Below, one piece after another: positions 1 through 64,000 of a DNA stretch of 64,000 bases. The notes below the pieces were generated by a model. That model had not been told where the DNA came from. It searched no databases and saw nothing but the letters and a program-made list of their open reading frames with translations. The stretch's first letter is position 1. Every line of letters begins with the position of its first letter. Source of the DNA: a virus (lineage: Duplodnaviria > Caudoviricetes); the IMG/VR virus record IMGVR_UViG_3300047539_000055, one strand, 5' to 3'. A program made the position numbers and the translations under genes.

Positions 1-2868
1 GCTTACAATACAGCCGATTATTATTTCATCGTGGAACGCCAAGATTTGTATAATACTGGCAATTGTAATGTAGCCCTCCCCGTTTATCACGATCCAATCT
101 TTTTGGGTGCTGAGTTTGGCGATAATTCCTGCTCTGGTGGATTGGCAAATGTCAATTTGGGTGTTGTAGATGGTGACAATGTATACTATCAATTTGTAGC
201 CGAAGATTTGGAAGGAAATACACTCGGATTTAGCCTTATCAATGGTGATTCAATTCCTGGCAACGTTACCATCAATCCAACAACCGGCTGGTTGTCTGGA
301 TATATCAATCGTGATCTGACAGTTCCTCCTCCATACGAATTTCAAGTCATTGCTTATAAAAGTGCCAGTGTTTTTGCCAATATGAGTTTACAAGCCGTGG
401 CATTTTGTAATCTTACAATTCAAAATCCAGCAGACAATAATATTGTGTGGACTAGTCCAGATAATCTGGGCAATCTATATCCTGGAATCCCAAGTTCACT
501 GAGTGTTGAAGCGGAAATTATAGAACCATTTGTAACTTCCTCAGTAATTGGAGCCACAGCCAATTGCTCCATGAAACTTGTTGGAGTAACTATTATCAAT
601 GGTGGAAATGCTTTTGCTAACGGTTCTATCTTCACGGTGCCGGGGGGAATCTGCACAAACAGTGCCAATATCATAGTAACAGGTAACACTGCAACAGGAA
701 CTATCAATAGTGTAATGATTGATACTTCAATAGTTCAGCAGTATACTGAATTGCCAGCGGGATTTACTATGGTTTGGATCAATGAAACTGGAAATGTAAA
801 CGCCCTCAATGCCATCTTTGAATTGAATTTTGGTGTGGATGCTGTTAATATTATTACCAAGGGTGGATTCTACGATACGGCCACTGTTGGCTTTGGATCG
901 GCAGGAGAGTCAAATTCTGCCATTGCATCTGCTCAGATTTATAATGGTGGAATCAGTGATATCGTTGTTGATGAAACTGGTGATGATTATCAAGCAATTC
1001 CTACCGTAACTATTCTGGCAAAATCATTGATCACGCCAACAAATCCAATTCAATACAGTCTTACATCAGGATCAATTCCGGCTGGTTGTAATTTCCTTTC
1101 TAATGGATTGATTGTTGGTTTGCCAACTTCACAATATTTTACCTTGGATCATTCAACCATATTTGACAAGAATCAAACAGTGTTTGATACGGAATATGAT
1201 TTTACCATCACTGCATCTATCGGTCAAAATCGCAGTCTTGATTTTGTAGAAACAGATTTGATCGGAAATAATATTGTGGTTGAAGATTTTCAAACGCTAA
1301 CTCAGGTGAGCAAAGATTTCTCTTTGAATGTGCAAACCACTCTGAATAACAATATCACCGCCGCCCCAAAGACAAATCTCAGTTTGGAATTCTTGCTTGG
1401 TGATACAGATATGCAAACATTGTTTGGGCCAATTCTAAACGAATCGTTGGTTCCAAACGGTTCTATATTCAGACAAGCTGATTTCTATTTTGGAATTGCT
1501 TCGCATGTTCGTATGCTGTTGGCTTATGGAATTTCACCAGAATTACCAGTCACAATTCAAGATGCCATTGAAAGATATTTTCAAAACAAAACGGTGGTAT
1601 TCAATAATTTGAAATGGGCGCAAAGCACTTCTGAAGGATACGAAGTTATCTACATTGAACCTGTTGATGGTTTCATGAACGCTAACTATCAGTCTTTTTC
1701 TGGAGATATTTTGTATAATACTCCAACCGGAGAAATGCAAGCATTTCCAGCAACCATTCCAAATATGATCAATCAGTTGAATACTCATTTGAATGGCTTT
1801 GATTACAATTTCTTGCCATCTTGGATGCGAGACATTCAACCAAATAGTCAAATCCTTGGATTTGTTCCTGCTGTTCCATTGCTGTATGTAAAACCAGGAA
1901 CAGGCAAAAAGATTATGTTCTACCTCCAGCAATATTACAACAATGTTGGGCCAAATCTGACAACCATTGATGCCACTACTGATAGATTGATTTGGAATGC
2001 TGGTTATTCTCAGAATTGGGATCCGGTTCCATTGACAACTTTGCTTGCTCAGAATATTACGGCTCAATTTTCTGGTGTTTCAAATGTTGGCAATAGTGCC
2101 GTCTATTCTATTGACAGTGGAACTGGTTTCGTCAACACTGTTCCAATTGGAACTACGATGATTTTTGATGGTATGACAAATCCAGGAAATAATGGAAAGT
2201 TTACTATCACGAGTGCTAATATTGGAAACATAACTGTTACAAATCCATTGGTCATTGCAGAGGCGGGTGGAGCAGGATATGGATATAGTTTGAATTTGAC
2301 GGCAAATAGTAGCTTTGTTATCAATCCTGCTATTCCAGTAACTTATACACCAAATCTTACTCCGAGAACATTTGCTTATTCTGGTAATGTTACTATTAAT
2401 TTACCAGGAACGATGACAGATATTGCAAATGTAGCGTCAATCATAAATGGGTTGGAAATTGATGGCATTCAATCGGAAGTTGGCCCAAACAATGCTATTT
2501 TGATTCAGAATACCTATGGATGCCCTTTCATATTGTTTGATGGTGCGAATACGCCATTGGCAAATCTTGGTTTGTTACCGAGTGGCAATGTATATGCCAA
2601 TGTCAATGTGGCTGTCGTTGCTGGATGGTGGTCTTCTGAATTAACAGCCTTTGACCAAATTAATATTCCAATAGATTTAGATTCGGAGCAAGCATTAGAT
2701 TTAACCACCGAAAATTGTATCATTATCATTTCAGAAGGCTCTACATTTTTCTCGGATATTTCATCATTTTTTGATACTGGCGATGTATTTTTGAATGATG
2801 ACGATGGGGCAGTATATATCAAATTTAGGCATTCATCGTTTATAAATCAACCTATTGTCGGAGTTTAA
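1..2868 (+). CDS. Large virion structural protein (baseplate/tail, Ig-like repeats), 5'-truncated by window
   Basis: Frame open from base 1; N/T/G-rich beta-strand composition; Ig-like segments (YSLTSGSIPAG..GLIVGLP); followed by late-promoter genes. Confidence 0.7.
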   Translation, partial: AYNTADYYFIVERQDLYNTGNCNVALPVYHDPIFLGAEFGDNSCSGGLANVNLGVVDGDNVYYQFVAEDLEGNTLGFSLINGDSIPGNVTINPTTGWLSGYINRDLTVPPPYEFQVIAYKSASVFANMSLQAVAFCNLTIQNPADNNIVWTSPDNLGNLYPGIPSSLSVEAEIIEPFVTSSVIGATANCSMKLVGVTIINGGNAFANGSIFTVPGGICTNSANIIVTGNTATGTINSVMIDTSIVQQYTELPAGFTMVWINETGNVNALNAIFELNFGVDAVNIITKGGFYDTATVGFGSAGESNSAIASAQIYNGGISDIVVDETGDDYQAIPTVTILAKSLITPTNPIQYSLTSGSIPAGCNFLSNGLIVGLPTSQYFTLDHSTIFDKNQTVFDTEYDFTITASIGQNRSLDFVETDLIGNNIVVEDFQTLTQVSKDFSLNVQTTLNNNITAAPKTNLSLEFLLGDTDMQTLFGPILNESLVPNGSIFRQADFYFGIASHVRMLLAYGISPELPVTIQDAIERYFQNKTVVFNNLKWAQSTSEGYEVIYIEPVDGFMNANYQSFSGDILYNTPTGEMQAFPATIPNMINQLNTHLNGFDYNFLPSWMRDIQPNSQILGFVPAVPLLYVKPGTGKKIMFYLQQYYNNVGPNLTTIDATTDRLIWNAGYSQNWDPVPLTTLLAQNITAQFSGVSNVGNSAVYSIDSGTGFVNTVPIGTTMIFDGMTNPGNNGKFTITSANIGNITVTNPLVIAEAGGAGYGYSLNLTANSSFVINPAIPVTYTPNLTPRTFAYSGNVTINLPGTMTDIANVASIINGLEIDGIQSEVGPNNAILIQNTYGCPFILFDGANTPLANLGLLPSGNVYANVNVAVVAGWWSSELTAFDQINIPIDLDSEQALDLTTENCIIIISEGSTFFSDISSFFDTGDVFLNDDDGAVYIKFRHSSFINQPIVGV

Positions 2869-2894
2869 GACTAAATAATACAGAGGTAATTCAA

Positions 2895-3650
2895 ATGAGT
2901 TCACAAGTAAATCCAAGTGCCATTAACGCACAATTTCCTGTTCCTGGTGTAAATCAACCGTCTCAAGGTTTTCGTTCAAATTTTCTTGCCATACAAAATG
3001 CATTTTCACAGTATGTCATAGAAATGAACGATGTAATTAACAAGGTAATTGTGTCTGCACCATTATTGTATGGAGCGAATGTTGCCACCAATAATTTTGG
3101 AGGTATGCAAAATGCCAACCTTTCATTGCTTGATTTTGCCTATTCTTCAGCTAACATTACCGCATCGACAGCTAACTCGGTTCCCACATTGAGTTTCACA
3201 AGTTCTGCCGTTGCGAATATTAACATCACTGCTGGATCGCCAACTACTCAAACAATCAATGTGGCAAATTTCCCTGCTCTTGGTTACTCAGAACTTACAT
3301 TACAAGTTGAAGCAACAAATGTTCCACAGTATCTCAATTTTGCAAATGTTGTTCCCGGCGGAACAATTTCAACTTATGGGAATGTTGGAATTTCTGGTTA
3401 TAACAGTTCAACAGCTAATTTTGCGATCACTACAACTATACCATATTTGATTACTTTGGGTAGTTCTGATGGACTAAATTGGTTTATCAATTCTCCAACA
3501 TCTGCTGTTGCAAAAGCCAAAACTCCTACAGGAATCGGACTTCCGGGGGACGTTCTTGGAAGTATTGCAATTGATTCTGGTTTTATCTATGCTTGTATAG
3601 GAAATTATGACGGTGCAACAACCATTTGGAAGAAAGTAGCTATTGCTTAA
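2895..3650 (+). CDS. Virion structural protein
   Basis: TAAATA at 2872 and GAGG SD; N-term INAQFPVPGVNQPSQGFRSNF resembles a conserved jumbo-phage structural protein (recall). Confidence 0.6.
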   Translation: MSSQVNPSAINAQFPVPGVNQPSQGFRSNFLAIQNAFSQYVIEMNDVINKVIVSAPLLYGANVATNNFGGMQNANLSLLDFAYSSANITASTANSVPTLSFTSSAVANINITAGSPTTQTINVANFPALGYSELTLQVEATNVPQYLNFANVVPGGTISTYGNVGISGYNSSTANFAITTTIPYLITLGSSDGLNWFINSPTSAVAKAKTPTGIGLPGDVLGSIAIDSGFIYACIGNYDGATTIWKKVAIA

Positions 3651-3689
3651 CCATATCCTTTCATGGTAAAATAAAAGAAAGGAGATTTT

Positions 3690-4139
3690 ATGTTATATTG
3701 CGTTTCGTTAGCCGAAGGAGCCAAACTTCCAACCGTTTCACATCCGGGCGAAGATTTGGGTTATGATATATATGCTTTAGACGCCGCCGTTTTATATCCC
3801 GGCGTGGTAACAAAAGTAAGGACTGGAATCAGTGCGAGATTTGTAGATGATTCCAATAATGTTTTTGTAACTGTGTATGGTTTACTATTCCGTGATAGAA
3901 GCAGTATGGCATCCCTTGGAATCACAGTTAGTGGTGGGGTAATTGATGCTGGTTACACTGGTGAGTTGATTGTTCTACTCACAAATCATAATACTCGTTC
4001 ATATACGGTTGAAGCTGGAGCAAAGATAGTTCAAATGATACCAACTGTTGTTCAGACAGTGCATGGAGTTGCAGATTGGGTTTCTGAACTACCAGCATCC
4101 AGCAGAGCAGCAAAAGGATTTGGGAGTAGTGGTAAATAA
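3690..4139 (+). CDS. dut: dUTPase (trimeric)
   Basis: Motifs GYDIY, RSSMA, GVIDAGYTGE, Q, R..KGFGSSG; AAGGAG SD. Confidence 0.95.
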   Translation: MLYCVSLAEGAKLPTVSHPGEDLGYDIYALDAAVLYPGVVTKVRTGISARFVDDSNNVFVTVYGLLFRDRSSMASLGITVSGGVIDAGYTGELIVLLTNHNTRSYTVEAGAKIVQMIPTVVQTVHGVADWVSELPASSRAAKGFGSSGK

Positions 4140-4154
4140 ATTGAGGTAAATAGT

Positions 4155-4379
4155 ATGGCAGTGGAAGAGAGATTAGTAGATATAACTGATGAGAAATTAG
4201 ATGAAAAGATTCAGAAATTAACTCAGATTGTGTTTTCAAATAATGTAAATTTAGCAAGACAAGCACAACCACATTTGATGGATTTTTATGCAGAACAAAG
4301 TCGTAGAAATGCTGAAAAGTTTGAAGACCATCTTAAAAAGAATGGTGTAAAGATGGACGATATTATTAATATTGGGTGA
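4155..4379 (+). CDS. Hypothetical protein
   Basis: ORF with GAGG upstream, in operon. Confidence 0.6.
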   Translation: MAVEERLVDITDEKLDEKIQKLTQIVFSNNVNLARQAQPHLMDFYAEQSRRNAEKFEDHLKKNGVKMDDIINIG

Positions 4380-4383
4380 CATA

Positions 4384-4992
4384 ATGAATGTTAAACTTTC
4401 GCATGATGTGAGTTTTTCAGCCGTTGTAATTGAAGGGACAAAAGTGTTTCCAAATTTTTATAATGTGAAAATTAATATGGAAACGCTAACGGAAGACAAC
4501 GTACATCAAAATATAGCAATTCAACGCATTGTAGTTTTTTTAACTGAAATTATTAACGGTAGTGTATTTTGTTGTGAAAAGAATCCAGCCGCAATAAAAT
4601 TTGCTCGTATTGCCAAAGGCAGTCGTGTAATCATGTTTCCAGAAGAACCATTTGATCAAATTCTTGGAATGATTCTCTTTCAAAAATTGAACGCAATTAT
4701 TGAAGATAAAATGGAAATTGAAAGCGTCACTATTAGTAGCGAACTTGCTCAACATTTGACATTTACAGTTGATGATTTTGAAGAGTTCAAATATACTCCA
4801 ATCAAAGATGAATTACCATGGTGGAATCGCCGCGAATTGATCGTGTCTAACGATCCAAAAAAAATAAAATCTTCGGATTCTTGGGATGATTATGGTTTAG
4901 ACTGGAATAGTGTTGACATTGTGCTGGATTTAGAGCATAATAAAAGACAGCCAGTAGTAATTATTCTGGATGGTGGCGGGGCGCATGTTTAG
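4384..4992 (+). CDS. Conserved hypothetical phage protein
   Basis: Long ORF, operonic; PEEPFDQILGMILFQKLNAI segment. Confidence 0.65.
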   Translation: MNVKLSHDVSFSAVVIEGTKVFPNFYNVKINMETLTEDNVHQNIAIQRIVVFLTEIINGSVFCCEKNPAAIKFARIAKGSRVIMFPEEPFDQILGMILFQKLNAIIEDKMEIESVTISSELAQHLTFTVDDFEEFKYTPIKDELPWWNRRELIVSNDPKKIKSSDSWDDYGLDWNSVDIVLDLEHNKRQPVVIILDGGGAHV

Positions 4993-5004
4993 AAAGGGAA
5001 TAAA

Positions 5005-5526
5005 TTGATAGTTGATGAATACGGAACAGTAGGATACGCACAGCAAGAAATAGTTGACCATCTCCGTATAAATCCAAATTTTGATATTGAGAACTTGTTT
5101 TTTACAGACGGCGAACAGTATGAAGCTTCGCGTCTAAAAACAAATTTGGATGTTCCACAAATTAGCTTGTGGAATGATCGGAAGTATGATATAGTATTAG
5201 ATGAGTATCATAAGGTGTTGCAACAATCTTGGTTGATGCCTGACAACTATGCTCAATTAAATATTGAAGAATGGTTACTGGAGCAATGTAAGACACCCGA
5301 AGAATTGAAACGAGTCAATTTAGAATTAGAATTATACCGAAAATATGATTTGTTGAATTTACTGCGATATTTGAAGTATCTTAGGAATATAGCCGATTTA
5401 AATGAGATTGTGTGGGGTGTGGGTAGAGGTTCAAGTTGTGCGAGTTATTGTCTGTTTTTGTTGAGAGTTCATAGAGTTGACAGTTTGAAATACGGGCTGG
5501 ATATCAAAGAGTTTTTAAGAGATTAG
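5005..5526 (+). CDS. Stand-alone DnaE (Pol III alpha)-like fragment
   Basis: VWGVGRGSSCASYCLFLL.VH.VD..KYGL...FL matches the DnaE GRGS motif region; only 173 aa. Confidence 0.75.
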   Translation: MIVDEYGTVGYAQQEIVDHLRINPNFDIENLFFTDGEQYEASRLKTNLDVPQISLWNDRKYDIVLDEYHKVLQQSWLMPDNYAQLNIEEWLLEQCKTPEELKRVNLELELYRKYDLLNLLRYLKYLRNIADLNEIVWGVGRGSSCASYCLFLLRVHRVDSLKYGLDIKEFLRD

Positions 5527-5533
5527 GAGAAAT

Positions 5534-5722
5534 ATGTCAGAACAAGCATTACGAGTTATGATAGAATTTCAAGGAATTAGTTATGTAGTAGGGACGCTTT
5601 CTTTTTCTAAGGATATTACAATAAGCGATCAAAAAAATAACTTACTAATAGAATGGTATGACACACATCCAGAAATGCATAAAGAAAATTCAAAAGTTAG
5701 CACAGTTCTAACACAGGAGTAG
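5534..5722 (+). CDS. Hypothetical protein
   Basis: AGGAG SD. Confidence 0.55.
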   Translation: MSEQALRVMIEFQGISYVVGTLSFSKDITISDQKNNLLIEWYDTHPEMHKENSKVSTVLTQE

Positions 5723-5723
5723 T

Positions 5724-6080
5724 ATGGCAAAGAAAGTAGTAGTCACATCAAGAGGACTTAAATTGGATATGGACGCATTGAAACGTTCACAGCCAAATGT
5801 AAAGACGCTCATTACCGGTAGAAAGTCTGCACCAAAAGCCGCCGTAGTGAAATCAACAATCAATCCTGTATACAAACCAAGACTTCACGCAACAATTCCA
5901 TCTCCATTACCAAAGCCTGTTCATGAAAAGGTTGAGGTTGTCAAGGTTGCTGCTTCTAAAGTAGTATCCAAGGTTAGTGAATTAGCATCCAAAGTTAGTG
6001 AATTAGCTAAGAGAGAAACATCCATTGGTTCTAGGGTATCCGCTGTAGAAAATGGAAAGGTTATCGGAGAGCAAGGATAA
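5724..6080 (+). CDS. Basic hypothetical protein with short internal repeat (SKVSELA x2)
   Basis: AGGAG SD; 21-bp near-tandem repeat at ~5967-6008. Confidence 0.6.
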   Translation: MAKKVVVTSRGLKLDMDALKRSQPNVKTLITGRKSAPKAAVVKSTINPVYKPRLHATIPSPLPKPVHEKVEVVKVAASKVVSKVSELASKVSELAKRETSIGSRVSAVENGKVIGEQG

Positions 6081-6081
6081 T

Positions 6082-6276
6082 ATGGAAGAATTAAAACCGT
6101 GTCCATTTTGCGGCGGTGAAGCAAGAGCATATCTTGGTTCTTATGCTGTTGGTTGGGTGCAATGCCTTGAATGTCGAGTAATAACACAGACATACAATAC
6201 CAAGGGCGAAGCAATTGAGATGTGGAATACAAGAGTGAAATCAAAGGAACAATATGAAATCAAAGAAATTTTCTAA
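6082..6276 (+). CDS. Lar-family (restriction alleviation) zinc-finger protein
   Basis: LKPCPFCGGEA...VQCLEC...EAIEMWNTR; AAGGA SD. Confidence 0.75.
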   Translation: MEELKPCPFCGGEARAYLGSYAVGWVQCLECRVITQTYNTKGEAIEMWNTRVKSKEQYEIKEIF

Positions 6277-6447
6277 TAGTAAATTATTTGAATGCCTGAT
6301 GCAATGCTCGGCTAAACAATTATCTGAACATCCAGAAAGAGAAAAAATTATTAGGCGTGATGCTAAAATTCTTGCGCAGAGTTTTGAACGAGATACTGTT
6401 AAGAATTTTGTTAAAAGTCAAAGGAATAAATAATTTGGAGATTTATA

Positions 6448-6819
6448 ATGTCAGAACAAGCACCAGTTAGCGCAACGATAACGGCATCAACGATCACACC
6501 AATACATAAAGACATTTTGGTATACGATATGTTTTTTGGTGAGCAAGTAACAAAAGCTGGCTTGATTCTTCTCGGTGATGATAAGACAGATAGAGGCATT
6601 CATCCACGATGGGCGAGAGTTTATGCTGTTGGTCCAGAAGATCAGAGCGGCCTAAAAGCAGAAGAATGGGTTTTGATTGAACACGGAAGATGGTCAAGAG
6701 AAATGGAAGTTACTGACGGAACCAAAACTTTTATTATTCGTAAGGTTGATCCAAAATGCGTACTACTGAAATATGATGGTGAATTAGACCCAGAAAAGGC
6801 TTGCCTATTGGGGAAATAG
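6448..6819 (+). CDS. groES: GroES-like co-chaperonin
   Basis: PIHKDILV...TKAGLIL...A.VYAVGPE; TAAATA plus GGAG upstream. Confidence 0.8.
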   Translation: MSEQAPVSATITASTITPIHKDILVYDMFFGEQVTKAGLILLGDDKTDRGIHPRWARVYAVGPEDQSGLKAEEWVLIEHGRWSREMEVTDGTKTFIIRKVDPKCVLLKYDGELDPEKACLLGK

Positions 6820-7011
6820 CGAGTATGCTTGTAGTATGAACAAATATATAACTACCTCAAATATATCACTAGAAACTGGACTTTCAAAAATTCCAGACGC
6901 TCCTCCGCGCCCATTGGGTATGTCGAGTGGAGAACGTTATCAAACCCTTAAATATTATTTACACAGTTGGAAAAGAGAAGAGGGAGAGTATATTTTTGTA
7001 TGGGAATTGAA

Positions 7012-7281
7012 ATGATCTTTACCGAAGAAGAAGTAAAATCCTTAAACGATTATCAGAAAGCAGGAGTCTTTCATCCCTTTACTTGTGGCGGAAATCGCTG
7101 CGACGAAAAACATTTGGATGGTGAAGGACTTCTTGTTGCTACAACCGAAGGATGGATTTGTCCATTCTGTGATTATAAGCAAGATTGGGCGCATCCATGG
7201 ATGAAAAATAGAGCGTGGGAAGAGTCTGCACTTGCTAATAAATTTTCTTTCAATAAATGGGTTGAGGATCATGGAAGATGA
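7012..7281 (+). CDS. Hypothetical protein (HPFTC...CPFCDY Zn motif)
   Basis: ORF; start uncertain. Confidence 0.55.
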   Translation: MIFTEEEVKSLNDYQKAGVFHPFTCGGNRCDEKHLDGEGLLVATTEGWICPFCDYKQDWAHPWMKNRAWEESALANKFSFNKWVEDHGR

Positions 7282-7360
7282 GCGAATGTAATGGAACTTT
7301 GGATGAATTAATTTTACTCGGACAATGGGCTAAAAATCATAAAAGCAAAGGAATTTACTA

Positions 7361-8287
7361 ATGTCAATTTTGGAATCAACATTGTGGATTGAAAAATACA
7401 GACCGAAAACGATAGAGGGATATGTTTTTTCTGATTTGAATCAAAAAGAACAAGTTGAAGCGTGGATTAGAAATAAGGACGTTCCTCATATTCTTTTTTC
7501 TGGTGGACCCGGAACAGGTAAGACTACGTTGGCACAAATTTTAGTAAACGAGATAGGCATTGATCCTTATGATTTTCTATTCCTCAATGCCAGCCGTGAA
7601 AATAACATTGATATCATGAAAGATAAGATTTACAATTTTATTGCTTTGACTCCGTGGGGAAAGCAAAGAATTGTTTTATTGGATGAAGCTGATTATCTCA
7701 CACCATATTCACAGGCAAATATGCGCGGTATGATGGAACAGTTTTCAAGCACTAGTAGATTCTTATTAACTTGTAATTATCCAAATCGCATTATTCCAGC
7801 TATTCATAGTCGTGTTCAAGATATTACCATCAACAAACTTCAATTGACAGAATTTACTATTCGTATGGCCGAGATTCTGGCTGCGGAAAATGTTGAATTT
7901 GAACTTGATGTGCTAGATGCTTATGTTCGTGGAACTTGGCCCGATCTTCGTAAGTGTATCAATAATTGTCAACAGAATTCTTTATCTGGTACATTGATCA
8001 AACCCGATAGTATTGATTCAACTAGAGATTATAAGATTGATGCTGTGGAATTATTCAAGAATGGCAAGATGCGTGAGGCAAGAGCATTGATTTGTAGTCA
8101 GATTCGTTCAGAAGATTTGGAAGACTTTTTCAAGTTTCTCTACACTAATTTGGACTTGTGGGGTCAGAGCAACGAAAAGAAAGACGCTGCAATTTTGATT
8201 ATTAGAAAAGGATTGATTCAGATTCCCATGGCGGCAGATGCCGAGATTTTGGTTGCGGCTGTGTTGGTGGAGTTGAGTCAACTATAA
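7361..8287 (+). CDS. Sliding-clamp loader subunit (RFC small/T4 gp44-like AAA+)
   Basis: LWIEKYRPKT, Walker A GGPGTGKT, Walker B LLDEAD, SR motif, DLRKCIN. Confidence 0.93.
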   Translation: MSILESTLWIEKYRPKTIEGYVFSDLNQKEQVEAWIRNKDVPHILFSGGPGTGKTTLAQILVNEIGIDPYDFLFLNASRENNIDIMKDKIYNFIALTPWGKQRIVLLDEADYLTPYSQANMRGMMEQFSSTSRFLLTCNYPNRIIPAIHSRVQDITINKLQLTEFTIRMAEILAAENVEFELDVLDAYVRGTWPDLRKCINNCQQNSLSGTLIKPDSIDSTRDYKIDAVELFKNGKMREARALICSQIRSEDLEDFFKFLYTNLDLWGQSNEKKDAAILIIRKGLIQIPMAADAEILVAAVLVELSQL

Positions 8288-8300
8288 AAGGAAGAATAAT

Positions 8301-9224
8301 ATGAAAGTAACGCCTAAAGTATTAAACGCTGCTATTGGAGCCGCTTGGATAGTACATAATACCGCAAACTCAAATTTTTGGGAGTATATAAGTGCTGCGA
8401 TTAATTCTATACCAGAACCAGGTGTATTTGTTGAAGAGAAAAAGGAATCAAAAATGGAATGGATAAATGTAAAAGTTAGAATGCCAAAACTTAATGACTT
8501 GGTTCTATTTTGGGTTAACGGGGTATCAGTAGAAGGATTTCCTGGATTAACAGATGGTTATGCCGAAACAGGATCATATCGTAATTATTTGACACTTGTA
8601 CCAGATTGTGGAGATTTTAGATCATATAGTGGTGATAGGATTGAATCAGAATGGTGGATGCCATTCCCAGCACCTCCAGGTGTATTTGTTGAAGAGAAAA
8701 AATGTAAAAATCATCGTTGGTGCTACAAGGAAGGATATGAAGGTGTTCAATGTGATTGGTGTGGAGAACATAAGGAGGCAACCATGGCAACCGTGGAAAC
8801 AGTTATAGAAATGAGTGGTGTTGATTTGATTGCTGCTGAAAGAAGGCGTCAAGTAGTTTTTGAAGGTTGGACTCCAGAACACGATGATGATCATGAGTAT
8901 GGAGAACTTGCAATTGAAGCGGCTTGTCTTGCAGTTGATGGTACTGATGCAATCATTGATCATCCTGAATGGGATGAAAACCAACAAACTGATCCTTGGG
9001 GATTGGTTGAGAAGCATAGAAATAATCGAGTGCGTCAACTTGTAATAGCTGGTGCTTTGCTTGCGGCTGAAATTGATCGTCAACAACGTCTCGCGGTCAA
9101 GAAGAATCCTACGCGGGAGGAAGAAATAGCACAAATACTAGTAAACACATTGGATTCTACTAACTTGCCAGCGTATTATATGCCTGTGGCTGAAAAGATC
9201 GTTGCTCTATGGAAGAAAAAATGA
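8301..9224 (+). CDS. Mosaic hypothetical protein (DUF551-like module plus AERRRQ/GWTPEHDD module)
   Basis: Internal SD+ATG at 8454 and 8784; 26-bp direct repeat. Confidence 0.6.
   Translation: MKVTPKVLNAAIGAAWIVHNTANSNFWEYISAAINSIPEPGVFVEEKKESKMEWINVKVRMPKLNDLVLFWVNGVSVEGFPGLTDGYAETGSYRNYLTLVPDCGDFRSYSGDRIESEWWMPFPAPPGVFVEEKKCKNHRWCYKEGYEGVQCDWCGEHKEATMATVETVIEMSGVDLIAAERRRQVVFEGWTPEHDDDHEYGELAIEAACLAVDGTDAIIDHPEWDENQQTDPWGLVEKHRNNRVRQLVIAGALLAAEIDRQQRLAVKKNPTREEEIAQILVNTLDSTNLPAYYMPVAEKIVALWKKK
8418..8701 (+). repeat. 26-bp perfect direct repeat CCAGGTGTATTTGTTGAAGAGAAAAA (8418-8443, 8676-8701)
   Basis: Read directly from the sequence. Confidence 0.9.
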
Positions 9225-9601
9225 AACGTATAATTATCATAATTTTGATTGGACTTGGTATGCTTGCTTTAGCCGCAATAGTGTTTCCACAAACTACAAT
9301 TGTGTTTCCGCAAATAGCCATCAATGCAACTGGCACTGGTAGGCAAGTAACTGTTGTGCCTCTCACAGAAAAAGAACAAGCTGATTTGGATGACGCCAGC
9401 GCAGCGATTGTTATCGCACAAAAAGTGAAACAAGACCTTGAAGATAAAATCGTTATAGAACATGGTGGATATATTCAAATGTGTGGTTATGATTTTGGTG
9501 CGCGTTTATGTGGTGGAGTCGGTGGACAAAGAATGAGTGATGAAGTGGAATGGAAACTCCCTTATTTGATTATAACAAAAAGATACTGGCCGCAAAATTA
9601 G
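9221..9601 (+). CDS. Membrane/secreted hypothetical protein
   Basis: N-terminal hydrophobic helix; ATGA coupling. Confidence 0.6.
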   Translation: MKRIIIIILIGLGMLALAAIVFPQTTIVFPQIAINATGTGRQVTVVPLTEKEQADLDDASAAIVIAQKVKQDLEDKIVIEHGGYIQMCGYDFGARLCGGVGGQRMSDEVEWKLPYLIITKRYWPQN

Positions 9602-9613
9602 GTGAGAAATGGG

Positions 9614-9692
9614 ATAAATAGATATGTAGTTCGCGGGAGGAAAGCCCCAACTACCCTAATACTATTGAGGAGTATCAGCTATGTCTATTTAT
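9614..9692 (+). ncRNA. Structured leader element (copy A): late promoter, stem-loops, SD and first codons of endonuclease
   Basis: ATAAATA..GTAGTTCGCGG..CCCAACTACCCTA..GAGG..CAGC.ATG..TATTTAT; homologous copy at 55136-55213 with a compensatory change. Confidence 0.6.
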
Positions 9693-10259
9693 AATCCAGA
9701 GAAAAAGAAAGAAAGTGATAAAATTTATCGCGAGAAGAACCGTGAGAAAATTAAAGAGCGAGGTAAGAAATTTTACGAAGAGCATAAAACACAGATAAAA
9801 GAACGAAATAAAAAATATTATGAGGCGCATAGAGAGCAGAAATTAGCGTATAGTAAAAAATGGCATACAGAAAATAAAGAAAGTCAGCGGTTGGTAAGCA
9901 AGGAATGGAGACTACTGAACCAAGAAAAAATTAAAGCGGCGGGAGAAAAATATCGAGAAGAACATAAAACTGAGATTAATCGCAAAAATAAAGAAGACCG
10001 CCGCGCCCGTCTCAGAGAGTATAGATATAAAAGAAAATATGATACTACAACAGATAACTATGATCAATTATATGCAGATCAAGGCGGAAAATGTAAAATA
10101 TGCTCAACTTTTTATTCATTGCTGAACATTGATCATAATCATAAGACGGGAAAAATTCGAGGATTGCTATGCAGAAAATGTAATATGGGAATTGGATTAT
10201 TACAAGATAGTGCGATTATTTTGAAAAACGCGCTGAAATATGTTGAAAACGAGGGTTAA
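9681..10259 (+). CDS. Endonuclease VII-family (HNH) free-standing homing endonuclease
   Basis: QGGKCKIC...IDHNH.TGKIRGLLC..CN.GIG; K/E-rich N-terminal repeats. Confidence 0.85.
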   Translation: MSIYNPEKKKESDKIYREKNREKIKERGKKFYEEHKTQIKERNKKYYEAHREQKLAYSKKWHTENKESQRLVSKEWRLLNQEKIKAAGEKYREEHKTEINRKNKEDRRARLREYRYKRKYDTTTDNYDQLYADQGGKCKICSTFYSLLNIDHNHKTGKIRGLLCRKCNMGIGLLQDSAIILKNALKYVENEG

Positions 10260-10261
10260 AT

Positions 10262-11041
10262 ATGGAGGAAATTTTAGATGGGATGGTATCTATCAAAGGC
10301 AATGCAACTGGACTTAGAGAACTTGCGCTTTTCGCAGGTTGCGGAGGGGGTATTCTCGGAGGAAAACTCCTTGGCTGGAGAACAGTATGCGCCGTTGAAA
10401 TCAACCAATTCTGCATTGACAGACTTATGCAAAGACAAGATGAAGGATTTTTGCCACCCTTTCCTATCTTCGACAATGTATGTACCTTCGACGGAATTCC
10501 TTGGAATGGAAAGGTGGATGTCATGTCTGGGGGATTCCCCTGCCAAGATATTAGCGCAGCAAATAATAAAGCCGAAGGAATCTCAGGAAAACGAAGTGGA
10601 CTCTGGAGTGAATTCGCTCGGATCATTGATGAAGTACGACCAAAGTTCGCATTCGTGGAAAACTCCCCCCTCCTTGTTTTACGAGGACTGCATAGAGTCC
10701 TCGGTGACCTTGCCGAAATCGGGTACGATGCGGAATGGACTTGTTTATCAGCAAAAGCAATCGGTGCCTCTCACAAAAGAGAAAGAATCTGGATTCTCGC
10801 ATCCAACACCCGCCGCGACGGATTGGAAAGGGGCTTCAGTAAACAGGACTTACTCGGACCTACCACAATGGCTACACAAGGTTTGTTCCCCCATAACCAA
10901 AACGAGTTATCCACACCCAGAATTGTTGGAACAAGTAATGGGGTGGCCGATAGGATGGACCGCACGAGAGCCATTGGAAATGGACAAGTACCGCTTGTGG
11001 CTGCGACAGCATGGAATATTCTCATAAATAGGGGAAAATGA
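10262..11041 (+). CDS. DNA cytosine-5 methyltransferase, alpha-like chain (motifs I, IV, VI, VIII, X)
   Basis: LFAGCGGG, GGFPCQDIS, FVENS, HKRERIW, AIGNGQVP; no obvious motif IX. Confidence 0.88.
   Translation: MEEILDGMVSIKGNATGLRELALFAGCGGGILGGKLLGWRTVCAVEINQFCIDRLMQRQDEGFLPPFPIFDNVCTFDGIPWNGKVDVMSGGFPCQDISAANNKAEGISGKRSGLWSEFARIIDEVRPKFAFVENSPLLVLRGLHRVLGDLAEIGYDAEWTCLSAKAIGASHKRERIWILASNTRRDGLERGFSKQDLLGPTTMATQGLFPHNQNELSTPRIVGTSNGVADRMDRTRAIGNGQVPLVAATAWNILINRGK
10278..11027 (+). CDS. Nested +1-frame ORF, probable beta chain of the C5 MTase (TRD/motif IX)
   Basis: 249 aa stop-free; GGAGG 9 nt upstream of ATG; PTPAATDWKG and PELLEQVMGWPIGWT. Confidence 0.65.
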   Translation: MGWYLSKAMQLDLENLRFSQVAEGVFSEENSLAGEQYAPLKSTNSALTDLCKDKMKDFCHPFLSSTMYVPSTEFLGMERWMSCLGDSPAKILAQQIIKPKESQENEVDSGVNSLGSLMKYDQSSHSWKTPPSLFYEDCIESSVTLPKSGTMRNGLVYQQKQSVPLTKEKESGFSHPTPAATDWKGASVNRTYSDLPQWLHKVCSPITKTSYPHPELLEQVMGWPIGWTAREPLEMDKYRLWLRQHGIFS

Positions 11042-11230
11042 TGACAGATTCTCGTTATTTTAGGATTTTAAGTCTTATGGCTATAGCAATCTCTGTACTT
11101 GCATTGCCGTTAGCGTCAAACCAAGTAGTTTGGACAATTCTCGCTATTGCTGGGGTTTTAGCACTTATTTCAATCTCCGTTAACGAACCAAAATAATCTT
11201 TTTCAAAAACTAAATAAGGACAGGTGTAAT

Positions 11231-11521
11231 ATGTATATTACAGCTCTATATTTGTACAATCGTGACAAAAATAATGAAATGGTTGCCGATGAAGTGGTTT
11301 CCATTGTCAGAAAGATCAGAGATAATGATATCAAACGATGTAATGTAATTTTGGATGTGGTCAAAGGCGAAGTGTTCAAATGCCGTGGATTTCACATCTA
11401 TGGAAAAGAAATTGATGGATATGAGAAGGATAGTTACCAGAGATTGTTAGACTATTTTCATGCCATGCACCCACAACAGATCGACAACTTACTAAAGGCT
11501 ATCCAAACGATCCAGGTATAA
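11231..11521 (+). CDS. Hypothetical protein
   Basis: TAAATA at 11211, AGGT SD. Confidence 0.6.
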   Translation: MYITALYLYNRDKNNEMVADEVVSIVRKIRDNDIKRCNVILDVVKGEVFKCRGFHIYGKEIDGYEKDSYQRLLDYFHAMHPQQIDNLLKAIQTIQV

Positions 11522-11527
11522 AACTAA

Positions 11528-12007
11528 ATGATCGAACGAATCATTGTCCATAAGACGCTGATTGACTCATTCAAAAGGAAGGCCGTAAAAGCCCTTCCAA
11601 ATGAAATAATCGTTGCTGTTCTTGGAAAAATGGAAAAAAATGATTTGCACGTTTATGCTTTTGATAAATTGGAAGTAGTAAAATCCAAACATACATTTAT
11701 TCAATATGAACAACCAGAAGAAGAACTTGAAGCTGGATCAGATTTAAAATATTTTGGTACGCTGCATAGCCATCCAAATGGAACTCTACATACTTCTGAA
11801 GATGATAGAGAAAGTTTTTTCAATGCCCATAATTCCGATCATTTTATATTAGAAGATCATGAGGGAGAACAACTCATGGACGAAATAATGGGAATTATGG
11901 GTATAGTTCGTAAAAGAAAAGTGATTCATTATGGAATTGCTTTTTACAATAGTGAACTTAAACCTCTTGAAGTAATATTTTCGGAAAATCGAAAAGAAAT
12001 TTCCTAA
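11528..12007 (+). CDS. JAB/MPN (JAMM) metalloprotease-domain protein
   Basis: E...HSHP-x-S-x2-D (HSHPNGTLHTSEDD), exact JAMM spacing. Confidence 0.8.
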   Translation: MIERIIVHKTLIDSFKRKAVKALPNEIIVAVLGKMEKNDLHVYAFDKLEVVKSKHTFIQYEQPEEELEAGSDLKYFGTLHSHPNGTLHTSEDDRESFFNAHNSDHFILEDHEGEQLMDEIMGIMGIVRKRKVIHYGIAFYNSELKPLEVIFSENRKEIS

Positions 12008-12014
12008 ATAACAG

Positions 12015-12065
12015 TTGCCTTTCCTATTTCTTTATGATACACTGTTAGTGTATTGAAGGAAACAA
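12015..12065 (+). promoter_or_regulatory. Sigma70-type promoter with palindrome over -10/+1 (copy 1)
   Basis: TTGCCT-17-TACACT (extended TG), ATACACT-gtt-AGTGTAT, GAAGGA SD; near copy at 23840. Confidence 0.65.
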
Positions 12066-14378
12066 ATGAAATTAGATTTACAAAATCATCTACTTCCAAT
12101 ACCTACTCGCGTTGCTTTTGTTGGGAATTATTCTCCTCGTCAATGCGGCATCGCTACATTTACTACGGATTTATGTGAAGCTCTTTCAACAGAATTCAGT
12201 GACAGTAAAATATTTGCTGTTCCAGTCAACGATCCAAACTCAAAATATGATTATCCAGAAAAAGTTCGATTAGAAATTGATCAAGAAGATTTGAGTTCCT
12301 ATGAACGTGCCGCAGAATTTCTAAATTTTAATGGTAATGATTTGGTTTGTATTCAACATGAATATGGCATCTATGGCGGGATCGCTGGCAGTCATATTAT
12401 CGCTTTAATGAAAAAATTAAAGATGCCGATTGTGACAACATTTCATACTGTTTTAGAGTCCCCAACTAAAGAACAACGAGATGCCCTTATAGAAGTTGCT
12501 CATCTTTCTGATAGAGTAGTTGTGATGAGTAATCAAGCGGCAAAATTTTTGCAGAAGATTTATGATATCTCTCATGAAAAAATTGACATTATTCCTCACG
12601 GTGTTCCAGAGTTTCAATTTATAGACCCAAATTATTTCAAAGACAAATTTAATACCGAAGGAAAATTTGTTCTGTTGACTTTCGGACTATTATCACCAAA
12701 TAAAGGTATTGAAAATGTAATTAGTGCGTTACCTGCAATTTTAACTAAGCATCCAAATGTGGTATATATTGTGTCTGGTGTTACACATCCTCAGATTCGT
12801 CGGGAAGAAGGAGAAAAATATCGCGAGTCATTGGAAAGATTGGCAACAAATTTGGGAGTTTCGGAAAATTTAATTCTAATCAATCGCTTTGTGAGTACCG
12901 AAGAATTAATTGAACATATAGGCGCGGCAGATATTTACATCACACCTTACCGTCAAAAAGACCAAATTGTTTCTGGAACATTGGCTATCGCTTTTGGCGC
13001 AGGAAAGGCCATTATTTCCACTCCTTATTTATTTGCCACGGAACTTTTGGCAGATAAGTGTGGAATATTAGTTCCATTTGAAAGGCCACTTGCAATTGCA
13101 AAAGCAGTAATTGGTTTATTGGATAATGACGGTGAACGCCATGCAATGAGAAAGCGTGCATATTTAGCTTCTCGTGAAACAGTATGGCCTAAGACAGCAC
13201 AAAAATATATGGCAAGTTTTCAACGTGCCAGATTTGAGCGAACATTATTGCCTAAAGCTTTGCCGCATTTTGCAAAAATGGCAACATTACCAGACGAATT
13301 GCCGGAGCTAAACCTTGCTCATTTGTTAATAATGACGGATGATACAGCAATGTTGCAACATGCTATTTTTTCCATACCAAATTCATATGAAGGTTATACC
13401 ACTGACGATAATGCACGAGCGCTTATTGTATCAACATTTTTGGAAGGAAATGCTTGTAATGCAAATATTGCTCATCTTTCAAATCGTTATTTGGCTTTCT
13501 TATGGCTTGCTTTTGACCGAGACAAAAAAAGATTTAGAAATTTTCTTGGTTATGATAGAAAATGGTTAGAGGATGTTGGTTCCGAAGATAGTCATGGCCG
13601 TGCTATATGGTCGTTGGGAAAAGTTCTGGAACATTCACAAGATAAAGGGTTGCGTGGGGCAGCAGGAAGACTTTTTGAAGCGGCGTTACCAGAAACGCTA
13701 AATTTTAACAGCCCTCGTACATGGGCGTTTACTATTCTTGGTTGCCAAGCGTATCTTTCTTGGTTTCCTGGTGATCGAGATGTACAAAAAATTCAAAATG
13801 ATTTGGCATATCGTTTGATGGAACTCTATAAAATCAACCATTCTTCAACTTGGTCTTGGTTTGAGAAAGTTCTTTCATATTCAAATGCAAGATTATCACA
13901 AGCACTCATTCTTGCAGGTTCTAATACAGATGATAAAAAAATGATCAAAGTTGGTGTTGACTCTCTTAAATGGCTAATCTCGGAACAACATCGAGACGAT
14001 CCAGAAATTTTTGTTCCCATTGGTTCAAATGGATTCTTTATTGAAGGAAGTGAGAAGGCACGATTTGATCAGCAACCTGTTGAAGCGTGCGGAACAATCT
14101 CTGCTTGCTTAGCCATGTTTAAAATAACAAAAGAAATATACTGGTTTGATGAAGCTCAGAGAGTTTTTCGTTGGTTCCTTGGCAAAAATGATTTACAGAT
14201 TCCTTTATATGATTCCGTAACGGGTGGATGTAAAGATGGCCTTCATCCAGATCATATCAATGAGAATCAGGGAGCGGAATCGACACTTTCGTTCTTGATG
14301 GCTCTTATTGAAATGCAAGAGGCTGTCAAGGTTATTAATGAAGATAGTGCTTCATTGTTAATGAAGCTAGTGGTTTAG
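12066..14378 (+). CDS. GT4 glycosyltransferase fused to six-hairpin glycosidase-like domain
   Basis: PRQCGIATFT, QHEYGIYGG, FGLLSPNKGIE, GYTTDDNARAL, FDQQPVEA, NQGAESTL. Confidence 0.88.
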   Translation: MKLDLQNHLLPIPTRVAFVGNYSPRQCGIATFTTDLCEALSTEFSDSKIFAVPVNDPNSKYDYPEKVRLEIDQEDLSSYERAAEFLNFNGNDLVCIQHEYGIYGGIAGSHIIALMKKLKMPIVTTFHTVLESPTKEQRDALIEVAHLSDRVVVMSNQAAKFLQKIYDISHEKIDIIPHGVPEFQFIDPNYFKDKFNTEGKFVLLTFGLLSPNKGIENVISALPAILTKHPNVVYIVSGVTHPQIRREEGEKYRESLERLATNLGVSENLILINRFVSTEELIEHIGAADIYITPYRQKDQIVSGTLAIAFGAGKAIISTPYLFATELLADKCGILVPFERPLAIAKAVIGLLDNDGERHAMRKRAYLASRETVWPKTAQKYMASFQRARFERTLLPKALPHFAKMATLPDELPELNLAHLLIMTDDTAMLQHAIFSIPNSYEGYTTDDNARALIVSTFLEGNACNANIAHLSNRYLAFLWLAFDRDKKRFRNFLGYDRKWLEDVGSEDSHGRAIWSLGKVLEHSQDKGLRGAAGRLFEAALPETLNFNSPRTWAFTILGCQAYLSWFPGDRDVQKIQNDLAYRLMELYKINHSSTWSWFEKVLSYSNARLSQALILAGSNTDDKKMIKVGVDSLKWLISEQHRDDPEIFVPIGSNGFFIEGSEKARFDQQPVEACGTISACLAMFKITKEIYWFDEAQRVFRWFLGKNDLQIPLYDSVTGGCKDGLHPDHINENQGAESTLSFLMALIEMQEAVKVINEDSASLLMKLVV

Positions 14379-14463
14379 TAATCCCCAAAAATTTTTAGGA
14401 CTTCTTTGATGTGATAGAGACTATTTTCTCATTGATGGATAAATAGATGTATAGGAGAAAAAT

Positions 14464-15252
14464 ATGTCCAATAGATCAACCACAGCAGAATTCATTGAAA
14501 AAGCCATAGTAGTTCATGGTGATCTATTTGATTATAGTAAAACATATTATGTAAATAACGCATCAAAAGTTATAATCATTTGTCCTATTCATAAAGACTT
14601 TGAACAGATTGCGAGAAATCATATATTCTTGAAGCAAGGGTGTCCTGTTTGCGGGGAGATTAAGGTTGGATTAGCTAACAGAAGCAATACAAAAGAATTT
14701 GTACAAAAAGCCGAAAAATTGCACGATGGTAAATATGATTATTCAAAAGTTGAATACATTAAAAATTCAGAATCAATTAACATTATTTGTGCGATCCATG
14801 GAGATTTTAGTCAAACACCAGCCAACCATTTAAGCGGAAAGGGATGTCCGTTATGTGCAACAAAAAGTGTTGGAGAAAAAACAATTAAAGATTTTTTGTC
14901 AAATGAAAAAGTGTCATTTAGAACACAAGTTAAAATTAAAGAATGTAAAAGAGTTAAGTCATTACCGTTTGATTTTGGTATTTATAACGGTGATGAATTA
15001 TTGGGGTTGATTGAATTTCAAGGAAGACAACATTATAAGGAAGGTAGTTGGATTAACCCGAAAAATACAACGCGGATTAAAAAAGAATTTGCTGATTTAT
15101 TAGACAGAGATAGGATCAAACTGGAATATTGTAAGGTACATAATATTCCCCTACTCTTAATTAAATATGATGATTTTGATTTACTTAAACATCTCCAAAT
15201 ATTTTTAGTATCTCTGCAACAATTGGATGTCGTTGATTGTCAAGGATACTAA
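14464..15252 (+). CDS. Putative homing endonuclease (DUF723-like Zn repeats plus PD-(D/E)XK C-terminus)
   Basis: Repeated HG..YDYSK..Y.....IIC..H..F.Q...H..G.GCP.C; FDF...LIEFQGRQHY. Confidence 0.75.
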   Translation: MSNRSTTAEFIEKAIVVHGDLFDYSKTYYVNNASKVIIICPIHKDFEQIARNHIFLKQGCPVCGEIKVGLANRSNTKEFVQKAEKLHDGKYDYSKVEYIKNSESINIICAIHGDFSQTPANHLSGKGCPLCATKSVGEKTIKDFLSNEKVSFRTQVKIKECKRVKSLPFDFGIYNGDELLGLIEFQGRQHYKEGSWINPKNTTRIKKEFADLLDRDRIKLEYCKVHNIPLLLIKYDDFDLLKHLQIFLVSLQQLDVVDCQGY

Positions 15253-15925
15253 ATTCTATGGCGGCGATATAATTAGCGTTGCCGTGTTTATGTAATAAAT
15301 TTTTGAAAACTAAAAGCCCGTTTTCTCCTGACTTTCTATCGCTTTGCGCATTATCTCCTGTAATTATTAATTTTGAATTTTCACATAATCTTGTCATTAC
15401 ACTTTTAATAGCCGCAACAGAAATATTTTGTGCCTCATCAAGAATCACATAGCAATTTTTGAAATTGCGTCCTCGTATTAACATCAGAGGAACAATTTCA
15501 ATGATTTGTTTTTCTAACATATCTTCAATGTCCTTGACTGAGTAATACTCAGTCAAACATTCTAATAATGGTGTCACCCAAATTTTTACCTTATCCAACA
15601 AGGTTCCAGGAACAAATCCATGTTCTTCTTCTGATACCCCTACAGCCGGCCGGCAGAGAATTAATTTGTCAATCTTTCTTTCGCTGAGTGCCTTAATACC
15701 TGCCATCATTGCTAATTGTGTTTTCCCGCATCCCGCCGGTCCAGTAGCAATAACAATAATTTTGTCAATATCTAATAATGATTCAAGATAATCTTCTTGT
15801 CTTAAATTTCTTGGAATAATATGAACTGCTTTTCTAATGCCACTTTTTGTTGTGTATTTGGCGGCTTCATGTTGAAGGAAAGGCGATTTTTCAGGCGGGG
15901 GATTTTGTTTTTTTATGCGTGACAT
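15185..15925 (-). CDS. phoH: PhoH-family ATPase
   Basis: GPAGCGKT, RGRNF, ILDEAQN, TGDNAQSD, RHPIV. Confidence 0.92.
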   Translation of the reverse strand: MSRIKKQNPPPEKSPFLQHEAAKYTTKSGIRKAVHIIPRNLRQEDYLESLLDIDKIIVIATGPAGCGKTQLAMMAGIKALSERKIDKLILCRPAVGVSEEEHGFVPGTLLDKVKIWVTPLLECLTEYYSVKDIEDMLEKQIIEIVPLMLIRGRNFKNCYVILDEAQNISVAAIKSVMTRLCENSKLIITGDNAQSDRKSGENGLLVFKNLLHKHGNANYIAAIEFSILDNQRHPIVAEILKIFGDV

Positions 15926-16028
15926 TGGGCTATTTCTCCAGTCTTCATCAATATTTATGCGTATTTGAGATGTTTTGGTATTGAAGGGATGTTGAGATAA
16001 ATACCTATTAGTCTAAGGAGAATACGGT

Positions 16029-16289
16029 ATGACGCAAAATGATGATCTTGAAAAATATAGAAAAATTATCTCAGAATCTAACAAACCTGTAAATGAAGAT
16101 ATGTGGGAAGTATTAGCAGACCCTATGGTAAGAGCCACTGCCCAAGCAGATATTGTTGGTCTTCTTACTGTTTTAGTATTGAAGAAAACAGGAAGTCTTG
16201 ATGCCGCCGCCGAAGTGATGAGTAAAGTAGTAGATAAAATTGAAGCTATGGGCGGTAAAGTAGGTAGAGTAATAGATACTTTGAAATAA
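16029..16289 (+). CDS. Hypothetical late protein
   Basis: TAAATA plus AAGGAG SD. Confidence 0.65.
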   Translation: MTQNDDLEKYRKIISESNKPVNEDMWEVLADPMVRATAQADIVGLLTVLVLKKTGSLDAAAEVMSKVVDKIEAMGGKVGRVIDTLK

Positions 16290-16290
16290 T

Positions 16291-16545
16291 ATGAAACTAT
16301 TTGAATTTGACGCAGTTGATGATAATGGTTACCGCGTGCCTCGCGCACATCGTGATGAAGTTGGTTGCAGTGAATGTGGAAGTGAAAAAGACCTGCAACT
16401 ATGTGGCTCATATCCAAATGTTGCCGATCCAATATGCGGAACTTGCCGTAAACGATGGAAATATCAATGGTGTGATCCTTGTCAATTGAATCATATTCAG
16501 GGTGTTTGTCCACAAATTGGCTCAATGGCTGGAAAATATTCTTGA
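16291..16545 (+). CDS. Cys-rich hypothetical protein
   Basis: Several CxxC pairs. Confidence 0.55.
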   Translation: MKLFEFDAVDDNGYRVPRAHRDEVGCSECGSEKDLQLCGSYPNVADPICGTCRKRWKYQWCDPCQLNHIQGVCPQIGSMAGKYS

Positions 16546-16580
16546 AAAGTGTATAATATTATACACAATCATAAATATAA

Positions 16581-17450
16581 GTGATACTAAATCCAAAGAA
16601 ATTTAGCTCGTTGGAGAATCACTTGAAGAATATTCTGACTTTTCTATCCCTATTTTTCGTTTCATCCATCATATCTGTTGCACAAGGTAGTTATGTTGAT
16701 CAATATGCTTCAGATGCTCCGTTTATCAAGAATACACTATATCCAGCAGTAACGTTGTTATACACGCAAGATGACATGGGAACTATGGATATGAGATGTA
16801 CAGCTACGGCTTTTGAAGCCGTTTCTAACGGATATTTATTCTCAACTGCTGCACATTGTGCTGTTGAAAATAGTGCAGAGTCAGATGAATTTGGTAAGAT
16901 TAAAAATGCATCTTTTTTCATTACGTTAGATGAAGCCGCCTCCACTAAGACATTTCTTAAGGCTAATGTAATTGCTTGTGGTAAACAGATAAAAGGCAAT
17001 GATTTTTGCATTATTTACGTGAAGACTGCTAATTTGTTTCCTGTCGTTCCAATTGGTAAGGATGCTGCAAAACTTGTTGGAGAAAGTGTTGTTAATGTAT
17101 CGAGTCCTTTGGGATTGGGTAAGCAAACATTTTATGGTCGTATTACATTGCCAATATTGGACAGATCGGTAGTTGTTGATCAAATGAATTGGACTCATAC
17201 TGTTCTAATGCAGTTACCAGGCACAAATTCTGGATCAAGTGGTTCAGCCATTGTTTGCTTGGAGCAACATGCAATTTGTGGATTTTTGGTTGGAACAATC
17301 GCTGGTTCAACTGTTGTTGCTGTTCCAGTAAGCAGATTTTCAAACTTTTTAACAACGGTTAAAGCTTGTAAGAAAGATGAATTTTTGGAAAACACAAATG
17401 CAGAAGATGTTGCCTTCTCTTTCAAATGCAAGGATGATAAAAAGAAGTAA
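16581..17450 (+). CDS. Secreted trypsin-like serine protease
   Basis: Signal-like N-terminus; TAAHC, D (NDF), GSSGS catalytic triad motifs. Confidence 0.8.
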   Translation: MILNPKKFSSLENHLKNILTFLSLFFVSSIISVAQGSYVDQYASDAPFIKNTLYPAVTLLYTQDDMGTMDMRCTATAFEAVSNGYLFSTAAHCAVENSAESDEFGKIKNASFFITLDEAASTKTFLKANVIACGKQIKGNDFCIIYVKTANLFPVVPIGKDAAKLVGESVVNVSSPLGLGKQTFYGRITLPILDRSVVVDQMNWTHTVLMQLPGTNSGSSGSAIVCLEQHAICGFLVGTIAGSTVVAVPVSRFSNFLTTVKACKKDEFLENTNAEDVAFSFKCKDDKKK

Positions 17451-17458
17451 ATACTGGT

Positions 17459-19204
17459 ATGGAATTCAGCCCACAATTCAAAGCATGGTTTGGAAGTTCT
17501 TTGGTTACTGACGCCGAAGATAATCCGCTAAGAGTTTATCACGGATCAAATAGATTAGAAGATATCTCAATATTTAAATCTGAATATAACAATGGATATT
17601 ACTTTACATCCGATCCAAATTATGCAGTGGAGTATTCAGGAACTACAAACATTGGTGCAAAAACGATTCCAGTATATCTTAGATTAGAACACCCGATGGA
17701 CTTCTTTGAATTTAGGGACATCGTTAGGGCAGCAAGAAAAGATGGAAGTGATCCTGTTAAAAAAACCATAAAACTTGGTTATGATGGAGTAATTACAGAT
17801 AAGGCGCATGAATTTGGTTGTCTTGATGTAAAGAATACGCCGAAAACATTTATTGTTTTCAGTCCTAATCAAATCAAATCTGCCATTGGAAATAAAGGAA
17901 CATATAATAGAGAAGACCCAAATATTACAGAATCCAAAGAATTGTTTTCAATTTTTAAAGAATCCAAAGCATTCAGAAATGATTCAATGGTAGAAAAGTA
18001 TTCCGTCAAAGAACTCAGTGAAATCCTGTTCGCAATGATGTTGACCTTACACCTTATTGGAGTTACAGAGCAATCTAAAAAATACTGCCACAATTCATTG
18101 AAATTTCCAAAATTCAATCATATTTTTTTGAGTAGCACAGATTTGGCTAATGCCATCACCACTTTGGTTCACGCAAAAGAGTACCTTGACAAACCAAATG
18201 TTGATGTTCCTGTCAATGAATTAAAAAGATATCTTCGTGGAATTATTTTAGGCACAAATACTGATCAATTTTCTCGTGCATTTTTCTTTCGTTTACAGAC
18301 GAAGCTTCGAATCAAAGATAGTTTGTTATCTACTTTGCGCCGAGAAATTGTTGATGGAAAAATACAAAAAAATAAAAATAAACTTGCAGTCCAGTTATAT
18401 CAATATCTAAGAAAATATAATAATTGTGATTTATTAGTTGTTTTGCAATCCTTGTTGGATGAATCATTAACAGAATCTAAAAAACATATTGCTTCGGAGT
18501 CCGAAATTCGTGCCTATATGGAGATTCTGAAACAAAAATATATTGAATCTGAAGGATCACTTGATGGAATGTGTTATGATGCTTGTTTGGATATGCAAAG
18601 AAAATTTCCTCAACTTCATTGGTTTAAAGGGATGGTAGAAATTTATAATGGTAAACGTTATAGTTGGGTGTCTCATAGTTGGATGGTATCTGATGATGGA
18701 ACTATATACGATCCAACAGTGAGTCAATTTAAAGATGTACCATCATATGAATTTGATGGAGACAAATGTTTGGTACAGAGAATTGATGGGAAACAGGGCA
18801 AATTATTCAAATCTTTAGAAGCAGCAAATAATTCAAAATCTATAACAGAATCTGTTAACCCTTCACAAATGATTTATCATGGAACTTTTGCTCCTCGTGC
18901 TAAACAGATTTTACAAACCAAGTTTTTAAACCCATCCTTGGCCGATACCTATGAATATGGAAAGGCAGTTTGGTTTACTTCAGACTTGGAAGATGCTTGT
19001 GAGTACGCTGGCAATGCTGGTGTTGTATTCATGATGCCAGAAGAAACTTCAAAACAATTTCGCTGTAAAAGAATTGTCTATCGTGATCCAAGCACGAAGG
19101 TAGTTGAACTCACTGTTTTAGTTAAAGAGCCGATTCCATTAAAATTGGTGAAGTATGAACGCGCCAGTGTTCTCCGCAAAACCTATGTAAGTAAATATAT
19201 TTAG
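17459..19204 (+). CDS. Multidomain (polyvalent) protein: ART-like, helical, papain/transglutaminase-like, second ART-like
   Basis: FKAWFG.S.V.D....PLRVYHG..GYYFTS; GMCYDAC..HSW..IYDPT; IYHGT..AVWFTSD...EYA. Confidence 0.65.
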   Translation: MEFSPQFKAWFGSSLVTDAEDNPLRVYHGSNRLEDISIFKSEYNNGYYFTSDPNYAVEYSGTTNIGAKTIPVYLRLEHPMDFFEFRDIVRAARKDGSDPVKKTIKLGYDGVITDKAHEFGCLDVKNTPKTFIVFSPNQIKSAIGNKGTYNREDPNITESKELFSIFKESKAFRNDSMVEKYSVKELSEILFAMMLTLHLIGVTEQSKKYCHNSLKFPKFNHIFLSSTDLANAITTLVHAKEYLDKPNVDVPVNELKRYLRGIILGTNTDQFSRAFFFRLQTKLRIKDSLLSTLRREIVDGKIQKNKNKLAVQLYQYLRKYNNCDLLVVLQSLLDESLTESKKHIASESEIRAYMEILKQKYIESEGSLDGMCYDACLDMQRKFPQLHWFKGMVEIYNGKRYSWVSHSWMVSDDGTIYDPTVSQFKDVPSYEFDGDKCLVQRIDGKQGKLFKSLEAANNSKSITESVNPSQMIYHGTFAPRAKQILQTKFLNPSLADTYEYGKAVWFTSDLEDACEYAGNAGVVFMMPEETSKQFRCKRIVYRDPSTKVVELTVLVKEPIPLKLVKYERASVLRKTYVSKYI

Positions 19205-19225
19205 AATCAATAACTTACAATCATA

Positions 19226-19254
19226 TTGACATTCCAGATCAAAACTGATATACT
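19226..19254 (+). promoter_or_regulatory. Early sigma70-type promoter driving small-gene array, IHF-like box upstream
   Basis: TTGACA-17-TATACT; AATCAATAACTTA at 19205-19217. Confidence 0.75.
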
Positions 19255-19269
19255 CATTCTAGGTAAAAT

Positions 19270-19473
19270 ATGACCGATAAACAGTTTGTTAAAAACATTT
19301 ATCCTGACGCCAAGGCTCATACAGATTTTGGCGATAATGGTTACGTCGATTGGGCTATTTATAGTCATGCTAGAATCATATCAAAGTTTGTTCCGGAACC
19401 AACAGCAAAAATTGCGTGGAAAAATGCGGTAGCAAGAATTAACGAACAGATGATGGAAAAGTTGGAATCATGA
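19270..19473 (+). CDS. Small protein, family A, ends EKLES
   Basis: Paralog of next two; coupled stops/starts. Confidence 0.75.
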   Translation: MTDKQFVKNIYPDAKAHTDFGDNGYVDWAIYSHARIISKFVPEPTAKIAWKNAVARINEQMMEKLES

Positions 19474-19664
19474 CCGACAAAGAATTTGTTTTACGAGTTT
19501 ATCCAGAGGCTATGGCTAAAAAAGATTTCTTTACCCATGATTGGGGTATTTGGAATAATGGTTCTTTATTGTCAAAATATGCACCCGAACTAACAGAAGA
19601 TATTGCTTGGGAAAATGCGAAAAAAAGAATTAACAAAGAAATGATGAGAAAGTTGGAATCCTAA
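19470..19664 (+). CDS. Small protein, family A, ends RKLES
   Basis: MTDKEFVLRVYPEA...AW.NA..RIN. Confidence 0.75.
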   Translation: MTDKEFVLRVYPEAMAKKDFFTHDWGIWNNGSLLSKYAPELTEDIAWENAKKRINKEMMRKLES

Positions 19665-19861
19665 TGACTGCCAAAGAATTTGTTCTACGAATTTATCCAG
19701 ATGCTAAAGCCAGAAATGATAGTAATCATAATAATTGGGGTGTTTGGGACTATGACAATATCTTACTATCAAAATATGCTGTTGAAGTAACAGAAGAAAT
19801 CGCGTGGCAACACGTAGTTGATAATATCAACAACAAGATAATGAGAAAGTTGGAATCGTAA
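19664..19861 (+). CDS. Small protein, family A, ends RKLES
   Basis: MTAKEFVLRIYPDA. Confidence 0.75.
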   Translation: MTAKEFVLRIYPDAKARNDSNHNNWGVWDYDNILLSKYAVEVTEEIAWQHVVDNINNKIMRKLES

Positions 19862-20175
19862 TGAAGTGGATGCCTTTTGTAAGTCTTGTATTTTCTTTCT
19901 TTTCATTGGGAATGGCATTTTATCTTGGTAAGAAAGCAATTGTGATGCGTAGTGAACAGGTGCTTCCCATTTATGTTGGTGTTCAACTATTTATGTCATG
20001 GGTGAATGGTGTGATATTTTTTAATGATATGAAATTGTATCACCCGATTGAATTAGTCTATGTCATTGGTTTTCCTATTGCCGCCGTATATGGATATTTT
20101 CGCGTCAAGCGTAAGATTCTTGGTGATCAATTTTTAGCAAAGTTGGAGACAGAATATGATGATCCTATTTTGTAG
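19861..20175 (+). CDS. Small membrane protein, FLAKLETE near C-terminus
   Basis: About 3 hydrophobic segments. Confidence 0.65.
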   Translation: MKWMPFVSLVFSFFSLGMAFYLGKKAIVMRSEQVLPIYVGVQLFMSWVNGVIFFNDMKLYHPIELVYVIGFPIAAVYGYFRVKRKILGDQFLAKLETEYDDPIL

Positions 20176-20443
20176 TTCTCTTTTATTTTGGATTCTATGT
20201 GCGATAATGTCGTTCATGTTAGAAAGAGGTTTTGATTTGATTAATTTTCCGTTTAGTAAGCAACCAATGGAAAATCTATTTATAATGTTTATTTTCTTTG
20301 TTGGGCCGTTTGCTCTTATATCATCTATTTCTTGTGGTATAAATCGTAAAAATCTCAAAAAGGCTTTTTTAGCAAATTGGAAGCGATGGAGACACGATCA
20401 TCCAACTAAAGCTGAATGGGTGCTGAGAAAGTTTGAGTCATAA
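20156..20443 (+). CDS. Small membrane protein, ends DHPTKAEWVLRKFES
   Basis: 2 hydrophobic segments; tail shared with next gene. Confidence 0.7.
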   Translation: MMILFCSSLLFWILCAIMSFMLERGFDLINFPFSKQPMENLFIMFIFFVGPFALISSISCGINRKNLKKAFLANWKRWRHDHPTKAEWVLRKFES

Positions 20444-20444
20444 T

Positions 20445-20732
20445 ATGCTTATTGGTATCATAATTTGGAGTCTGTGTAGTATATTAGTGCTGAATCTTAT
20501 GCTTGGTGAGACAGTAGTCAGAGATGATAGTTATTTTGGCTCACTAGAGACTTTACTGATTACGACGGGGATGATGACTTTATTAGGACCACTCGGAATA
20601 ATAGTCATTTTTGTTTGTTGTTTTATTACTCATGATTGGAATTTTCATAATGGGATATATCTATTTTGGAAGAAATGGAAATATGATCATCCAACTAAAG
20701 CCGAATGGGTATTGAGAAAGTTTGAATCATGA
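20445..20732 (+). CDS. Small membrane protein, ends DHPTKAEWVLRKFES
   Basis: Paralog of previous gene. Confidence 0.7.
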   Translation: MLIGIIIWSLCSILVLNLMLGETVVRDDSYFGSLETLLITTGMMTLLGPLGIIVIFVCCFITHDWNFHNGIYLFWKKWKYDHPTKAEWVLRKFES

Positions 20733-21031
20733 ATCTAATATATTTTGTGAATATTTCCTGTTTGCTAGTGAGTGGTGGTTGGGCAATAACGAAAGTAAAA
20801 CAGGCTTTCAAAAAACTAGATTTAGAGGAATTGTGGGCAGATTCTTTTCTGTTTCTCGGCCCCATAATGTTTTTGGACGGTATAGTATGGAAATTGGCGC
20901 ATTATTCATATTCATATTATGAAGGCGTAATAATTGGAATAATACTTATGCTTTTTGTTATGCAAATAATTGCTGGAAGACTTAAGAAAAAGAGATATCA
21001 ATATGCATTTTTGGAAAAGTTGGAATCTTGA
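20729..21031 (+). CDS. Small membrane protein, ends FLEKLES
   Basis: Hydrophobic segments; ATGA coupling. Confidence 0.7.
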   Translation: MNLIYFVNISCLLVSGGWAITKVKQAFKKLDLEELWADSFLFLGPIMFLDGIVWKLAHYSYSYYEGVIIGIILMLFVMQIIAGRLKKKRYQYAFLEKLES

Positions 21032-21080
21032 GTAGTAGATGAAAATTGGTGGGAAAACAGGTTTTGAAAAGGAGCAACAA

Positions 21081-21482
21081 ATGACGTATGATTTTGGATT
21101 TAACGATGACCTTGATGATGAAGAAGTAGTGGCCGATAACCATTTCCTGATCATGTGGGATGAACTTGGGTTGGATGGCATGGTTTCCGTTGACTATTGT
21201 AAACTGGGCGACGGCGGCGATATGCTTGCCAAATTGGAAGGTGTTCAAAATACTTACGCTCAAGAAATCGGCAGAACTTTGTGTATGTTCAAACTTAGAG
21301 CGCAAGCCAACTCTCAGCGTCATTATGAAATTTATTCTCTGACCACAACTGGTGATATTACAGAGAAATTCATCAAGGATATGTTTGAAAGCAATCCTCA
21401 GAATATCGTTGACCTCATTCGTGAGAAGGGTGTACAGGTGTATTCAAATCGTGTTTCAAAGAAAAGACCAAGGATTGTGTAA
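21081..21482 (+). CDS. Conserved phage hypothetical protein (MWDELGL...LRAQANSQRHYEIY)
   Basis: AAGGAG SD before ATG 21081. Confidence 0.65.
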   Translation: MTYDFGFNDDLDDEEVVADNHFLIMWDELGLDGMVSVDYCKLGDGGDMLAKLEGVQNTYAQEIGRTLCMFKLRAQANSQRHYEIYSLTTTGDITEKFIKDMFESNPQNIVDLIREKGVQVYSNRVSKKRPRIV

Positions 21483-21724
21483 TGATAGTTCGTGACAAAT
21501 ACGGTGTGAAATTGGCTGAGAAGGATTGGATAAGGCATTGTTGGTGGGATATTGTCACTGATAAATTTTTCTATGAGGTTGTACAAATCAGAGAATTGAC
21601 TCATTATGGTAATGTATTACCCGATTCAGGAGTAAGATTATTCAGTTCAAATGATTGTGAAAGACTTCCGAAAAATGAAAAAAAGAGAGAACAATTTTTA
21701 TTCCTGAGAAAGCTTGAACAATGA
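21482..21724 (+). CDS. Small protein, family C (DKxG..L..xDW), ends RKLEQ
   Basis: Paralog of next three. Confidence 0.75.
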   Translation: MIVRDKYGVKLAEKDWIRHCWWDIVTDKFFYEVVQIRELTHYGNVLPDSGVRLFSSNDCERLPKNEKKREQFLFLRKLEQ

Positions 21725-21981
21725 CAGATAAATTCGGAACGCCATTAAAAGTCGGAGATTGGATACATTATCACTTTTGGAATGCTGTTAATGATGGAGG
21801 TTTTTATGCTTCAAAAATAACAAGGATATGGCCTACCTTTATGCATGAAAACTGTGAGATGGCGTTCTTTATTGATAATGAAGGATATGAAGTACTGCGT
21901 TATGATTACTCTTTAGAAAAACTTCCAAGTAACAAGAAAGAACGAGAGCAACTTATATTTCTCAGAAAGCTTGAACAATGA
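21721..21981 (+). CDS. Small protein, family C, ends RKLEQ
   Basis: DKFGTPLKVGDWI...LPSNKKEREQ. Confidence 0.75.
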   Translation: MTDKFGTPLKVGDWIHYHFWNAVNDGGFYASKITRIWPTFMHENCEMAFFIDNEGYEVLRYDYSLEKLPSNKKEREQLIFLRKLEQ

Positions 21982-22229
21982 TAGATATGAACGGTAAACG
22001 AGTACGAGTTGGAAGTTGGTTATTGTATCCATATTGGGATAGTAATAGTGGCCGTTACCGTGGCCGTTGTGTTGGCCAGATTACAAGCTTTTTTACAGGT
22101 GGTGCTGGATTGTCATATGCAGAAATTCGAGACAGTGCAAATCTGAGTTTTCTTGAAAATTCAGAAAGATTGCCATATCAGAAAAAGAAACGCGACGAAA
22201 TTTTGTTTCTGAAGAAGTTGGAAAGCTAA
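21978..22229 (+). CDS. Small protein, family C, ends KKLES
   Basis: DMNGKRVRVGSW. Confidence 0.75.
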   Translation: MIDMNGKRVRVGSWLLYPYWDSNSGRYRGRCVGQITSFFTGGAGLSYAEIRDSANLSFLENSERLPYQKKKRDEILFLKKLES

Positions 22230-22516
22230 TGCGATTGAAACGAAGCGACAAAAATGGAAAGAGATTGAAAATTGGCGATTGGGTATATTATCCAAAGCTA
22301 AGGCTGTTTACAAATGATTTTGTATATGATTTTTTCGTTGGACAAATTACATCTTTTGGCGAGAATTTGGGTGGATGTTATGTCATACTAACTAATGATC
22401 CCGGAAGATACATTAATTATGTTGAAAAACTCCCGAAAAATGAAAAGAAACGAGAACAGATTGTACTTTTGAAAAAGTTTGAAGGTTGCCACACCATTAT
22501 TCAGCAACCCAAATAG
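22229..22516 (+). CDS. Small protein, family C, KKFEG near end
   Basis: DKNGKRLKIGDWV...LPKNEKKREQ. Confidence 0.7.
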   Translation: MRLKRSDKNGKRLKIGDWVYYPKLRLFTNDFVYDFFVGQITSFGENLGGCYVILTNDPGRYINYVEKLPKNEKKREQIVLLKKFEGCHTIIQQPK

Positions 22517-23024
22517 TATCAACCACTCTATAATTCACGACACATTCTTGAACAGCATGAACAACCCCTGACCACCATGGATGAAAATCGTGTCCACAAA
22601 GAATTCCATTCTCTTTCAATAATGGCTTCCACGCTAGAATATCAGCTTTTACATTTTCATAATCATGGGCAGCATCCAGAAAAATCAGGTCAAATTTTTG
22701 ATCAGCAAAATATTTGGCCGCTTCTAACGATGGCATCCGACAAGGTTCTACATTAGTATACAAAGCCATGTTTGATTTGAAGGCATCAAAGATATAGTCT
22801 TCTGACTTACCTTTCAATATTTCGGCATGTTCAACCGATCCTTTCCAGGTGTCAATAGCATGAACGATTCCTAAAGTGTTGGCGGCTATGGCTGAAGTGC
22901 TGCGGCCCATCCATGATCCAATTTCTGCGATGTTTTGGCAATTGCTACCTAAATCTCCCAATAATAGCAATTCTGTATCTGACATCCACCCTTCGGTAGC
23001 CAGCGCTGATGTAATATCTATCAT
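22497..23024 (-). CDS. Class I SAM-dependent methyltransferase (Methyltransf_24-like)
   Basis: AEIGSWMGRST, DLIFLDAAHDY, GILCGHDF; ATGA-coupled to upstream GT. Confidence 0.85.
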   Translation of the reverse strand: MIDITSALATEGWMSDTELLLLGDLGSNCQNIAEIGSWMGRSTSAIAANTLGIVHAIDTWKGSVEHAEILKGKSEDYIFDAFKSNMALYTNVEPCRMPSLEAAKYFADQKFDLIFLDAAHDYENVKADILAWKPLLKENGILCGHDFHPWWSGVVHAVQECVVNYRVVDTIWVAE

Positions 23025-23800
23025 GCTAATCTCCTTTTCAATTCTGGTAAAAATTTTTGAATAGATAAGTCTTCCACACCACAATTTAACGCATTGAATA
23101 CACTCCAATCAAATTTATCATCTTCCTTGGGAATATCGGCTCGTCCTCTATTACGTTTTTCAATATACTCATTTTTGCTCTTAGTTAAATAGTGATTTAT
23201 ACGAAATATATTTGATGAGGGATCAGAAGTTGCGCTGGTAATGAAAACGCCATTTTCATTGACCGTGCTTGATGTTGTTTGAAAAAAATGTGGATCGCCA
23301 CCAACTATTACTGGTTGATCTAATCGAATGATACTTTTGATATGTTTATCGCCATAAAATTCTAATGGATGATAAGTAAAACGTTCAATAACTGACCTTG
23401 AATCGTATTCTTCTAATCCAGAACTACCAAAGCATTTCCAATTGATTCCAATTGCTCCTGGTTGATCAATAAAATTTAACATATCTGGGAGTGGCATATT
23501 TGTGGGGCCGAAACAAAATTCATCAACATCAAAAAAACCGGTCCAAATTGGTTTTTGATTATTTTGATTAATAAAATGTTGGTATGCTTGTAATTGACAT
23601 GGTGGATCGCGATCCCACTCTGTAAGATCAACTATTCCTTGATCAATAAATGGTTGTAAAACTTCCAAATAATTATCGGTTGAATTGTTATTATAGAGGA
23701 AAAATTTAGAAAAACCTACGATTTGATGGAAAATTATCCACTCAGAAATATATTTTGCTTCGTTTTTGAAAATGGCACATATAACTAGCGGAACTGTCAT
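23021..23800 (-). CDS. Glycosyltransferase (GT92/GT2-like)
   Basis: CAIFKNEA.YI.EWI.FH, YNNNSTD, DVDEF, INHYLTKS. Confidence 0.85.
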   Translation of the reverse strand: MTVPLVICAIFKNEAKYISEWIIFHQIVGFSKFFLYNNNSTDNYLEVLQPFIDQGIVDLTEWDRDPPCQLQAYQHFINQNNQKPIWTGFFDVDEFCFGPTNMPLPDMLNFIDQPGAIGINWKCFGSSGLEEYDSRSVIERFTYHPLEFYGDKHIKSIIRLDQPVIVGGDPHFFQTTSSTVNENGVFITSATSDPSSNIFRINHYLTKSKNEYIEKRNRGRADIPKEDDKFDWSVFNALNCGVEDLSIQKFLPELKRRLA

Positions 23801-23839
23801 AGAATCTCCTGCTTTATTTATAAATCGTCAAAATACTAT

Positions 23840-23891
23840 TTGCTTTTCCTATTCCTATGTGATACACTAAAAGTGTATTGAAGGAAACCAA
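23840..23891 (+). promoter_or_regulatory. Sigma70-type promoter with palindrome (copy 2)
   Basis: TTGCTT..GATACACT-aaa-AGTGTATTGAAGGAAAC; near-identical to 12015-12065. Confidence 0.65.
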
Positions 23892-24101
23892 ATGCATATA
23901 ATGAAACCAATTTGGTTAGCTACCGTAGATAAGATTCCTAGCTTATCAATAGTGGGTCATGAAATTTGTGATCCAAAACCACTTACTAGCGAAGAAGTTT
24001 GTGATATGTGGGAATGTCTCAAAAAGAGATGTGAAGTGTTAGAAGCAGAGAATAAAGACTTAAAGATATTAGGAGAAGTATGGCACATGCCCAGCAATTA
24101 A
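23892..24101 (+). CDS. Hypothetical protein
   Basis: GAAGGA SD. Confidence 0.55.
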   Translation: MHIMKPIWLATVDKIPSLSIVGHEICDPKPLTSEEVCDMWECLKKRCEVLEAENKDLKILGEVWHMPSN

Positions 24102-24616
24102 ATTTTATCGGTTCTGTTAACTCAAAATTTCCCAATCATTTTACCAAACAAAAAGTTCTTGAGATTGGTTCTTATAATGTCAATGGCTCTGTTCGTTCAT
24201 TTTTCAAGGATTGTGATTATCTTGGTATTGATGTTGCAGAAGGTAAAGAAGTTGATCTTGTTTGTAAGGGAGAAGAATTTAATGCGGAAGGTGGTTCATT
24301 TGATGTAGTTATTTCTTGTGAATGCCTTGAACATAATCCAGAATGGATTGACACCTTTGCCAATATGATTCGTTTGACGCGGCCCGGTGGATTGGTGATT
24401 ATGACATGCGCTACTGTTGGTAGAGCAGAGCATGGAACTACAAGAACTACTCCTTTGGATTCTCCTCTAACAATTAGTCTGGGATGGGATTATTATCGTA
24501 ATCTTGTGGTGGATGATTTTACGTCAAATTTTGATCTGGATGCCAATTTTGAAGAGTATGAATTTGTGCTAGAAATCATGAATCATGATCTGTATTTCTG
24601 GGGTATAAAGCAATAA
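24080..24616 (+). CDS. Class I SAM-dependent methyltransferase (type 11-like)
   Basis: VLEIGS, YLGIDV..G..VD, FDVVISCECLEH, RPGG. Confidence 0.85.
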   Translation: MAHAQQLNFIGSVNSKFPNHFTKQKVLEIGSYNVNGSVRSFFKDCDYLGIDVAEGKEVDLVCKGEEFNAEGGSFDVVISCECLEHNPEWIDTFANMIRLTRPGGLVIMTCATVGRAEHGTTRTTPLDSPLTISLGWDYYRNLVVDDFTSNFDLDANFEEYEFVLEIMNHDLYFWGIKQ

Positions 24617-24633
24617 AGAAAAGCTAAGCTAAA

Positions 24634-24664
24634 AGAAAAGGCCCACAAATTGTGGGCCTTTCTT
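24634..24664. terminator. Bidirectional intrinsic terminator
   Basis: AAAGGCCCACA-aat-TGTGGGCCTTT between convergent genes. Confidence 0.8.
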
Positions 24665-24680
24665 GTTGTGTTTGTAAAAC

Positions 24681-25169
24681 TTAGAATGTTACGCCTACTG
24701 GGAAACCGTTTGACTGACCGCCCAATGGACCAGGTTGTGGTGCGCCTACGGTGATAGCCGCTACTGTTACGCCAGCCACATTTACATTTGACCACGGAGC
24801 GGAAGCCGAACCGTTGCCAGTTGCAATTGTTCCAAGAGCCTGAATTGCGGTCTGGAGAGCAGTTGCGTTAGCTGCGTTAACACCTGTGGTAAGCAAACGA
24901 ACACCAATATTTGCATTGCCGCCGTTTTGACTAAGCAAAACGCAGTTGGCAGTAAGTGAGCCAAGAACTTCAATTGATGCGACCTGTTCAATGGTTTGAA
25001 TAACTACTGGCCATGCACCGTTTGGTCCCACGTTCCATGCACTGGTAATGTTTGCTGTTGCTGGAATAGTTCCGTTGCCAAAATTGATTTCAACGTAGTC
25101 AACGTTCTTACCGAATACTGAAATAGCGTTGCCATCAATTGCTGGATTTACTTTGTAAAGCTGTGCCAT
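24681..25169 (-). CDS. Probable virion structural protein
   Basis: Late promoter (ATAAATA ~25224) plus TAGGAG SD; A/N/G/V-rich. Confidence 0.6.
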   Translation of the reverse strand: MAQLYKVNPAIDGNAISVFGKNVDYVEINFGNGTIPATANITSAWNVGPNGAWPVVIQTIEQVASIEVLGSLTANCVLLSQNGGNANIGVRLLTTGVNAANATALQTAIQALGTIATGNGSASAPWSNVNVAGVTVAAITVGAPQPGPLGGQSNGFPVGVTF

Positions 25170-25277
25170 AATATTACTCCTAAAACTGAATTTCGAGCTA
25201 TTACACTCGTTATGAATCTATTTATCCTTGAAAGAAAAAAATCTCCGTTATTAGCGAAAAAATAACTAAATAAGGCT

Positions 25278-25700
25278 ATGATTGAGATTTGTACCCTTAT
25301 AGACATTACTCAAACGAAGATTTATCGAAATATTAGGCCACAAGGTTCGACATTATCTCAGGAAGTCTGGGAATTTAAGAGAAATCAAGAACGCAATTGG
25401 AATACTATTATTCAACTGTTAGGTCTAAGATTTCAGCCCGAAGAAATTATTGCACCTGTGCGTTTGGAACACCAACGTCCAGCCGCTTATGGTTTTGGTT
25501 GGTTATATGGCCCGTTGAATGACATAACAGTTTGGAAGTGTAAATGTAGATTTGAACGACCCATAGATTTGTGGTTATTTCGTGCAGATTTTGATTATAT
25601 TCCTGTAGTTACTGGTCTTAATGAATCCATTATTTTTCCAAAATCCTGTTTGGTTTCAATGGGAGAGCATCTAAACATAGTTTTCAAAGAAGTGGACTAA
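25278..25700 (+). CDS. Conserved phage late protein
   Basis: TAAATA-N5-ATG; TLIDIT...RNWNT..Q..GLR.QP. Confidence 0.65.
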   Translation: MIEICTLIDITQTKIYRNIRPQGSTLSQEVWEFKRNQERNWNTIIQLLGLRFQPEEIIAPVRLEHQRPAAYGFGWLYGPLNDITVWKCKCRFERPIDLWLFRADFDYIPVVTGLNESIIFPKSCLVSMGEHLNIVFKEVD

Positions 25701-25745
25701 TTTTTGGTTTTTCCATAAATATAATAGATGCAATAAGGAAAAGAT

Positions 25746-26702
25746 ATGTTTCTTGAAGAATTTGAACATCCCGTTACCACAGTAACAATTCATAATCTTT
25801 TGCGTGAGCATTTTGATTATGAATTGCCAGTTGGAAATTTGACTGTGGAAAAGGCTCAAATTGTCTTAGAAGAAATTTGTATTCGGATTGACAATTTTCG
25901 TAAAAGCAATGATTATTATCTTGGTGAACGTAACGCACGATATTTAAGTATGTTAGCTACAGCAAACTTTTTGACAGAATTTTTGAAAGATAAAGCGGTT
26001 TTGGTTGAAGCCCTGCCAACCAATTCATCTGCATATCATGCTGGTATGGGTAAGGGAATTGCACATGGAGTAGATACTGCTGGATCATTTGTTCCTCATG
26101 TTGCTGGATCGGCCATTGGTGCATTTATGGGTGGTTTGAAAGGACAGGCATTACAATCTGATGCTGGTAGGGTAAAAATTGCCAATGTTGATTTAGAAAA
26201 TGATATGAAAGGATTGAACCCAAAAAATCCAGCACAGGTAAAAGATTTTTTTCAAAAGCAACTCAAAAAACATTTTAGTGAATATGATACTGTTCAACAG
26301 GGTAATATTTTGACTTATATGACTGGGATATATCAGGCTGGTGTAGACAATAAAAATACCTCAGAAAATGATATTGCCGCTGGTTTAAAGACAATTCCAG
26401 GTAATCCGTTTGAAAAAGATATTGACCCTACCAAGCGTAAAGTATTGGTTGATTATTTTTTTAGTATATATAATAAGGCCAAAGGATCAGCAAAAGATTC
26501 TGCGAACCCCCAAGCGAAACCAGAAGATAAAAAAACGCCCCCGACACAAGAAATGCATGATGTGTTATCTGCATTAGAAAATTTAAAATATTCTAAGAAA
26601 GACGCACAAGAGTTAATTTTACAAGTAGTTAATAAAGATCATAAATTAGCAACTGATTTTGATGGGCTTTTTAGGGCCGTTCAAGCGGTAAATAGGAAGT
26701 AA
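25746..26702 (+). CDS. Late protein (possible head core), C-terminal RuvA-C-like helix bundle
   Basis: ATAAATA plus AAGGA; DVLSALENLKYSKKDA. Confidence 0.55.
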   Translation: MFLEEFEHPVTTVTIHNLLREHFDYELPVGNLTVEKAQIVLEEICIRIDNFRKSNDYYLGERNARYLSMLATANFLTEFLKDKAVLVEALPTNSSAYHAGMGKGIAHGVDTAGSFVPHVAGSAIGAFMGGLKGQALQSDAGRVKIANVDLENDMKGLNPKNPAQVKDFFQKQLKKHFSEYDTVQQGNILTYMTGIYQAGVDNKNTSENDIAAGLKTIPGNPFEKDIDPTKRKVLVDYFFSIYNKAKGSAKDSANPQAKPEDKKTPPTQEMHDVLSALENLKYSKKDAQELILQVVNKDHKLATDFDGLFRAVQAVNRK

Positions 26703-26729
26703 CTAAGCTAAATAGATACAAGGTGGAAT

Positions 26730-27914
26730 ATGACTATGAAAAAGAGACTAATTGAACATCCCGTAAAGACATATGCTCGTCAGATGCTTCGCGAGGGTGA
26801 AATTGAAAATGCTGAAGCAGCATTGGCAGCAAAGGATCAAGTTGATCGTTTGCAGGATATGGTTGAAGAACTCGGCAAGATGAACAATGATGAATTGCCA
26901 AAGCTTGTTGACAAGATTCGTGCCAGTTTTGGCTCCGAACAATCAACTGCATATCAACAGGCGGCAAGCGCCGTTCTATCTGAGTTATTGTCCACAGTGA
27001 CAGCAAGTAAAACAACCCTTGAACAAGCTGTGTTAGTGCTTACTGGCGATGCACAGGCGGTTCCAGGCGATAAAACTCAACTTGCGTTGCCTGATGGTAG
27101 CGAAGGTGGCGATGATCTTTCTGGTGAATTTGGATCAGAAGGTGGCCCAGAAGCAAACGCTGCGCCTCCAGCACCCCTTGGTAGAGCGCCACGTCTTCCA
27201 GCCGAAGAATCTCGCAAATTCAATAAGAAGCTAAATGATGCCAAAATCATTGCTTTGAAGGAAGCATTGGACAATACAGATGCCAAAAAGTATCCACTTC
27301 GTGCGCGTAGATTGGCTGAAGAATTGAATCTTGTTGCTACCAAAGCCATCAAGGAAGAAGCAAAGGCAATCAATGTCAAGAAGAATAGCAAGGAATTCTT
27401 GAAGAAAGTAGCACCTAAAAAAAAAGTAAATGAAAATTATACTGAGCGTCTTCGTAAAGTTTATAGTGGTTTTAAAGAATGGGAACAATATGACGATGTG
27501 TATAAGTTAGCTGAACGCTTAGGCTTTGACAGTGCAGAAGAAGCTTGGGACAGGAATCCACTTGTTACTGGATCAAGTGATCCTCGCGATTTTAAAGTCG
27601 TTCCAGAACACAAAATGAAGTATGGCAGCGCTCAGCAATTGAAGGGTCATATTGCCAGAAGAAAGGAAAAGGAAGCTAGTCTTCCATTACAAGATAAACA
27701 GAAGATTACAAAGCCAGCTAGTAAAGGAGATTGGAATGCTCCTAAACGTGAGCAAGATCGTAAGGCGGCACTTAAAGTTGGCGATCCATCCAAATCAAAA
27801 TCAGGAATTGTAAAGAAAGAATTCAAGAAAGCTGGCGTTCCTGTTGGGAAAGATGCGGGTGTAAAGAAATCTAAACCAGAAGATTTGAAGGGTCTACCAT
27901 TTAAGAAGAAATAA
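26730..27914 (+). CDS. Probable prohead core/scaffold-like protein
   Basis: Late promoter; coiled-coil AAKDQVDRLQDMVEE; charged tail; (L/I/V)xE sites. Confidence 0.55.
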   Translation: MTMKKRLIEHPVKTYARQMLREGEIENAEAALAAKDQVDRLQDMVEELGKMNNDELPKLVDKIRASFGSEQSTAYQQAASAVLSELLSTVTASKTTLEQAVLVLTGDAQAVPGDKTQLALPDGSEGGDDLSGEFGSEGGPEANAAPPAPLGRAPRLPAEESRKFNKKLNDAKIIALKEALDNTDAKKYPLRARRLAEELNLVATKAIKEEAKAINVKKNSKEFLKKVAPKKKVNENYTERLRKVYSGFKEWEQYDDVYKLAERLGFDSAEEAWDRNPLVTGSSDPRDFKVVPEHKMKYGSAQQLKGHIARRKEKEASLPLQDKQKITKPASKGDWNAPKREQDRKAALKVGDPSKSKSGIVKKEFKKAGVPVGKDAGVKKSKPEDLKGLPFKKK

Positions 27915-27915
27915 A

Positions 27916-28098
27916 ATGACAGAACAAAACGCAAAGATAAAGTCAAAGGTTGAAGATAAAACTCTGTTGCTATTATGTGATCTTCAACCTGTTATTGGAC
28001 GCTTAGATAACGAAACTATGAAACGCATTCAGGGTATGATTTATACTGCGTTTTCTTGTTTAGCTGACGAAATTAGAAATATTGAAGGTCATAGATAA
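27916..28098 (+). CDS. Hypothetical protein
   Basis: Operonic ORF. Confidence 0.5.
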   Translation: MTEQNAKIKSKVEDKTLLLLCDLQPVIGRLDNETMKRIQGMIYTAFSCLADEIRNIEGHR

Positions 28099-28583
28099 TG
28101 CCAAATCCTCTAATCAAAAATTCATTTTTGGCCATTGTTACTCTTTGCAAACACAAGGCAGAAGAAAAGAACCTAAATCCTGTAATCAGTGTTTCTAAAA
28201 TAACAGATATGCTGCGTGCAAGTGGATTGCGTATTACATATCAGCAAATTGTAGACCTGACAAAAGACCCGACGATTGCGCCTTCTATTAAATCAATCAA
28301 TCAAAATCAAATTGAATTTAATTTGGGAGATGAGGAAGCGTCGGCACCAGTAGATTTAGATTTTGATCAAGGACAGGAAGCACCACCAGAGAATGGTGAA
28401 GAGCATGGAGAGGGAAATGGCGAAGAATACAATCCAGACGATTTCTCTTTCCCCGAAGGTGAAGGTCAAGAAGGTCAAGCGCCACAAGAAAATCCTAATG
28501 ATGAAATGGCGAACCAAGGGCAAGGGCCGCAACCGAGTGTTATCTCTGCGATGGCGAAAAGGGCGATGAATCGTCCAGATTAA
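28098..28583 (+). CDS. Hypothetical protein with acidic linker, ends MAKRAMNR
   Basis: TAATG coupling. Confidence 0.6.
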   Translation: MPNPLIKNSFLAIVTLCKHKAEEKNLNPVISVSKITDMLRASGLRITYQQIVDLTKDPTIAPSIKSINQNQIEFNLGDEEASAPVDLDFDQGQEAPPENGEEHGEGNGEEYNPDDFSFPEGEGQEGQAPQENPNDEMANQGQGPQPSVISAMAKRAMNRPD

Positions 28584-28592
28584 TGGTGAGAA

Positions 28593-29021
28593 ATGACCAA
28601 GCAAAAACTTGAACAAGATCAATGGGGTAGAAACGAAGTTTATCTAGCTGAATATAAAAATGTGTCCTATGGAGGACATTGTATCTTTGCAAGTCTTGAT
28701 GCTGCAATTTTTTATGTAATATCTGGTTTAGGTAATTCGGTTGATTGGTCTAAGTTTCCCGATCCTATCAAAAACTATCCTGATGAAGATAGAAATGGAA
28801 CTAACAAGGATCGCACTCCCATATTCATTGTCAAGCAATTTAATTCCAGGGGAGTTGCAGAAGTTAGCGGTTCTGTTACTAAAACGGCTGTAATGGGTGC
28901 ATGGATTGTGGGCAATGGTATTGCAGAAGCAAGTAAAAAATATTTTGCACAGGCTACTGGCCGTGATGTTGTTGAATTATCAGGGATTGGCGACAAGTTA
29001 CAAGGCAAAGTTGGTAAATAG
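28593..29021 (+). CDS. Hypothetical protein
   Basis: ORF 142 aa. Confidence 0.55.
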   Translation: MTKQKLEQDQWGRNEVYLAEYKNVSYGGHCIFASLDAAIFYVISGLGNSVDWSKFPDPIKNYPDEDRNGTNKDRTPIFIVKQFNSRGVAEVSGSVTKTAVMGAWIVGNGIAEASKKYFAQATGRDVVELSGIGDKLQGKVGK

Positions 29022-29060
29022 TTCTTGCTTTTTTAAATGGAAGTAGTGTATACTAAACAT

Positions 29061-29750
29061 ATGCTAATTAACAAATTTCCATACCAGAAGTTGAATAGAA
29101 AATCAGTGGACGGTATACGACTATATTCCTGCCCAGATGGGTCTAAACTTCCCAGTGTTACGACAATCCTCTCACAAACTGAAGCCAAAGAAAAAACAAT
29201 TGCTTTAGAAAATTGGAGAAAGCGTGTGGGTCACGTCAATGCGGCGGCTATTACCAAAGCAGCAGGGCAGCGCGGAACCAAAATTCATACTTTTCTTGAA
29301 AATTATATGCGTACCGATTCTCTTGGTGAAATAGGTACTAATCCATTTTCAATTGAAAGTCACACAATGGCAAACCATATTGTTGCCAATGGTTTGAAGG
29401 ATGTAACTGAATTTTATGGAACAGAAGTAAATTTGTATTATCCAGAAATGTATGCTGGTGCTACCGATTGTGTTGGCTTGTATAAAAATGAAATTGCCAT
29501 CTGCGATTTCAAACAAACTAATAAACCAAAAAAGAAAGAATGGATTAATGATTATTGCACGCAGCTTGCAGCATATATTCTTGCGCACGATGTGTTATAT
29601 AATACCACTATCAAATATGGAATCATTATGATGTGTGATCCTACACTAACTTATCAGCAATGGGTGTTGGAAGGTGATGAATTAGAAAAGCATAAGGAAA
29701 TATGGTGGAAAAAATTAGACGAGTATTATACTAAAAAATTTGGGGTGTAG
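29061..29750 (+). CDS. PD-(D/E)XK exonuclease (Cas4/MGME1-like)
   Basis: PSVTTIL, RGT.IH, YAGATD, DFKQ, QLAAY; promoter 29025-29054 places ATG at +1. Confidence 0.85.
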   Translation: MLINKFPYQKLNRKSVDGIRLYSCPDGSKLPSVTTILSQTEAKEKTIALENWRKRVGHVNAAAITKAAGQRGTKIHTFLENYMRTDSLGEIGTNPFSIESHTMANHIVANGLKDVTEFYGTEVNLYYPEMYAGATDCVGLYKNEIAICDFKQTNKPKKKEWINDYCTQLAAYILAHDVLYNTTIKYGIIMMCDPTLTYQQWVLEGDELEKHKEIWWKKLDEYYTKKFGV

Positions 29751-29753
29751 CCT

Positions 29754-30176
29754 ATGAATAATCACATTTCTTGGTTGGGAACTCCTGAATCCAGAATCAT
29801 CAGTATTCGGAAATTTAGACAATACATTGACGAGTTGCCGTTTGAAAAGGCCGTTGATTTAACCAGAGAAAATTGGAATTCTGGCCCACGAATAAATAAA
29901 CCACATTTTGATATTGCTAAGGTGGAAGAATGGCCGACTCCTTGGGATTTGTTTAGTCAAAATACATTTTGTGCTAATTCACAAGCGCTTGGATTTTTTT
30001 ATACGCTTGTTCTGAGTGAGCATGGTAAGCAACATGATATCAAACTGGCAATTACTGAAGATATTATTTTCGGTGAACAACCACTTATCATTATGGATAA
30101 TGAACCCATTCAAGATTTGGCCGTATCATGCATGATTGGTCAGAATGACATTAAAAATAAATTAGGAAGGGACTAA
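29754..30176 (+). CDS. Conserved phage hypothetical protein (WPTPWDL)
   Basis: Operonic ORF. Confidence 0.6.
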   Translation: MNNHISWLGTPESRIISIRKFRQYIDELPFEKAVDLTRENWNSGPRINKPHFDIAKVEEWPTPWDLFSQNTFCANSQALGFFYTLVLSEHGKQHDIKLAITEDIIFGEQPLIIMDNEPIQDLAVSCMIGQNDIKNKLGRD

Positions 30177-30475
30177 TGAAAGAATTAGATTTAATATCAG
30201 TAAAGTTAGTAACTGGCGAAGAAATTATTTGTAAATTTGTCAAGCAAGATGTCGTTTGTTGGGTTTTAAAGGATGCGCGAACACTGGTTATGATGCCAGA
30301 TGGATTAGTTCGTTTTGGACAAGTTCTATTCTCAGCAGATAAAGATATGGATATTTTTGTACCAGTCACCGCGATTCTTGTTTATAGTGATTATGTACGA
30401 GCCGAGTTTGCGAATGCTTATAATCAAGCAGTAAGTCCATTATCTTTGCCAACAAAGCAAATTCTCAAGGGATAA
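30176..30475 (+). CDS. Sm-like fold phage protein
   Basis: VKLVTGEEIICK motif. Confidence 0.6.
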   Translation: MKELDLISVKLVTGEEIICKFVKQDVVCWVLKDARTLVMMPDGLVRFGQVLFSADKDMDIFVPVTAILVYSDYVRAEFANAYNQAVSPLSLPTKQILKG

Positions 30476-30493
30476 ACGCCACTAAATACTCAT

Positions 30494-32485
30494 ATGGCAA
30501 ACAGTTTATCAGGATTCCAGATCGTTGCGTCAAATGGATTAGTTAACGGCGAAGGTATTGCTCCACCAAATATTACAGCCAATTTGTCTGCATATCAGAC
30601 TTTTGCTCCCGTAGCAAATTTCAGCAATATTTACGCAACATCAAACACCCTTCCATTTGGATTGACTCTAACTAACGCAAATTTGTTGCAGAGCATCGGC
30701 GCAAATAGTTTTCCTCATGTTTTCGGACAAGTTCCAAATGATTTTTCATCCAATTTAGGGAGTGGCCCACTCTTTTCTATCGCTCCTGCCAGAACAACAG
30801 CATGGTTTGGAAATTCTTCCACTGCTAATGTTTATCTGCAAATTCTTGGACAAGCACAAAATTATGCGGCGACCGCACAAGCTGTGGTTGCATCAGCAGC
30901 ATCCACTCAATGGAGTGGAGGACCGGCCGCAAGCGCGACTGGAGGCTTCTCTTCTTTTGCTGGAAATGATCCAACTGCATTTCAAAATGTTGCAAATGTC
31001 ATTGGACAACTTGGAACTCTTATGGTTCCCACTATTCCACAGAATGGATTCAGCAATGCCGATTGCTTCAATAGAATATTGGAAGCAGGAAACGATACCA
31101 TTGGAAATTTGCATCTTACTTTTTTTGGTAATCCCATTATTGATCCAACTACTGGAAATACTTGGGTGATTGGCAGCGAATTATTTTCTTACATATTAGA
31201 TAATCCTGTTGGACTTTCAGAAAATGATACTTTACAAATTGTTGCACTGAATCCTTTTGATGTAGTGCTTGGACAAGCGGCAGACGCCGCCCTTACACAG
31301 ACTGGAGATTTAGATGCGGTAATTACATTCTTTGGTCTTGGTGCCAATGTTGCTCCACAAGTTTATAAATGGACGGATTGTTTGAATATTCCATTGTTGC
31401 TTGGAACAGCGGTCACACAAACAATAAGCAATGCGTTGAATCTTGGCGTTACACCATTAGATGCTTATCATTTTATCAATGGACTCATAACAAATATTCC
31501 TGGTCTAACAAATCTCAATTCAATGACTGCTCTTGGAACAACAATGAATCAGATTGTTCCATTGACTAATTCTCCTGCTTTATTGGCAATGTCAGCGCCA
31601 GTCTCACAGAGTGATTTTGCAAATGTTCAAGCAACTTTTGGTCCTGGTTCTGGTACGAATGGCAATCCAACAGTTGATGATGTTTTGGGTTCTACAAATT
31701 ACAATCAAGCATTGTCAGATACAATCACTGGTTTGACAGCGTTGACTTCATCATCTCACTATGCAAATATTAGTGCTGATACAACCAAGATTTCTTCGGC
31801 ATTGCACACAAATACTTTCCCTGTTACATTGAGTAATGGTTCATCATATTTGAATATTAACACCTTGGCTGCCGGTGGTTCAACATTGGTAAATCAAAAT
31901 GCTTTGAATCTTGCAAATATTGCTCCCTCACTAACAAATACTTCTCTGTTTACGGCATTCAATGGAATTGCTGAAACACATAATAATAGCGCAAGTTTAA
32001 CAGCACTTGGATCACCGTTTACCAATATTGCTGTATTGCCAATCGTAACAAATGCTCTTGCTGATTTTGATTCTGCGAGTGGATTGATTGGAATGATTCT
32101 CAGCGTCATTCACAAATATTATGGAGCAAGCACAATTACAAAAATTGACAATCCACCACAGCAAGCAATGTTTCAAAAAATTCCAGGTGCGCCGAATTTT
32201 TCACCAACAGCCGTTCTTTCATCATTTCCATCATCGTTGGCATCAATGGCATCTTTGGGAACTCAGATACCAAATGCCAGTGAAATTACAGGTTTGGGCA
32301 ATGTGACAAATTGTATAGATAATACGCTAACTGGGCAAGCATTGAGCGCCACGATCAAAGAGGCGCAAAATGCACAGGCTTTAGTGTCCAACGGTCTTAT
32401 CTCTCAAGCACTTGCGACCAATCCAACCAAATTATTGACTTCTCCGACTGGTCTAAACACAATTGGTGGTGGAATTTTGAAATAA
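30494..32485 (+). CDS. Large virion structural protein
   Basis: TAAATA-N5-ATG; N/S/T/A/G-rich 663 aa. Confidence 0.65.
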   Translation: MANSLSGFQIVASNGLVNGEGIAPPNITANLSAYQTFAPVANFSNIYATSNTLPFGLTLTNANLLQSIGANSFPHVFGQVPNDFSSNLGSGPLFSIAPARTTAWFGNSSTANVYLQILGQAQNYAATAQAVVASAASTQWSGGPAASATGGFSSFAGNDPTAFQNVANVIGQLGTLMVPTIPQNGFSNADCFNRILEAGNDTIGNLHLTFFGNPIIDPTTGNTWVIGSELFSYILDNPVGLSENDTLQIVALNPFDVVLGQAADAALTQTGDLDAVITFFGLGANVAPQVYKWTDCLNIPLLLGTAVTQTISNALNLGVTPLDAYHFINGLITNIPGLTNLNSMTALGTTMNQIVPLTNSPALLAMSAPVSQSDFANVQATFGPGSGTNGNPTVDDVLGSTNYNQALSDTITGLTALTSSSHYANISADTTKISSALHTNTFPVTLSNGSSYLNINTLAAGGSTLVNQNALNLANIAPSLTNTSLFTAFNGIAETHNNSASLTALGSPFTNIAVLPIVTNALADFDSASGLIGMILSVIHKYYGASTITKIDNPPQQAMFQKIPGAPNFSPTAVLSSFPSSLASMASLGTQIPNASEITGLGNVTNCIDNTLTGQALSATIKEAQNAQALVSNGLISQALATNPTKLLTSPTGLNTIGGGILK

Positions 32486-32540
32486 ATGATAAACCAAAAT
32501 CTAATTTGACTTTTACTTCCTAAGCGTGTAAGATAGAAGT

Positions 32541-33050
32541 ATGCTTAGTGAACGAATCAAATCCGCAATAGATTTTGCCATTGTAAAACATCAAGGACAA
32601 TTAGACAAAGCAGGAAAACCATATTTTGGTCATGTTCTGCGTGTTGCTCTTTCTGTTGCATCTCGGCAAGATATTCCAGACGATGATGATTATTTTATCT
32701 CTGCAATTTTACATGATGTAGTAGAAGATGCCAAAGTTTCTTTGGCAGAAATTGAGGAACAATGGGGTAAAGTTGTTGCTGATGCCGTCGATTCTGTTTC
32801 TCGTCAAATAAAACATAAAAGAAAAGAATCGTATATGCAGTTGATTGAACGGGCTAGTCAAAATGAGATTGGCATTGTTGTAAAGATGGCCGATCTTGAA
32901 GATAACAGTAATCCTGAAAGAATTGCCTCGCTCCCGCCAGATAATAGAGATATTGTCAAGCGGTATGATCGTGCCAAGAAATATTTGCTGGAAGTAATTC
33001 GTGTAAAAGAGGAACAGAAAGTTGCAATGTCAATTGACGGCGGTGCATAA
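32541..33050 (+). CDS. Small RelA/SpoT-type HD hydrolase (SAH/Mesh1-like)
   Basis: H.GQ.DK.G.PY..H, AILHDVVED, VK.AD..DN; promoter TTGACT-17-TAAGAT. Confidence 0.85.
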   Translation: MLSERIKSAIDFAIVKHQGQLDKAGKPYFGHVLRVALSVASRQDIPDDDDYFISAILHDVVEDAKVSLAEIEEQWGKVVADAVDSVSRQIKHKRKESYMQLIERASQNEIGIVVKMADLEDNSNPERIASLPPDNRDIVKRYDRAKKYLLEVIRVKEEQKVAMSIDGGA

Positions 33051-33180
33051 TGTATATACCAATTTGGGAAATGATTATGTTTTTCATTCTTGCTTTCATT
33101 GGAGCATGTAGTGTGGAAAACTTTTTCAAAAAGGTTTGGAAAGATTTCAAAAAGGATCAAATAAAGCGAGGTAGGGTATA

Positions 33181-33408
33181 ATGATTATTTTTGTTTTGTG
33201 GTTTTTGGTTTCCGCAATTACTTTTGTTTTGCTTATCAATCAGACGCGGAATAAGCAGTCAATCAGTATTGCTGATATGGTATTGATGTTAGTATTTGCC
33301 ATTTTATTTCCATGTGGTCTTGTTTGCTTAGTTAAATGGGATACTGTTGTTTTCTCTCAAAAAAATTCCGAGTCACCAAAAATTGATACAAACTTTTTGG
33401 GATGGTAA
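33181..33408 (+). CDS. Small membrane protein
   Basis: Two hydrophobic segments. Confidence 0.5.
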   Translation: MIIFVLWFLVSAITFVLLINQTRNKQSISIADMVLMLVFAILFPCGLVCLVKWDTVVFSQKNSESPKIDTNFLGW

Positions 33409-33586
33409 AATGAAAAAAGATTACGGTACTGCATCACACGAAGAAATTATGGCTGGTTATAAAACAGCGACTAAGATTGCCAACACGATCCGCGCAGTCA
33501 AAAATCCAGCGGTGCGTGACATGATCAAGCAAATGATTGCGATGATCAATATTGAGTTGCCAAACTAATATAGAAAAGGATAAAAT

Positions 33587-33802
33587 ATGAGATGTTATAA
33601 ATTTCAACAAGGTGACAATGTTTTGATTCATAGTATTGGACCGGATGGTAAAACATATCGTGCCAGGATTTGTGGACTCGCCCATGATTGGGGCGATGAT
33701 CCTGCTACATCTTACATTGTGGAAATGATTGATTCCATCAGGGATGATTATAAGTTTACACATTGTGTTATGCCAGCCGCGTGTTTGAAGTATGAAAAGT
33801 AA
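33587..33802 (+). CDS. Hypothetical protein (SH3-like)
   Basis: AAAGGA SD. Confidence 0.55.
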   Translation: MRCYKFQQGDNVLIHSIGPDGKTYRARICGLAHDWGDDPATSYIVEMIDSIRDDYKFTHCVMPAACLKYEK

Positions 33803-34109
33803 GAGCGGATACAAACTTCTAAGACTTCGTAAAAATGGAACTATTGGCCCATTGTTCATAAACAAGACAATGATAGTTCCTGTGGGAAAATGGCTAAAAG
33901 CTGAGACATTTCCCACCAAAGGATATGCAGTTAGAAAAGGTTGGCATTGCTGTGTAGAGCCAACCGCTCCGCATTTGACAATGAATGGTAGAGTTTGGTG
34001 TAAAGTTTCAATGCGTGATGTGGTTGAATATACTCGCCCCAAATCGCAGGGTGGTTTGTGGTTACTTGCAAATTATATGAGAGTTGATGAAATTTTGAAA
34101 GGAATATAA
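33792..34109 (+). CDS. Conserved phage hypothetical protein
   Basis: GPLFIN...R.GWHC...P.APHL...SQGG.W. Confidence 0.6.
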   Translation: MKSKSGYKLLRLRKNGTIGPLFINKTMIVPVGKWLKAETFPTKGYAVRKGWHCCVEPTAPHLTMNGRVWCKVSMRDVVEYTRPKSQGGLWLLANYMRVDEILKGI

Positions 34110-34333
34110 TGAAGAAAACTATTGTATGTGTTTTGTTGCTTGGCGTGGGCATTGCCATTGGTCAACAAGTAAAGAAAATTTGGGTGACTCCACAATATCA
34201 AGATGATTATATTCGTGCTTGGTATATGGAAGATAAAGAAACTGGAACTCGCTGTTATTTGGTTCAATCAATTATAGAAGGCGTAGGAGCAAGTAGGCAA
34301 GTAACAATGAATTGTGTACCGAAAGGAAAATAA
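34109..34333 (+). CDS. Small secreted hypothetical protein
   Basis: Signal peptide; D.ETG..CY. Confidence 0.55.
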   Translation: MKKTIVCVLLLGVGIAIGQQVKKIWVTPQYQDDYIRAWYMEDKETGTRCYLVQSIIEGVGASRQVTMNCVPKGK

Positions 34334-34500
34334 AATGGCTGTTGCAAAAATTTCACGAAAAAGATCAAAGATGGATGAAAACGTAGTGACTGGTAGAATG
34401 TCTGCAATCATAGTTGCATTTGGTATACTTGGTTGGATGATTCTTAATGCTTGGACATTATCAGTAAAATTTTAATCGTCCACGGAGTTGTGGAAATAGA

Positions 34501-34530
34501 AAAGACTCCCGTAATTGGGAGTTTTGCTTT
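34501..34530 (+). terminator. Intrinsic terminator
   Basis: AAAGACTCCC-gtaatt-GGGAGTTTT. Confidence 0.65.
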
Positions 34531-34561
34531 ATGAAACCAAATTTGAGATAAATACAACACT

Positions 34562-35020
34562 ATGATTAAAAAATTACAACCGATGATCTTGGGAGTCTTT
34601 TTGTGTTTGACAGGAATATCACTTGCCGAAAAATCTCCTTCCCCCGACCAAAGTTGCCTTGCTCAAGTTATCTATCATGAATCTGGTAATCAAAGTTTAA
34701 TGGGTCAATATGCCGTGGGAGAAGTCATATTAAATCGTGTTCGTGCTGGTGTTGCAGAAACAGTATGTGGTGTTGTTCATCAGCATGTTGGAAAGAGTTG
34801 GCAATTTGGAAGTTTTGTGAATAACAAGAAGCTGATTCCAACATCCCGCCGTAAATATTTTTACGATATCGCTCAACAAGTTCTTGATGGTGATACTGGT
34901 TTCTTTTTGCCATCGAATGTTTTGTATTTCAACAACACTCTATTTGACAAAACTAGGTATAGACTATATGGAAAAATTGGACAGCAATACTTCTTCACCA
35001 GAATCCATCGCAACCGATGA
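34562..35020 (+). CDS. SleB-like cell wall hydrolase (Hydrolase_2)
   Basis: CLA..IYHES, GQ.AV..VILNRV, TVCGVV.Q, QF; late promoter. Confidence 0.85.
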   Translation: MIKKLQPMILGVFLCLTGISLAEKSPSPDQSCLAQVIYHESGNQSLMGQYAVGEVILNRVRAGVAETVCGVVHQHVGKSWQFGSFVNNKKLIPTSRRKYFYDIAQQVLDGDTGFFLPSNVLYFNNTLFDKTRYRLYGKIGQQYFFTRIHRNR

Positions 35021-35249
35021 AGAAAAATATGTGTATCTGATGTTCTGTGGATGGATAGTAAGTCCCGATGGACTTATTTTTCATAAGGAATTTAACGGTC
35101 ATACAACTATTTCAGATGTTTTGTCATATGCTTATAAATGCCAAAAACAATATGATAAGAACGGTTCGTTTTTCGGCAAGGTACAGCAAAAATATCTGGA
35201 AAGTGCTGATCCTATTGAAGATAACATGAATCTCGATATTTATACTTGA
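34968..35249 (+). CDS. TDDEK-family small protein 1
   Basis: TDEEKYVYLMFCGW...LSYAY. Confidence 0.65.
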   Translation: MEKLDSNTSSPESIATDEEKYVYLMFCGWIVSPDGLIFHKEFNGHTTISDVLSYAYKCQKQYDKNGSFFGKVQQKYLESADPIEDNMNLDIYT

Positions 35250-35274
35250 CTTTTATTCAGATTTTTGGTATACT
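35246..35274 (+). promoter_or_regulatory. Early promoter
   Basis: TTGACT-17-TATACT, TTTGGTATACT class. Confidence 0.8.
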
Positions 35275-35297
35275 TGAATTGTAACCGAAAGGACTCA

Positions 35298-35573
35298 ATG
35301 AAAATCGTACACTCTTTGATGGCGTTTATTGCAAACAAGATGCCGCCGCCTGTTCACCCCGCTGATTTGAAGTCAAATATCAATGTGAACGCTATTGCCA
35401 ATGCCCTTGAAAAGACTTCAAAGGTATTGGCAGAATTGCGTCTTGGTGGATCAACTGGTGTTGTCAATGCCGATGCTATTGCCACTTGGGAAATTATTCA
35501 AGCATCTTTGCAACGTAAATGGATGGACGCAATGATTGAAGTAAGCACGAAAGGAAATTTTACCTTTGAATAA
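35298..35573 (+). CDS. Hypothetical protein
   Basis: AAAGGA SD. Confidence 0.6.
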   Translation: MKIVHSLMAFIANKMPPPVHPADLKSNINVNAIANALEKTSKVLAELRLGGSTGVVNADAIATWEIIQASLQRKWMDAMIEVSTKGNFTFE

Positions 35574-35772
35574 AAAAGACAAACAAGAGTTTTATTTGAT
35601 GTTGAGTGGTTGGAGTATGGAGCGTTATAAAGAAATTGGTGGATACTACTACACAATCTATATTCCTCCAGAAAATTCAACATATCGAAAAAGATATAGG
35701 TGGACGACATTTTTAGATAATGCTTATCGCGCACAAAAGAGAGCAGATTTGAGACAGCGAACGAAGGTATAA
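35566..35772 (+). CDS. TDDEK-family small protein 2
   Basis: DKQEFYLMLSGW...LDNAY. Confidence 0.7.
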   Translation: MNKKDKQEFYLMLSGWSMERYKEIGGYYYTIYIPPENSTYRKRYRWTTFLDNAYRAQKRADLRQRTKV

Positions 35773-35957
35773 TGACTAAACAAATCACGAAAGACAAAAA
35801 AGAGTTTTATTTGATGTTGAGTGGTTGGAGTATAGTGCGTTGTCCGAATCATAGTATTTTCTATAATTCACCAGATGGTGGTAGATGGACAACTCTTTTA
35901 GCTAGCGCTTATCGCGCATAAAAGAGAGCAGATTTGAGACAGCGAACGAAGGTATAA
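35772..35957 (+). pseudogene. TDDEK-family member 3 with premature TAA at 35919 (may still give 49-aa core)
   Basis: 3' 60 bp duplicate member 2 except CAA>TAA. Confidence 0.65.
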
Positions 35958-36136
35958 TGACTAAACTTACAAATGACGAAATGGAAATGTATCTTATGTT
36001 TTGTGGATGGCATATCAATCATAAAACATATATAGGACGTGGTATTTCTTGTGATACATATTTTCCGCCAACTGGTAATCTAGGACATTATTCTTTAGAA
36101 GATGCATTTTTAGACCAGAAGAATCGTGATGTGTAA
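35957..36136 (+). CDS. TDDEK-family small protein 4 (59 aa, below ORF-track cutoff)
   Basis: MTKLTNDEMEMYLMFCGW...LEDAF. Confidence 0.75.
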   Translation: MTKLTNDEMEMYLMFCGWHINHKTYIGRGISCDTYFPPTGNLGHYSLEDAFLDQKNRDV

Positions 36137-36305
36137 AATTACTGACGACGAAAAACGAATGTATCTAATGTTTCATGGATGGCATATGGAAGAAAATTTG
36201 CCTCGGCGCGGTGAACTGTGGGGGAACGATGAACGTAATCTTTTTTATTATTTGTTGAAAAACGCATATCTTGTAGTGAGGCTGGAAAATGGCTATACTG
36301 ACTGA
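36129..36305 (+). CDS. TDDEK-family small protein 5 (58 aa)
   Basis: MCKITDDEKRMYLMFHGW...LKNAY. Confidence 0.75.
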   Translation: MCKITDDEKRMYLMFHGWHMEENLPRRGELWGNDERNLFYYLLKNAYLVVRLENGYTD

Positions 36306-36474
36306 CGACGAAAAAAGAATGTATCTTATGTTTCACGCATGGAAAAGGCGTGAAATCACATCCATGCGGGAAGCATGGATTCGTGAAGATGAAGACAGTT
36401 TCTATTATTCGTTGGAAGATGCATATCGTTTTGTAAGACGGGGAGAATGGTTATCAAATGGCTACACCGACTAA
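36289..36474 (+). CDS. TDDEK-family small protein 6
   Basis: LTDDEKRMYLMFHAW...LEDAY. Confidence 0.75.
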   Translation: MAILTDDEKRMYLMFHAWKRREITSMREAWIREDEDSFYYSLEDAYRFVRRGEWLSNGYTD

Positions 36475-36631
36475 CGACGAAAAACGAATGTATCTGATGT
36501 TTCATGGATGGACACGCTCAAAAGGATCAATAGATGATATTTATGAAATATGGTCTAATGGTGAACGTGCCTTTTATTTTTTGAAGGATGCATATAATTG
36601 TGTAAGGGATAAAGATGGTCAAATCAACTGA
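36458..36631 (+). CDS. TDDEK-family small protein 7 (57 aa)
   Basis: PTNDEKRMYLMFHGW...LKDAY. Confidence 0.75.
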   Translation: MATPTNDEKRMYLMFHGWTRSKGSIDDIYEIWSNGERAFYFLKDAYNCVRDKDGQIN

Positions 36632-36785
36632 CGACGAAAAACGAATGTATCTAATGTTTCATGGGTGGACACATGCACAAGGATCATCTGATGATTATGA
36701 GGTATGGATTAGTTGTACAGGTGGCGCTTATTTTTTGAAGGATGCGTATAATACTGTAAGGGAAGAACATGGCCAATTTGACTAA
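36615..36785 (+). CDS. TDDEK-family small protein 8 (56 aa)
   Basis: STDDEKRMYLMFHGW...LKDAY. Confidence 0.75.
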   Translation: MVKSTDDEKRMYLMFHGWTHAQGSSDDYEVWISCTGGAYFLKDAYNTVREEHGQFD

Positions 36786-36981
36786 AGACGCAAAAGAAAT
36801 GTATTTGAAGTTGCATAATTGGACTATTGATTATGCTACCGATCCAGATATTGCTTGTTATACGCCACCTTTTATAAACTATGATGATTTTGAACAGCGC
36901 TTGATATTGACTTACAATTTGGATAAAGCGCTGGCATATCAAAGAAAGATTGATAGGTTTAGAAATGGCCAAACTAACTAA
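36769..36981 (+). CDS. TDDEK-family small protein 9
   Basis: LTKDAKEMYLKLHNW...LDKAL. Confidence 0.75.
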   Translation: MANLTKDAKEMYLKLHNWTIDYATDPDIACYTPPFINYDDFEQRLILTYNLDKALAYQRKIDRFRNGQTN

Positions 36982-37186
36982 CATCGAAAAGGAAATGTAT
37001 CTCAAACTTTTTTCAAGTTGGAAGAGTCAAGAGGCCGAGTGGGATGGAAACACCGATTCTGGACAGCCACAGTATATTGTTGGAAATATGTATTGGTGTC
37101 ATGAAGATGATGATGGGTGGTTACCTAAGTCGTGGCTTACAACTGATGAAGCTTTTGATAGACAGAGAGAGTTAGAAAAATGGTAA
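36965..37186 (+). CDS. TDDEK-family small protein 10
   Basis: LTNIEKEMYLKLFSSW...TDEAF. Confidence 0.75.
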   Translation: MAKLTNIEKEMYLKLFSSWKSQEAEWDGNTDSGQPQYIVGNMYWCHEDDDGWLPKSWLTTDEAFDRQRELEKW

Positions 37187-37392
37187 AAATAACCGATGAA
37201 GAAAAATCCGTGTATCTAATATTCTGTGGATGGAAATCTGTGATTGCAAGTTTCCGCAACGACAACTATATAGGTGGTGTTCGTTATTGGAATTTGGAGG
37301 AAGCATTTGACGTGAAGTTTCTTCCGTGGTTAACCATAGAAAAAGCTTTCCGAAAGCAGAAGAGTTGGGACAATGGAACATCAATTAAGTAA
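37180..37392 (+). CDS. TDDEK-family small protein 11
   Basis: ITDEEKSVYLIFCGW...IEKAF. Confidence 0.75.
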   Translation: MVKITDEEKSVYLIFCGWKSVIASFRNDNYIGGVRYWNLEEAFDVKFLPWLTIEKAFRKQKSWDNGTSIK

Positions 37393-37570
37393 TGACGAAA
37401 AAGAAATGTATCTAATGTTGACTGGTTGGACTACAGAAATGTATGGTAATGATCGTTGGTGGAATCCACCAATAGGATCACCAATTTTAAGAAAACTCCT
37501 ATCAACAAAACTCATTGATAATGCTGTGGGATATCAAAAGAGGGAAGATGGACTCGAATCATATAACTGA
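37373..37570 (+). CDS. TDDEK-family small protein 12
   Basis: LSNDEKEMYLMLTGW...IDNAV. Confidence 0.75.
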   Translation: MEHQLSNDEKEMYLMLTGWTTEMYGNDRWWNPPIGSPILRKLLSTKLIDNAVGYQKREDGLESYN

Positions 37571-37718
37571 TGATGAAAAGAAAATGTATATTATGCTACA
37601 TGGGTGGAGAATCATACCAAAGTATGATGGTTATAGAACAGCATATCTTCAACAAAATAATGGAACTTATAATCTTGATGAGGCATACGATGAAGTCAAA
37701 CACAAAAAAATTGACTGA
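37548..37718 (+). CDS. TDDEK-family small protein 13
   Basis: ITDDEKKMYIMLHGW...LDEAY. Confidence 0.75.
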   Translation: MDSNHITDDEKKMYIMLHGWRIIPKYDGYRTAYLQQNNGTYNLDEAYDEVKHKKID

Positions 37719-37893
37719 TGAAGAAATGGAAATGTATATGCGATTTCTTCCAGATTGGAAAAGTGTAATTGCCGATCATGATGATGTTAGATATAATTAT
37801 GTAAAAGGCTGTCGATATTGGAATAATGGGAATAGATTATTTGATTGGTATTCTTTAGCAACGGCTTTTGAATTGGCAAGGTATAAAAAATGA
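37690..37893 (+). CDS. TDDEK-family small protein 14
   Basis: LTDEEMEMYMRFLPDW...LATAF. Confidence 0.7.
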   Translation: MKSNTKKLTDEEMEMYMRFLPDWKSVIADHDDVRYNYVKGCRYWNNGNRLFDWYSLATAFELARYKK

Positions 37894-38084
37894 CAGATGA
37901 TGAAAAAGAGTTTTATCTGATGCTTTGTGGATGGGAAAGTGAGATTGCAATAAAAAACGCTTCGAAAAAATATTACATAACGGGAGTTCGTTATTGGACT
38001 ATCAATAATATGTGTCCGTGGTTATCCATAGAAAAAGCGTTTCGATATCAGAAGGAGTTAGATTGTGGAAATAACAAAAGATGA
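37890..38084 (+). CDS. TDDEK-family small protein 15
   Basis: MTDDEKEFYLMLCGW...IEKAF. Confidence 0.75.
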   Translation: MTDDEKEFYLMLCGWESEIAIKNASKKYYITGVRYWTINNMCPWLSIEKAFRYQKELDCGNNKR

Positions 38085-38292
38085 AAAGGAATTCTTTTTG
38101 ATGTTGCATGATCTTGAAAGTTGTGTTCTCACTGTTGATCCAAATAGATTTCCAGGTTATGATTCAAAATTTATTCAAGGTGAAAAGTATTGGTTGAATC
38201 CTGTTCTTGATCATACATTGGAGTTGAGATTACAAGATAGATGGCTTAGTACTGATGAAGCATATTGGTTGATGACAAATGATAAGCAATGA
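38065..38292 (+). CDS. TDDEK-family small protein 16
   Basis: ITKDEKEFFLMLHDL...TDEAY. Confidence 0.7.
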   Translation: MEITKDEKEFFLMLHDLESCVLTVDPNRFPGYDSKFIQGEKYWLNPVLDHTLELRLQDRWLSTDEAYWLMTNDKQ

Positions 38293-38461
38293 AGAAATGG
38301 AAATGTATATGATATTTTGCGGATATCGTTCGGAGCAATATAATGGTAGTATTGATTTTAAACAAGGTGGCCGCACTATTTATAAGGTAGGAGAAACTTA
38401 TTGGGAATGTGGTGATCATCCAATTCCTTGGCTACCACTACGCAAAGCTTTTGAAAAATGA
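38279..38461 (+). CDS. TDDEK-family small protein 17
   Basis: ISNEEMEMYMIFCGY...LRKAF. Confidence 0.7.
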   Translation: MISNEEMEMYMIFCGYRSEQYNGSIDFKQGGRTIYKVGETYWECGDHPIPWLPLRKAFEK

Positions 38462-38470
38462 GATACAAAG

Positions 38471-38650
38471 ATGCCAAATGAAGATGAAAAAGCGATGTAT
38501 TTAATATTGTGTGGGTGGGAATATGTAGTTTCTAATATAGATAATCCTCATTGGCGCGGTGAACGTGCTTGGTTTTATCCTGAAGGTGCTTTGGGATACG
38601 TAACCACGAATCAGGCATATGAGATGGAGAGATATAAAGATGCTGAGTAA
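38471..38650 (+). CDS. TDDEK-family small protein 18 (59 aa)
   Basis: PNEDEKAMYLILCGW...TNQAY. Confidence 0.75.
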   Translation: MPNEDEKAMYLILCGWEYVVSNIDNPHWRGERAWFYPEGALGYVTTNQAYEMERYKDAE

Positions 38651-38843
38651 TGACGAAAAAGAAATGTATATGATGCTTTTGCCGCAGTGGAGCAGTTGCA
38701 TTGCTGGCCCTAATGACCCAGAATTTTATGTGGGAGGGGCTAAATATTGGCTTCATTGTAACGCTCCAATCAAGGATACTAATCCTTGGATTACCTTAGA
38801 AGAAGCTTTTGAAGCTGAAATGTCGAAAATGTATGAAAAATAA
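38640..38843 (+). CDS. TDDEK-family small protein 19
   Basis: LSNDEKEMYMMLLPQW...LEEAF. Confidence 0.75.
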   Translation: MLSNDEKEMYMMLLPQWSSCIAGPNDPEFYVGGAKYWLHCNAPIKDTNPWITLEEAFEAEMSKMYEK

Positions 38844-38900
38844 AATTAAATATTTTGTTTTATAATTCAAACAATGTTGATATTTTGTATAAATAGATGT

Positions 38901-39836
38901 ATGGCAAATAAAAAATTAACCCGCGAAGGGATCATTGAAAAACTTCAAGCAGTTCATGGTAACAAATTTGATTATTCAGAATTTGTATATGAAGGAAGTA
39001 AGTCAAAAGCAACAATAATTTGTAATAACTGCGGAGAAAAATTTTCGCAATGGTTATGTCATTTGAAATACTGTCCAAATTGTGAGGGAAGATATAAGAA
39101 ATTTAATAGTAATTTTATTATTGCCCAAATCAAAGAGAAGTTTGGTGATACATATGGATTTGATAAATTTATTTGGGCTGGATCAAAAACACCAGTTATT
39201 TTGAAATGTCAAAAGCATGGATACTTTGAACAAAGAGTGAATAGTTTATTGGCAGATATAACACCTTACTGTTGCTCAAATAAGCAACCGTGGACAACGG
39301 AAAAATTTATCAACGAGTCACAAAAGATTCATGGACAGTTATATGATTATACCAAAACTGTATATAAAAATTGTCGAACAAAGGTTATAATTATTTGTTC
39401 TAAGCATGGATACTTCTTGCAATCTCCAACAAATCATCTTCATATGAAAACTGGGTGTCCAATTTGTTCTGCATCTAAAGGTGAACGAATTATTGAAAAA
39501 TGGTTACAAAAGAAGTTATTGACATATTTTAGACAGTATAGATTTGAAAATTGCCGATATAAAAATCCACTTGTGTTTGATTTTGCAATTATGGATAATG
39601 ATGGTGTTCAATGGTTGATAGAATTTCAAGGTGAGCAACATTATAGACCAATTGATTGGAGCGGTAAACTCTCTGAAAAAGAGAAAAATAAAATTTTTGA
39701 TACAGACAAGAAACGCGATCAAATTAAAAATCAATATTGTCAAGAGAATAATTTAAAACTCCTTCTTATTCCATATTGGGATGAAAAAAACATCAATAAA
39801 ATATTGAAAATGAGTATTCTAAGTGATTCAAAATAA
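38901..39836 (+). CDS. Putative homing endonuclease (DUF723-like repeats plus PD-(D/E)XK), paralog of 14464
   Basis: HG..YDY...IIC.KHG.F.Q....H...TGCP.C; FDF...LIEFQGEQHY; TAAATA-N5-ATG. Confidence 0.75.
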   Translation: MANKKLTREGIIEKLQAVHGNKFDYSEFVYEGSKSKATIICNNCGEKFSQWLCHLKYCPNCEGRYKKFNSNFIIAQIKEKFGDTYGFDKFIWAGSKTPVILKCQKHGYFEQRVNSLLADITPYCCSNKQPWTTEKFINESQKIHGQLYDYTKTVYKNCRTKVIIICSKHGYFLQSPTNHLHMKTGCPICSASKGERIIEKWLQKKLLTYFRQYRFENCRYKNPLVFDFAIMDNDGVQWLIEFQGEQHYRPIDWSGKLSEKEKNKIFDTDKKRDQIKNQYCQENNLKLLLIPYWDEKNINKILKMSILSDSK

Positions 39837-39887
39837 AGGGTTTATTTTATATTTGACTTTTGATTCAATACTTGTTATAATGTATCT

Positions 39888-41885
39888 ATGAGTCAAGAAA
39901 TCAAAACCGCAGTTGAAAAGATGAATCAAGAGTTGTTGGATGGACAGAATGCTTATTATTCCGGAAATCCAATTATGTCAGATGCCCAATATGATACCTT
40001 AGAGGGTCAACTTTCGGCTATTGTGACAAAAAATCCACAGTATTCAAATATTGCTACAACTTTACTGCGAGTCGGGGTTGAAGCTAATTCTGTATTGCGT
40101 ATTCCTCATGCAAAACCCATGTTGTCAATTGAGAATTACTACACAGAAGAATCTTTTGTCAAAGCTATTCAAAACTATGGTGCAATTGTATTGGTTGAAC
40201 CAAAGCGAGATGGATGCAGTTGCGAACTCACTTATATTGATGGTAAATTGCTACGCGCTGTATCTCGTGGAGATGGAAATTCAGGCGAAGACCAAACCGC
40301 CCAAGTTAAAGTTTGTAAAAAAATCCCGCAAAAAATTAAAACTCACATTCATGATTTGCGCATTCGTGGCGAGATAGTAATGTGTAATTCGGAATTAACA
40401 CGCATCAATTCGCTCGTTAGTGAAAAAACATATGCCAATTCTCGGAATTTAGTAGCAGGAACTTTAAAACAGAAAGACTTGACAATTGTAAAGTCTCGCG
40501 AAATTTCTTTAATTCCTTGGGATGTATATTCACCAGAAGAAGATAATTTATTACCAGATAGCGCATATGATAGAATGCAATTGGTGTCTACCTTTGGATT
40601 CTCGCAATATGAAGGTGAAAAAATTCATCGTCAAAATAGTGTAGATATTATTCAGTCACTCCATAAAATTTTGGCGCAAAACGAATTGTCTGATATTACT
40701 GCTGATGGAGTTGTAGTTAAGACTGATAGTTATCGTTTACGTGAAAAACTTGGAGTAGGAACAAAATTCAGTAAATTTCAGCATTGCTTCAAGCCTCAGA
40801 ATATGGTTGCGACTACAACGTTGCTTGGAATTGAATATGGTCTTGGTCGCACTGGTAAGGTAACGCCTGTTGCCTTGCTCAAGCCTGTTGATCTTGGTGG
40901 TGCAATGATTGGACGCGCTTCAGTTTGCAATGAAACCTACATGGAAACACTTGATCTAACAATCGGCTGCGAAGTTGAATTGGTTCGCTCTGGTGACGTG
41001 ATTCCTTATATCGTCAAGGTGACGAAAAAGGGAACAAAGAAATTTGTTTTCCCGACTCATTGCCCATCTTGCAAATCGCTTCTGGCATTTGACCCTACAT
41101 CTGAAATCGTTCAGCGTATGTGCGTAAACAGCAATTGTGCTGGTAAGGCCGCTGAACAGTTTGCTTATGTTGGCAAGCGTGAGACTTTGGAAATCGACAA
41201 TCTTGGTGATTCAATGGCTGCTGAACTTGTAGCACAGAAGATTACCACTCTTGCTGGATTGTTTACATTCGGCAATGACATTGCTAAGATGCCAAAACTT
41301 TTGGAATCAATGTTTTCATTCCGTTCCAATGTCAACACACTAAAGATGGTAAAGAGTCTTGAAACAGCAAAGACTGCCACTTGGGATAGATGGATTGCCG
41401 CCCTTGGAATTTCTTTTATAGGTCATAGTTTGGGTAAAGAAATTTCAAAAGCTTTGAAGTTGACTTCGGATGATATGAAGAATCTGCCAACTCTTTTACT
41501 TAAACTTCCTGCTTTGAATCTTGATAAATTAGGAGCAGTAAAAACTGCCTCAATCGTTGACTGGGCAAAAGATAAGAACAATATTCAATTTTGCGCTCGG
41601 TTGTATAATGCTGGCGTTCGTCCAGCATCATTAGTAACTAAAGTAGTTGGAGGAAAGATGAAACTTAGTAGAACGAAATTTGTAATGACGGGCGAGTTAA
41701 AAATGGGTACTCGTAAAGTAGTGGCCGCTCAATTGGAAGCACTTGGAGCGGAAGAACTTTCGGCTGTATCATCGGCTTGTAATCTTCTGATTGTTGGTGA
41801 AAATCCAGGATCAAAACTTGCCAAAGCACAAGCGAAAGGCATCAAGATTGTTGATGAAAATTGGGTTAAGGAACAACTTGGATAG
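39888..41885 (+). CDS. ligA: NAD-dependent DNA ligase
   Basis: YY.G.P.MSDAQYD, EPKRDG, RGE, DGVVVK, GRTGKVTPVA, Zn finger, BRCT (GSKL.KA...GIKIVDE). Confidence 0.95.
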   Translation: MSQEIKTAVEKMNQELLDGQNAYYSGNPIMSDAQYDTLEGQLSAIVTKNPQYSNIATTLLRVGVEANSVLRIPHAKPMLSIENYYTEESFVKAIQNYGAIVLVEPKRDGCSCELTYIDGKLLRAVSRGDGNSGEDQTAQVKVCKKIPQKIKTHIHDLRIRGEIVMCNSELTRINSLVSEKTYANSRNLVAGTLKQKDLTIVKSREISLIPWDVYSPEEDNLLPDSAYDRMQLVSTFGFSQYEGEKIHRQNSVDIIQSLHKILAQNELSDITADGVVVKTDSYRLREKLGVGTKFSKFQHCFKPQNMVATTTLLGIEYGLGRTGKVTPVALLKPVDLGGAMIGRASVCNETYMETLDLTIGCEVELVRSGDVIPYIVKVTKKGTKKFVFPTHCPSCKSLLAFDPTSEIVQRMCVNSNCAGKAAEQFAYVGKRETLEIDNLGDSMAAELVAQKITTLAGLFTFGNDIAKMPKLLESMFSFRSNVNTLKMVKSLETAKTATWDRWIAALGISFIGHSLGKEISKALKLTSDDMKNLPTLLLKLPALNLDKLGAVKTASIVDWAKDKNNIQFCARLYNAGVRPASLVTKVVGGKMKLSRTKFVMTGELKMGTRKVVAAQLEALGAEELSAVSSACNLLIVGENPGSKLAKAQAKGIKIVDENWVKEQLG

Positions 41886-41899
41886 TTAGTAACTTTTGA

Positions 41900-42196
41900 A
41901 CTGGAAACGATCTGATTGTTAAATGTAATACGGTTATTAAGTCTCTCAACACCGATAATGATCTTGTTGTTAATTCCAAGCAAGATGCATATGCCAGTGG
42001 ATTATGCGAAGGAATAGTTATAGCCACTGCCTCAACTATAACTCTTGGTGAAGCTTGGAATACACAACAGATGCCCACTAATATTCAAATGGTTCGGGTA
42101 GTAGTCAAATATCTCGATGATAATCCAGAGAAGTTGAATTTAGGGGCAGGATTTTTGATTCGCACTGCTCTAATCAAGGCATTTCCAAAAAAGTAA
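41900..42196 (+). pseudogene. Rap1a/Tai-like immunity-protein remnant lacking start and signal peptide
   Basis: TGNDLIVKC...LCEGIV...Q.VRVVVKYLDDNPEKL...A..L...ALIKAFP; in-frame TGA at 41897 directly upstream. Confidence 0.6.
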
Positions 42197-42199
42197 CAG

Positions 42200-42250
42200 G
42201 CCATAAAGATCGTTGACGAAAAGTGGGTGGAAAAAGTTCTCGGTTTGTAA
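42200..42250 (+). pseudogene. Orphan second copy of ligase 3' end
   Basis: AIKIVDEKWVEKVLGL* versus ligase GIKIVDENWVKEQLG*. Confidence 0.75.
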
Positions 42251-42362
42251 TGTCAGATGTTCATACAAAACGCGGTGATACAGTTTTCAAAGTATTGTTT
42301 GACGTATTGGTAGTTGTAGGCATAATACTGTTTACCATGTTTGCATATGTCGGCATTGTGCG

Positions 42363-42782
42363 ATGAAAGGTTTTATGAAGGAAATGAATAAAATTTTCGC
42401 AAAGCATGGGTCATATCTTTGCGGTTATAGCATTGATATGAATTTTACTGAAATAAGCGGAGTTTATTTCCGTAGTACACGCAGAAAGACTTATTCAACA
42501 GATAGACATAGATTGTGGGAAGGTCAGAACGGCAAATGTCATTGGTGCGACAAACAGTGTGTTTTTTATGAAACAGAAGGATCAGCGCTTTTTACCGTGG
42601 ATCATGTAATTCCGTTGTCTAATAAAGGGACAAATCATTGGATGAACCTTGTCGGAAGTTGCTACCACTGTAACCATAAACGAAATATTGAATGGCAAAA
42701 TTATACAAATGTGAGTTTCAATAAACCCGAGGAGATTTATGAAATATGTAATTTTAGCAGTAATGTTGTTGTCAACAATTAG
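42363..42782 (+). CDS. HNH endonuclease
   Basis: QNGKCHWC...TVDHVIPLS.KG.N...NLV.SC..CN..R. Confidence 0.85.
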   Translation: MKGFMKEMNKIFAKHGSYLCGYSIDMNFTEISGVYFRSTRRKTYSTDRHRLWEGQNGKCHWCDKQCVFYETEGSALFTVDHVIPLSNKGTNHWMNLVGSCYHCNHKRNIEWQNYTNVSFNKPEEIYEICNFSSNVVVNN

Positions 42783-43257
42783 CGTTTTTTCTCAAGATGA
42801 AAAAGATACAATTCCCCCACCCCCATCACAAGCAGAGATGAAGGAATTAGTAAACAAATTTGCTCAAGATGTAGTAGCATATGATAAAGTTGTCAAACTA
42901 TCTAAACCTGTGATGTCAGATGCAGTTTATCAAAAAGATGAATACGCAATCACTCTTGCTAATACTCTAATAACTAAATTGAATGAAACTAATAATATGT
43001 CGGCAGGGCAAATGGTTTTATTTTTGTCAATCATAGACGATCTAACTTTGGATTCGGCGCAAACTGCTGCTGTTGTTGAAACAGAATATATTGAACATTT
43101 GTCGCAAAGCAAATCAGACACGCCAGCTATATTTCTTGAATGGAATCAATTGTTGAATGAATCTTCTTCATTTTATGATCTTTCAGATTTGGTTTTACAT
43201 GCAACCATACGATACGTTGATGCCGAAGAATACGTATTGGTCAAACTTTTGAAATAA
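42739..43257 (+). CDS. Secreted hypothetical protein
   Basis: GAGGAG SD; signal peptide. Confidence 0.65.
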   Translation: MKYVILAVMLLSTISVFSQDEKDTIPPPPSQAEMKELVNKFAQDVVAYDKVVKLSKPVMSDAVYQKDEYAITLANTLITKLNETNNMSAGQMVLFLSIIDDLTLDSAQTAAVVETEYIEHLSQSKSDTPAIFLEWNQLLNESSSFYDLSDLVLHATIRYVDAEEYVLVKLLK

Positions 43258-43295
43258 CCGTCCAGCGGAGTTGCTGGAAATTATGAAAGGTAAAC

Positions 43296-43763
43296 ATGAA
43301 TAAATTAATTGCTATTTTTCTTTGTATGTTGTTTCCGATTACGGCGTTTGCTGGTGATAACAGTTTCAAGATCGCTTATGATGGTGGATCAATTTCAGGT
43401 GTTAAATCTGGAGTCGAAATGAAACTCTTCATTGAAGGCAATCAAATTCGAATCGTAAAAGGTAAGGATGATTTCGTGATAATTCCCGCAGCATCCGTGA
43501 CCGAAATTAGCTATGGTCAAGATGTTCATCGGCGCGTGGGAGCAGCTATTGGTTTGGCAGTTGTCTCATTTGGTATTGGGGCATTGATGGTTTTGACCAA
43601 ATCAAAGAAGCATTTTGTCGGCTTAACATGGGATGATGGGGGCAAGAAAGGCGGTATTGCGTTTCAAGCAGATAAAAACAACTATCGAGGTTTGTTGACT
43701 GGGCTGGAAGGTATTACTGGTAAAAAAGCGTTTGATTCAGACGCTATGACAGTAAAGAACTAA
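43296..43763 (+). CDS. Secreted/membrane hypothetical protein of likely host origin
   Basis: Signal peptide; ISYGQDVHRRVGAAIG...KSKKH.VGLTW. Confidence 0.7.
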   Translation: MNKLIAIFLCMLFPITAFAGDNSFKIAYDGGSISGVKSGVEMKLFIEGNQIRIVKGKDDFVIIPAASVTEISYGQDVHRRVGAAIGLAVVSFGIGALMVLTKSKKHFVGLTWDDGGKKGGIAFQADKNNYRGLLTGLEGITGKKAFDSDAMTVKN

Positions 43764-43971
43764 TAGGGAAATTAATGACACCCATGAATTGGCATTTCTA
43801 ACTTACTGATTCTAAAGGGGCAAAATCTCGGTTTTGCCTCTATTTAGCGTTCTAAGGGGTCTGGACGTGTCCTAGCATGGTTTCGACTTGAAAACGCTCT
43901 AAAAGGGCATTCTGAGCCTTAAAATGCAAGAAAAATTACCACATTTTTCTTGCAAATAAGTCGAATTTTGG

Positions 43972-44000
43972 TTGACTTTTGCCTGTGAATTTGGTATACT
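43972..44000 (+). promoter_or_regulatory. Early promoter
   Basis: TTGACT-17-TATACT; inverted repeat TGCAAGAAAAAT/ATTTTTCTTGCA at 43925-43954. Confidence 0.8.
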
Positions 44001-44026
44001 ATATTTGTAGTTGAGAGGATAAACCC

Positions 44027-44311
44027 ATGATTCAAAAAGGCGACATTGTAAAAATCGGGGTTGGCAGAGCAGACGTTCCTACGGAATCCAACAAAGTTAC
44101 CCCATTTACCAACAAAAAGTGGGGCAGGAATGTTTTTGCTCGTGTCCTTTCTGTGAGTGAGTACAGGAAGAAAAGAAAAGGGCCAGCGTTTACGTGCAAT
44201 ATTCCCAACCAATGGGGGAATTGCTTGAAGGTGGTTGGCATGGGTCGCACCGATTGCTATCAGTTGGCGACGGATTCTGAAGTTGTAATGTTCAAATTGG
44301 AGCAAGAATGA
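44027..44311 (+). CDS. Small early protein ending VVMFKLEQE
   Basis: GAGGA SD; KGDIV (SH3/KOW-like start). Confidence 0.7.
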   Translation: MIQKGDIVKIGVGRADVPTESNKVTPFTNKKWGRNVFARVLSVSEYRKKRKGPAFTCNIPNQWGNCLKVVGMGRTDCYQLATDSEVVMFKLEQE

Positions 44312-44498
44312 TTCTCATTTTGGTTATGATTTCATTGCTCGTGGTTATTTGGTTACTCAGGGACGCATAAATGATTGCTTTGTTGTGGATACTTTTGATA
44401 TTTTTGTTTTTGTTTCATGAGAGCCGCCGTGGGCTTGGTTGCCTGTGGTGGCTGTTATTGTTGTTTTTGATTATTCATGGTTGCAGATAAGGAATTGT

Positions 44499-44834
44499 AT
44501 GTTGGAATTACCGAGTATCGAAAATTTGTCTATTGGTATAGATATTCCACTTCGGAGACTTATCAAACAAGGATTGTTCGGTATTTCACGAGAATTCAAA
44601 ACAGCAAAAGTTCGGCGCGAACTTCTTGTCAAAAATAATATTTGTTCTATATGCAATACTTTGATGAATGATAGTAAAGAAACGCATGTTGATCATATGT
44701 GGACGAAAAATGAAGCAACAAACGCCGTGTTTGACGGGAGTCTTGATTTGATATCGGCCTTCAATCGGCTTCAAGCACCAGAAAATTTACGAGTAGTTCA
44801 TGCTTCCTGTAATTGGGGAAGGAATAAGAAATAA
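44499..44834 (+). CDS. HNH-like endonuclease
   Basis: CSIC...HVDH...NLRVVHASCN. Confidence 0.65.
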   Translation: MLELPSIENLSIGIDIPLRRLIKQGLFGISREFKTAKVRRELLVKNNICSICNTLMNDSKETHVDHMWTKNEATNAVFDGSLDLISAFNRLQAPENLRVVHASCNWGRNKK

Positions 44835-44872
44835 TTTTGTTATAAGTTATTGATTTATAGAAAGGTAGTAAA

Positions 44873-45229
44873 ATGAAATTGTTTGCTTTAATCTCATTGA
44901 GTTTGATTCTTGGATGTGTAGGTTGTAATTTTATTTCTACAACAGACCGAGTAAATTATACAATAATAATGTCAGATGATTGGCAAATTGGTGAAGAAAG
45001 GGCTTGTTTCTATAAGGCAAACGATTTTATAGTTGATTGTGGCTTGGGTTATCCAAATAGTTCTAAGCGCAATTTTGAAGTGCTTATTCCAAAGCGAGTA
45101 AGATATTCAACAAAAACAGCACTTTCTCGTGACATAAATAGTTTCTGGTACAATAAAGTGCCAATTTATTGCTTAAGAAATGATACAAATAAATTGTTTG
45201 CTGATTCGGCCACATTTATTTGCAAATAA
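44873..45229 (+). CDS. Putative lipoprotein
   Basis: Hydrophobic leader ending LGC/VGC. Confidence 0.55.
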   Translation: MKLFALISLSLILGCVGCNFISTTDRVNYTIIMSDDWQIGEERACFYKANDFIVDCGLGYPNSSKRNFEVLIPKRVRYSTKTALSRDINSFWYNKVPIYCLRNDTNKLFADSATFICK

Positions 45230-45300
45230 ATACCGCAACTTGTTGATTTTATCGACAGTTGCGGTATTTTGTTGACAAACTGAGTAAAGTTTGCTACAAT
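45228..45300 (+). promoter_or_regulatory. Long inverted repeat (terminator/operator) followed by sigma70 promoter of restriction gene
   Basis: AAATACCGCAAC..GTTGCGGTATTT; TTGACA(45272)-17-TACAAT. Confidence 0.7.
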
Positions 45301-45344
45301 TAAAACATTGCATAAATCCTATCAATGATAGGTAGAAAGAGCCT

Positions 45345-46649
45345 GTGATGGCGACAGTAACAGTTCATGATGGAATATCTCGCGGTAATGTTATCCACGA
45401 GCAAACATTTACTTTACTAAAGGGTTTACACCCGACTAATAGCGGAAATACTGTTATTACTGTGGAAGGCTTTACCTTATATGGCCGTCCAAAAGCAAAT
45501 ATTGAGGTAGAGTCGAGCGCAGATTTTACTGTTTATGGTGAACTTCCATTAGTAACAAAAACACCTAAATCAAGCGTGGAGAGAACAGCGAAAAGAACAG
45601 CAAGAGCCGAAGCAAAGGAACTGGCGAAGATAAAAAAGATGGCAAGAAAAGGTGAGCAATCTGAAAGTAACGGAACTGATTTTGAATTAGAGGTTGCAAA
45701 ACGGCTTGAGGAAATTACTAAATTTCAAATTACAGGTATGACTAAAAAATTGGATTCAGCATCAGAAAGAACGCGCATTCCTATAGATAAAGTATTGACA
45801 GATTCCCTTCGACATGTTCTTGCACAAGAAAAATTGAATTCATTTCAAAATAATATTGCTGGACGAATTAAAATGAATCCTGACTCTCAAGCGAAGATAA
45901 CAGGAGATGTAAGTGATATTACTCTTATCGTAGATTCTGCTGAGATAAAGCCATCACAACTTATAAATGTTTCATTGAAAGTAAATAATAGTGAATTCAA
46001 ACATCCTTGGTATAGACCCAATACTAATATCTTGAGTATTCTAACTTCTGAGATGTGTAATACATCTGTTGACGGAGCAAAAAAAATATCAGATGTGTTT
46101 AAGCGTATAGCCAAAAATGGTTATGATTACTGGGAAGGTGAAGGCGAAACTGGTAAAAAAGGAGATGATTGCTGCCCCATAGCAATAAAGCGCGGATATT
46201 ACCAAGAGTTGCTTGATATTTTGCGAGATGAGTTGTTACCTATTCAGTGTAATGCCATCGTAATCAAATCGCTTTTTTATTATGTAATAGGGTCTAAAAG
46301 TTATTATCAATTTATCAAAACAAAAAAAGATGACATTACAATCAAGGCGTATAATATCAATGATCCTGCATTGAAACAGGTAACAGTAAGTAACATACCT
46401 ACTTCCATAAATTCTATTAAAATTGAAAATGGAACTCGTGGCGGTCGCGAATTACATATTAAATTCCCTAATGATGTTGTTTTGATAATCAGGATACACA
46501 ACGATTCTGACAAAATCAAAACAACTGCAAAAACAGGTAGTGAGATTAAGGGCTTCAAAATGGGTATAACATTGAGTGATCCTACTAATCAAATATTTAC
46601 TCCTATATTGCCAACCAAGATAACAGCATCCAATTTTCAAGGAGAATAA
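45345..46649 (+). CDS. HaeIII-family type II restriction endonuclease with ~100-aa N-terminal extension
   Basis: G.DFE, GDVSDI, SLK.N...KH, YVIG...YY, RIHNDS; adjacent to M.HaeIII-like MTase. Confidence 0.6.
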   Translation: MMATVTVHDGISRGNVIHEQTFTLLKGLHPTNSGNTVITVEGFTLYGRPKANIEVESSADFTVYGELPLVTKTPKSSVERTAKRTARAEAKELAKIKKMARKGEQSESNGTDFELEVAKRLEEITKFQITGMTKKLDSASERTRIPIDKVLTDSLRHVLAQEKLNSFQNNIAGRIKMNPDSQAKITGDVSDITLIVDSAEIKPSQLINVSLKVNNSEFKHPWYRPNTNILSILTSEMCNTSVDGAKKISDVFKRIAKNGYDYWEGEGETGKKGDDCCPIAIKRGYYQELLDILRDELLPIQCNAIVIKSLFYYVIGSKSYYQFIKTKKDDITIKAYNINDPALKQVTVSNIPTSINSIKIENGTRGGRELHIKFPNDVVLIIRIHNDSDKIKTTAKTGSEIKGFKMGITLSDPTNQIFTPILPTKITASNFQGE

Positions 46650-46657
46650 ATAGTTTT

Positions 46658-47599
46658 ATGACTTTACTATCATTATTTGCTGGCGCTGGTGGAATGGATT
46701 TTGGATTCCATCAAGCAGGTTTTAAAACAATTTGGGCTAACGAATTTGATAAAAATATTAGTCCTTCATATAGGAATTATTTTCCAAAAGTTAAATTTGA
46801 TGGTAGATCAATTGTTGACATACCAAATGAAGATTTACCAACAAACATAACTGGAGTTATTGGCGGCCCGCCTTGTCAATCTTGGAGTGCAGCCGGAGCA
46901 AGAAGAGGAATTGATGACAAAAGAGGAAAATTATTTTTTGAATATTTACGAGTGATTGAACATACAAAACCATTGTTTTTTGTTGCTGAAAATGTTTCTG
47001 GTATACTTCATAAAAAGCATAGTCAAGCATTTGAGGATATAATCCACTCTTTTGAATCATTGGACTATTCTGTAACTTGGAAACTGGTAAACGCGGCCGA
47101 TTATGAAGTTCCACAAGATAGAAAACGAGTAATCATCGTTGGTTATCATAAATCTCTCAATAAGAGTTTTGTGTTTCCGAAGCCCATTCTTTTAAAGAAA
47201 TCAATGAAAGATGTAATTTTTGATTTACAAAATCAATCATTTGGTGTAAACAATCACGAATTTAAAGAGGGTGGATTTTCATCAATATTTTTAAGTAGAC
47301 AACGAGTGCGTGATTGGAATGATCAATCATTTACCATATTAGCAACAGCCAAGCATATTCCATTTCATCCATCGTCACCAAAAATGATTAAAATAAGTAC
47401 AGATATTTGGAAACTTGAACAAAATAAGGAAAATGATTATCGTCGGTTAACGGTTAGAGAATGTGCAAGAATTCAAACTTTTCCTGATGATTATAAATTT
47501 TTGTATTCAAACATAGATTATGGTTATAAAATGATAGGGAATGCAGTTCCAGTAAAATTAGCATATCATATTGCCAAAACGATTAAAAATGATTTATAA
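46658..47599 (+). CDS. DNA cytosine-5 methyltransferase, M.HaeIII-like
   Basis: SLFAGAGG, GGPPCQSWS, AENV, QDRKRV, SRQRVR.W, YRRLTVRECARIQ, GYKMIGNAVPV. Confidence 0.92.
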   Translation: MTLLSLFAGAGGMDFGFHQAGFKTIWANEFDKNISPSYRNYFPKVKFDGRSIVDIPNEDLPTNITGVIGGPPCQSWSAAGARRGIDDKRGKLFFEYLRVIEHTKPLFFVAENVSGILHKKHSQAFEDIIHSFESLDYSVTWKLVNAADYEVPQDRKRVIIVGYHKSLNKSFVFPKPILLKKSMKDVIFDLQNQSFGVNNHEFKEGGFSSIFLSRQRVRDWNDQSFTILATAKHIPFHPSSPKMIKISTDIWKLEQNKENDYRRLTVRECARIQTFPDDYKFLYSNIDYGYKMIGNAVPVKLAYHIAKTIKNDL

Positions 47600-47740
47600 A
47601 ATTCATAATCGAAAACCAGCCTAAAAAGTAAGTAATGAAAGTTCTTGTAGCTGTACCAGTAATCACAAGAATAGCAAAACAAATACAACTTCAATAATTT
47701 TCAACTGTGTCTACCGCATTAGTGTAGAAAAGGAAATAAA

Positions 47741-48238
47741 ATGGCAAACCCATTGATAAAAAAGGCAGTAATAACAAAAAAAGGATTTTTTAGAGTTAGA
47801 AGCGAAGCAAGCCTTTGTGGACACTTCTTACACCCCCAAAAAGGAATTACAACAGGAAATTCAAAATATGGAACACATAAGGTAGCAGTTTCTATTGCGC
47901 TTGATGGTAAGTATGATGATGATCAAATTGCGTTTGCCGCCGCTTGCGAAAGTTTTGAGTATAGTGGACGCTCTGGATATGCTTCAAAGGGTACAAAGCA
48001 GATCAAAGATCAAATTTGGAACACTGATAACAACGCACTGCGAGAATCTCGTGAGCAAAATTTTCCTATCAGCGTTTTTGTGGCGGAATGGGATGAGAAT
48101 GGTAAAAAGTTGGGATATCAACTTTTACCAGACAATTATTATGTTTGGGAAATAAAAGATGGCAATGTTGATGGTGTTACTCTTAATCCTCAAACTGGAC
48201 ATGCACAAATCAAGTTTGTTTTGAAACCTGGCAAGTGA
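47741..48238 (+). CDS. Stand-alone SRA/YDG (modified-cytosine binding) domain protein
   Basis: H..QKGI.....AVSIAL.GKYDDD...YSG.SG...Q.KDQ....N.AL..S....PI.V. Confidence 0.7.
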   Translation: MANPLIKKAVITKKGFFRVRSEASLCGHFLHPQKGITTGNSKYGTHKVAVSIALDGKYDDDQIAFAAACESFEYSGRSGYASKGTKQIKDQIWNTDNNALRESREQNFPISVFVAEWDENGKKLGYQLLPDNYYVWEIKDGNVDGVTLNPQTGHAQIKFVLKPGK

Positions 48239-48251
48239 AAATTTTGATAAA

Positions 48252-48905
48252 TTATTGATCTAAAAGGTCAGCATTCTTTCTAATCGTTTCCAATTCCTCA
48301 GTGACTTCTGCATTCACATCCCCGCCCCATTGATCAGCAAAAGCTGCCGCGATACCAGGAAAAGTACGATTACGAATCTTCACACGATCTTTGACTGGTG
48401 CGAATGCACTCCACTTCGCCATTACTTTTCCACTTTTGAGGGTAACTTGCTCACCACGATCAACAATATTGGTTGGAACAAGTTTTGGAAGATTCTTGAG
48501 CCATAGGCAAGTAGTTTTTTGAAAGCTATCTCCGAATTGATATGGCTGAATGATCTGATCTGGCTTGCGCCATAACGTACTCATGATTCCGACAGGGTTC
48601 TCAATTGCTAATTTTGGTATTTTGCAGTTTGCAACGGCCATAAAAAACTCAATTCCTTTTTGTTGTCTGCCGTCTGCTCTTTTTTCTTTAAACCATCTGG
48701 CTCCGGAAACAGTAAGGTGTGTACATGGAGGGTGCATAATACCCAAGTCCCACGAGCCGTCGTTCATAATTTCAAGCAAGTCACCGTGGATATGATTTCC
48801 ACCAGTTTCAGAGGCTTCTAAATCACAGGAATAGGCTTCATGGCCTAGTGCTTTGAAGGCATCTCTGGTCCGACCACTGAACTCACAACCGATTAAAACG
48901 CGCAT
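48252..48905 (-). CDS. Short phage-type DNA cytosine methyltransferase
   Basis: VLIGCEFSG, HPPCT, IENPV, IQPYQFG, K.TCLWL, R.RTFPGIA.A.ADQWG. Confidence 0.8.
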   Translation of the reverse strand: MRVLIGCEFSGRTRDAFKALGHEAYSCDLEASETGGNHIHGDLLEIMNDGSWDLGIMHPPCTHLTVSGARWFKEKRADGRQQKGIEFFMAVANCKIPKLAIENPVGIMSTLWRKPDQIIQPYQFGDSFQKTTCLWLKNLPKLVPTNIVDRGEQVTLKSGKVMAKWSAFAPVKDRVKIRNRTFPGIAAAFADQWGGDVNAEVTEELETIRKNADLLDQ

Positions 48906-48976
48906 GATTCAATACCTCTGAGGTATTTAGCAATAACCTATTGACAAATGGCTCCCCACCATAGTATAATCATAAT

Positions 48977-49480
48977 ATGATTCTAAAAATTGTCAAATAC
49001 CCCGATCCAATTCTCTCCCAAGTCGGAGAAGCTATCACTGAATTCAATGCGGATTTACATACGCTGATAGCCGACTTGTTTGAAACCACCTATGCCAATC
49101 AAGGTATTGGTTTATCAGCACATCAAGTAGGCATAGCAAAGCGTGTGGCTGTAATTGATATCAGTAGAGGCGAGAGTTCCGCAGACAAATTAGTACTTAT
49201 CAATCCTGAGATTATTTTCAAAGAAAGATTTATGTATGAAGAAGAAGGATGTCTCAGCTTCTCCCCAGATATTCGTGAAAAAATTGTTCGCTATGCCAAA
49301 GTAACGGTTCGCTCTCAGAATGAACAAGGCGAGTGGTTTGAGATGGACGGTGAAAATCTATTGTCAAGGGCGATGCAACACGAGATAGACCACCTTGATG
49401 GAATATTGTTTATTTTTCGTATGAGTTCTCTCAAGCGCAATCTTAATATGCGTAAAATTCGCAAGATGCAACAGAAATGA
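48977..49480 (+). CDS. def: Peptide deformylase
   Basis: GIGLSAHQ, EGCLS, QHEIDHLDG. Confidence 0.95.
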   Translation: MILKIVKYPDPILSQVGEAITEFNADLHTLIADLFETTYANQGIGLSAHQVGIAKRVAVIDISRGESSADKLVLINPEIIFKERFMYEEEGCLSFSPDIREKIVRYAKVTVRSQNEQGEWFEMDGENLLSRAMQHEIDHLDGILFIFRMSSLKRNLNMRKIRKMQQK

Positions 49481-49483
49481 CTT

Positions 49484-50518
49484 ATGGAATCCGCACTACA
49501 AACTCGCGATTCGTTCCGCAATGGAGTCTTCCAGCGCGATAAGAATTTGTGTGTCATTTGTGGCAAAGCAGGGCAAGATGCCCATCACATTATGGAAAGA
49601 CGACTTTTCCCTGATGGTGGATATTATTTTGATAACGGTGCTGTCGTTTGCGGCGAGTGTCATATCAAAGCTGAACAAACCTTAATCACAACTGAAGAAT
49701 TGAGAGAAGCGATTGGCATTGAAACTGTCATTCTTCCGCCACATTTGTATCCAGATCAACGATACGATAAATGGGGAAATCCAATTATTGACAATGGAAT
49801 GAGACTTCGTGGAGAACTTTTCGAGGATGTAAGTGTTCAGAAAGTTCTTGCGCCTGTTCTACATTTGTTTTCTTACAAGGTAAAATATCCGCGTACATTT
49901 CACTTACCTTGGAGTCCTGGCGCAACTAAAGATGACAGAATGCTTTCAACGGATGTTGTTGACTCTTGGAATTGGGAAGTGGTTATAACCGAGAAAATGG
50001 ATGGAGAAAATACTACCCTATACAAAAATGATTTACACGCGAGAAGTCTTGACTACGAACCACATCCAAGCCGTAATAAGATCAAGGCACTCCATAGTCA
50101 GATTGGATACAATATTCCGGATAATTGGAGAATCTGTGTAGAAAACCTGACAGCGGTTCACTCAATCAAATATATGAATTTACCTTCTATCTGTGCTGTG
50201 TTTAGCATATGGGATGGATGCAGTTGTATGAGTTGGGATGATACTGTTACGTTTGCTCAGGTGTTGAACTTGGATACCGTGCCTGTTATTTGGCGCGGAA
50301 TGTGGAATCAATTTGACAGCGAATCTTTTGGGTTGAATTTAGCTAAACAGCTTGATACTATCAAACAAGAAGGGTATGTCATTCGTCCAGCCGCATCGTT
50401 TCAGTTCAAAGATTTCCGAACTATGGTTGGCAAGTATGTTCGCGCCAAACACGTACAAACTCATGGACATTGGATGCGCCAAAAAATAGATTTCAATATT
50501 GTCAATCCTATGCTATAA
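49484..50518 (+). CDS. HNH domain fused to ATP-dependent RNA ligase (Rnl2-like)
   Basis: RD...CVIC...DAHHI...C..CH; KYPRTFHLPWSPG, TEKMDGEN, EGYVIR, KYVR. Confidence 0.8.
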   Translation: MESALQTRDSFRNGVFQRDKNLCVICGKAGQDAHHIMERRLFPDGGYYFDNGAVVCGECHIKAEQTLITTEELREAIGIETVILPPHLYPDQRYDKWGNPIIDNGMRLRGELFEDVSVQKVLAPVLHLFSYKVKYPRTFHLPWSPGATKDDRMLSTDVVDSWNWEVVITEKMDGENTTLYKNDLHARSLDYEPHPSRNKIKALHSQIGYNIPDNWRICVENLTAVHSIKYMNLPSICAVFSIWDGCSCMSWDDTVTFAQVLNLDTVPVIWRGMWNQFDSESFGLNLAKQLDTIKQEGYVIRPAASFQFKDFRTMVGKYVRAKHVQTHGHWMRQKIDFNIVNPML

Positions 50519-50526
50519 TTAGAAAC

Positions 50527-51534
50527 ATGAAAACAATTCTAGTAACTGGTGGTTGCGGTTTTATCGGTTCAAATTTTATTTTACAATATCTAAAAAATCA
50601 TCCTAATGACAATATCGTAAATTTAGACTTGCTTACCTATGCGGCCAACAAAGAAAATTTGAAAGAATTAGAAGATGATAGGAGATACTCCTTTGTTTTT
50701 GGCAATGTTTGTGATGGTGACTTAATCAACTATATTTTGGATTATTATCAACCATCTTCTGTAGTTCATTTTGCCGCTGAAACGCATGTGGATCGCTCTA
50801 TTACTGGGCCAGCCGCGTTCATTCAAACTAATATTGTGGGAACTTTTACATTGTTGGAAGCCCTCCGTAAATATTGGCTAAGTTTTAATTCTGTATTCTC
50901 TACATTTCGTATGGTTCATGTAAGCACCGATGAAGTGTATGGTTCTCTGAGTTTTACCGATCTTCCATTTTCTGAAACAACACCTTACGCACCCAATAGT
51001 CCATATTCGGCAAGCAAAGCCGCCGCCGATCATTTAGTGCGTTCATACTTTCATACATATGGATTCCCTGCCATTATCACCAATTGTTCAAATAACTATG
51101 GCCCTTTTCAATTTGAAGAAAAGTTGATTCCCCATATGATTAATTGTGCCATAACTGGGAAGAAACTTCCGGTTTATGGTAATGGAAAAAATGTTCGTGA
51201 TTGGTTATATGTTGAAGATCATTGTTCTGCTTTAGAAGCGGTTCTTGAAAAAGGTGTAGTCGGTGAAAAATACAATATTGGTGGCAATTGTGAAATGAAC
51301 AATGTTGAACTGGTTCATTGTATTTGTAGTATTTTGGACAAGCTAAAGCCAACAATTTTTAAGTATAAGGATCAAATAGAATTTGTAACTGATAGAGCAG
51401 GACACGATCTACGATACGCAATTGACAGCACAAAAATACAAAATGAACTTGGTTGGAAGCCACAACAATCTTTTGATTCTGGGTTAGAAAAAACTATTGA
51501 ATGGTACTTGAAACAGTGGCCTTCTGTGGTATAA
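50527..51534 (+). CDS. rfbB: dTDP-glucose 4,6-dehydratase
   Basis: GGCGFIG, HFAAETHVDRSI, STDEVYG, YSASK, CSNNYGP, DR.GHD.RY. Confidence 0.95.
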   Translation: MKTILVTGGCGFIGSNFILQYLKNHPNDNIVNLDLLTYAANKENLKELEDDRRYSFVFGNVCDGDLINYILDYYQPSSVVHFAAETHVDRSITGPAAFIQTNIVGTFTLLEALRKYWLSFNSVFSTFRMVHVSTDEVYGSLSFTDLPFSETTPYAPNSPYSASKAAADHLVRSYFHTYGFPAIITNCSNNYGPFQFEEKLIPHMINCAITGKKLPVYGNGKNVRDWLYVEDHCSALEAVLEKGVVGEKYNIGGNCEMNNVELVHCICSILDKLKPTIFKYKDQIEFVTDRAGHDLRYAIDSTKIQNELGWKPQQSFDSGLEKTIEWYLKQWPSVV

Positions 51535-51652
51535 TAAAAACATGGATACGAGGCTATAAAAGACCTACTCTGCTAAATACAGACGAACATCTCCGCGCCC
51601 AATTCACATTGGGCCATTTTTATACATAAAATACACAAAGAGGTATCATAAA

Positions 51653-54238
51653 TTGAACGCAACTATTGCCATAAATATTCGTCCTCATCAAGTCACAACT
51701 TTTCAAGATTCATTCAGCCAAGAAGTATGGAGAACAACTTATAAGGATCACAAAGATAACGATATCAACGATACTTTTTGGCGAGTAGCAACTGCCATAG
51801 CGAGTGTTGAAATTACAGAAGACCTTCGACAAAAGTGGGCAAACAATTTTTATGAAATGATGACTTCATTTCGTGTTGTTCCCGGCGGTAGAATCGTTGC
51901 CAATGCCGGAACAGATTTCAAAGGGACTTCCCTAATCAATTGTTTTGTTTCACCATCACCGATACACGATGCAGATAGCATGGTTGGAATTCTTGAAACT
52001 CTAAGAGCGCAAACGTTAACATTGAAAAGTGAAGGTGGCTGGGGACATAATTTTTCAGTTCTTAGACCGCGAGGAGCATTCATTAATGGTATTGGTGTTG
52101 AGACTCCTGGTTCAGTTAAATTCATGGAGTTATTTGATAAGAGTAGTGAAATTATTACGGCCGGTTCTGGTACAAAAAGCCTGAACAAAAAAGCAAAGGG
52201 TAAGATTCGTAAGGGCGCAATGATGGGTGTTTTGGACGTATGGCACCCGGATATTATTGAATTCATCACAGCAAAGCAAACGAGTAATCGGCTTCAAAAA
52301 TTCAATGTCAGTGTAAATTGCGTTGATGAATTTATGGAGCAAGTTCTGAAAGTTTATGATCTGAAGAAAAAAGGATTACAAAGTGAAGCAGAGCAGATTA
52401 CTTGGGATTTGATCTTTCCAGAACCCACACACGCCAAATATAAAAAAGAATGGAAGGGTGATATTCGGGATTGGAAAGCAAAAGGCTATCCGATTCATAT
52501 TTACAAAACTGTCAAAGTTGAGTGGCTTTGGAATCTGATTACGCAAAGCACATATAATCGTAACGAGCCTGGTGTTCTATTTTTAGATCGGGCGAACAAG
52601 TTCAATCAACTCAATTACGCCGAAAAAATTGTATCCACAAACCCTTGTGGTGAACAACAATTATCTCATGCAAATGTTTGTTGTCTTGCAACTCTCAATC
52701 TCACACAATTTATCAATGTTGACCATACTGGTTTTGATCATGTAAAGATTAGAAAGTATACGAAGTATATGGTGAGATTTCTTGATAATGTTGATACCTA
52801 CAGTGATGCTCCGCTTCCAGAATATGTTGAATCAATGCGTAAGAAGAGACGCATTGGTTGTGGACTTATGGGATGGGGAAGCGCGTTGTATATGCTGAAG
52901 GTTCGCTTTGGTTCTAAGGAAGCCGCCGAACTTCGCAATGAATTATTGAAGACTTTTACACACGCTGGAGTTGAAGCATCATTGGATTTGGCCGACGAAA
53001 AGGGCATGTTTGAATTGTGTGAGCCTGAGAAGCATGTATTGAGTCCTTATTGGGACAATATTGATTTGCCAATAGCCCTTCGTAACAGAATGCGTAAAAA
53101 TGGTATTCGTAACAGTTCATTATTTTCAATGCAACCCAATGGTAATTCAAGTATCTTTGCCAACATATTAACTGGTGGTATTGAACCTGTATTCCTGCAA
53201 GATTATACACGCACTGTTATTGTTGGGGAGATGCCAGAACACATCAAGGATGTAACGCCACTTTGGTATCAAGGTGAATGGCATGAAACATCTATGTTTA
53301 AGTTTGTTCAAGAAGGTGATGAACAAATTCTTCGTGGTGTGGATAAGAATGGTACGGTTTATAAGATTGACAAAAATCGTGGACTTACCAAGGAAGTAAC
53401 TTGCCAGGATTATGGTGTTCGTTATCTAATCAATCTTGGAGAGTGGAATCCAAAAGCAAAGTGGGCTGTAACAACTGATGATATATCTGTGGCAGATCAT
53501 ATTTCTGATTTGAAAGGATTTGCCAAGGCAGTTGATAGTGCTTGTTCAAAGACTGTCAACCTGCCAAACGATTATAATTTTGAAGATTTTCAAAACATCT
53601 ATTTGGATGCTTACAAGACCGGCTTTATCAAAGGATTGACCACTTTTAGAGCTGGAACAATGACTACGGTTTTGTCAGCGACAGATCAAAAAACGGATTT
53701 GGATGAAGAAATTATTTTGGCAGATGTAAAAGTTCCAGATAATGGAATTGCGGAAGTAAAGGTATTACGTGATCATGAAGGTGGAAGTAGTCGTAAATGG
53801 TATGTAACAGTTATGTTGAACGAAAATAAAGCACCAATTGCATTATTTGTGCAAACGAATGCTATGGAAAAAACAGTTACAACAAATGATGCAATTGATA
53901 GGCTTTTAACTCTTGCTCATAGGAAAGGCATTCCTGAAAAATTTGTGACGGGGGTTGAACATAAGTTTATTGGAGATAATAATAGTACTAAAATTGCAAG
54001 AGCAATTGGCTTGTTATTACGTCATGGAGTTCGTATTAAAAATATAGTTGCAGAAATTGATAAAATAGAAGGAATAACTTTTTCAAGCTTTCTTTTTCAT
54101 ATAAAGAAATTGCTTTCGAGTTATGTTAAGGACGGAGAAAAACTGGTTGGTGTCAAATGCATTGAATGTGATGGTCAATTGGTTTATGAATCTGGTTGTC
54201 AAAAATGCATAAATTGTGGTAACAGTAAATGTGGATAA
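51653..54238 (+). CDS. nrdJ: Ribonucleotide reductase, class II (B12-dependent, NrdJ-like)
   Basis: PGGR, NCFV, FNVSV, EPGVLF, TNPCGEQ, SKTVNLP, C-terminal Zn ribbon ESGC..C..CG.SKC; TTG start with GAGG. Confidence 0.85.
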   Translation: MNATIAINIRPHQVTTFQDSFSQEVWRTTYKDHKDNDINDTFWRVATAIASVEITEDLRQKWANNFYEMMTSFRVVPGGRIVANAGTDFKGTSLINCFVSPSPIHDADSMVGILETLRAQTLTLKSEGGWGHNFSVLRPRGAFINGIGVETPGSVKFMELFDKSSEIITAGSGTKSLNKKAKGKIRKGAMMGVLDVWHPDIIEFITAKQTSNRLQKFNVSVNCVDEFMEQVLKVYDLKKKGLQSEAEQITWDLIFPEPTHAKYKKEWKGDIRDWKAKGYPIHIYKTVKVEWLWNLITQSTYNRNEPGVLFLDRANKFNQLNYAEKIVSTNPCGEQQLSHANVCCLATLNLTQFINVDHTGFDHVKIRKYTKYMVRFLDNVDTYSDAPLPEYVESMRKKRRIGCGLMGWGSALYMLKVRFGSKEAAELRNELLKTFTHAGVEASLDLADEKGMFELCEPEKHVLSPYWDNIDLPIALRNRMRKNGIRNSSLFSMQPNGNSSIFANILTGGIEPVFLQDYTRTVIVGEMPEHIKDVTPLWYQGEWHETSMFKFVQEGDEQILRGVDKNGTVYKIDKNRGLTKEVTCQDYGVRYLINLGEWNPKAKWAVTTDDISVADHISDLKGFAKAVDSACSKTVNLPNDYNFEDFQNIYLDAYKTGFIKGLTTFRAGTMTTVLSATDQKTDLDEEIILADVKVPDNGIAEVKVLRDHEGGSSRKWYVTVMLNENKAPIALFVQTNAMEKTVTTNDAIDRLLTLAHRKGIPEKFVTGVEHKFIGDNNSTKIARAIGLLLRHGVRIKNIVAEIDKIEGITFSSFLFHIKKLLSSYVKDGEKLVGVKCIECDGQLVYESGCQKCINCGNSKCG

Positions 54239-54250
54239 AAAGAGTCTTAC

Positions 54251-55147
54251 TTATGGATTTATTCTTTTTCTTTTAGGATTTTTGATGAATCCTCTGACGA
54301 ATCCAATGCTTTCATAATATGGCAATTCATTTCTAACAATTTTTTTCTTTTCTCGTGTAATTAAATTGAAAATTCCGATTCTACCCTTATTTGGAATTTT
54401 AGATGTTTCGATGCGATTCCAATCTTTTGAACGTCTTCCACGTAAATAACCTCGTTGAAGATAATCATTAAGTTCAGTGGGTAAAATTCTTTTTTCTAAA
54501 TTTAGTTTTCTATGGAATACTGTTATGGTTTGTGAAATTGTAATAGACCTTTTTAAATTTGCTTCATTTGTCTGTTGTTTTGTACCTTTGCTTAGTACAT
54601 ATCCCATTGCCAAAAATTTACTGAAATTATTCGGATGAATACGGCGTTCTTGTAAAGTTGTTGGATTAATCAAATATACATATTCATGTTGACGAATTGC
54701 TTGTGCTAACTTGCTGGCTTCTGTTCTTTTTAAACCAAACGCAGGATTATTTTTACCTATATTGGCTTCATAAGCACACAGTTTTACATATTCATATTGT
54801 TTAGATCGTAAAATCCTAATAGGAGTTCTTTTAGATTTTGCAAAACATTGAATTGCCCATCTACACTGTTTATAAAATATTGATCCTTTTGAAAACATTT
54901 TGGTTAATAATTTATGGCATATAAAATGTTCTCTTCCTGTTAGATATACATAATTTAATAAATCTTTTTCACCACCCAAGGCAAATGATTTTGGAAGAAT
55001 ATGATGCTTTTCAGTATATCCACAAATCAGATTTGCGTCCTTTTTATTTGTAGCGCGGATTTTCGCTCTAGCACAAATGGCTAGATATGTATTTGTATAT
55101 TTTGGTTTGGGATTCAATGATAAAAGTGTGGTAATATAAATATTCAT
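54251..55147 (-). CDS. Free-standing HNH homing endonuclease (MobE-like)
   Basis: YTEKHHILPKS..GG....N.V.LT.REHFICH.LL; repeated DNA-binding modules; next to nrdJ. Confidence 0.85.
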   Translation of the reverse strand: MNIYITTLLSLNPKPKYTNTYLAICARAKIRATNKKDANLICGYTEKHHILPKSFALGGEKDLLNYVYLTGREHFICHKLLTKMFSKGSIFYKQCRWAIQCFAKSKRTPIRILRSKQYEYVKLCAYEANIGKNNPAFGLKRTEASKLAQAIRQHEYVYLINPTTLQERRIHPNNFSKFLAMGYVLSKGTKQQTNEANLKRSITISQTITVFHRKLNLEKRILPTELNDYLQRGYLRGRRSKDWNRIETSKIPNKGRIGIFNLITREKKKIVRNELPYYESIGFVRGFIKNPKRKRINP

Positions 55148-55213
55148 ATGCTGTTGCCTCCCTTGGCGATAGGGCAGTTGGGTCTTCATACCGCGAACTG
55201 CAATAGTATTTAT
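55136..55213 (-). ncRNA. Structured leader element (copy B)
   Basis: ATAAATA..GCAGTTCGCGG..CCCAACTGCCCTA..GAGG..CAGC..ATG..TATTTAT on minus strand. Confidence 0.6.
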
Positions 55214-55222
55214 ACAAATAAT

Positions 55223-55516
55223 TTATCTTGCCAGCATATAAATCATTACATACGCGGTATCAACCAAGGTGCATTGATCTGGTTTTCTATACACTTTTTT
55301 GTTAGCAACATCAGCCTTGCAATTTTGCTCTTTCCAAGTTCTTTCCAGAACCAATTGGTCTGTTCGTTGAATTGTTCTGCGCGTTTTATTTGCTCCGAGT
55401 CGCGGTCCTTGTTCTCGTATTTCAATGACGCGAAATAATTCAATATTACCACGATCCCATGGCGCGGTTACATAATCATCAACTTTTATTTCTCTACCGA
55501 TAAAATCAACTACCAT
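55223..55516 (-). CDS. Small protein, DFIGREIKVDDYV family
   Basis: AAAGGA SD; ends YVMIYMLAR. Confidence 0.6.
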   Translation of the reverse strand: MVVDFIGREIKVDDYVTAPWDRGNIELFRVIEIREQGPRLGANKTRRTIQRTDQLVLERTWKEQNCKADVANKKVYRKPDQCTLVDTAYVMIYMLAR

Positions 55517-55713
55517 TGTGATTCCTTTCTTGGTTGAGCGTATAACCATGATGTAGTTGAATCACACCAACATGGTTGTAATTTTTTATTTTCGTGAATC
55601 CAATTTGAATAGTCACCTGCATGAAATATAAATATTCGTTTTCCACAATTTTTGCAGAGAACTATCATGCCGAGTTTTTCGGCCATCAATTCGGTGTCAG
55701 GTATTTCAATCAC
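55510..55713 (-). CDS. Small Zn-finger hypothetical protein
   Basis: TTGACA-17-TATAAT-N6-GTG. Confidence 0.55.
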   Translation of the reverse strand: MIEIPDTELMAEKLGMIVLCKNCGKRIFIFHAGDYSNWIHENKKLQPCWCDSTTSWLYAQPRKESQW

Positions 55714-55786
55714 ATTTTCATTATATAAGAATTTAGTCCAGTTGTCAAGTTTTCTAAGTTATAGAAAACAAAGAAGTTATATTTTC

Positions 55787-55815
55787 TTGACTTTTATTCG
55801 GTAATTTGGTATACT
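55787..55815 (+). promoter_or_regulatory. Early promoter (divergent pair)
   Basis: TTGACT-17-TATACT. Confidence 0.8.
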
Positions 55816-55838
55816 ATATTTGTGGTTGAGGAAAACAA

Positions 55839-56159
55839 ATGACTGAGTTGACTCGCGAAGGAATTGTTGAGTTGCTGAAAAAGAGTGACAAGGCGGTTTG
55901 CCGCGCTCTTTTGGTTATCAATTCTAATCAGACCGCAGATGAGCAAATTTCCGAAACAACTACACATCTTAATGGGCGTGGTTTTCGCCCATTTCACGCC
56001 GCTATCGGCACTTCAATGGCAAATTTCTATCAGCGCAATTCGTATCTCACGCCAAAGCAGATTGCATATTGGCGCAAGACTGATTGCAAAGGAAACATGA
56101 ATATTGGATTGTATTGGAAACAGTTGGTGGAAGCTGCAAAGCAGAAAGCGAGTGTATAA
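55839..56159 (+). CDS. Conserved early hypothetical protein
   Basis: GAGGA SD; QTADEQ....T...NG.GF. Confidence 0.7.
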   Translation: MTELTREGIVELLKKSDKAVCRALLVINSNQTADEQISETTTHLNGRGFRPFHAAIGTSMANFYQRNSYLTPKQIAYWRKTDCKGNMNIGLYWKQLVEAAKQKASV

Positions 56160-56863
56160 TGAACGTTGAATTTCCGTCTATTGTCAATACTGAAAAGTAT
56201 TTGTTTGTTTTTGATTCCGAGCAATATGGAAGTTCGTCCACTGCCCCTGTGTTGCAGAATTTTTTGGTGAAGATTCGCTGTGGGGATGGATGGGGTTTTT
56301 CTTCACCGATTGCTATGCCTTTGGTTGGCGAATATCTCGCGTCATTGGCTACAGTGATGTTGGAAAACGATGAACTGTGTAAGGCATTGTATTACACACT
56401 CAATTGCAGATTCAGTGACGAAGATATAACTTTCGCAAGCAAAGTCGTGTATGGCAAAAAGAAGAAATACTATTCACGACATTTTTCTCGCGTTTCAACT
56501 GTATCTATGAAACAATACGATACACGCTGGAAAGAAGTAAACGAGTATATGGATGGTTCTCCAAATAGCATCATAAATATTTTGACGGGTGATTATCCCC
56601 GCTCGACTTTGGAACAGTATTTTTTGGCCGAAAAGGTTCGTACTTGGCTGTTTGCAGATCGTAAGCGTTCGCGTAAGTTTAGTATGGATGGTGCAGCCGA
56701 ATATGTAGGTTGGACACATAATTTTACACAAGAACGGGCAATTGAAAAAGCAATGTCAGCTTGTAAGTCGGCATTGACAATTTACAGAGAGAAGCTGGCC
56801 TTCAAGGAACATCTTGAAGATTTTACCAGAAACGCAATGGTAGTCAAACTGGAACAGGAATAA
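56159..56863 (+). CDS. Hypothetical protein ending MVVKLEQE
   Basis: TAATG coupling. Confidence 0.65.
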   Translation: MNVEFPSIVNTEKYLFVFDSEQYGSSSTAPVLQNFLVKIRCGDGWGFSSPIAMPLVGEYLASLATVMLENDELCKALYYTLNCRFSDEDITFASKVVYGKKKKYYSRHFSRVSTVSMKQYDTRWKEVNEYMDGSPNSIINILTGDYPRSTLEQYFLAEKVRTWLFADRKRSRKFSMDGAAEYVGWTHNFTQERAIEKAMSACKSALTIYREKLAFKEHLEDFTRNAMVVKLEQE

Positions 56864-56879
56864 GAAAGAGGAAAATGAT

Positions 56880-57083
56880 ATGATGGGAGCATCTGGTTAC
56901 AAGGCAAAGAAGGATTTGAAGGCGAGTGTTGGAAAGCCTTTGGGTTATGTTGAAACTTCACTGTTTGGCACTGAGTATAAGCCAAATGGAAAATTCTGTG
57001 TGGTTGGCCCCGATGCGTATAATGATCGGCGCTGGTATGCAGAAGTCACAATGGAAAATGGGTTGATAAAAAAAGTTACCTAA
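56880..57083 (+). CDS. Conserved small phage protein
   Basis: Y..KK.LK..VGK.L.Y.ETS.FG.EY. Confidence 0.65.
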   Translation: MMGASGYKAKKDLKASVGKPLGYVETSLFGTEYKPNGKFCVVGPDAYNDRRWYAEVTMENGLIKKVT

Positions 57084-57319
57084 TGAAAAATTGGCCTACT
57101 TTAAAGGCGGTCTTAGGAGCATTGGCAATAGCGTTTATAATACTATTGCCAATGATCCATTTGTTGACCATTCCAGCAATGCCGTGGATATTGGTTTTCA
57201 AAATTGATGGTATTGGTTGTGGCGCTATGGCTCCAATTCTTATTATATTTGGTTGGATGCAAGATCGCGAATATCGCAGACACATTGGACGAGAGATGCT
57301 TAGAAAGTTTGAGTCTTAG
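57083..57319 (+). CDS. Small membrane protein ending EMLRKFES
   Basis: Two hydrophobic segments plus tag. Confidence 0.65.
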   Translation: MKNWPTLKAVLGALAIAFIILLPMIHLLTIPAMPWILVFKIDGIGCGAMAPILIIFGWMQDREYRRHIGREMLRKFES

Positions 57320-57472
57320 ATAAACCATTCCCCAATATATTTTGAGGGATAGTAATAGGCATTGCGTTGCTTTGGCAATAGATTCATGGCAAAGCATAGA
57401 CCAATTGTGGCGAAGCCAACAAGAAACGCGAATTTTGCTGAAGTGTTCATAAGGGTATTTATCGGAGAACTG

Positions 57473-57718
57473 ATGATTGATATGTTTGGTAAAGAATTGG
57501 AGATTGGCGATTATGTTATGTATTACGAACGAGTGCCATATACGAATCCAAGAAGAAAATTTTTGGCAGTAATCAGCAAGTATGCATATGAAAGCGATTA
57601 TACTGCATTGATCAGTTTTTATCCAACACGGCAGAGTGCCAATTTAGCTGTAAAATCTTCGGAAATTGAAAAATTATTGCCCGAACAAGCGATGTTATTG
57701 ATGTTGGAGTATGTATGA
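57473..57718 (+). CDS. Small protein, DxxG..I.GD family
   Basis: GGAG SD; ends EQAMLLMLEYV. Confidence 0.7.
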   Translation: MIDMFGKELEIGDYVMYYERVPYTNPRRKFLAVISKYAYESDYTALISFYPTRQSANLAVKSSEIEKLLPEQAMLLMLEYV

Positions 57719-57936
57719 AAACCAAATGGATTCCAAAAATCGGTGATTATGTTTGGTTTAATTTTAAAGCCACTCCAAAATATTGGCTTGGATGGGTCGG
57801 AGATATTTATTATGGAAACAATGTAAAATTTGTATATCATTGGGAAGGTCATATACAAGATAAGCAAGCACCTCTGTTGTATCTATCACCAGCCACAAAA
57901 GAGGAAGTTGTATTGTGGATGTTGGAGAACGTATGA
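57715..57936 (+). CDS. Small protein (WIPKIGDYV), ends EEVVLWMLENV
   Basis: Coupled, GGAG SD. Confidence 0.7.
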   Translation: MKTKWIPKIGDYVWFNFKATPKYWLGWVGDIYYGNNVKFVYHWEGHIQDKQAPLLYLSPATKEEVVLWMLENV

Positions 57937-58301
57937 AAACCAAATGGATTCCAAAAGTTGGCGATTATGTTTTCTATAATTTTCCTGGGGATACGCCACA
58001 TATTGGAGGAAGCGTTCCTTTGGAAGTTGGAGCATTGATGAGAGACAAAAACGGAGTGGAAATTACCGAAGGTTCTTTAGTATTGTTTGAAACATTTATG
58101 GATAATGATGAACGCTGGATTTCAAAAATAATCTGTTTTGATAAGGGAAAGTATTATTCCAAAGAAGGTTATCCTGAAGATTATGATGTAGTAGTAATGT
58201 GGGAGAATTGGCGAAGACTGCCATCCAACGTGGAAGTTGTTACCGAAGATAAAGCGTTGTTACTGGCGTTTGAAGACAGCCGAGTGAGGTTGAAATTTTG
58301 A
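57933..58301 (+). CDS. Fusion of truncated WIPKVGDYV copy with a DKNG-family gene (internal start 58038)
   Basis: 5' end duplicates previous gene; internal GGAG+ATG. Confidence 0.6.
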   Translation: MKTKWIPKVGDYVFYNFPGDTPHIGGSVPLEVGALMRDKNGVEITEGSLVLFETFMDNDERWISKIICFDKGKYYSKEGYPEDYDVVVMWENWRRLPSNVEVVTEDKALLLAFEDSRVRLKF

Positions 58302-58321
58302 AGAAAAATGACGCTACAGTA

Positions 58322-58595
58322 ATGATTGATAAAAATGGCAGACGAGTCTATAAAAATAGTTTGGCTAAATATCACGCCGCTATATATGATGAAAATGGTG
58401 CGCTTAATATTCCTCAAATTTGGATTTCTCATATTCCAAAATATATCATATGATCGTGGTAAGGGTTCGGAGATTACTTTGCGTATGTATGATGATTGGA
58501 TGAAAAATCCATATGAAATTGAAGTAATTGACGACACTCCAGAAAGTATAATGTTGGCAATATTTGAAGGCGCGATTTTGAAAGGATATAAATGA
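58322..58595 (+). pseudogene. Frameshifted DKNG-family gene
   Basis: MIDKNGRRVYKNS...HI stops at 58453; +1 frame continues QNISY...KNPYEIEVI. Confidence 0.65.
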
Positions 58596-58852
58596 AAGTT
58601 AAATATCACAAAATTCATAAAATGAAGATGCAGGATAAAAATGGCAAACGGATTTATGAAAAAAGTTTTGTCAAGTATGCGACAGGCTGGGGTGCGATAG
58701 GCTCAAGTTTTAACGCAGCGCAAATATCTCGTATTGAAGAAACTACATTTCAAATTAAATTTTCTTTCAATGGTGGTAGATGGAATAAAAATCCTTATGA
58801 GGTTGAAGTAATTACAAAAGGAGAAGCGGTTTTATTAATGTTTGAAAGGTGA
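58592..58852 (+). CDS. DKNG-family small protein
   Basis: DKNGKRIYE...KNPYEVEVITKGEAVLLMFER. Confidence 0.7.
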   Translation: MKVKYHKIHKMKMQDKNGKRIYEKSFVKYATGWGAIGSSFNAAQISRIEETTFQIKFSFNGGRWNKNPYEVEVITKGEAVLLMFER

Positions 58853-58856
58853 TGTC

Positions 58857-59171
58857 ATGGAAGAATGGACTTTAAAAGACAATTTTACACGAATGATTGA
58901 CAAAAATGGAAAGACGATCCATGAAGATAGTTTGATGAAATATCTTGCGTATCCTTTGCCTCTAAACGAGACAGGCAACATGCCACAAACTTTTTGTATT
59001 GCCAGAGCGTCAGATATTCTACACTATCACACATCAATTGTGTTTGTTTTTGATAATATGTGGCACAAGAATCCATGTGAGGTTGAAGTTGTAACAGAAG
59101 ACGAAGCAATATTGGAAGCGTTCAAGGGCAACGTAAGGTTAAAATTTGAAAGGAAAACAAAATGTATATAG
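58857..59171 (+). CDS. DKNG-family small protein
   Basis: DKNGKTIHE...KNPCEVEVVTEDEAILEAFK. Confidence 0.7.
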   Translation: MEEWTLKDNFTRMIDKNGKTIHEDSLMKYLAYPLPLNETGNMPQTFCIARASDILHYHTSIVFVFDNMWHKNPCEVEVVTEDEAILEAFKGNVRLKFERKTKCI

Positions 59172-59195
59172 TTGAAAACAAACGACTTGTTTTAT

Positions 59196-59224
59196 TTGAC
59201 TTTTTGGTTTGAATTTGGTATACT
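59196..59224 (+). promoter_or_regulatory. Early promoter
   Basis: TTGACT-17-TATACT. Confidence 0.8.
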
Positions 59225-59252
59225 ATACTTGTACTCAAGAAAGGGAAACCCT

Positions 59253-59708
59253 ATGACAGATGATAGAATTTATGTAATCGTTCCAGAAACAGTTCAGGTA
59301 ACCATTCCTGGCAAGTGGGATTTTCCAAATGGAGTCAATGCACCTGCCGAGCAGTTGCCTGACACCGTGGAATCATATTCACTGGTGCCTGGTAGACTTA
59401 TTGCGCAAGGCGTTCATATTGGTCGCAAGATCGGTGCTTGGTTGGCTCAGCGTGAGATTCCTTATGAAGATGTTACTACCATTGTGTTGAGTGTTCGCAA
59501 CACAAAGGAACTGCGTAAGGTTTCCACTGAAATGTCAGTTGCGCTTTCGCTCCATGCACTCAATGTTGGTTATCAGGAATTTCACGATACCAATCTTGAG
59601 TTCTATGGAACTGATGCGACTGTACATACTATTACCGCTGTCGGCCCACTGTCTCCAGAAGTTCGGGAGAAGCTTGAAGATTCCATGGGTCATTTGGAGT
59701 TATACTAA
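59253..59708 (+). CDS. Pth2-like peptidyl-tRNA hydrolase
   Basis: PGRLIAQGVH, TIVLSV....EL, FHD, T.TAVGP, GHL.LY. Confidence 0.7.
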   Translation: MTDDRIYVIVPETVQVTIPGKWDFPNGVNAPAEQLPDTVESYSLVPGRLIAQGVHIGRKIGAWLAQREIPYEDVTTIVLSVRNTKELRKVSTEMSVALSLHALNVGYQEFHDTNLEFYGTDATVHTITAVGPLSPEVREKLEDSMGHLELY

Positions 59709-59980
59709 TGACCAGTACAAAAGATGAGCGAGTAGCGAAGGCAAAGGTATTTTTGCATACTTTGGTTGGTGACCAGTTGAGTTATCGAGCAGTGTATTAT
59801 AGAAGACCGTCAACTTTGCCAAAAAATTATAATTATCTTATGTCTGAATGGAATATCATAAACGATGTAATAATACGGATTCATGAAAAGAAAGATGTTT
59901 CCATTCAACTTTTATTTGCAATGGAAGAAATGGAAAATAAATATCGCGATCCGTTGATGCTTGCAAAGTTGATGAACTAA
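59708..59980 (+). CDS. Hypothetical protein ending LMLAKLMN
   Basis: TAATG coupling. Confidence 0.55.
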   Translation: MTSTKDERVAKAKVFLHTLVGDQLSYRAVYYRRPSTLPKNYNYLMSEWNIINDVIIRIHEKKDVSIQLLFAMEEMENKYRDPLMLAKLMN

Positions 59981-60056
59981 ATATGCATTAAAATTTCCTT
60001 GTTATTTTTGTAAAGATGCGTTACACTATAAATAGACCATATCTATAGGAGCATCT

Positions 60057-60611
60057 ATGAATAAAGCATTTCTTATTTTACTTTTGATATTTGGGTTTGG
60101 TAGTGTCAAATTATTCGCACAAATTGATAAGCCAACAACAGCAGTAAAATCAACAATACCAGTTACAGCGAAATCAGCAAATCCAACACTCCAATCAAAA
60201 GTACCACAATTGCCAGCGGGAAAACACCTTACACCAAAAGTTATTCAATTTGGCGGATCAACAATTCCGGGAGACTCGGCGGTTCTTGCAAATTTGACAC
60301 AGAGAAATTTATTGGATACAACATACAATAGCGATGTGAAAAATTTGAATGATGCTTGTCAAGCGACATTTGGTAAACTTCAACAAGATTTTCTGCCCAA
60401 GGATTTAAATTATCAAAACGCTATTCAAAAATCGTTTGAACAACTAAAGAAAGAAAATGGTTGGGGCGAAGATGTGATTATGGTTAGCGGTGCAGATAAT
60501 GTAATTACCTATATCAAATTATCACCTGAAGCCTTCAAAGCAATGCAGGATGCTGGCAAAAAAGGACCGGAAAAAGTCAAACCAGAAGTTAAGCCAGCAC
60601 TCCAGCCATGA
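60057..60611 (+). CDS. Secreted hypothetical protein
   Basis: TATAAATA plus AGGAG; signal peptide. Confidence 0.65.
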   Translation: MNKAFLILLLIFGFGSVKLFAQIDKPTTAVKSTIPVTAKSANPTLQSKVPQLPAGKHLTPKVIQFGGSTIPGDSAVLANLTQRNLLDTTYNSDVKNLNDACQATFGKLQQDFLPKDLNYQNAIQKSFEQLKKENGWGEDVIMVSGADNVITYIKLSPEAFKAMQDAGKKGPEKVKPEVKPALQP

Positions 60612-60814
60612 ATATTCCAGCAGATTTACAAGTAATGTACGATCATTACCTTGATTTGACAGCCAAAAACGGTGAACGAGCGCCAGTGTCTCAAGAGATA
60701 GCCGATCTTATTTTGACGTTGATTGAAAGAATCGCTGAATTGGAAACAGATAGTAAAAACCTAAATTCGTATATTCATTTTGAATGTAGGAGAAACCAAG
60801 CGAAGGAGAATTAA
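60608..60814 (+). CDS. Hypothetical protein
   Basis: ATGA coupling. Confidence 0.5.
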   Translation: MNIPADLQVMYDHYLDLTAKNGERAPVSQEIADLILTLIERIAELETDSKNLNSYIHFECRRNQAKEN

Positions 60815-60815
60815 A

Positions 60816-61475
60816 ATGGCATATCTTTTGCCCGATCTTCCATATGCATATAATGCATTGGAACCGCATATTGATGAAGAAACAATGAGATTGCATCATG
60901 ATAAACATCATCAAAATTATGTGGATAAATTGAATGAGGCACTCAAGGATTATCCAAAGTATCAAAAGTATCCAGTTGAAGTCTTGGTTACAAATTGGAA
61001 AAAATTACCGAAGGCAATTCAAGAGGCAGTTCGTAACCAGGGCGGCGGTCATGCAAATCATACTATGTTCTGGACAATTATGAAGAGTGGCGGCGGTAAT
61101 CCAACAGGAGAATTAGCAATACAAATCAATAAAGATTTTGGATCGTTTGACAAATTCCAGAAAAAATTCAATGAAGCAGGAACAAAGTTTTTTGGCTCTG
61201 GTTGGGTTTGGCTTGTGTTTGTCGGAAACAAATTGAGAATTGTTACACTGTCAAATCAGGATAGTCCGTTGACAAATGGTGATTTTCCAATTATGGGAAA
61301 TGATCTTTTTGAACATGCGTATTATTTGAAGTATCATAACAAGCGCGACGAGTATTTGGATGCGTGGTGGAATGTTTTGAATTGGGAGGCTGTAGGGCGT
61401 AGGTATCAGCAAGCAAAGGTAATTGCGGTCAAAAAGCCGATCAAAAATGTCGTTCAAAAACAATTTGGAATTTAG
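60816..61475 (+). CDS. sodA: Mn/Fe superoxide dismutase
   Basis: LPDLPY.YNALEPHID, HH.KHH..Y, GGH.NH..FW, FGSGW.WL, D.FEHAYY. Confidence 0.93.
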   Translation: MAYLLPDLPYAYNALEPHIDEETMRLHHDKHHQNYVDKLNEALKDYPKYQKYPVEVLVTNWKKLPKAIQEAVRNQGGGHANHTMFWTIMKSGGGNPTGELAIQINKDFGSFDKFQKKFNEAGTKFFGSGWVWLVFVGNKLRIVTLSNQDSPLTNGDFPIMGNDLFEHAYYLKYHNKRDEYLDAWWNVLNWEAVGRRYQQAKVIAVKKPIKNVVQKQFGI

Positions 61476-61596
61476 TGCTTGACAAAATTATAGTTTTGGT
61501 GTATGATAAAGAAGATGCTACAACTGGCTCAAAAACGATGTTTAGCGATGATACTTTTGATTTGTATCAAAAATATTTGAAATATGTGAATGGATA

Positions 61597-61926
61597 ATGT
61601 TTCTTTGGTTAGACGATATACGAAATCCCGCAGAACATGGCGCAATCGGGGCAGTATGGGCAAAAACCTATGAAGAGGCTATTTGTTTATTGGAAACAGA
61701 ACAGTTTACGGTAGTTTCTTTAGATCACGATCTTACAATGGCGCAAACCTTGGGTGATGGTGATAAAGAAAAAACTGGTTATGACGTGGTAACATGGATG
61801 GAAGAACACAATATTTGGCCCGAACGAGTTTTTGTTCATAGCGCAAATCCATCTGGAAGATATAGAATGTTTTTGGTTATTCAGAAGCATTATGGGAAAT
61901 TGTTTCAGCCACCATTTTATGTTTAA
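61597..61926 (+). CDS. Cyclic-phosphate-processing receiver-domain protein
   Basis: LWLDD.R, SLDHDL, TGYDV..W, VHSANP.G. Confidence 0.75.
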   Translation: MFLWLDDIRNPAEHGAIGAVWAKTYEEAICLLETEQFTVVSLDHDLTMAQTLGDGDKEKTGYDVVTWMEEHNIWPERVFVHSANPSGRYRMFLVIQKHYGKLFQPPFYV

Positions 61927-61962
61927 CTTGACAAATGAGAGGAAGACAGGTATAATTATCTT

Positions 61963-62108
61963 AGTAAATGTCCCAATTCATTTTTAATTGGGTGGAGATG
62001 GGGGTGTATCAATTCACACAATAATTGATTGGTGGAGAGGCTAGTGAGGAAACTCGTTATGTCCCCGTAAGATGGCTCTCAAAATTACTATTTGGGGGCC
62101 ATCTTTAT
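61963..62108 (+). ncRNA. Candidate structured RNA or attenuator
   Basis: TTGACA-17-TATAAT at 61928-61956; several hairpins incl. GAAA tetraloop; 15-bp closing hairpin 62069-62105. Confidence 0.4.
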
Positions 62109-62118
62109 AAAAGGATTT

Positions 62119-62679
62119 ATGAAAATTGGAACTAAAAGTGTTTTAATTGGCGCACATTGTTTTTTCTTGCACCCGTTTTTCGTTGCAAGGGCGTGGACTC
62201 ACTTGTATGGTTATCCACTTGATCCAAGACTTTGGGCGTGTTTTTTCTTGCATGATTTTGGATACTGGGGTCAGCCGAATATGGACGGACCTGAAGGCGA
62301 GACACATCCAGAATTTGGTGCAAATATCATAAGATTTTTCTTTGGTGATAAATGGGGTGATTTTTGTATGCTTCATTCACGATATTTTGCAAAAAAGATG
62401 GATCGTCAACCATCAAAGTTATGTTTTGCAGACAAATTAAGTTTTGTTTATACTCCGAGATGGCTTTATTTACCAATGGTAACTTTTACCGGCGAAATTA
62501 ACGAGTATTTGCAGAATGGTCAGAAAAATGACAGTCCACATTGGACTCCAACAAATTTTGACAAGAAGAAATGGCATTCTCAGTTAAAGGCATATTTTAT
62601 TGCGTGGGTTGCCGAACATCAGAATGGAACTGAAGATACTTGGACTAAGAAAAGGCATATCAACATTTGCGCTAAATAG
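62119..62679 (+). CDS. Conserved phage hypothetical protein (HD-like)
   Basis: GTKS.L.GAH...HP, LHD.GYWG, ADKL; AAGGA SD. Confidence 0.7.
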   Translation: MKIGTKSVLIGAHCFFLHPFFVARAWTHLYGYPLDPRLWACFFLHDFGYWGQPNMDGPEGETHPEFGANIIRFFFGDKWGDFCMLHSRYFAKKMDRQPSKLCFADKLSFVYTPRWLYLPMVTFTGEINEYLQNGQKNDSPHWTPTNFDKKKWHSQLKAYFIAWVAEHQNGTEDTWTKKRHINICAK

Positions 62680-62687
62680 ATTTACGT

Positions 62688-62773
62688 TGGGATGTAGGAA
62701 AACTGGAAACCCCATCTGACTCTGAATCAGACGCCGTTAGGCACTGAAGGTTCAACTCCTTCCATCCCAGCCA
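62688..62773 (+). tRNA. tRNA-Gln(CTG), long variable arm
   Basis: TGGGATG/CATCCCA acceptor, G73, CCA; TCTGA-CTCTGAA-TCAGA; GAAGG-TTCAACT-CCTTC. Confidence 0.9.
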
Positions 62774-62941
62774 AAAATTTTGAGGTAATTATGTCTGATA
62801 AGAAAAAATTAGTTCCTGAGCAATGTCCAAATTGTGGGGCAACTGACAAAAAAGACAAGAAAAATGGGTGCTGTTATTTTTGGCACGATCTTGTAGATAG
62901 TCTCGGTAATGCCATTGGAGAAGCAAAGTTTGGTGAGTAAC

Positions 62942-63100
62942 ATGAAACCAAGCGAAGAATTAATTACGCTCATGGCAGATTTGGAAATATATCTGAACGA
63001 TTTAGATTTGCAAATCGCAGATGTTCAAGAAAAAAGATTAGCCGCTGTAAAAAGTTTAGAAACATTGAAAAATTTAATGCTTGAAGACACAGAAATTTAG
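62942..63100 (+). CDS. Small coiled-coil hypothetical protein
   Basis: ORF between tRNAs. Confidence 0.4.
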   Translation: MKPSEELITLMADLEIYLNDLDLQIADVQEKRLAAVKSLETLKNLMLEDTEI

Positions 63101-63145
63101 TGAGTAAATATGATTCAAATTAGATGGCGTGGTTGGTGAGATTAA

Positions 63146-63220
63146 GCCGTATTCGTATAGTGGCTATTACTCATTCTCGGTAAGAATGAAACGTGGGTTC
63201 AATTCCCTCATGCGGCTCCA
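63146..63220 (+). tRNA. tRNA-Thr(GGT)
   Basis: GCCGTAT/ATGCGGC acceptor, CCA; CATTC-TCGGTAA-GAATG. Confidence 0.85.
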
Positions 63221-63413
63221 TTTTGGAAATTAGATAAATATGAATAAGTTAAAAGAAGAATTTGAAATAGTAACTCGTGAATATGACGCATTACAAGACT
63301 GGCAAAAGAAACTCATAGTAATGGCTGAGTTGAGAAAGCAACAAGTGATCCGTCAAAAATTTGAACGCAATCATTTACGCGATACCAATAATGATTGGAC
63401 TTAGATTTTAAAT

Positions 63414-63496
63414 GCTACGGTGGCACAGCGGCGACTGCACCTGTTTTGTAAGCAGGAATATAAACACCGGGGGTTCGATTCCCTTCCGTAGCTCCA
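63414..63496 (+). tRNA. tRNA-Thr(TGT)
   Basis: GCTACGG/CCGTAGC, CCA; CCTGT-TTTGTAA-GCAGG; extended variable loop. Confidence 0.88.
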
Positions 63497-63502
63497 AATT
63501 TT

Positions 63503-63585
63503 GCTACAGTGGTCCAGCGGCGACGACAGCAGTTCCGTAAACTGCCATACAAACATCGGGGGTTCGATTCCCTTCTGTAGCTCCA
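63503..63585 (+). tRNA. tRNA-Thr(CGT)
   Basis: GCTACAG/CTGTAGC, CCA; GCAGT-TCCGTAA-ACTGC; paralog of previous tRNA. Confidence 0.85.
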
Positions 63586-63599
63586 TAATTCAGAAATTT

Positions 63600-63624
63600 G
63601 GTTCAGCGAAAGCTGAGCCTTTTC
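63600..63624 (+). terminator. Intrinsic terminator after tRNAs
   Basis: GGTTCAGC-GAAA-GCTGAGCC-TTTT. Confidence 0.8.
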
Positions 63625-63661
63625 TATTGACAAATGATTAATTTGGTGGTATAATAGTTTT

Positions 63662-64000
63662 ATGAATGAACCAATTTTAGGATTCTTTGGCAAGTACCGA
63701 TTTTTGAGCAATTTTCACGAGCAACAAGGCGTGACAATTTGGATTGATGGATTGGAACTGGAAAATCGTGTCCCTTGCAAAAGTGTCGAAGTGGCTTATC
63801 AAGCATCAAAAACTTTGGTATTGGGTGAGCGTTTCATCGTTGCCGAAACACCTGGAATTGCAAAAAAGCTTGGATATGAAGTTACATTGCGTTATGATTG
63901 GCAAAATGTTAAAAATGACATAATGTTGGAATTGTTGACACAGAAATTTGCTCAACCATATTATCGTGATTTGTTGTTGGCTACTGGCGATGCGTATTTA
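63662..64000 (+). CDS. NADAR (YbiA-like) family protein, 3'-truncated
   Basis: F.GKYRFLSNF, SVE.AYQA.K, AKKLG, R.DW..VK..IM...L..KF, LLATGDA; absent from ORF track because incomplete. Confidence 0.88.
   Translation, partial: MNEPILGFFGKYRFLSNFHEQQGVTIWIDGLELENRVPCKSVEVAYQASKTLVLGERFIVAETPGIAKKLGYEVTLRYDWQNVKNDIMLELLTQKFAQPYYRDLLLATGDAYL

Follow-up and report, generated by a model that had tools for sequence, protein, structure and literature searches.

Facing late-type promoter boxes and a predicted antisense RNA in a portable cassette that heads homing endonuclease genes of uncultured T4-like phages

Homing endonucleases are selfish genes that have to be expressed enough to spread, without harming the phage that carries them. 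In the DNA studied here, a 64,000-nt stretch from a virus of the Caudoviricetes (IMG/VR record IMGVR_UViG_3300047539_000055, referred to below as the window), two nuclease genes on opposite strands sit behind nearly the same head of about 80 bp, which raises the question of what this head does and on which strand it acts. The original prediction saw in it a conserved, covarying RNA leader, and the two sequences from which that view was drawn were confirmed at both sites, as was the M-x-I-Y start of both proteins. A pattern for the shared core matched the window exactly twice, with no match in 100 shuffles, and a covariance model scored copy A at 81.2 bits and copy B at 75.5 bits (E about 1e-19 and 1e-17). 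No third copy was found in the window, where the next match of the model, searched with filters off, reached 12.6 bits. The parts of the two copies are the following.

9610-9692, plus strand: cassette copy A
9613..9620, plus strand: rightward T4-type late-promoter box GATAAATA, read directly, 5 nt before P1
9626..9654, unstranded: hairpin P1/P2, from folding and family covariation, with P1 arms GTAGTT (9626-9631) and AACTAC (9649-9654), an internal loop of CGC (9632-9634) opposite C 9648, and P2 arms GGG (9635-9637) and CCC (9645-9647)
9655..9679, minus strand: CCTA, P3 and CAGC, from the antisense fold; P3 (9659-9675) contains the Shine-Dalgarno (SD) sequence GAGGAG and is followed by CAGC, T and the ATG at 9681, and on the minus strand it is predicted to form an 8-bp helix, CUGAUACU/AGUAUUAG, with an anti-SD loop
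9686..9693, minus strand: leftward box TATAAATA (TATTTATA on the gene strand), an exact 8-mer lying in nuclease codons 2-5
9681..10259, plus strand: nuclease gene, 192 aa, endonuclease VII / HNH type by Pfam and PHROG
55136-55217, minus strand: cassette copy B
55207..55214, minus strand: gene-strand ("rightward") late-promoter box TATAAATA, 5 nt before P1
55174..55201, unstranded: hairpin P1/P2, from folding and family covariation, with P1 arms GCAGTT (55201-55196) and AACTGC (55179-55174), CGC at 55195-55193, and P2 arms GGT (55192-55190) and ACC (55183-55181)
55150..55173, plus strand, antisense to the gene: CCTA, P3 with the SD, and CAGC, from the antisense fold; the predicted antisense P3 is an 8-bp helix, CUGUUGCC/GGCGAUAG, with two G.U pairs
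55135..55142, plus strand: leftward box TATAAATA, in nuclease codons 2-5
54251..55147, minus strand: nuclease gene, 298 aa, MobE-like HNH homing endonuclease by PHROG 655 and its HNH motif

Copy B thus repeats the layout of copy A on the minus strand, running from 55214 down to 55135, and both carry a perfect leftward TATAAATA, which in copy A is separated by 6 nt from the G of GCUG. The endonuclease VII-like and MobE-like assignments proposed for the two proteins agree with the domain searches: nuclease A matches Pfam Endonuclease_7 at 1.7e-21 and PHROG 2914 at 2.6e-31, and nuclease B matches PHROG 655 ('homing endonuclease') at 9.5e-23, with a weak NUMOD3 match and the HNH motif ...EKHHILPKS. 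The two had also been called unrelated. This goes too far for the window pair, as both belong to the His-Me/HNH superfamily; for the cassette family at large, in which GIY-YIG enzymes also occur, it is right. Before its endonuclease VII domain, nuclease A has a stretch rich in Lys and Glu (residues 1 to about 110; 9681-10010, plus strand) in which a K-x-(Y/F)-Y-E-x-H-(K/R) unit recurs. Three nucleotides past the stop codon of nuclease A begins a C-5 cytosine DNA methyltransferase gene (10262-11041, plus strand; Pfam DNA_methylase, 6e-29), and the pair resembles one inserted block. Near copy B, a gene for the ribonucleotide reductase large subunit (51653-54238, plus strand; 861 aa; Pfam Ribonuc_red_lgC, 2.4e-91) ends 13 nt from the stop codon of nuclease gene B, with which it is convergent; genes for reductases are a classic target of homing.

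The cassette is not confined to the window. In IMG/VR, 22 loci matched an exact pattern, with identical anatomy throughout, and a covariance model made from 19 distinct copies and run over 206 loci gave 107 hits, 93 of them distinct, at 42-91 bits on uncultured phage contigs. Separation was clean, with no scores between E 1.8e-7 and the cut-off of 0.01. Standard pairs fill 91% of the pair cells, against 74% after shuffling, and two-sided changes occupy 253 cells against 63, values that none of 500 shuffles reached; sliding the partner column by one lowers pairing to 33-44%. In P1 and P2, 98.6% and 98.4% of the cells are paired, and two-sided changes occur at 8 of the 10 pairs. The exchange of GTAGTT/AACTAC for GCAGTT/AACTGC, read earlier as compensatory from two copies, recurs at family scale, where 78 copies have U-A at this pair and 8 have C-G.

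Over the 93 distinct copies, P1, CGCG, (C/U)CUA and CAGC are near-invariant, and P2 and P3 are free to vary, P2 also in its length, which includes insertions of 9-10 nt. The invariance originally ascribed to CGCGG, CCTA and CAGC holds for CUA and CAG (93/93) and nearly so for CGCG. It fails at the base before CUA, which is C or U, and at the last base of CAGC, which is T in two copies. Covariation also links the two end bases of the P2 hexaloop (alignment columns 34 and 43, in the region of window positions 9638/9644), with C.A in 34 copies and U.G in 24; these are isosteric wobble geometries, and the pattern looks alike on either strand.

Copy number per contig is high in places. One 360-kb contig, IMG/VR 3300024331_000007, holds 16 copies (among loci L002, L014, L066 and L081, the L081 copy being the closest relative of copy B), and each of four other large contigs has 3-4. 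Six loci (L215-L220) lie on short contigs binned into metagenome-assembled genomes of Haliscomenobacter, Mucilaginibacter, Polynucleobacter and Terrimicrobiaceae, which are freshwater and taxonomically unrelated. Such contigs are most likely mis-binned phage and hence give no clue to the host.

Behind 88 of the 93 distinct copies lies an ORF of at least 100 aa. Among these 88 genes, PHROG 314 was found in 48 and PHROG 655 in 29, both annotated as 'homing endonuclease', and the remaining PHROG matches are to HNH, GIY-YIG, 'intron-like DNA endonuclease' and endonuclease VII families. By Pfam, 38 have NUMOD3, about 30 match HNH families, 10 match SegE_GIY-YIG or GIY-YIG, and one matches Endonuclease_7. 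The cassette is tied to homing endonucleases of unrelated folds, and nearly all of the genes downstream of it are such enzymes. Across the 93 copies, both the covariation and this association are strong, as the original prediction expected of a genuine element, and its suggestion of a portable cassette common to nucleases from different families, in which the constancy of unpaired bases points beyond simple occlusion, is upheld. At one locus (L180), an intact cassette (8560-8810, minus strand) stands before a GIY-YIG gene that is frameshifted after 13 codons, and a second cassette and its gene, both intact, lie at 10191-10838 on the plus strand; the two flank a single 485-aa gene.

No Rfam family matches the element. 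At gathering thresholds, Rfam 15 returned no relevant family over the whole window, the only hits being four tRNAs, clustered at 62688-63582 on the plus strand. Around copy A, a search at E up to 10 gave two chance-level hits of 12 and 21 bits, and hammerhead, twister, pistol, hatchet and riboswitch families had no Rfam 15 score near the gathering threshold. None of T4, Aeh1, PA5oct (in culture the nearest relative, judged by a clamp loader of 51% identity), Atu_ph07, RsoM2USA, S-PM2 or phiN3 has a match to the covariance model, and for S-PM2 this covers the complete genome at E up to 1; the 16-copy contig, used as the positive control for these genome searches, gave 16 matches. Searches of 50,697 phage records with megablast and blastn, using the element together with its gene, returned nothing meaningful. 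A literature search with the core sequences as words yielded unrelated primers, and the text of a 2023 survey of structured RNAs in viruses contains no discussion of endonuclease leaders. The cassette is a real, widespread and structured element, absent from Rfam, that stands before free-standing homing endonuclease genes of uncultured phages, which are T4-like and for the most part jumbo.

Watson-Crick covariation looks alike on both strands, and the folding strand can be told apart because wobble pairs differ between them. An A.C mismatch on the sense strand is a G.U pair on the antisense strand, so that the helix around the SD is continuous over 8-9 bp in the antisense RNA and covers 3-5 bp in the sense RNA. 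The invariant CUA faces CAG as C-G, U-A and A.C, and this A.C (alignment pair 69-109) is present in 93/93 copies; pair 70-108 is A.C in 6 copies, and at pair 71-107 there are 44 copies with C.A or A.C, 45 with a Watson-Crick pair and one with G.U. Folded from YCUA to CAGC, the sense strand averages -2.4 kcal/mol and 4.6 bp, and the antisense strand -7.0 kcal/mol and 8.3 bp, the antisense fold being the better one in 93/93 copies. With dinucleotide shuffles of the respective strand as background, the sense fold has a z of -0.3 and the antisense fold one of -2.8, a difference that base composition does not explain. The SD-holding hairpin that had been placed on the sense strand is therefore no more stable there than shuffled sequence. 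The predicted antisense RNAs of the window fold at -16.0 (copy A) and -22.0 kcal/mol (copy B), against -11.3 and -15.0 kcal/mol for the predicted sense late leaders, and for copy B the 71-nt antisense RNA has a z of -2.3 and the sense late leader one of -0.65. The distinction resides in P3 extended by CUA/CAG: P1/P2 is about equally stable on either strand, and neither P1/P2 nor P3 taken alone separates the two. One signal runs the other way, since the loop-proximal pair 74-102 is U.G in 14/93 copies, which favours the sense strand.

The boxes at the two ends of the cassette form a matched pair. A rightward box of the NATAAATA/TAAATA type lies 1-13 nt before P1 in 93/93 copies (3-5 nt in 86), so that a predicted late-promoter motif stands directly upstream of the endonuclease gene, as in T-even phages. 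The leftward TATTTAT box, which reads NATAAATA on the opposite strand, is present in 84/93 copies within codons 2-4, most often 5 nt after CAGC (53/93). Its commonest 8-mers are TATAAATA (25), AATAAATA (23) and GATAAATA (18), and those of the rightward box are TATAAATA (36), GATAAATA (28) and AATAAATA (11); the two boxes have a matching spectrum and equal spacing to a G that opens a hairpin. Late promoters have the sequence NATAAATA in T4-like cyanophages and TATAAATA in T4 (PMC2984593). Homologues of the T4 late sigma factor gp55 were detected on 3 of 4 cassette-bearing jumbo contigs, and in the window TATAAATA occurs 12 times against 5.6 expected, with a modest excess of ATAAATA (36 against 26). 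By analogy with T4-like phages, both boxes are candidate late promoters.

Depending on the gene, the leftward box is translated as x-I-Y, I-F-I or Y-L, in three reading frames, which means that the constraint acts on the nucleotides and not on the protein. The M-x-I-Y start of the two window proteins follows from the position of this box inside codons 2-4. Inverted boxes necessarily form a helix, and a pairing role and a promoter role are therefore inseparable by sequence alone. The variants at outer positions (CTAAATA, TATTTAC, TATTTAG and TACTTAT) bear on this, as they occur without compensation in the partner box, which appears to fit two independent promoters better than a selected helix.

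We propose, giving it an even chance, that the element is a portable cassette of about 80 bp in which two facing late promoters lie at the ends and a structured RNA transcribed leftward restrains the nuclease. The two NATAAATA boxes would face each other at a distance of about 70 bp. From the rightward one, the nuclease mRNA would start at the foot of P1/P2, and its SD hairpin would be deliberately weak, owing to two A.C mismatches, leaving the SD accessible. From the leftward box in codons 2-4, an antisense transcript would start at the G of GCUG and consist, in order, of a stable hairpin of 8-9 bp with the anti-SD in its loop, a P1'/P2' hairpin and a U-rich tail. Such an RNA would be fully complementary to the leader, SD and start region of the mRNA, and its pairing with the mRNA, possibly together with collision of the polymerases, would hold nuclease expression down. 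The tail after P1'/P2' has at least five T in 8 nt in 86/93 copies, and being the complement of the rightward box it is no independent evidence of a terminator; a terminator scan found none on the antisense strand at either window copy. At two loci (L160 and L154), a late gene of the tail-sheath-stabiliser type begins 25 nt past P1', too close to have its own promoter, so that a leftward or read-through transcript must pass the hairpin there and termination would be incomplete. The antisense model also gives no account of the near-invariance of P1, CGC/C, CUA and CAGC.

The same anatomy can be read on the sense strand alone, in the style of T4 I-TevI and Aeh1 mobE. The ATAAATA-UAUUUAU helix, whose 5' arm would contain the late promoter, would then form on the longer read-through transcripts alone and block initiation there, late transcripts would start inside that helix and be translated, P1/P2 would serve as a 5'-terminal stabiliser, and P3 would tune access to the SD. 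This leader is unlikely in our judgement, although its mechanism has been demonstrated for I-TevI, I-TevII, I-TevIII, segB and mobE (PMC2988022), and Dassa et al. 2009 interpreted similar metagenomic hairpins along these lines (PMC2677866). The window taken by itself suits it, as each copy is preceded by a co-oriented gene ending 6-13 nt before the box, the unit that T-even read-through calls for, and the closing helix of copy A can be extended to 12 bp, covering the AUG. The family suits it less well. In a coverage-based count of the orientation of the upstream neighbour, 22 of 72 assessable loci have a co-oriented gene and 50 have one on the opposite strand, and yet the leftward box is kept in 44 of the 50 (88%) much as in 19 of the 22 (86%). 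With neighbours mostly on the opposite strand, occlusion of T4-style read-through is not the general purpose of the cassette. The closing helix, which the original prediction took to seal the unit, amounts to 7 A-U pairs in most copies and is possible in about 84/93, and its outer changes CTAAATA, TATTTAC and TACTTAT are left uncompensated; neither these changes nor the retention of the box where no co-oriented gene precedes it bears that view out. P3, moreover, lies downstream of the promoter and would persist in the late mRNA, its stability on the sense strand does not exceed that of shuffled sequence, and the A.C bias is left without an account.

The orientation counts invite a further reading, in which the leftward box restores late transcription to a neighbour that the inserted nuclease gene has cut off, and the hairpins on the antisense strand are the 5' leader of that neighbour, with no regulation of the nuclease. 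Coding regions of T4 seg and mob genes do embed promoters for their neighbours (PMC2988022), the late gene 25 nt beyond P1' in L160 and L154 has no space for one of its own, the intact cassette of L180 persists in front of a frameshifted GIY-YIG gene while facing a neighbour of this kind, and 50 of the 72 upstream neighbours have the orientation that is called for. We nevertheless consider it improbable. At the other 22 loci, both window copies included, leftward transcription would enter the end of a co-oriented gene in the antisense direction, and the box is kept; several opposite-strand neighbours have a TTGACA-17-TATAAT promoter of their own between themselves and the cassette; the 50:22 split is not far from random orientation of insertion; and a conserved, stable hairpin with an anti-SD loop is left unaccounted for. 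What the antisense model leaves aside could itself be the working part, with the invariant core (P1 with the CGC/C loop, CUA and CAGC) acting as a site for a phage or host protein, or as a catalytic or ligand-binding RNA that processes or gates the nuclease transcripts. The core is nearly invariant over 93 copies while P2 and P3 vary freely, and the variable length of P2 favours recognition of a hairpin over a double-stranded DNA operator with fixed spacing. Against this, there is no Rfam ribozyme or riboswitch match even at E up to 10, a mutual-information scan returned the three helices and their register shifts with no pseudoknot, kissing or long-range contact, and no candidate protein was identified; we think the idea has a low probability, and the ribozyme, ligand-binding and nuclease-partner roles raised in the original prediction gained no support. 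A dedicated system for taming selfish nucleases in jumbo phages, an autonomous module open to acquisition by any nuclease gene that would combine a core (GUAGUU-CGC...C-AACUAC with CUA and CAGC), either catalytic or read by a phage protein specific to it, with a cis-antisense RNA, is a long shot as well. Finally, the hairpin could act as DNA, single-stranded or in a cruciform, forming a recombination or insertion boundary that lets nuclease genes be swapped behind a common head. The occurrence of one head before unrelated folds, up to 16 times per genome, and the extension of conservation a few codons into the gene, as expected of a recombination joint, are in keeping with such a boundary. Because a G.T pair adds little to the stability of a hairpin in DNA, the directional A.C/G.U bias is an RNA signature, and the promoter boxes, SD and fixed spacing to the AUG indicate a function in expression, so that we regard a DNA-level joint as highly improbable. 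Several of these readings could hold together.

The proposed pairing of facing late promoters with an antisense RNA has a counterpart in IS10/Tn10, where the RNA-IN and RNA-OUT promoters face each other across a few tens of bases in the 5' part of the transposase gene, and RNA-OUT is a small stem-loop antisense RNA complementary to the ribosome-binding region of the transposase mRNA. Here, too, and as read from sequence, the gene encodes a DNA-cutting mobility enzyme, candidate promoters face each other, an inward-facing antisense box lies inside the 5' end of the gene, and a predicted antisense stem-loop is complementary to the ribosome-binding region of the mRNA. The two systems have no homology in sequence or structure, and unlike those of IS10 the promoters here are of the phage late type. 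Another comparison is with the PeSLs, reportedly set out by Arbiol et al. in 2010 as mobile promoter-plus-stem-loop cassettes of T4-type phages with early, sigma-70-type promoters, which are said to travel with small genes, without being tied to nucleases, and to be able to mediate modular shuffling. The present cassette is likewise a short, repeated promoter-plus-hairpin module that travels with genes, but its boxes, one on each strand, are of the late type, and the genes to which it is tied encode homing endonucleases.

Among T4-like phages, the established controls are those of I-TevI, I-TevII, I-TevIII, segB and Aeh1 mobE, in which a late promoter is combined with a hairpin that sequesters the ribosome-binding site (PMC2988022). 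The cassette shares with them a TATAAATA-type late-promoter box upstream, structure around the ribosome-binding region and a potentially harmful nuclease to be limited. It differs in that their hairpins are gene-specific and act on the sense strand of read-through transcripts, whereas here dozens of genes share a single conserved sequence family, codons 2-4 contain a second, inward box, only the antisense strand folds the SD hairpin stably, most loci are without a co-oriented upstream gene, and T4 and Aeh1 have no copy. Antisense transcription over a homing endonuclease gene has a precedent in cyanophage S-PM2, whose CfrI, an antisense RNA of about 225 nt, overlaps a homing endonuclease gene and psbA (PMC2984593). 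That phage is also T4-like and uses NATAAATA, but CfrI was seen experimentally, whereas the RNA of the cassette is predicted; CfrI is also much longer and bridges two genes, and S-PM2 has no copy of the cassette. Similar in setting are the metagenomic free-standing endonucleases in 'fractured genes' of Dassa et al. 2009, with upstream hairpins containing TATAAATA and two conserved MEME motifs that pair on the stem (PMC2677866). Those loci are likewise uncultured and phage-like, include GIY-YIG and other nucleases, and have a late-promoter element in a hairpin, but were interpreted as sense-strand occlusion of the ribosome-binding site, with neither a covariance model nor an antisense analysis. 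Compared by description, the hairpins of Dassa et al. may belong to this same family. Taken with these precedents, the cassette is a new form of an established type of control, that of homing endonuclease genes by a late promoter and RNA structure, with a probable antisense component.

For free-standing homing endonucleases, control is understood in no more than a handful of T-even genes, and every one of these has a hairpin of its own. A single covariation-supported module that recurs across unrelated folds points instead to a shared, transferable solution. If the leftward transcript is real, the cassette would give homing endonucleases a compact antisense control like that of the IS10 transposase, and the M-x-I-Y starts would be a by-product of the embedded promoter. 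Should it prove to be a dedicated taming system, it would add a layer of control that has not been described for homing endonucleases. The cassette is a ready candidate for a new family of RNAs and, in phage metagenomes, offers a practical marker by which homing endonuclease genes can be found.

Follow-up and report, generated by a model that had tools for sequence, protein, structure and literature searches.

The cargo-loading peptides of encapsulins and the encapsulation peptides of microcompartments are short terminal helices or peptides shared by unrelated proteins, and proteolysis tags of the ssrA/LAA type have non-polar last residues. Gene ends can also carry signals for the next gene, since translational coupling employs ATGA or TAATG overlaps with a Shine-Dalgarno (SD) sequence inside the upstream gene. 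In phage T4, the proteins gp43, gp33, and gp55 dock onto the sliding clamp through interchangeable, highly similar C-terminal motifs (PMC2988020). The tail described here, K-[L/F]-E followed by one or two residues (KLES for short), is similar to the T4 clamp tails in that unrelated phage proteins carry one short C-terminal motif. However, the T4 motif is hydrophobic and acidic and is borne on a flexible linker by replication and transcription factors, whereas KLES is predicted to lie within a folded helix and is borne by dozens of small early proteins. No polymerase gene is present in the window, that is, the whole stretch of 64,000 nt analysed from an uncultured 353-kb phage, and the family-B DNA polymerase (Pfam DNA_pol_B) of a 360-kb relative, G001, lacks KLES at its end, which reads ...ANTFDDFFS and is of the T4-like type. 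The encapsulin and microcompartment peptides share with the tail an amphipathic terminal helix common to unrelated proteins of one genetic system; unlike such cargo, the tail has no disordered linker; it is found on tiny hypervariable domains and on membrane proteins whose expression is driven by an early promoter, and none of the window proteins scanned against Pfam stood out as a shell or compartment protein. A proteolysis tag of the ssrA/LAA type was rejected because the tails end in Glu and then Ser, Gln, Asn, Glu, or Lys instead of non-polar residues. The tail genes also resemble ordinary coupled junctions in their stop/start overlap, Leu-Glu GGA/GGAG core, and skewed codons near the next ATG, but ordinary coupling fixes no single peptide across unrelated families, and the KLES residues are kept without an SD core or a coupled gene. 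In the literature, no paper describing a KLE(S) tail was found.

The window yielded 125 called proteins from simple ORF calls. The operon described at 19270-22516 in the earlier note was recovered, with all 12 ORFs on the + strand at the positions given (Table 1). Nine of its 11 junctions overlap (ATGA, TAATG, or 20 nt at 20156), and at the remaining two the genes are 1 and 7 nt apart. The early promoter postulated upstream, which carries a TG extension, matches at 11 of 12 positions; it is one of five perfect-class sites in the window, for which 0.18 are expected. The protein ends likewise read as had been claimed, including LAKLETE plus six residues in the first membrane protein and a LAKLEG that is only internal in the singleton, and the extended LKKFEG form of the last gene is also present in the relative L017. 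Four further tag sites had been listed by position, and these positions are gene starts: the genes at 44027, 56159, and 57083 do end in the tag, but the one at 59708 is a weak case.

Table 1. Coordinates of the operon, its promoter, and the other tag sites in the 64,000-nt window.
Feature	Coordinates	Strand	Remarks
Sigma-70-type early promoter of operon	19226..19254	+	TTGACA-17-TATACT, TG before -10 box
YPDA/dsRBD-like paralog 1	19270..19473	+	MEKLES end; ATGA overlap with next gene
YPDA/dsRBD-like paralog 2	19470..19664	+	MRKLES end; protein used for fold prediction; tag is final turn of predicted helix 43-63
YPDA/dsRBD-like paralog 3	19664..19861	+	MRKLES end
Membrane protein 1	19861..20175	+	KLE 8 residues before end, 7 nt upstream of next ATG
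Membrane protein 2	20156..20443	+	Two hydrophobic segments; cytoplasmic tail, VLRKFES end
Membrane protein 3	20445..20732	+	ATG start, alternative TTG start at 20433; VLRKFES end
Membrane protein 4	20729..21031	+	FLEKLES end
Singleton, 147 aa	21039..21482	+	No terminal tag; MLAKLEG internal; weak match to phrog_21451
SH3/Tudor-like paralog 1	21482..21724	+	FLRKLEQ end
SH3/Tudor-like paralog 2	21721..21981	+	FLRKLEQ end; protein used for fold prediction: barrel, then helix 72-85
SH3/Tudor-like paralog 3	21978..22229	+	FLKKLES end (Ser codon AGC)
SH3/Tudor-like paralog 4, last gene of operon	22229..22516	+	LKKFEG, then 9 further residues
Small soluble protein	44027..44311	+	VMFKLEQE end; stop overlaps ATG of 20-codon hydrophobic mini-ORF
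234-aa protein, fourth family	56159..56863	+	AMVVKLEQE end; next gene with own SD 16 nt downstream
Membrane protein	57083..57319	+	EMLRKFES end; no coupled gene downstream
Second array, six SH3/Tudor-like paralogs	57386..59171	+	Looser tail L-x-M-[LF]-E-x(1-2)
90-aa protein	59708..59980	+	MLAKLMN end; no Glu; weak case

The C-terminal tag is confirmed as real and far above chance. Among the called proteins, K[LF]E[SQTG] occurs at 17 sites, 12 of them at most one residue from the C-terminus, two within 10 residues, and three internal, whereas about 0.03 terminal occurrences are expected from the amino-acid frequencies. At the DNA level, the pattern K-[L/F]-E-x-stop has 14 matches on the + strand, none on the - strand, and none in the reversed-pattern controls. 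An unbiased scan of C-terminal 3-mers also returned LES (15 observed vs 0.13 expected) and KLE (16 vs 0.21) at the top.

The tag is shared, as proposed, by unrelated families, of which there are at least four (the dsRBD-like YPDA family, the Tudor/SH3-like barrel or DKxG family, the small membrane proteins, and the 234-aa protein); in profile comparisons they are joined through the tail only. The AlphaFold model of the YPDA family, which counts 1,874 cluster representatives in public data, has a pLDDT of 94.5 (H3-10, E15-18, E25-29, H43-63) and the topology a1-b1-b2-b3-a2, and that of the DKxG family (pLDDT 87.9) has five strands and a C-terminal helix, H72-85. The predicted folds are dsRBD-like for the former and of the SH3-like/Tudor/chromo-barrel type for the latter. 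Comparison with known structures (VIA-align) places dsRBDs at the top of the list for the YPDA model (Z up to 6.0, rmsd 2.6, 62 residues aligned) and the DKxG model is best matched by MRG701/MRG15 chromo barrels (Z 7.7) and Tudor (Z 7.5, rmsd 1.5), values within a range where nothing more than the arrangement may be shared; no function can be transferred from either fold. ADAR1 dsRBD3 (PDB 2mdr; Z 6.0) and the chromo-barrel/Tudor structures MRG15 2f5k and 6if4 (Z 7.7-7.5) are similar in topology to the respective models and cover them entirely, but there is no sequence similarity. In dsRBDs, helix 2 characteristically begins with a basic RNA-binding motif; it is absent from the YPDA consensus, which has E-x-x-A-W-x-x-A at that place. 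The membrane proteins have one to three hydrophobic segments, mostly two. Both soluble families constitute large sets of phage mini-proteins that are left blank by annotation pipelines, and they are defined here.

The tag is the final turn of a short C-terminal amphipathic alpha-helix with the consensus hydrophobic-Leu-x-Lys-Leu/Phe-Glu and then one or two residues. In the models, tail confidence is about 90 pLDDT or more for YPDA, and for the SH3-like proteins it averages 83 over the last residues, where the helix also spans a block with a mean of 93. The tail is thus confidently predicted in both soluble families as the end of a domain-integral helix and not as a floppy appendage. The membrane-family tail aligns with the whole last YPDA helix (19 columns, hhalign probability 75%). 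In most tails Glu is followed by S, N, or G, and each family has its own last residue (YPDA, S; SH3-like, Q or N); some proteins carry 2-10 extra residues beyond the motif. In much of the SH3-like family, Lys is not kept and the tails read MLE, LLE, or YLLE.

The coupled junctions combine overlapping or abutting stop and start codons with a codon-biased SD core. The Lys codon of the tag is AAG in 24 of 29 cases (83%), compared to 26% of Lys codons in the rest of these genes (p = 3e-9), and 21 of 23 Leu codons end in G (p = 3e-6), with a skew towards TTG. TTG followed by GAA or GAG yields GGA in most tags, an SD-like core within the last codons of the upstream gene. Moreover, the next ATG lies at most 13 nt from the Glu codon in 50 of 63 tail genes, and in four of six extended tails the motif is still 1-7 nt upstream of the next ATG. 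With this codon skew and the fixed spacing between motif and ATG, the tag also serves as the ribosome-binding region of the next gene. A ribosome-binding constraint, which the earlier note had named among the findings that would refute its reading, is therefore present, but it is insufficient, as there are uncoupled tail genes and tailless coupled genes: of the 70 tail genes in the 360-kb relative, 25 stand uncoupled, and the tail is missing from 111 of its 152 coupled small genes (73%).

Selection at the protein level, as had been postulated, is upheld by residues that stay the same when the codons change, when GGA is missing, and when no gene is coupled. The codon variation first put forward for it stands for Ser (TCA three times, TCC, TCG, TCT, and AGC), but Lys is AAG in all operon tags read. 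It is in the relatives that R/K-K-L-E is kept with Lys codons AAA/AAG, Leu codons CTG/TTA/TTG/CTT, and Arg codons AGA/AGG/CGG/CGC; for example, the homolog of the membrane protein at 57083-57319 in the 360-kb relative retains FLRKLES with the codons CGG AAA CTG. Clustering at 50% identity gave 141 family representatives with a single domain, in which Lys (77%), Leu/Phe (93%), and Glu are conserved; in 101 of 122, a single residue separates Glu from the stop. Glu is kept irrespective of whether the Leu codon forms GGA (56/68 vs 23/31, p = 0.42). In the 234-aa family, K-L-E is invariant in ~48%-identity homologs with background-type codons (AAA, CTT), and the next gene has its own SD at three of four loci. 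Fused multi-domain YPDA-like proteins have no KLES, suggesting that it is not needed for the fold.

A carrier survey showed that the tail is portable between families in several related phages. In the 360-kb relative, the same pattern ends about 11% of ORFs, with KLE at 30 C-termini vs 0.78 expected (p = 5e-37); the carriers are YPDA, SH3-like, membrane, and 234-aa proteins, an 80-aa '...LEW[ST]' family, and two 250-aa proteins, and the tails are often preceded by a capping-box-like S/T-x-E-E pattern. PA5oct and RaK2 show no tail excess (observed vs control 2 vs 5 and 10 vs 20). The tail is a portable feature of an uncultured jumbo-phage clade distantly related to PA5oct. In a sister lineage (G006/G005), the variant [KR]-L-S-E ends both the YPDA proteins and an unrelated small family, a covariation that is based on two partial genomes and may reflect a single evolutionary event. 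Its Ser codons are TCC, TCT, TCA, and AGT, several junctions are non-overlapping, and GGA is mostly absent, one AAG TTG AGT tail forming it.

Our preferred reading, put forward tentatively and at somewhat less than an even chance, is that the tail is a recognition helix common to its carriers, with a single reader from the phage or the host. Many fast-evolving small domains would be plugged by it into the same machine or fate, for which docking, localisation, and turnover are candidates. In the tightly overlapping tandem arrays that contain most tail genes, the 12-15 nt of the tag have in addition been recruited for ribosome binding and coupling of the next gene. This second role accounts for the skew towards AAG/TTG (or AGG, CTG, GAG) and for the fixed distance to the ATG. 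Of the shared plug-in signal originally envisaged, the portability across families stood, but no hub or reader, docking, or targeting was found in the sequence and predicted-structure analyses. Several observations count against a recognition helix: the hydrophobic tail residues may be buried and unavailable for docking, since AlphaFold puts the tail within a confident domain helix; some proteins tolerate extra residues beyond the motif; and with Lys lost from much of the SH3-like family, only L-x-x-L-E-x is left as a core common to every family, a pattern similar to an ordinary helix end with N, S, or G as its C-cap. The main rival, which we consider somewhat unlikely, takes the tail as a structural helix end with a ribosome-binding overlay and no common reader. 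The helix would pack on its own domain or membrane surface, the likeness would have arisen via convergence or from an old shared module, and K, R, and E at polar positions would provide purine-rich codons suited to a coupled downstream start. The integral helix in both folded families is consistent with it, as are the chromo-barrel and PWWP matches of the DKxG model that span the C-terminal helix too, the good C-caps S, N, and G after Glu, and the capping-box-like pattern; in addition, GGA can form across the codon boundary from no hydrophobic residue other than Leu, Met, or Val (through their TG-ending codons), with Glu or Asp following, and the codons of the tag are skewed in precisely this way. 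It leaves unexplained why the exposed-type Lys is as conserved as the core positions, why fused YPDA domains can dispense with the tail, why the membrane family and the 234-aa protein keep the residues without ribosome-binding use, why two unrelated families switched jointly to K-L-S-E in one lineage, and why similarly AT-rich jumbo phages have no tail. If one partner does read the tail, it offers a handle on about a tenth of the genes across this clade, and the name of the hub could reveal what the large hypervariable arrays are for; if there is none, the case still provides a clear and quantified instance of dual coding, with a conserved peptide end and the ribosome site of the next gene in the same codons. 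An unlikely elaboration of the recognition helix is that the clade holds a library of well over 50 fast-diversifying early mini-binders (dsRBD-like, Tudor/SH3-like, small membrane proteins, and others) with one adaptor helix (…L-x-K-L-E-S / …K-L-S-E) and a single reader, which would deliver captured targets to one hub, e.g. a protease, membrane site, or sequestering assembly, as a modular, antibody-like host-takeover or counter-defence system.

The arrays themselves are dynamic, and the case documents such dynamics in phage genomes. SH3-like copy number differs by whole units among close relatives (four in the window vs eight in L017, with conserved ends and variable cores), and about 25 more YPDA units with eight exact copies of AAGTTGGAATCATGA lie just upstream of the window in the source genome. 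These changes favour a recombination junction cassette, in which the tail and the stop/start overlap would serve as DNA homology for duplicating, losing, or swapping gene units and unrelated genes would have gained the tail on entering the arrays there. The match between the membrane-family tail and the last YPDA helix fits as well, and a lone in-frame FVRKLES after the helicase stop codon of the 360-kb relative, together with the internal LAKLEG of the singleton, looks like a fossil junction. Nevertheless, we regard the cassette as improbable: the shared DNA of only 12-15 nt, with codons varying by family and genome, is too little for homologous exchange, each family has its own last residue, and conservation of the tail extends across deep divergence and to single-copy genes that lie outside arrays. 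A pure nucleotide constraint, with the peptide as a by-product of an SD or re-initiation element, could draw on the codon skew, on the tracking of the next ATG in extended tails and its proximity in most tail genes, and on GAGAAAGTTGGAATC, the same DNA found non-coding, directly 5' of an ATG, in the helicase-to-membrane-gene spacer of the 360-kb relative. It is largely refuted and very improbable. KFE and CTT-GAA tails contain no GG, most K-L-S-E tails miss the SD-like core, Glu is conserved independently of GGA, and tails persist upstream of genes that have their own SD and also where no gene follows; other coupled genes of the window encode an SD via quite different peptides, e.g. HGR, RGK, LGRD, and KRRLA. 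A ribosome-binding signal was thus rejected as the sole cause of the conserved peptide, whose residues persist with other codons, without GGA, and in uncoupled genes.

The looser tails of the second array read LLMLEYV, LWMLENV, and LLMFER, with three more that carry extensions, and this array is syntenic with the 360-kb relative.

The twelve ORFs of the operon follow one another with ATGA or TAATG overlaps or with gaps of 1-7 nt. The earlier note had described a C-terminal tail of the K(L/F)E(S/Q) type shared by these small proteins, and reading of the ORFs confirmed the ends that it reported; four additional positions that it cited turned out to be gene starts, with the tail at the ends of those genes. 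Among the 125 window proteins, which are simple longest-ORF calls made in this analysis, K[LF]E[SQTG] is found at 17 sites: 12 lie at most one residue from the C-terminus, where composition predicts approximately 0.03, two lie within ten residues and three are internal. At the DNA level, the K-[L/F]-E-x-stop pattern occurs 14 times on the plus strand of the window, and zero times on the minus strand and in reversed-pattern controls. An unbiased scan of C-terminal 3-mers returned LES 15 times and KLE 16 times, against expectations of 0.13 and 0.21, respectively. Behind the tail-bearing gene at 44027-44311, there are also two tiny hydrophobic ORFs of 20 and 39 codons (44308-44490), joined in a chain of ATGA and TAAATG overlaps.

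Coordinates of the features discussed (window positions unless a locus of the same contig or of the 360-kb relative G001 is named)
Feature	Position	Strand	Remark
581-aa protein, two ADP-ribosyltransferase domains	17459-19204		directly upstream of the operon
ART-PolyVal domain	residues 18-148 of the 581-aa protein
PARP-like domain	residues 461-518 of the 581-aa protein
Near-consensus promoter, TTGACA-17-TATACT	19226-19254		precedes the 12 operon ORFs
12 operon ORFs	19270-22516	+	after the near-consensus promoter
Tandem array of ~12 small, overlapping, tightly coupled paralogs	35957-38461		control, tail absent; N-termini M-T/A-K-L/I-T-N/D-D-E
234-aa protein	56159-56863		fourth carrier family
~25 more YPDA-type units in tandem	L014:1-6124		upstream of the window on the same contig
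GAGAAAGTTGGAATC	G001, L029 (128500-132000), local 1459-1485	reverse	spacer from a DnaB-like helicase gene to the start of an array of membrane-protein genes
Family-B DNA polymerase	L056:11879-14542 (G001)		ends ...KKANTFDDFFS; T4/RB69-type clamp-binding-like tail

The carriers belong, as had been proposed, to unrelated families: their folds differ, and profile-profile links between them run through the tail region only, that is, over the last 19 columns between the YPDA and membrane families (probability 75%) and over 12 columns between the YPDA and SH3-like families (probability 4%). The small soluble YPDA proteins are predicted to fold as a helix, three strands and a long helix (residues 43-63; pLDDT 94.5), the last turn of which is the tag. 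The top structural matches of this model are double-stranded-RNA-binding domains (Z 6.0, rmsd 2.6, 62 residues), values that may reflect a common arrangement only, and a Foldseek search of the model against the PDB gave nothing at E ≤ 0.001. A profile search gathered 1,874 cluster representatives among 1.84 billion proteins; the YPDA family has no Pfam or PHROG name, and no informative family was found in these two collections for any tag carrier. The DKxG proteins are predicted to form a five-stranded, SH3-like barrel followed by a C-terminal helix at residues 72-85 (pLDDT 87.9), with likenesses to chromo-barrel, Tudor and PWWP domains (Z 7.7-7.4). In the membrane carriers, between one and three hydrophobic segments, most often two, are followed by a basic cytoplasmic stretch ending in the tail. 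The YPDA-type domain also appears as 2-4 fused repeats in longer proteins from other sources of apparently higher GC (search matches P0005, P0010, P0011 and P0025), one of which has a C-terminal membrane region. The tail is apparently unnecessary for the YPDA fold, because all of these fused multi-domain versions lack the KLES end. Moreover, the coupled tandem family used as a control is tail-free, and therefore coupling alone does not create the tail.

The claim of selection at the protein level is supported by relatives, in which the residues are kept while the codons vary. In IMG/VR relatives, YPDA arrays of at least 10 copies end almost uniformly in MLRKLES, encoded with AAA (9) or AAG (11) for Lys, with CTG, TTA, TTG or CTT for Leu, and with AGA, AGG, CGG or CGC for Arg. 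Across 141 single-domain YPDA representatives, Lys is conserved in 77% and Leu/Phe in 93%, the two hydrophobic residues before the core being ~70% conserved; of the 122 representatives with a hydrophobic-Glu end, 101 have exactly one residue after Glu. A membrane-family homolog in the 360-kb relative retains FLRKLES with the codons CGG-AAA-CTG. In the 234-aa family, K-L-E is invariant at ~48% identity and written in background-type codons (AAA, CTT), and at three of four loci the spacer holds a separate Shine-Dalgarno sequence for the following gene. Sequence comparison thus shows that the tail is conserved as a peptide in several unrelated families.

The K-[L/F]-E-x-stop pattern exceeds its reversed-pattern control in G001 (53 versus 14), G002 (26 versus 2), G003 (12 versus 3) and G004 (8 versus 1), but not in PA5oct (2 versus 5) or Klebsiella phage RaK2 (10 versus 20); L-E-N-K-stop was not found in RaK2. 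The presence of the tail on several carrier families beyond the window is borne out in G001, whose carriers comprise YPDA proteins, four membrane proteins encoded in one array, some twenty SH3-like proteins with ...EEAMLYKLENA as their typical end, the 234-aa family in conserved synteny with the window region 56159-59708, an 80-aa family ending ...YVLxMLEW[ST], and two 250-aa cysteine-rich proteins and one PD-(D/E)XK nuclease. A string of genes is conserved as well: the gene of the 234-aa tail protein, followed in some cases by that of a small membrane protein, precedes one for a 67-aa protein of high conservation (phrog_37117), after which come tail-bearing membrane or SH3-like genes. This string is present at 56159-57319 in the window and at the loci L020, L021, L022 and L031, and is kept as far as the distant G001. 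A sister lineage, sampled by two partial genomes (G006 and G005), has LSE and KLS as its top C-terminal 3-mers, and [KR]-L-S-E ends YPDA proteins there as well as a small family unrelated to them (...ALLIMKLSE). Ser in these tails is encoded by TCC, TCT, TCA and AGT; GGA is absent from most of the junctions (one AAG TTG AGT tail forms it), and several of all the junctions do not overlap. In G005, the SH3-like proteins keep L-E for the most part, and the proteins with Glu-less tails in the L013 phage belong to a different, non-SH3-like family.

The earlier note had set a ribosome-binding-site constraint against a protein-level tail; such a nucleotide layer is indeed present, but it is not sufficient for the tail. 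In this genome (the window plus 7.1 kb upstream), AAG encodes 24 of 29 tag Lys residues compared to 26% of those elsewhere in the same genes (p = 3e-9), and 21 of 23 tag Leu codons have G in the third position (p = 3e-6), p-values that overstate significance because paralogs are not independent observations. Where Lys precedes TT in the rest of the window, AAG is used in just 23%, and relatives drift likewise to AGG, AAG, CTG and GAG. The ordinary ribosome sites of the phage are AAGGA/GGAG located 5-10 nt before ATG, and GGA(G) is spelled by TTG-GAA and CTG-GAG. Six proteins extend at least three residues beyond the motif, and in four of them, including the operon's first membrane protein (19861-20175), only 1-7 nt separate the Glu codon from the next ATG. 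Furthermore, GAGAAAGTTGGAATC in G001 directly follows the TAA stop of the helicase gene in frame, its eight codons reading FVRKLES-stop and its last bases overlapping the ATG of the first array gene; it could be a fossil junction, a ribosome-binding cassette or a read-through extension. The codon skew, the tracking of the next ATG and this non-coding copy together indicate that, in arrays, the tag doubles as the ribosome-binding region of the next gene. Ordinary translational coupling accounts for this DNA layer only. A pure ribosome-site explanation is very improbable and largely excluded: KFE and CTT-GAA tails contain no GG, and of the 636 ORFs called over the whole G001 record, 70 have the end hydrophobic-hydrophobic-x-x-[LFM]-E-x(1-2), 45 of them with a coupled downstream gene and 25 without one, while 111 of 152 coupled small genes have no tail. 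In the same genome, the last three registers contain K[LF]E 34 times, versus 46 occurrences across the remaining 106,000 positions. In the Glu-using lineages, Glu is kept in 56 of 68 tails with a G-ending Leu codon and in 23 of 31 without (p = 0.42), and its retention is apparently independent of GGA.

Our preferred, though tentative, reading is that the tail would be a recognition helix read on all carriers by one partner, for which terminal peptides that address cargo would offer a functional analogy. The main rival, which we regard as rather unlikely, is a stable helix end that packs on the body of its own protein, with purine-rich codons filling the polar positions. It is favored by the AlphaFold models, which place the helix inside the folded domain with high confidence, by a core common to all families of merely L-x-x-L-E-x, and by the usual S, N or G after Glu, which are good helix caps. 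The same variant on two unrelated families of the sister lineage is what a shared external constraint would predict; the genomes are few and the change possibly a single event. A role as a recombination junction is improbable, since the common DNA is short and the codons differ, although copy number does change by whole gene units: eight SH3-like genes are found in a close relative (L017:263-2259) versus four in the window (21482-22516), the units differing in their middles while their ends are conserved. The internal LAKLEG of the untagged operon gene and the fossil-like FVRKLES behind the G001 helicase would also fit such a role. In the YPDA array upstream of the window, AAGTTGGAATCATGA is present in eight exact copies, and a 71-aa protein that matches the Pfam entry eIF-1a (S1-like) takes the place of one unit.

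In T4-type phages, gp43, gp33 and gp55 carry an interchangeable C-terminal clamp-binding motif (PMC2988020), which is the closest T4-type precedent for the KLES tail. A sliding-clamp tail was nevertheless ruled out, because the family-B polymerase of G001 ends in ...TFDDFFS; since that end resembles the T4/RB69 clamp-binding type, a second C-terminal motif system, different from KLES, is probably present in the same clade. A MinD-like membrane-targeting helix was dropped on the neutral to negative net charge of the tail, the beta-clamp QLxLF motif because the likeness is confined to the SH3-like subfamily of the operon, and a prohead-protease site because P3 is Lys and not hydrophobic, by comparison with T4 gp21. 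Our literature search found no description of a tail of the KLES type.

The window derives from a metagenomic contig of 353,395 bp belonging to an uncultured jumbo phage of ~37% G+C, which carries T4-type replication genes (including NAD ligase, ribonucleotide reductase, RNA ligase and clamp-loader ATPase). The cultured phages nearest to it are the PA5oct-like jumbo phages of Pseudomonas, whose clamp loader is 51.5% identical; the ligase has <30% identity to anything cultured. Among cultured phages, the operon DNA had no match by blastn, nor had one YPDA protein, one SH3-like protein and the 234-aa protein by tblastn. The neighboring ADP-ribosyltransferase retrieved no relative from IMG/VR, alignment A1 contained no conserved stretch that such a search could use, alignment A5 matched patterns there yet yielded no relative, and a word-based homolog search with one YPDA query returned the self-match only. 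Elsewhere in the window, genes starting at 38874, 39888, 48977 and 50527 have TATAAT-like -10 boxes just 6-8 nt before ATG and no visible Shine-Dalgarno sequence, suggesting leaderless or near-leaderless transcripts.
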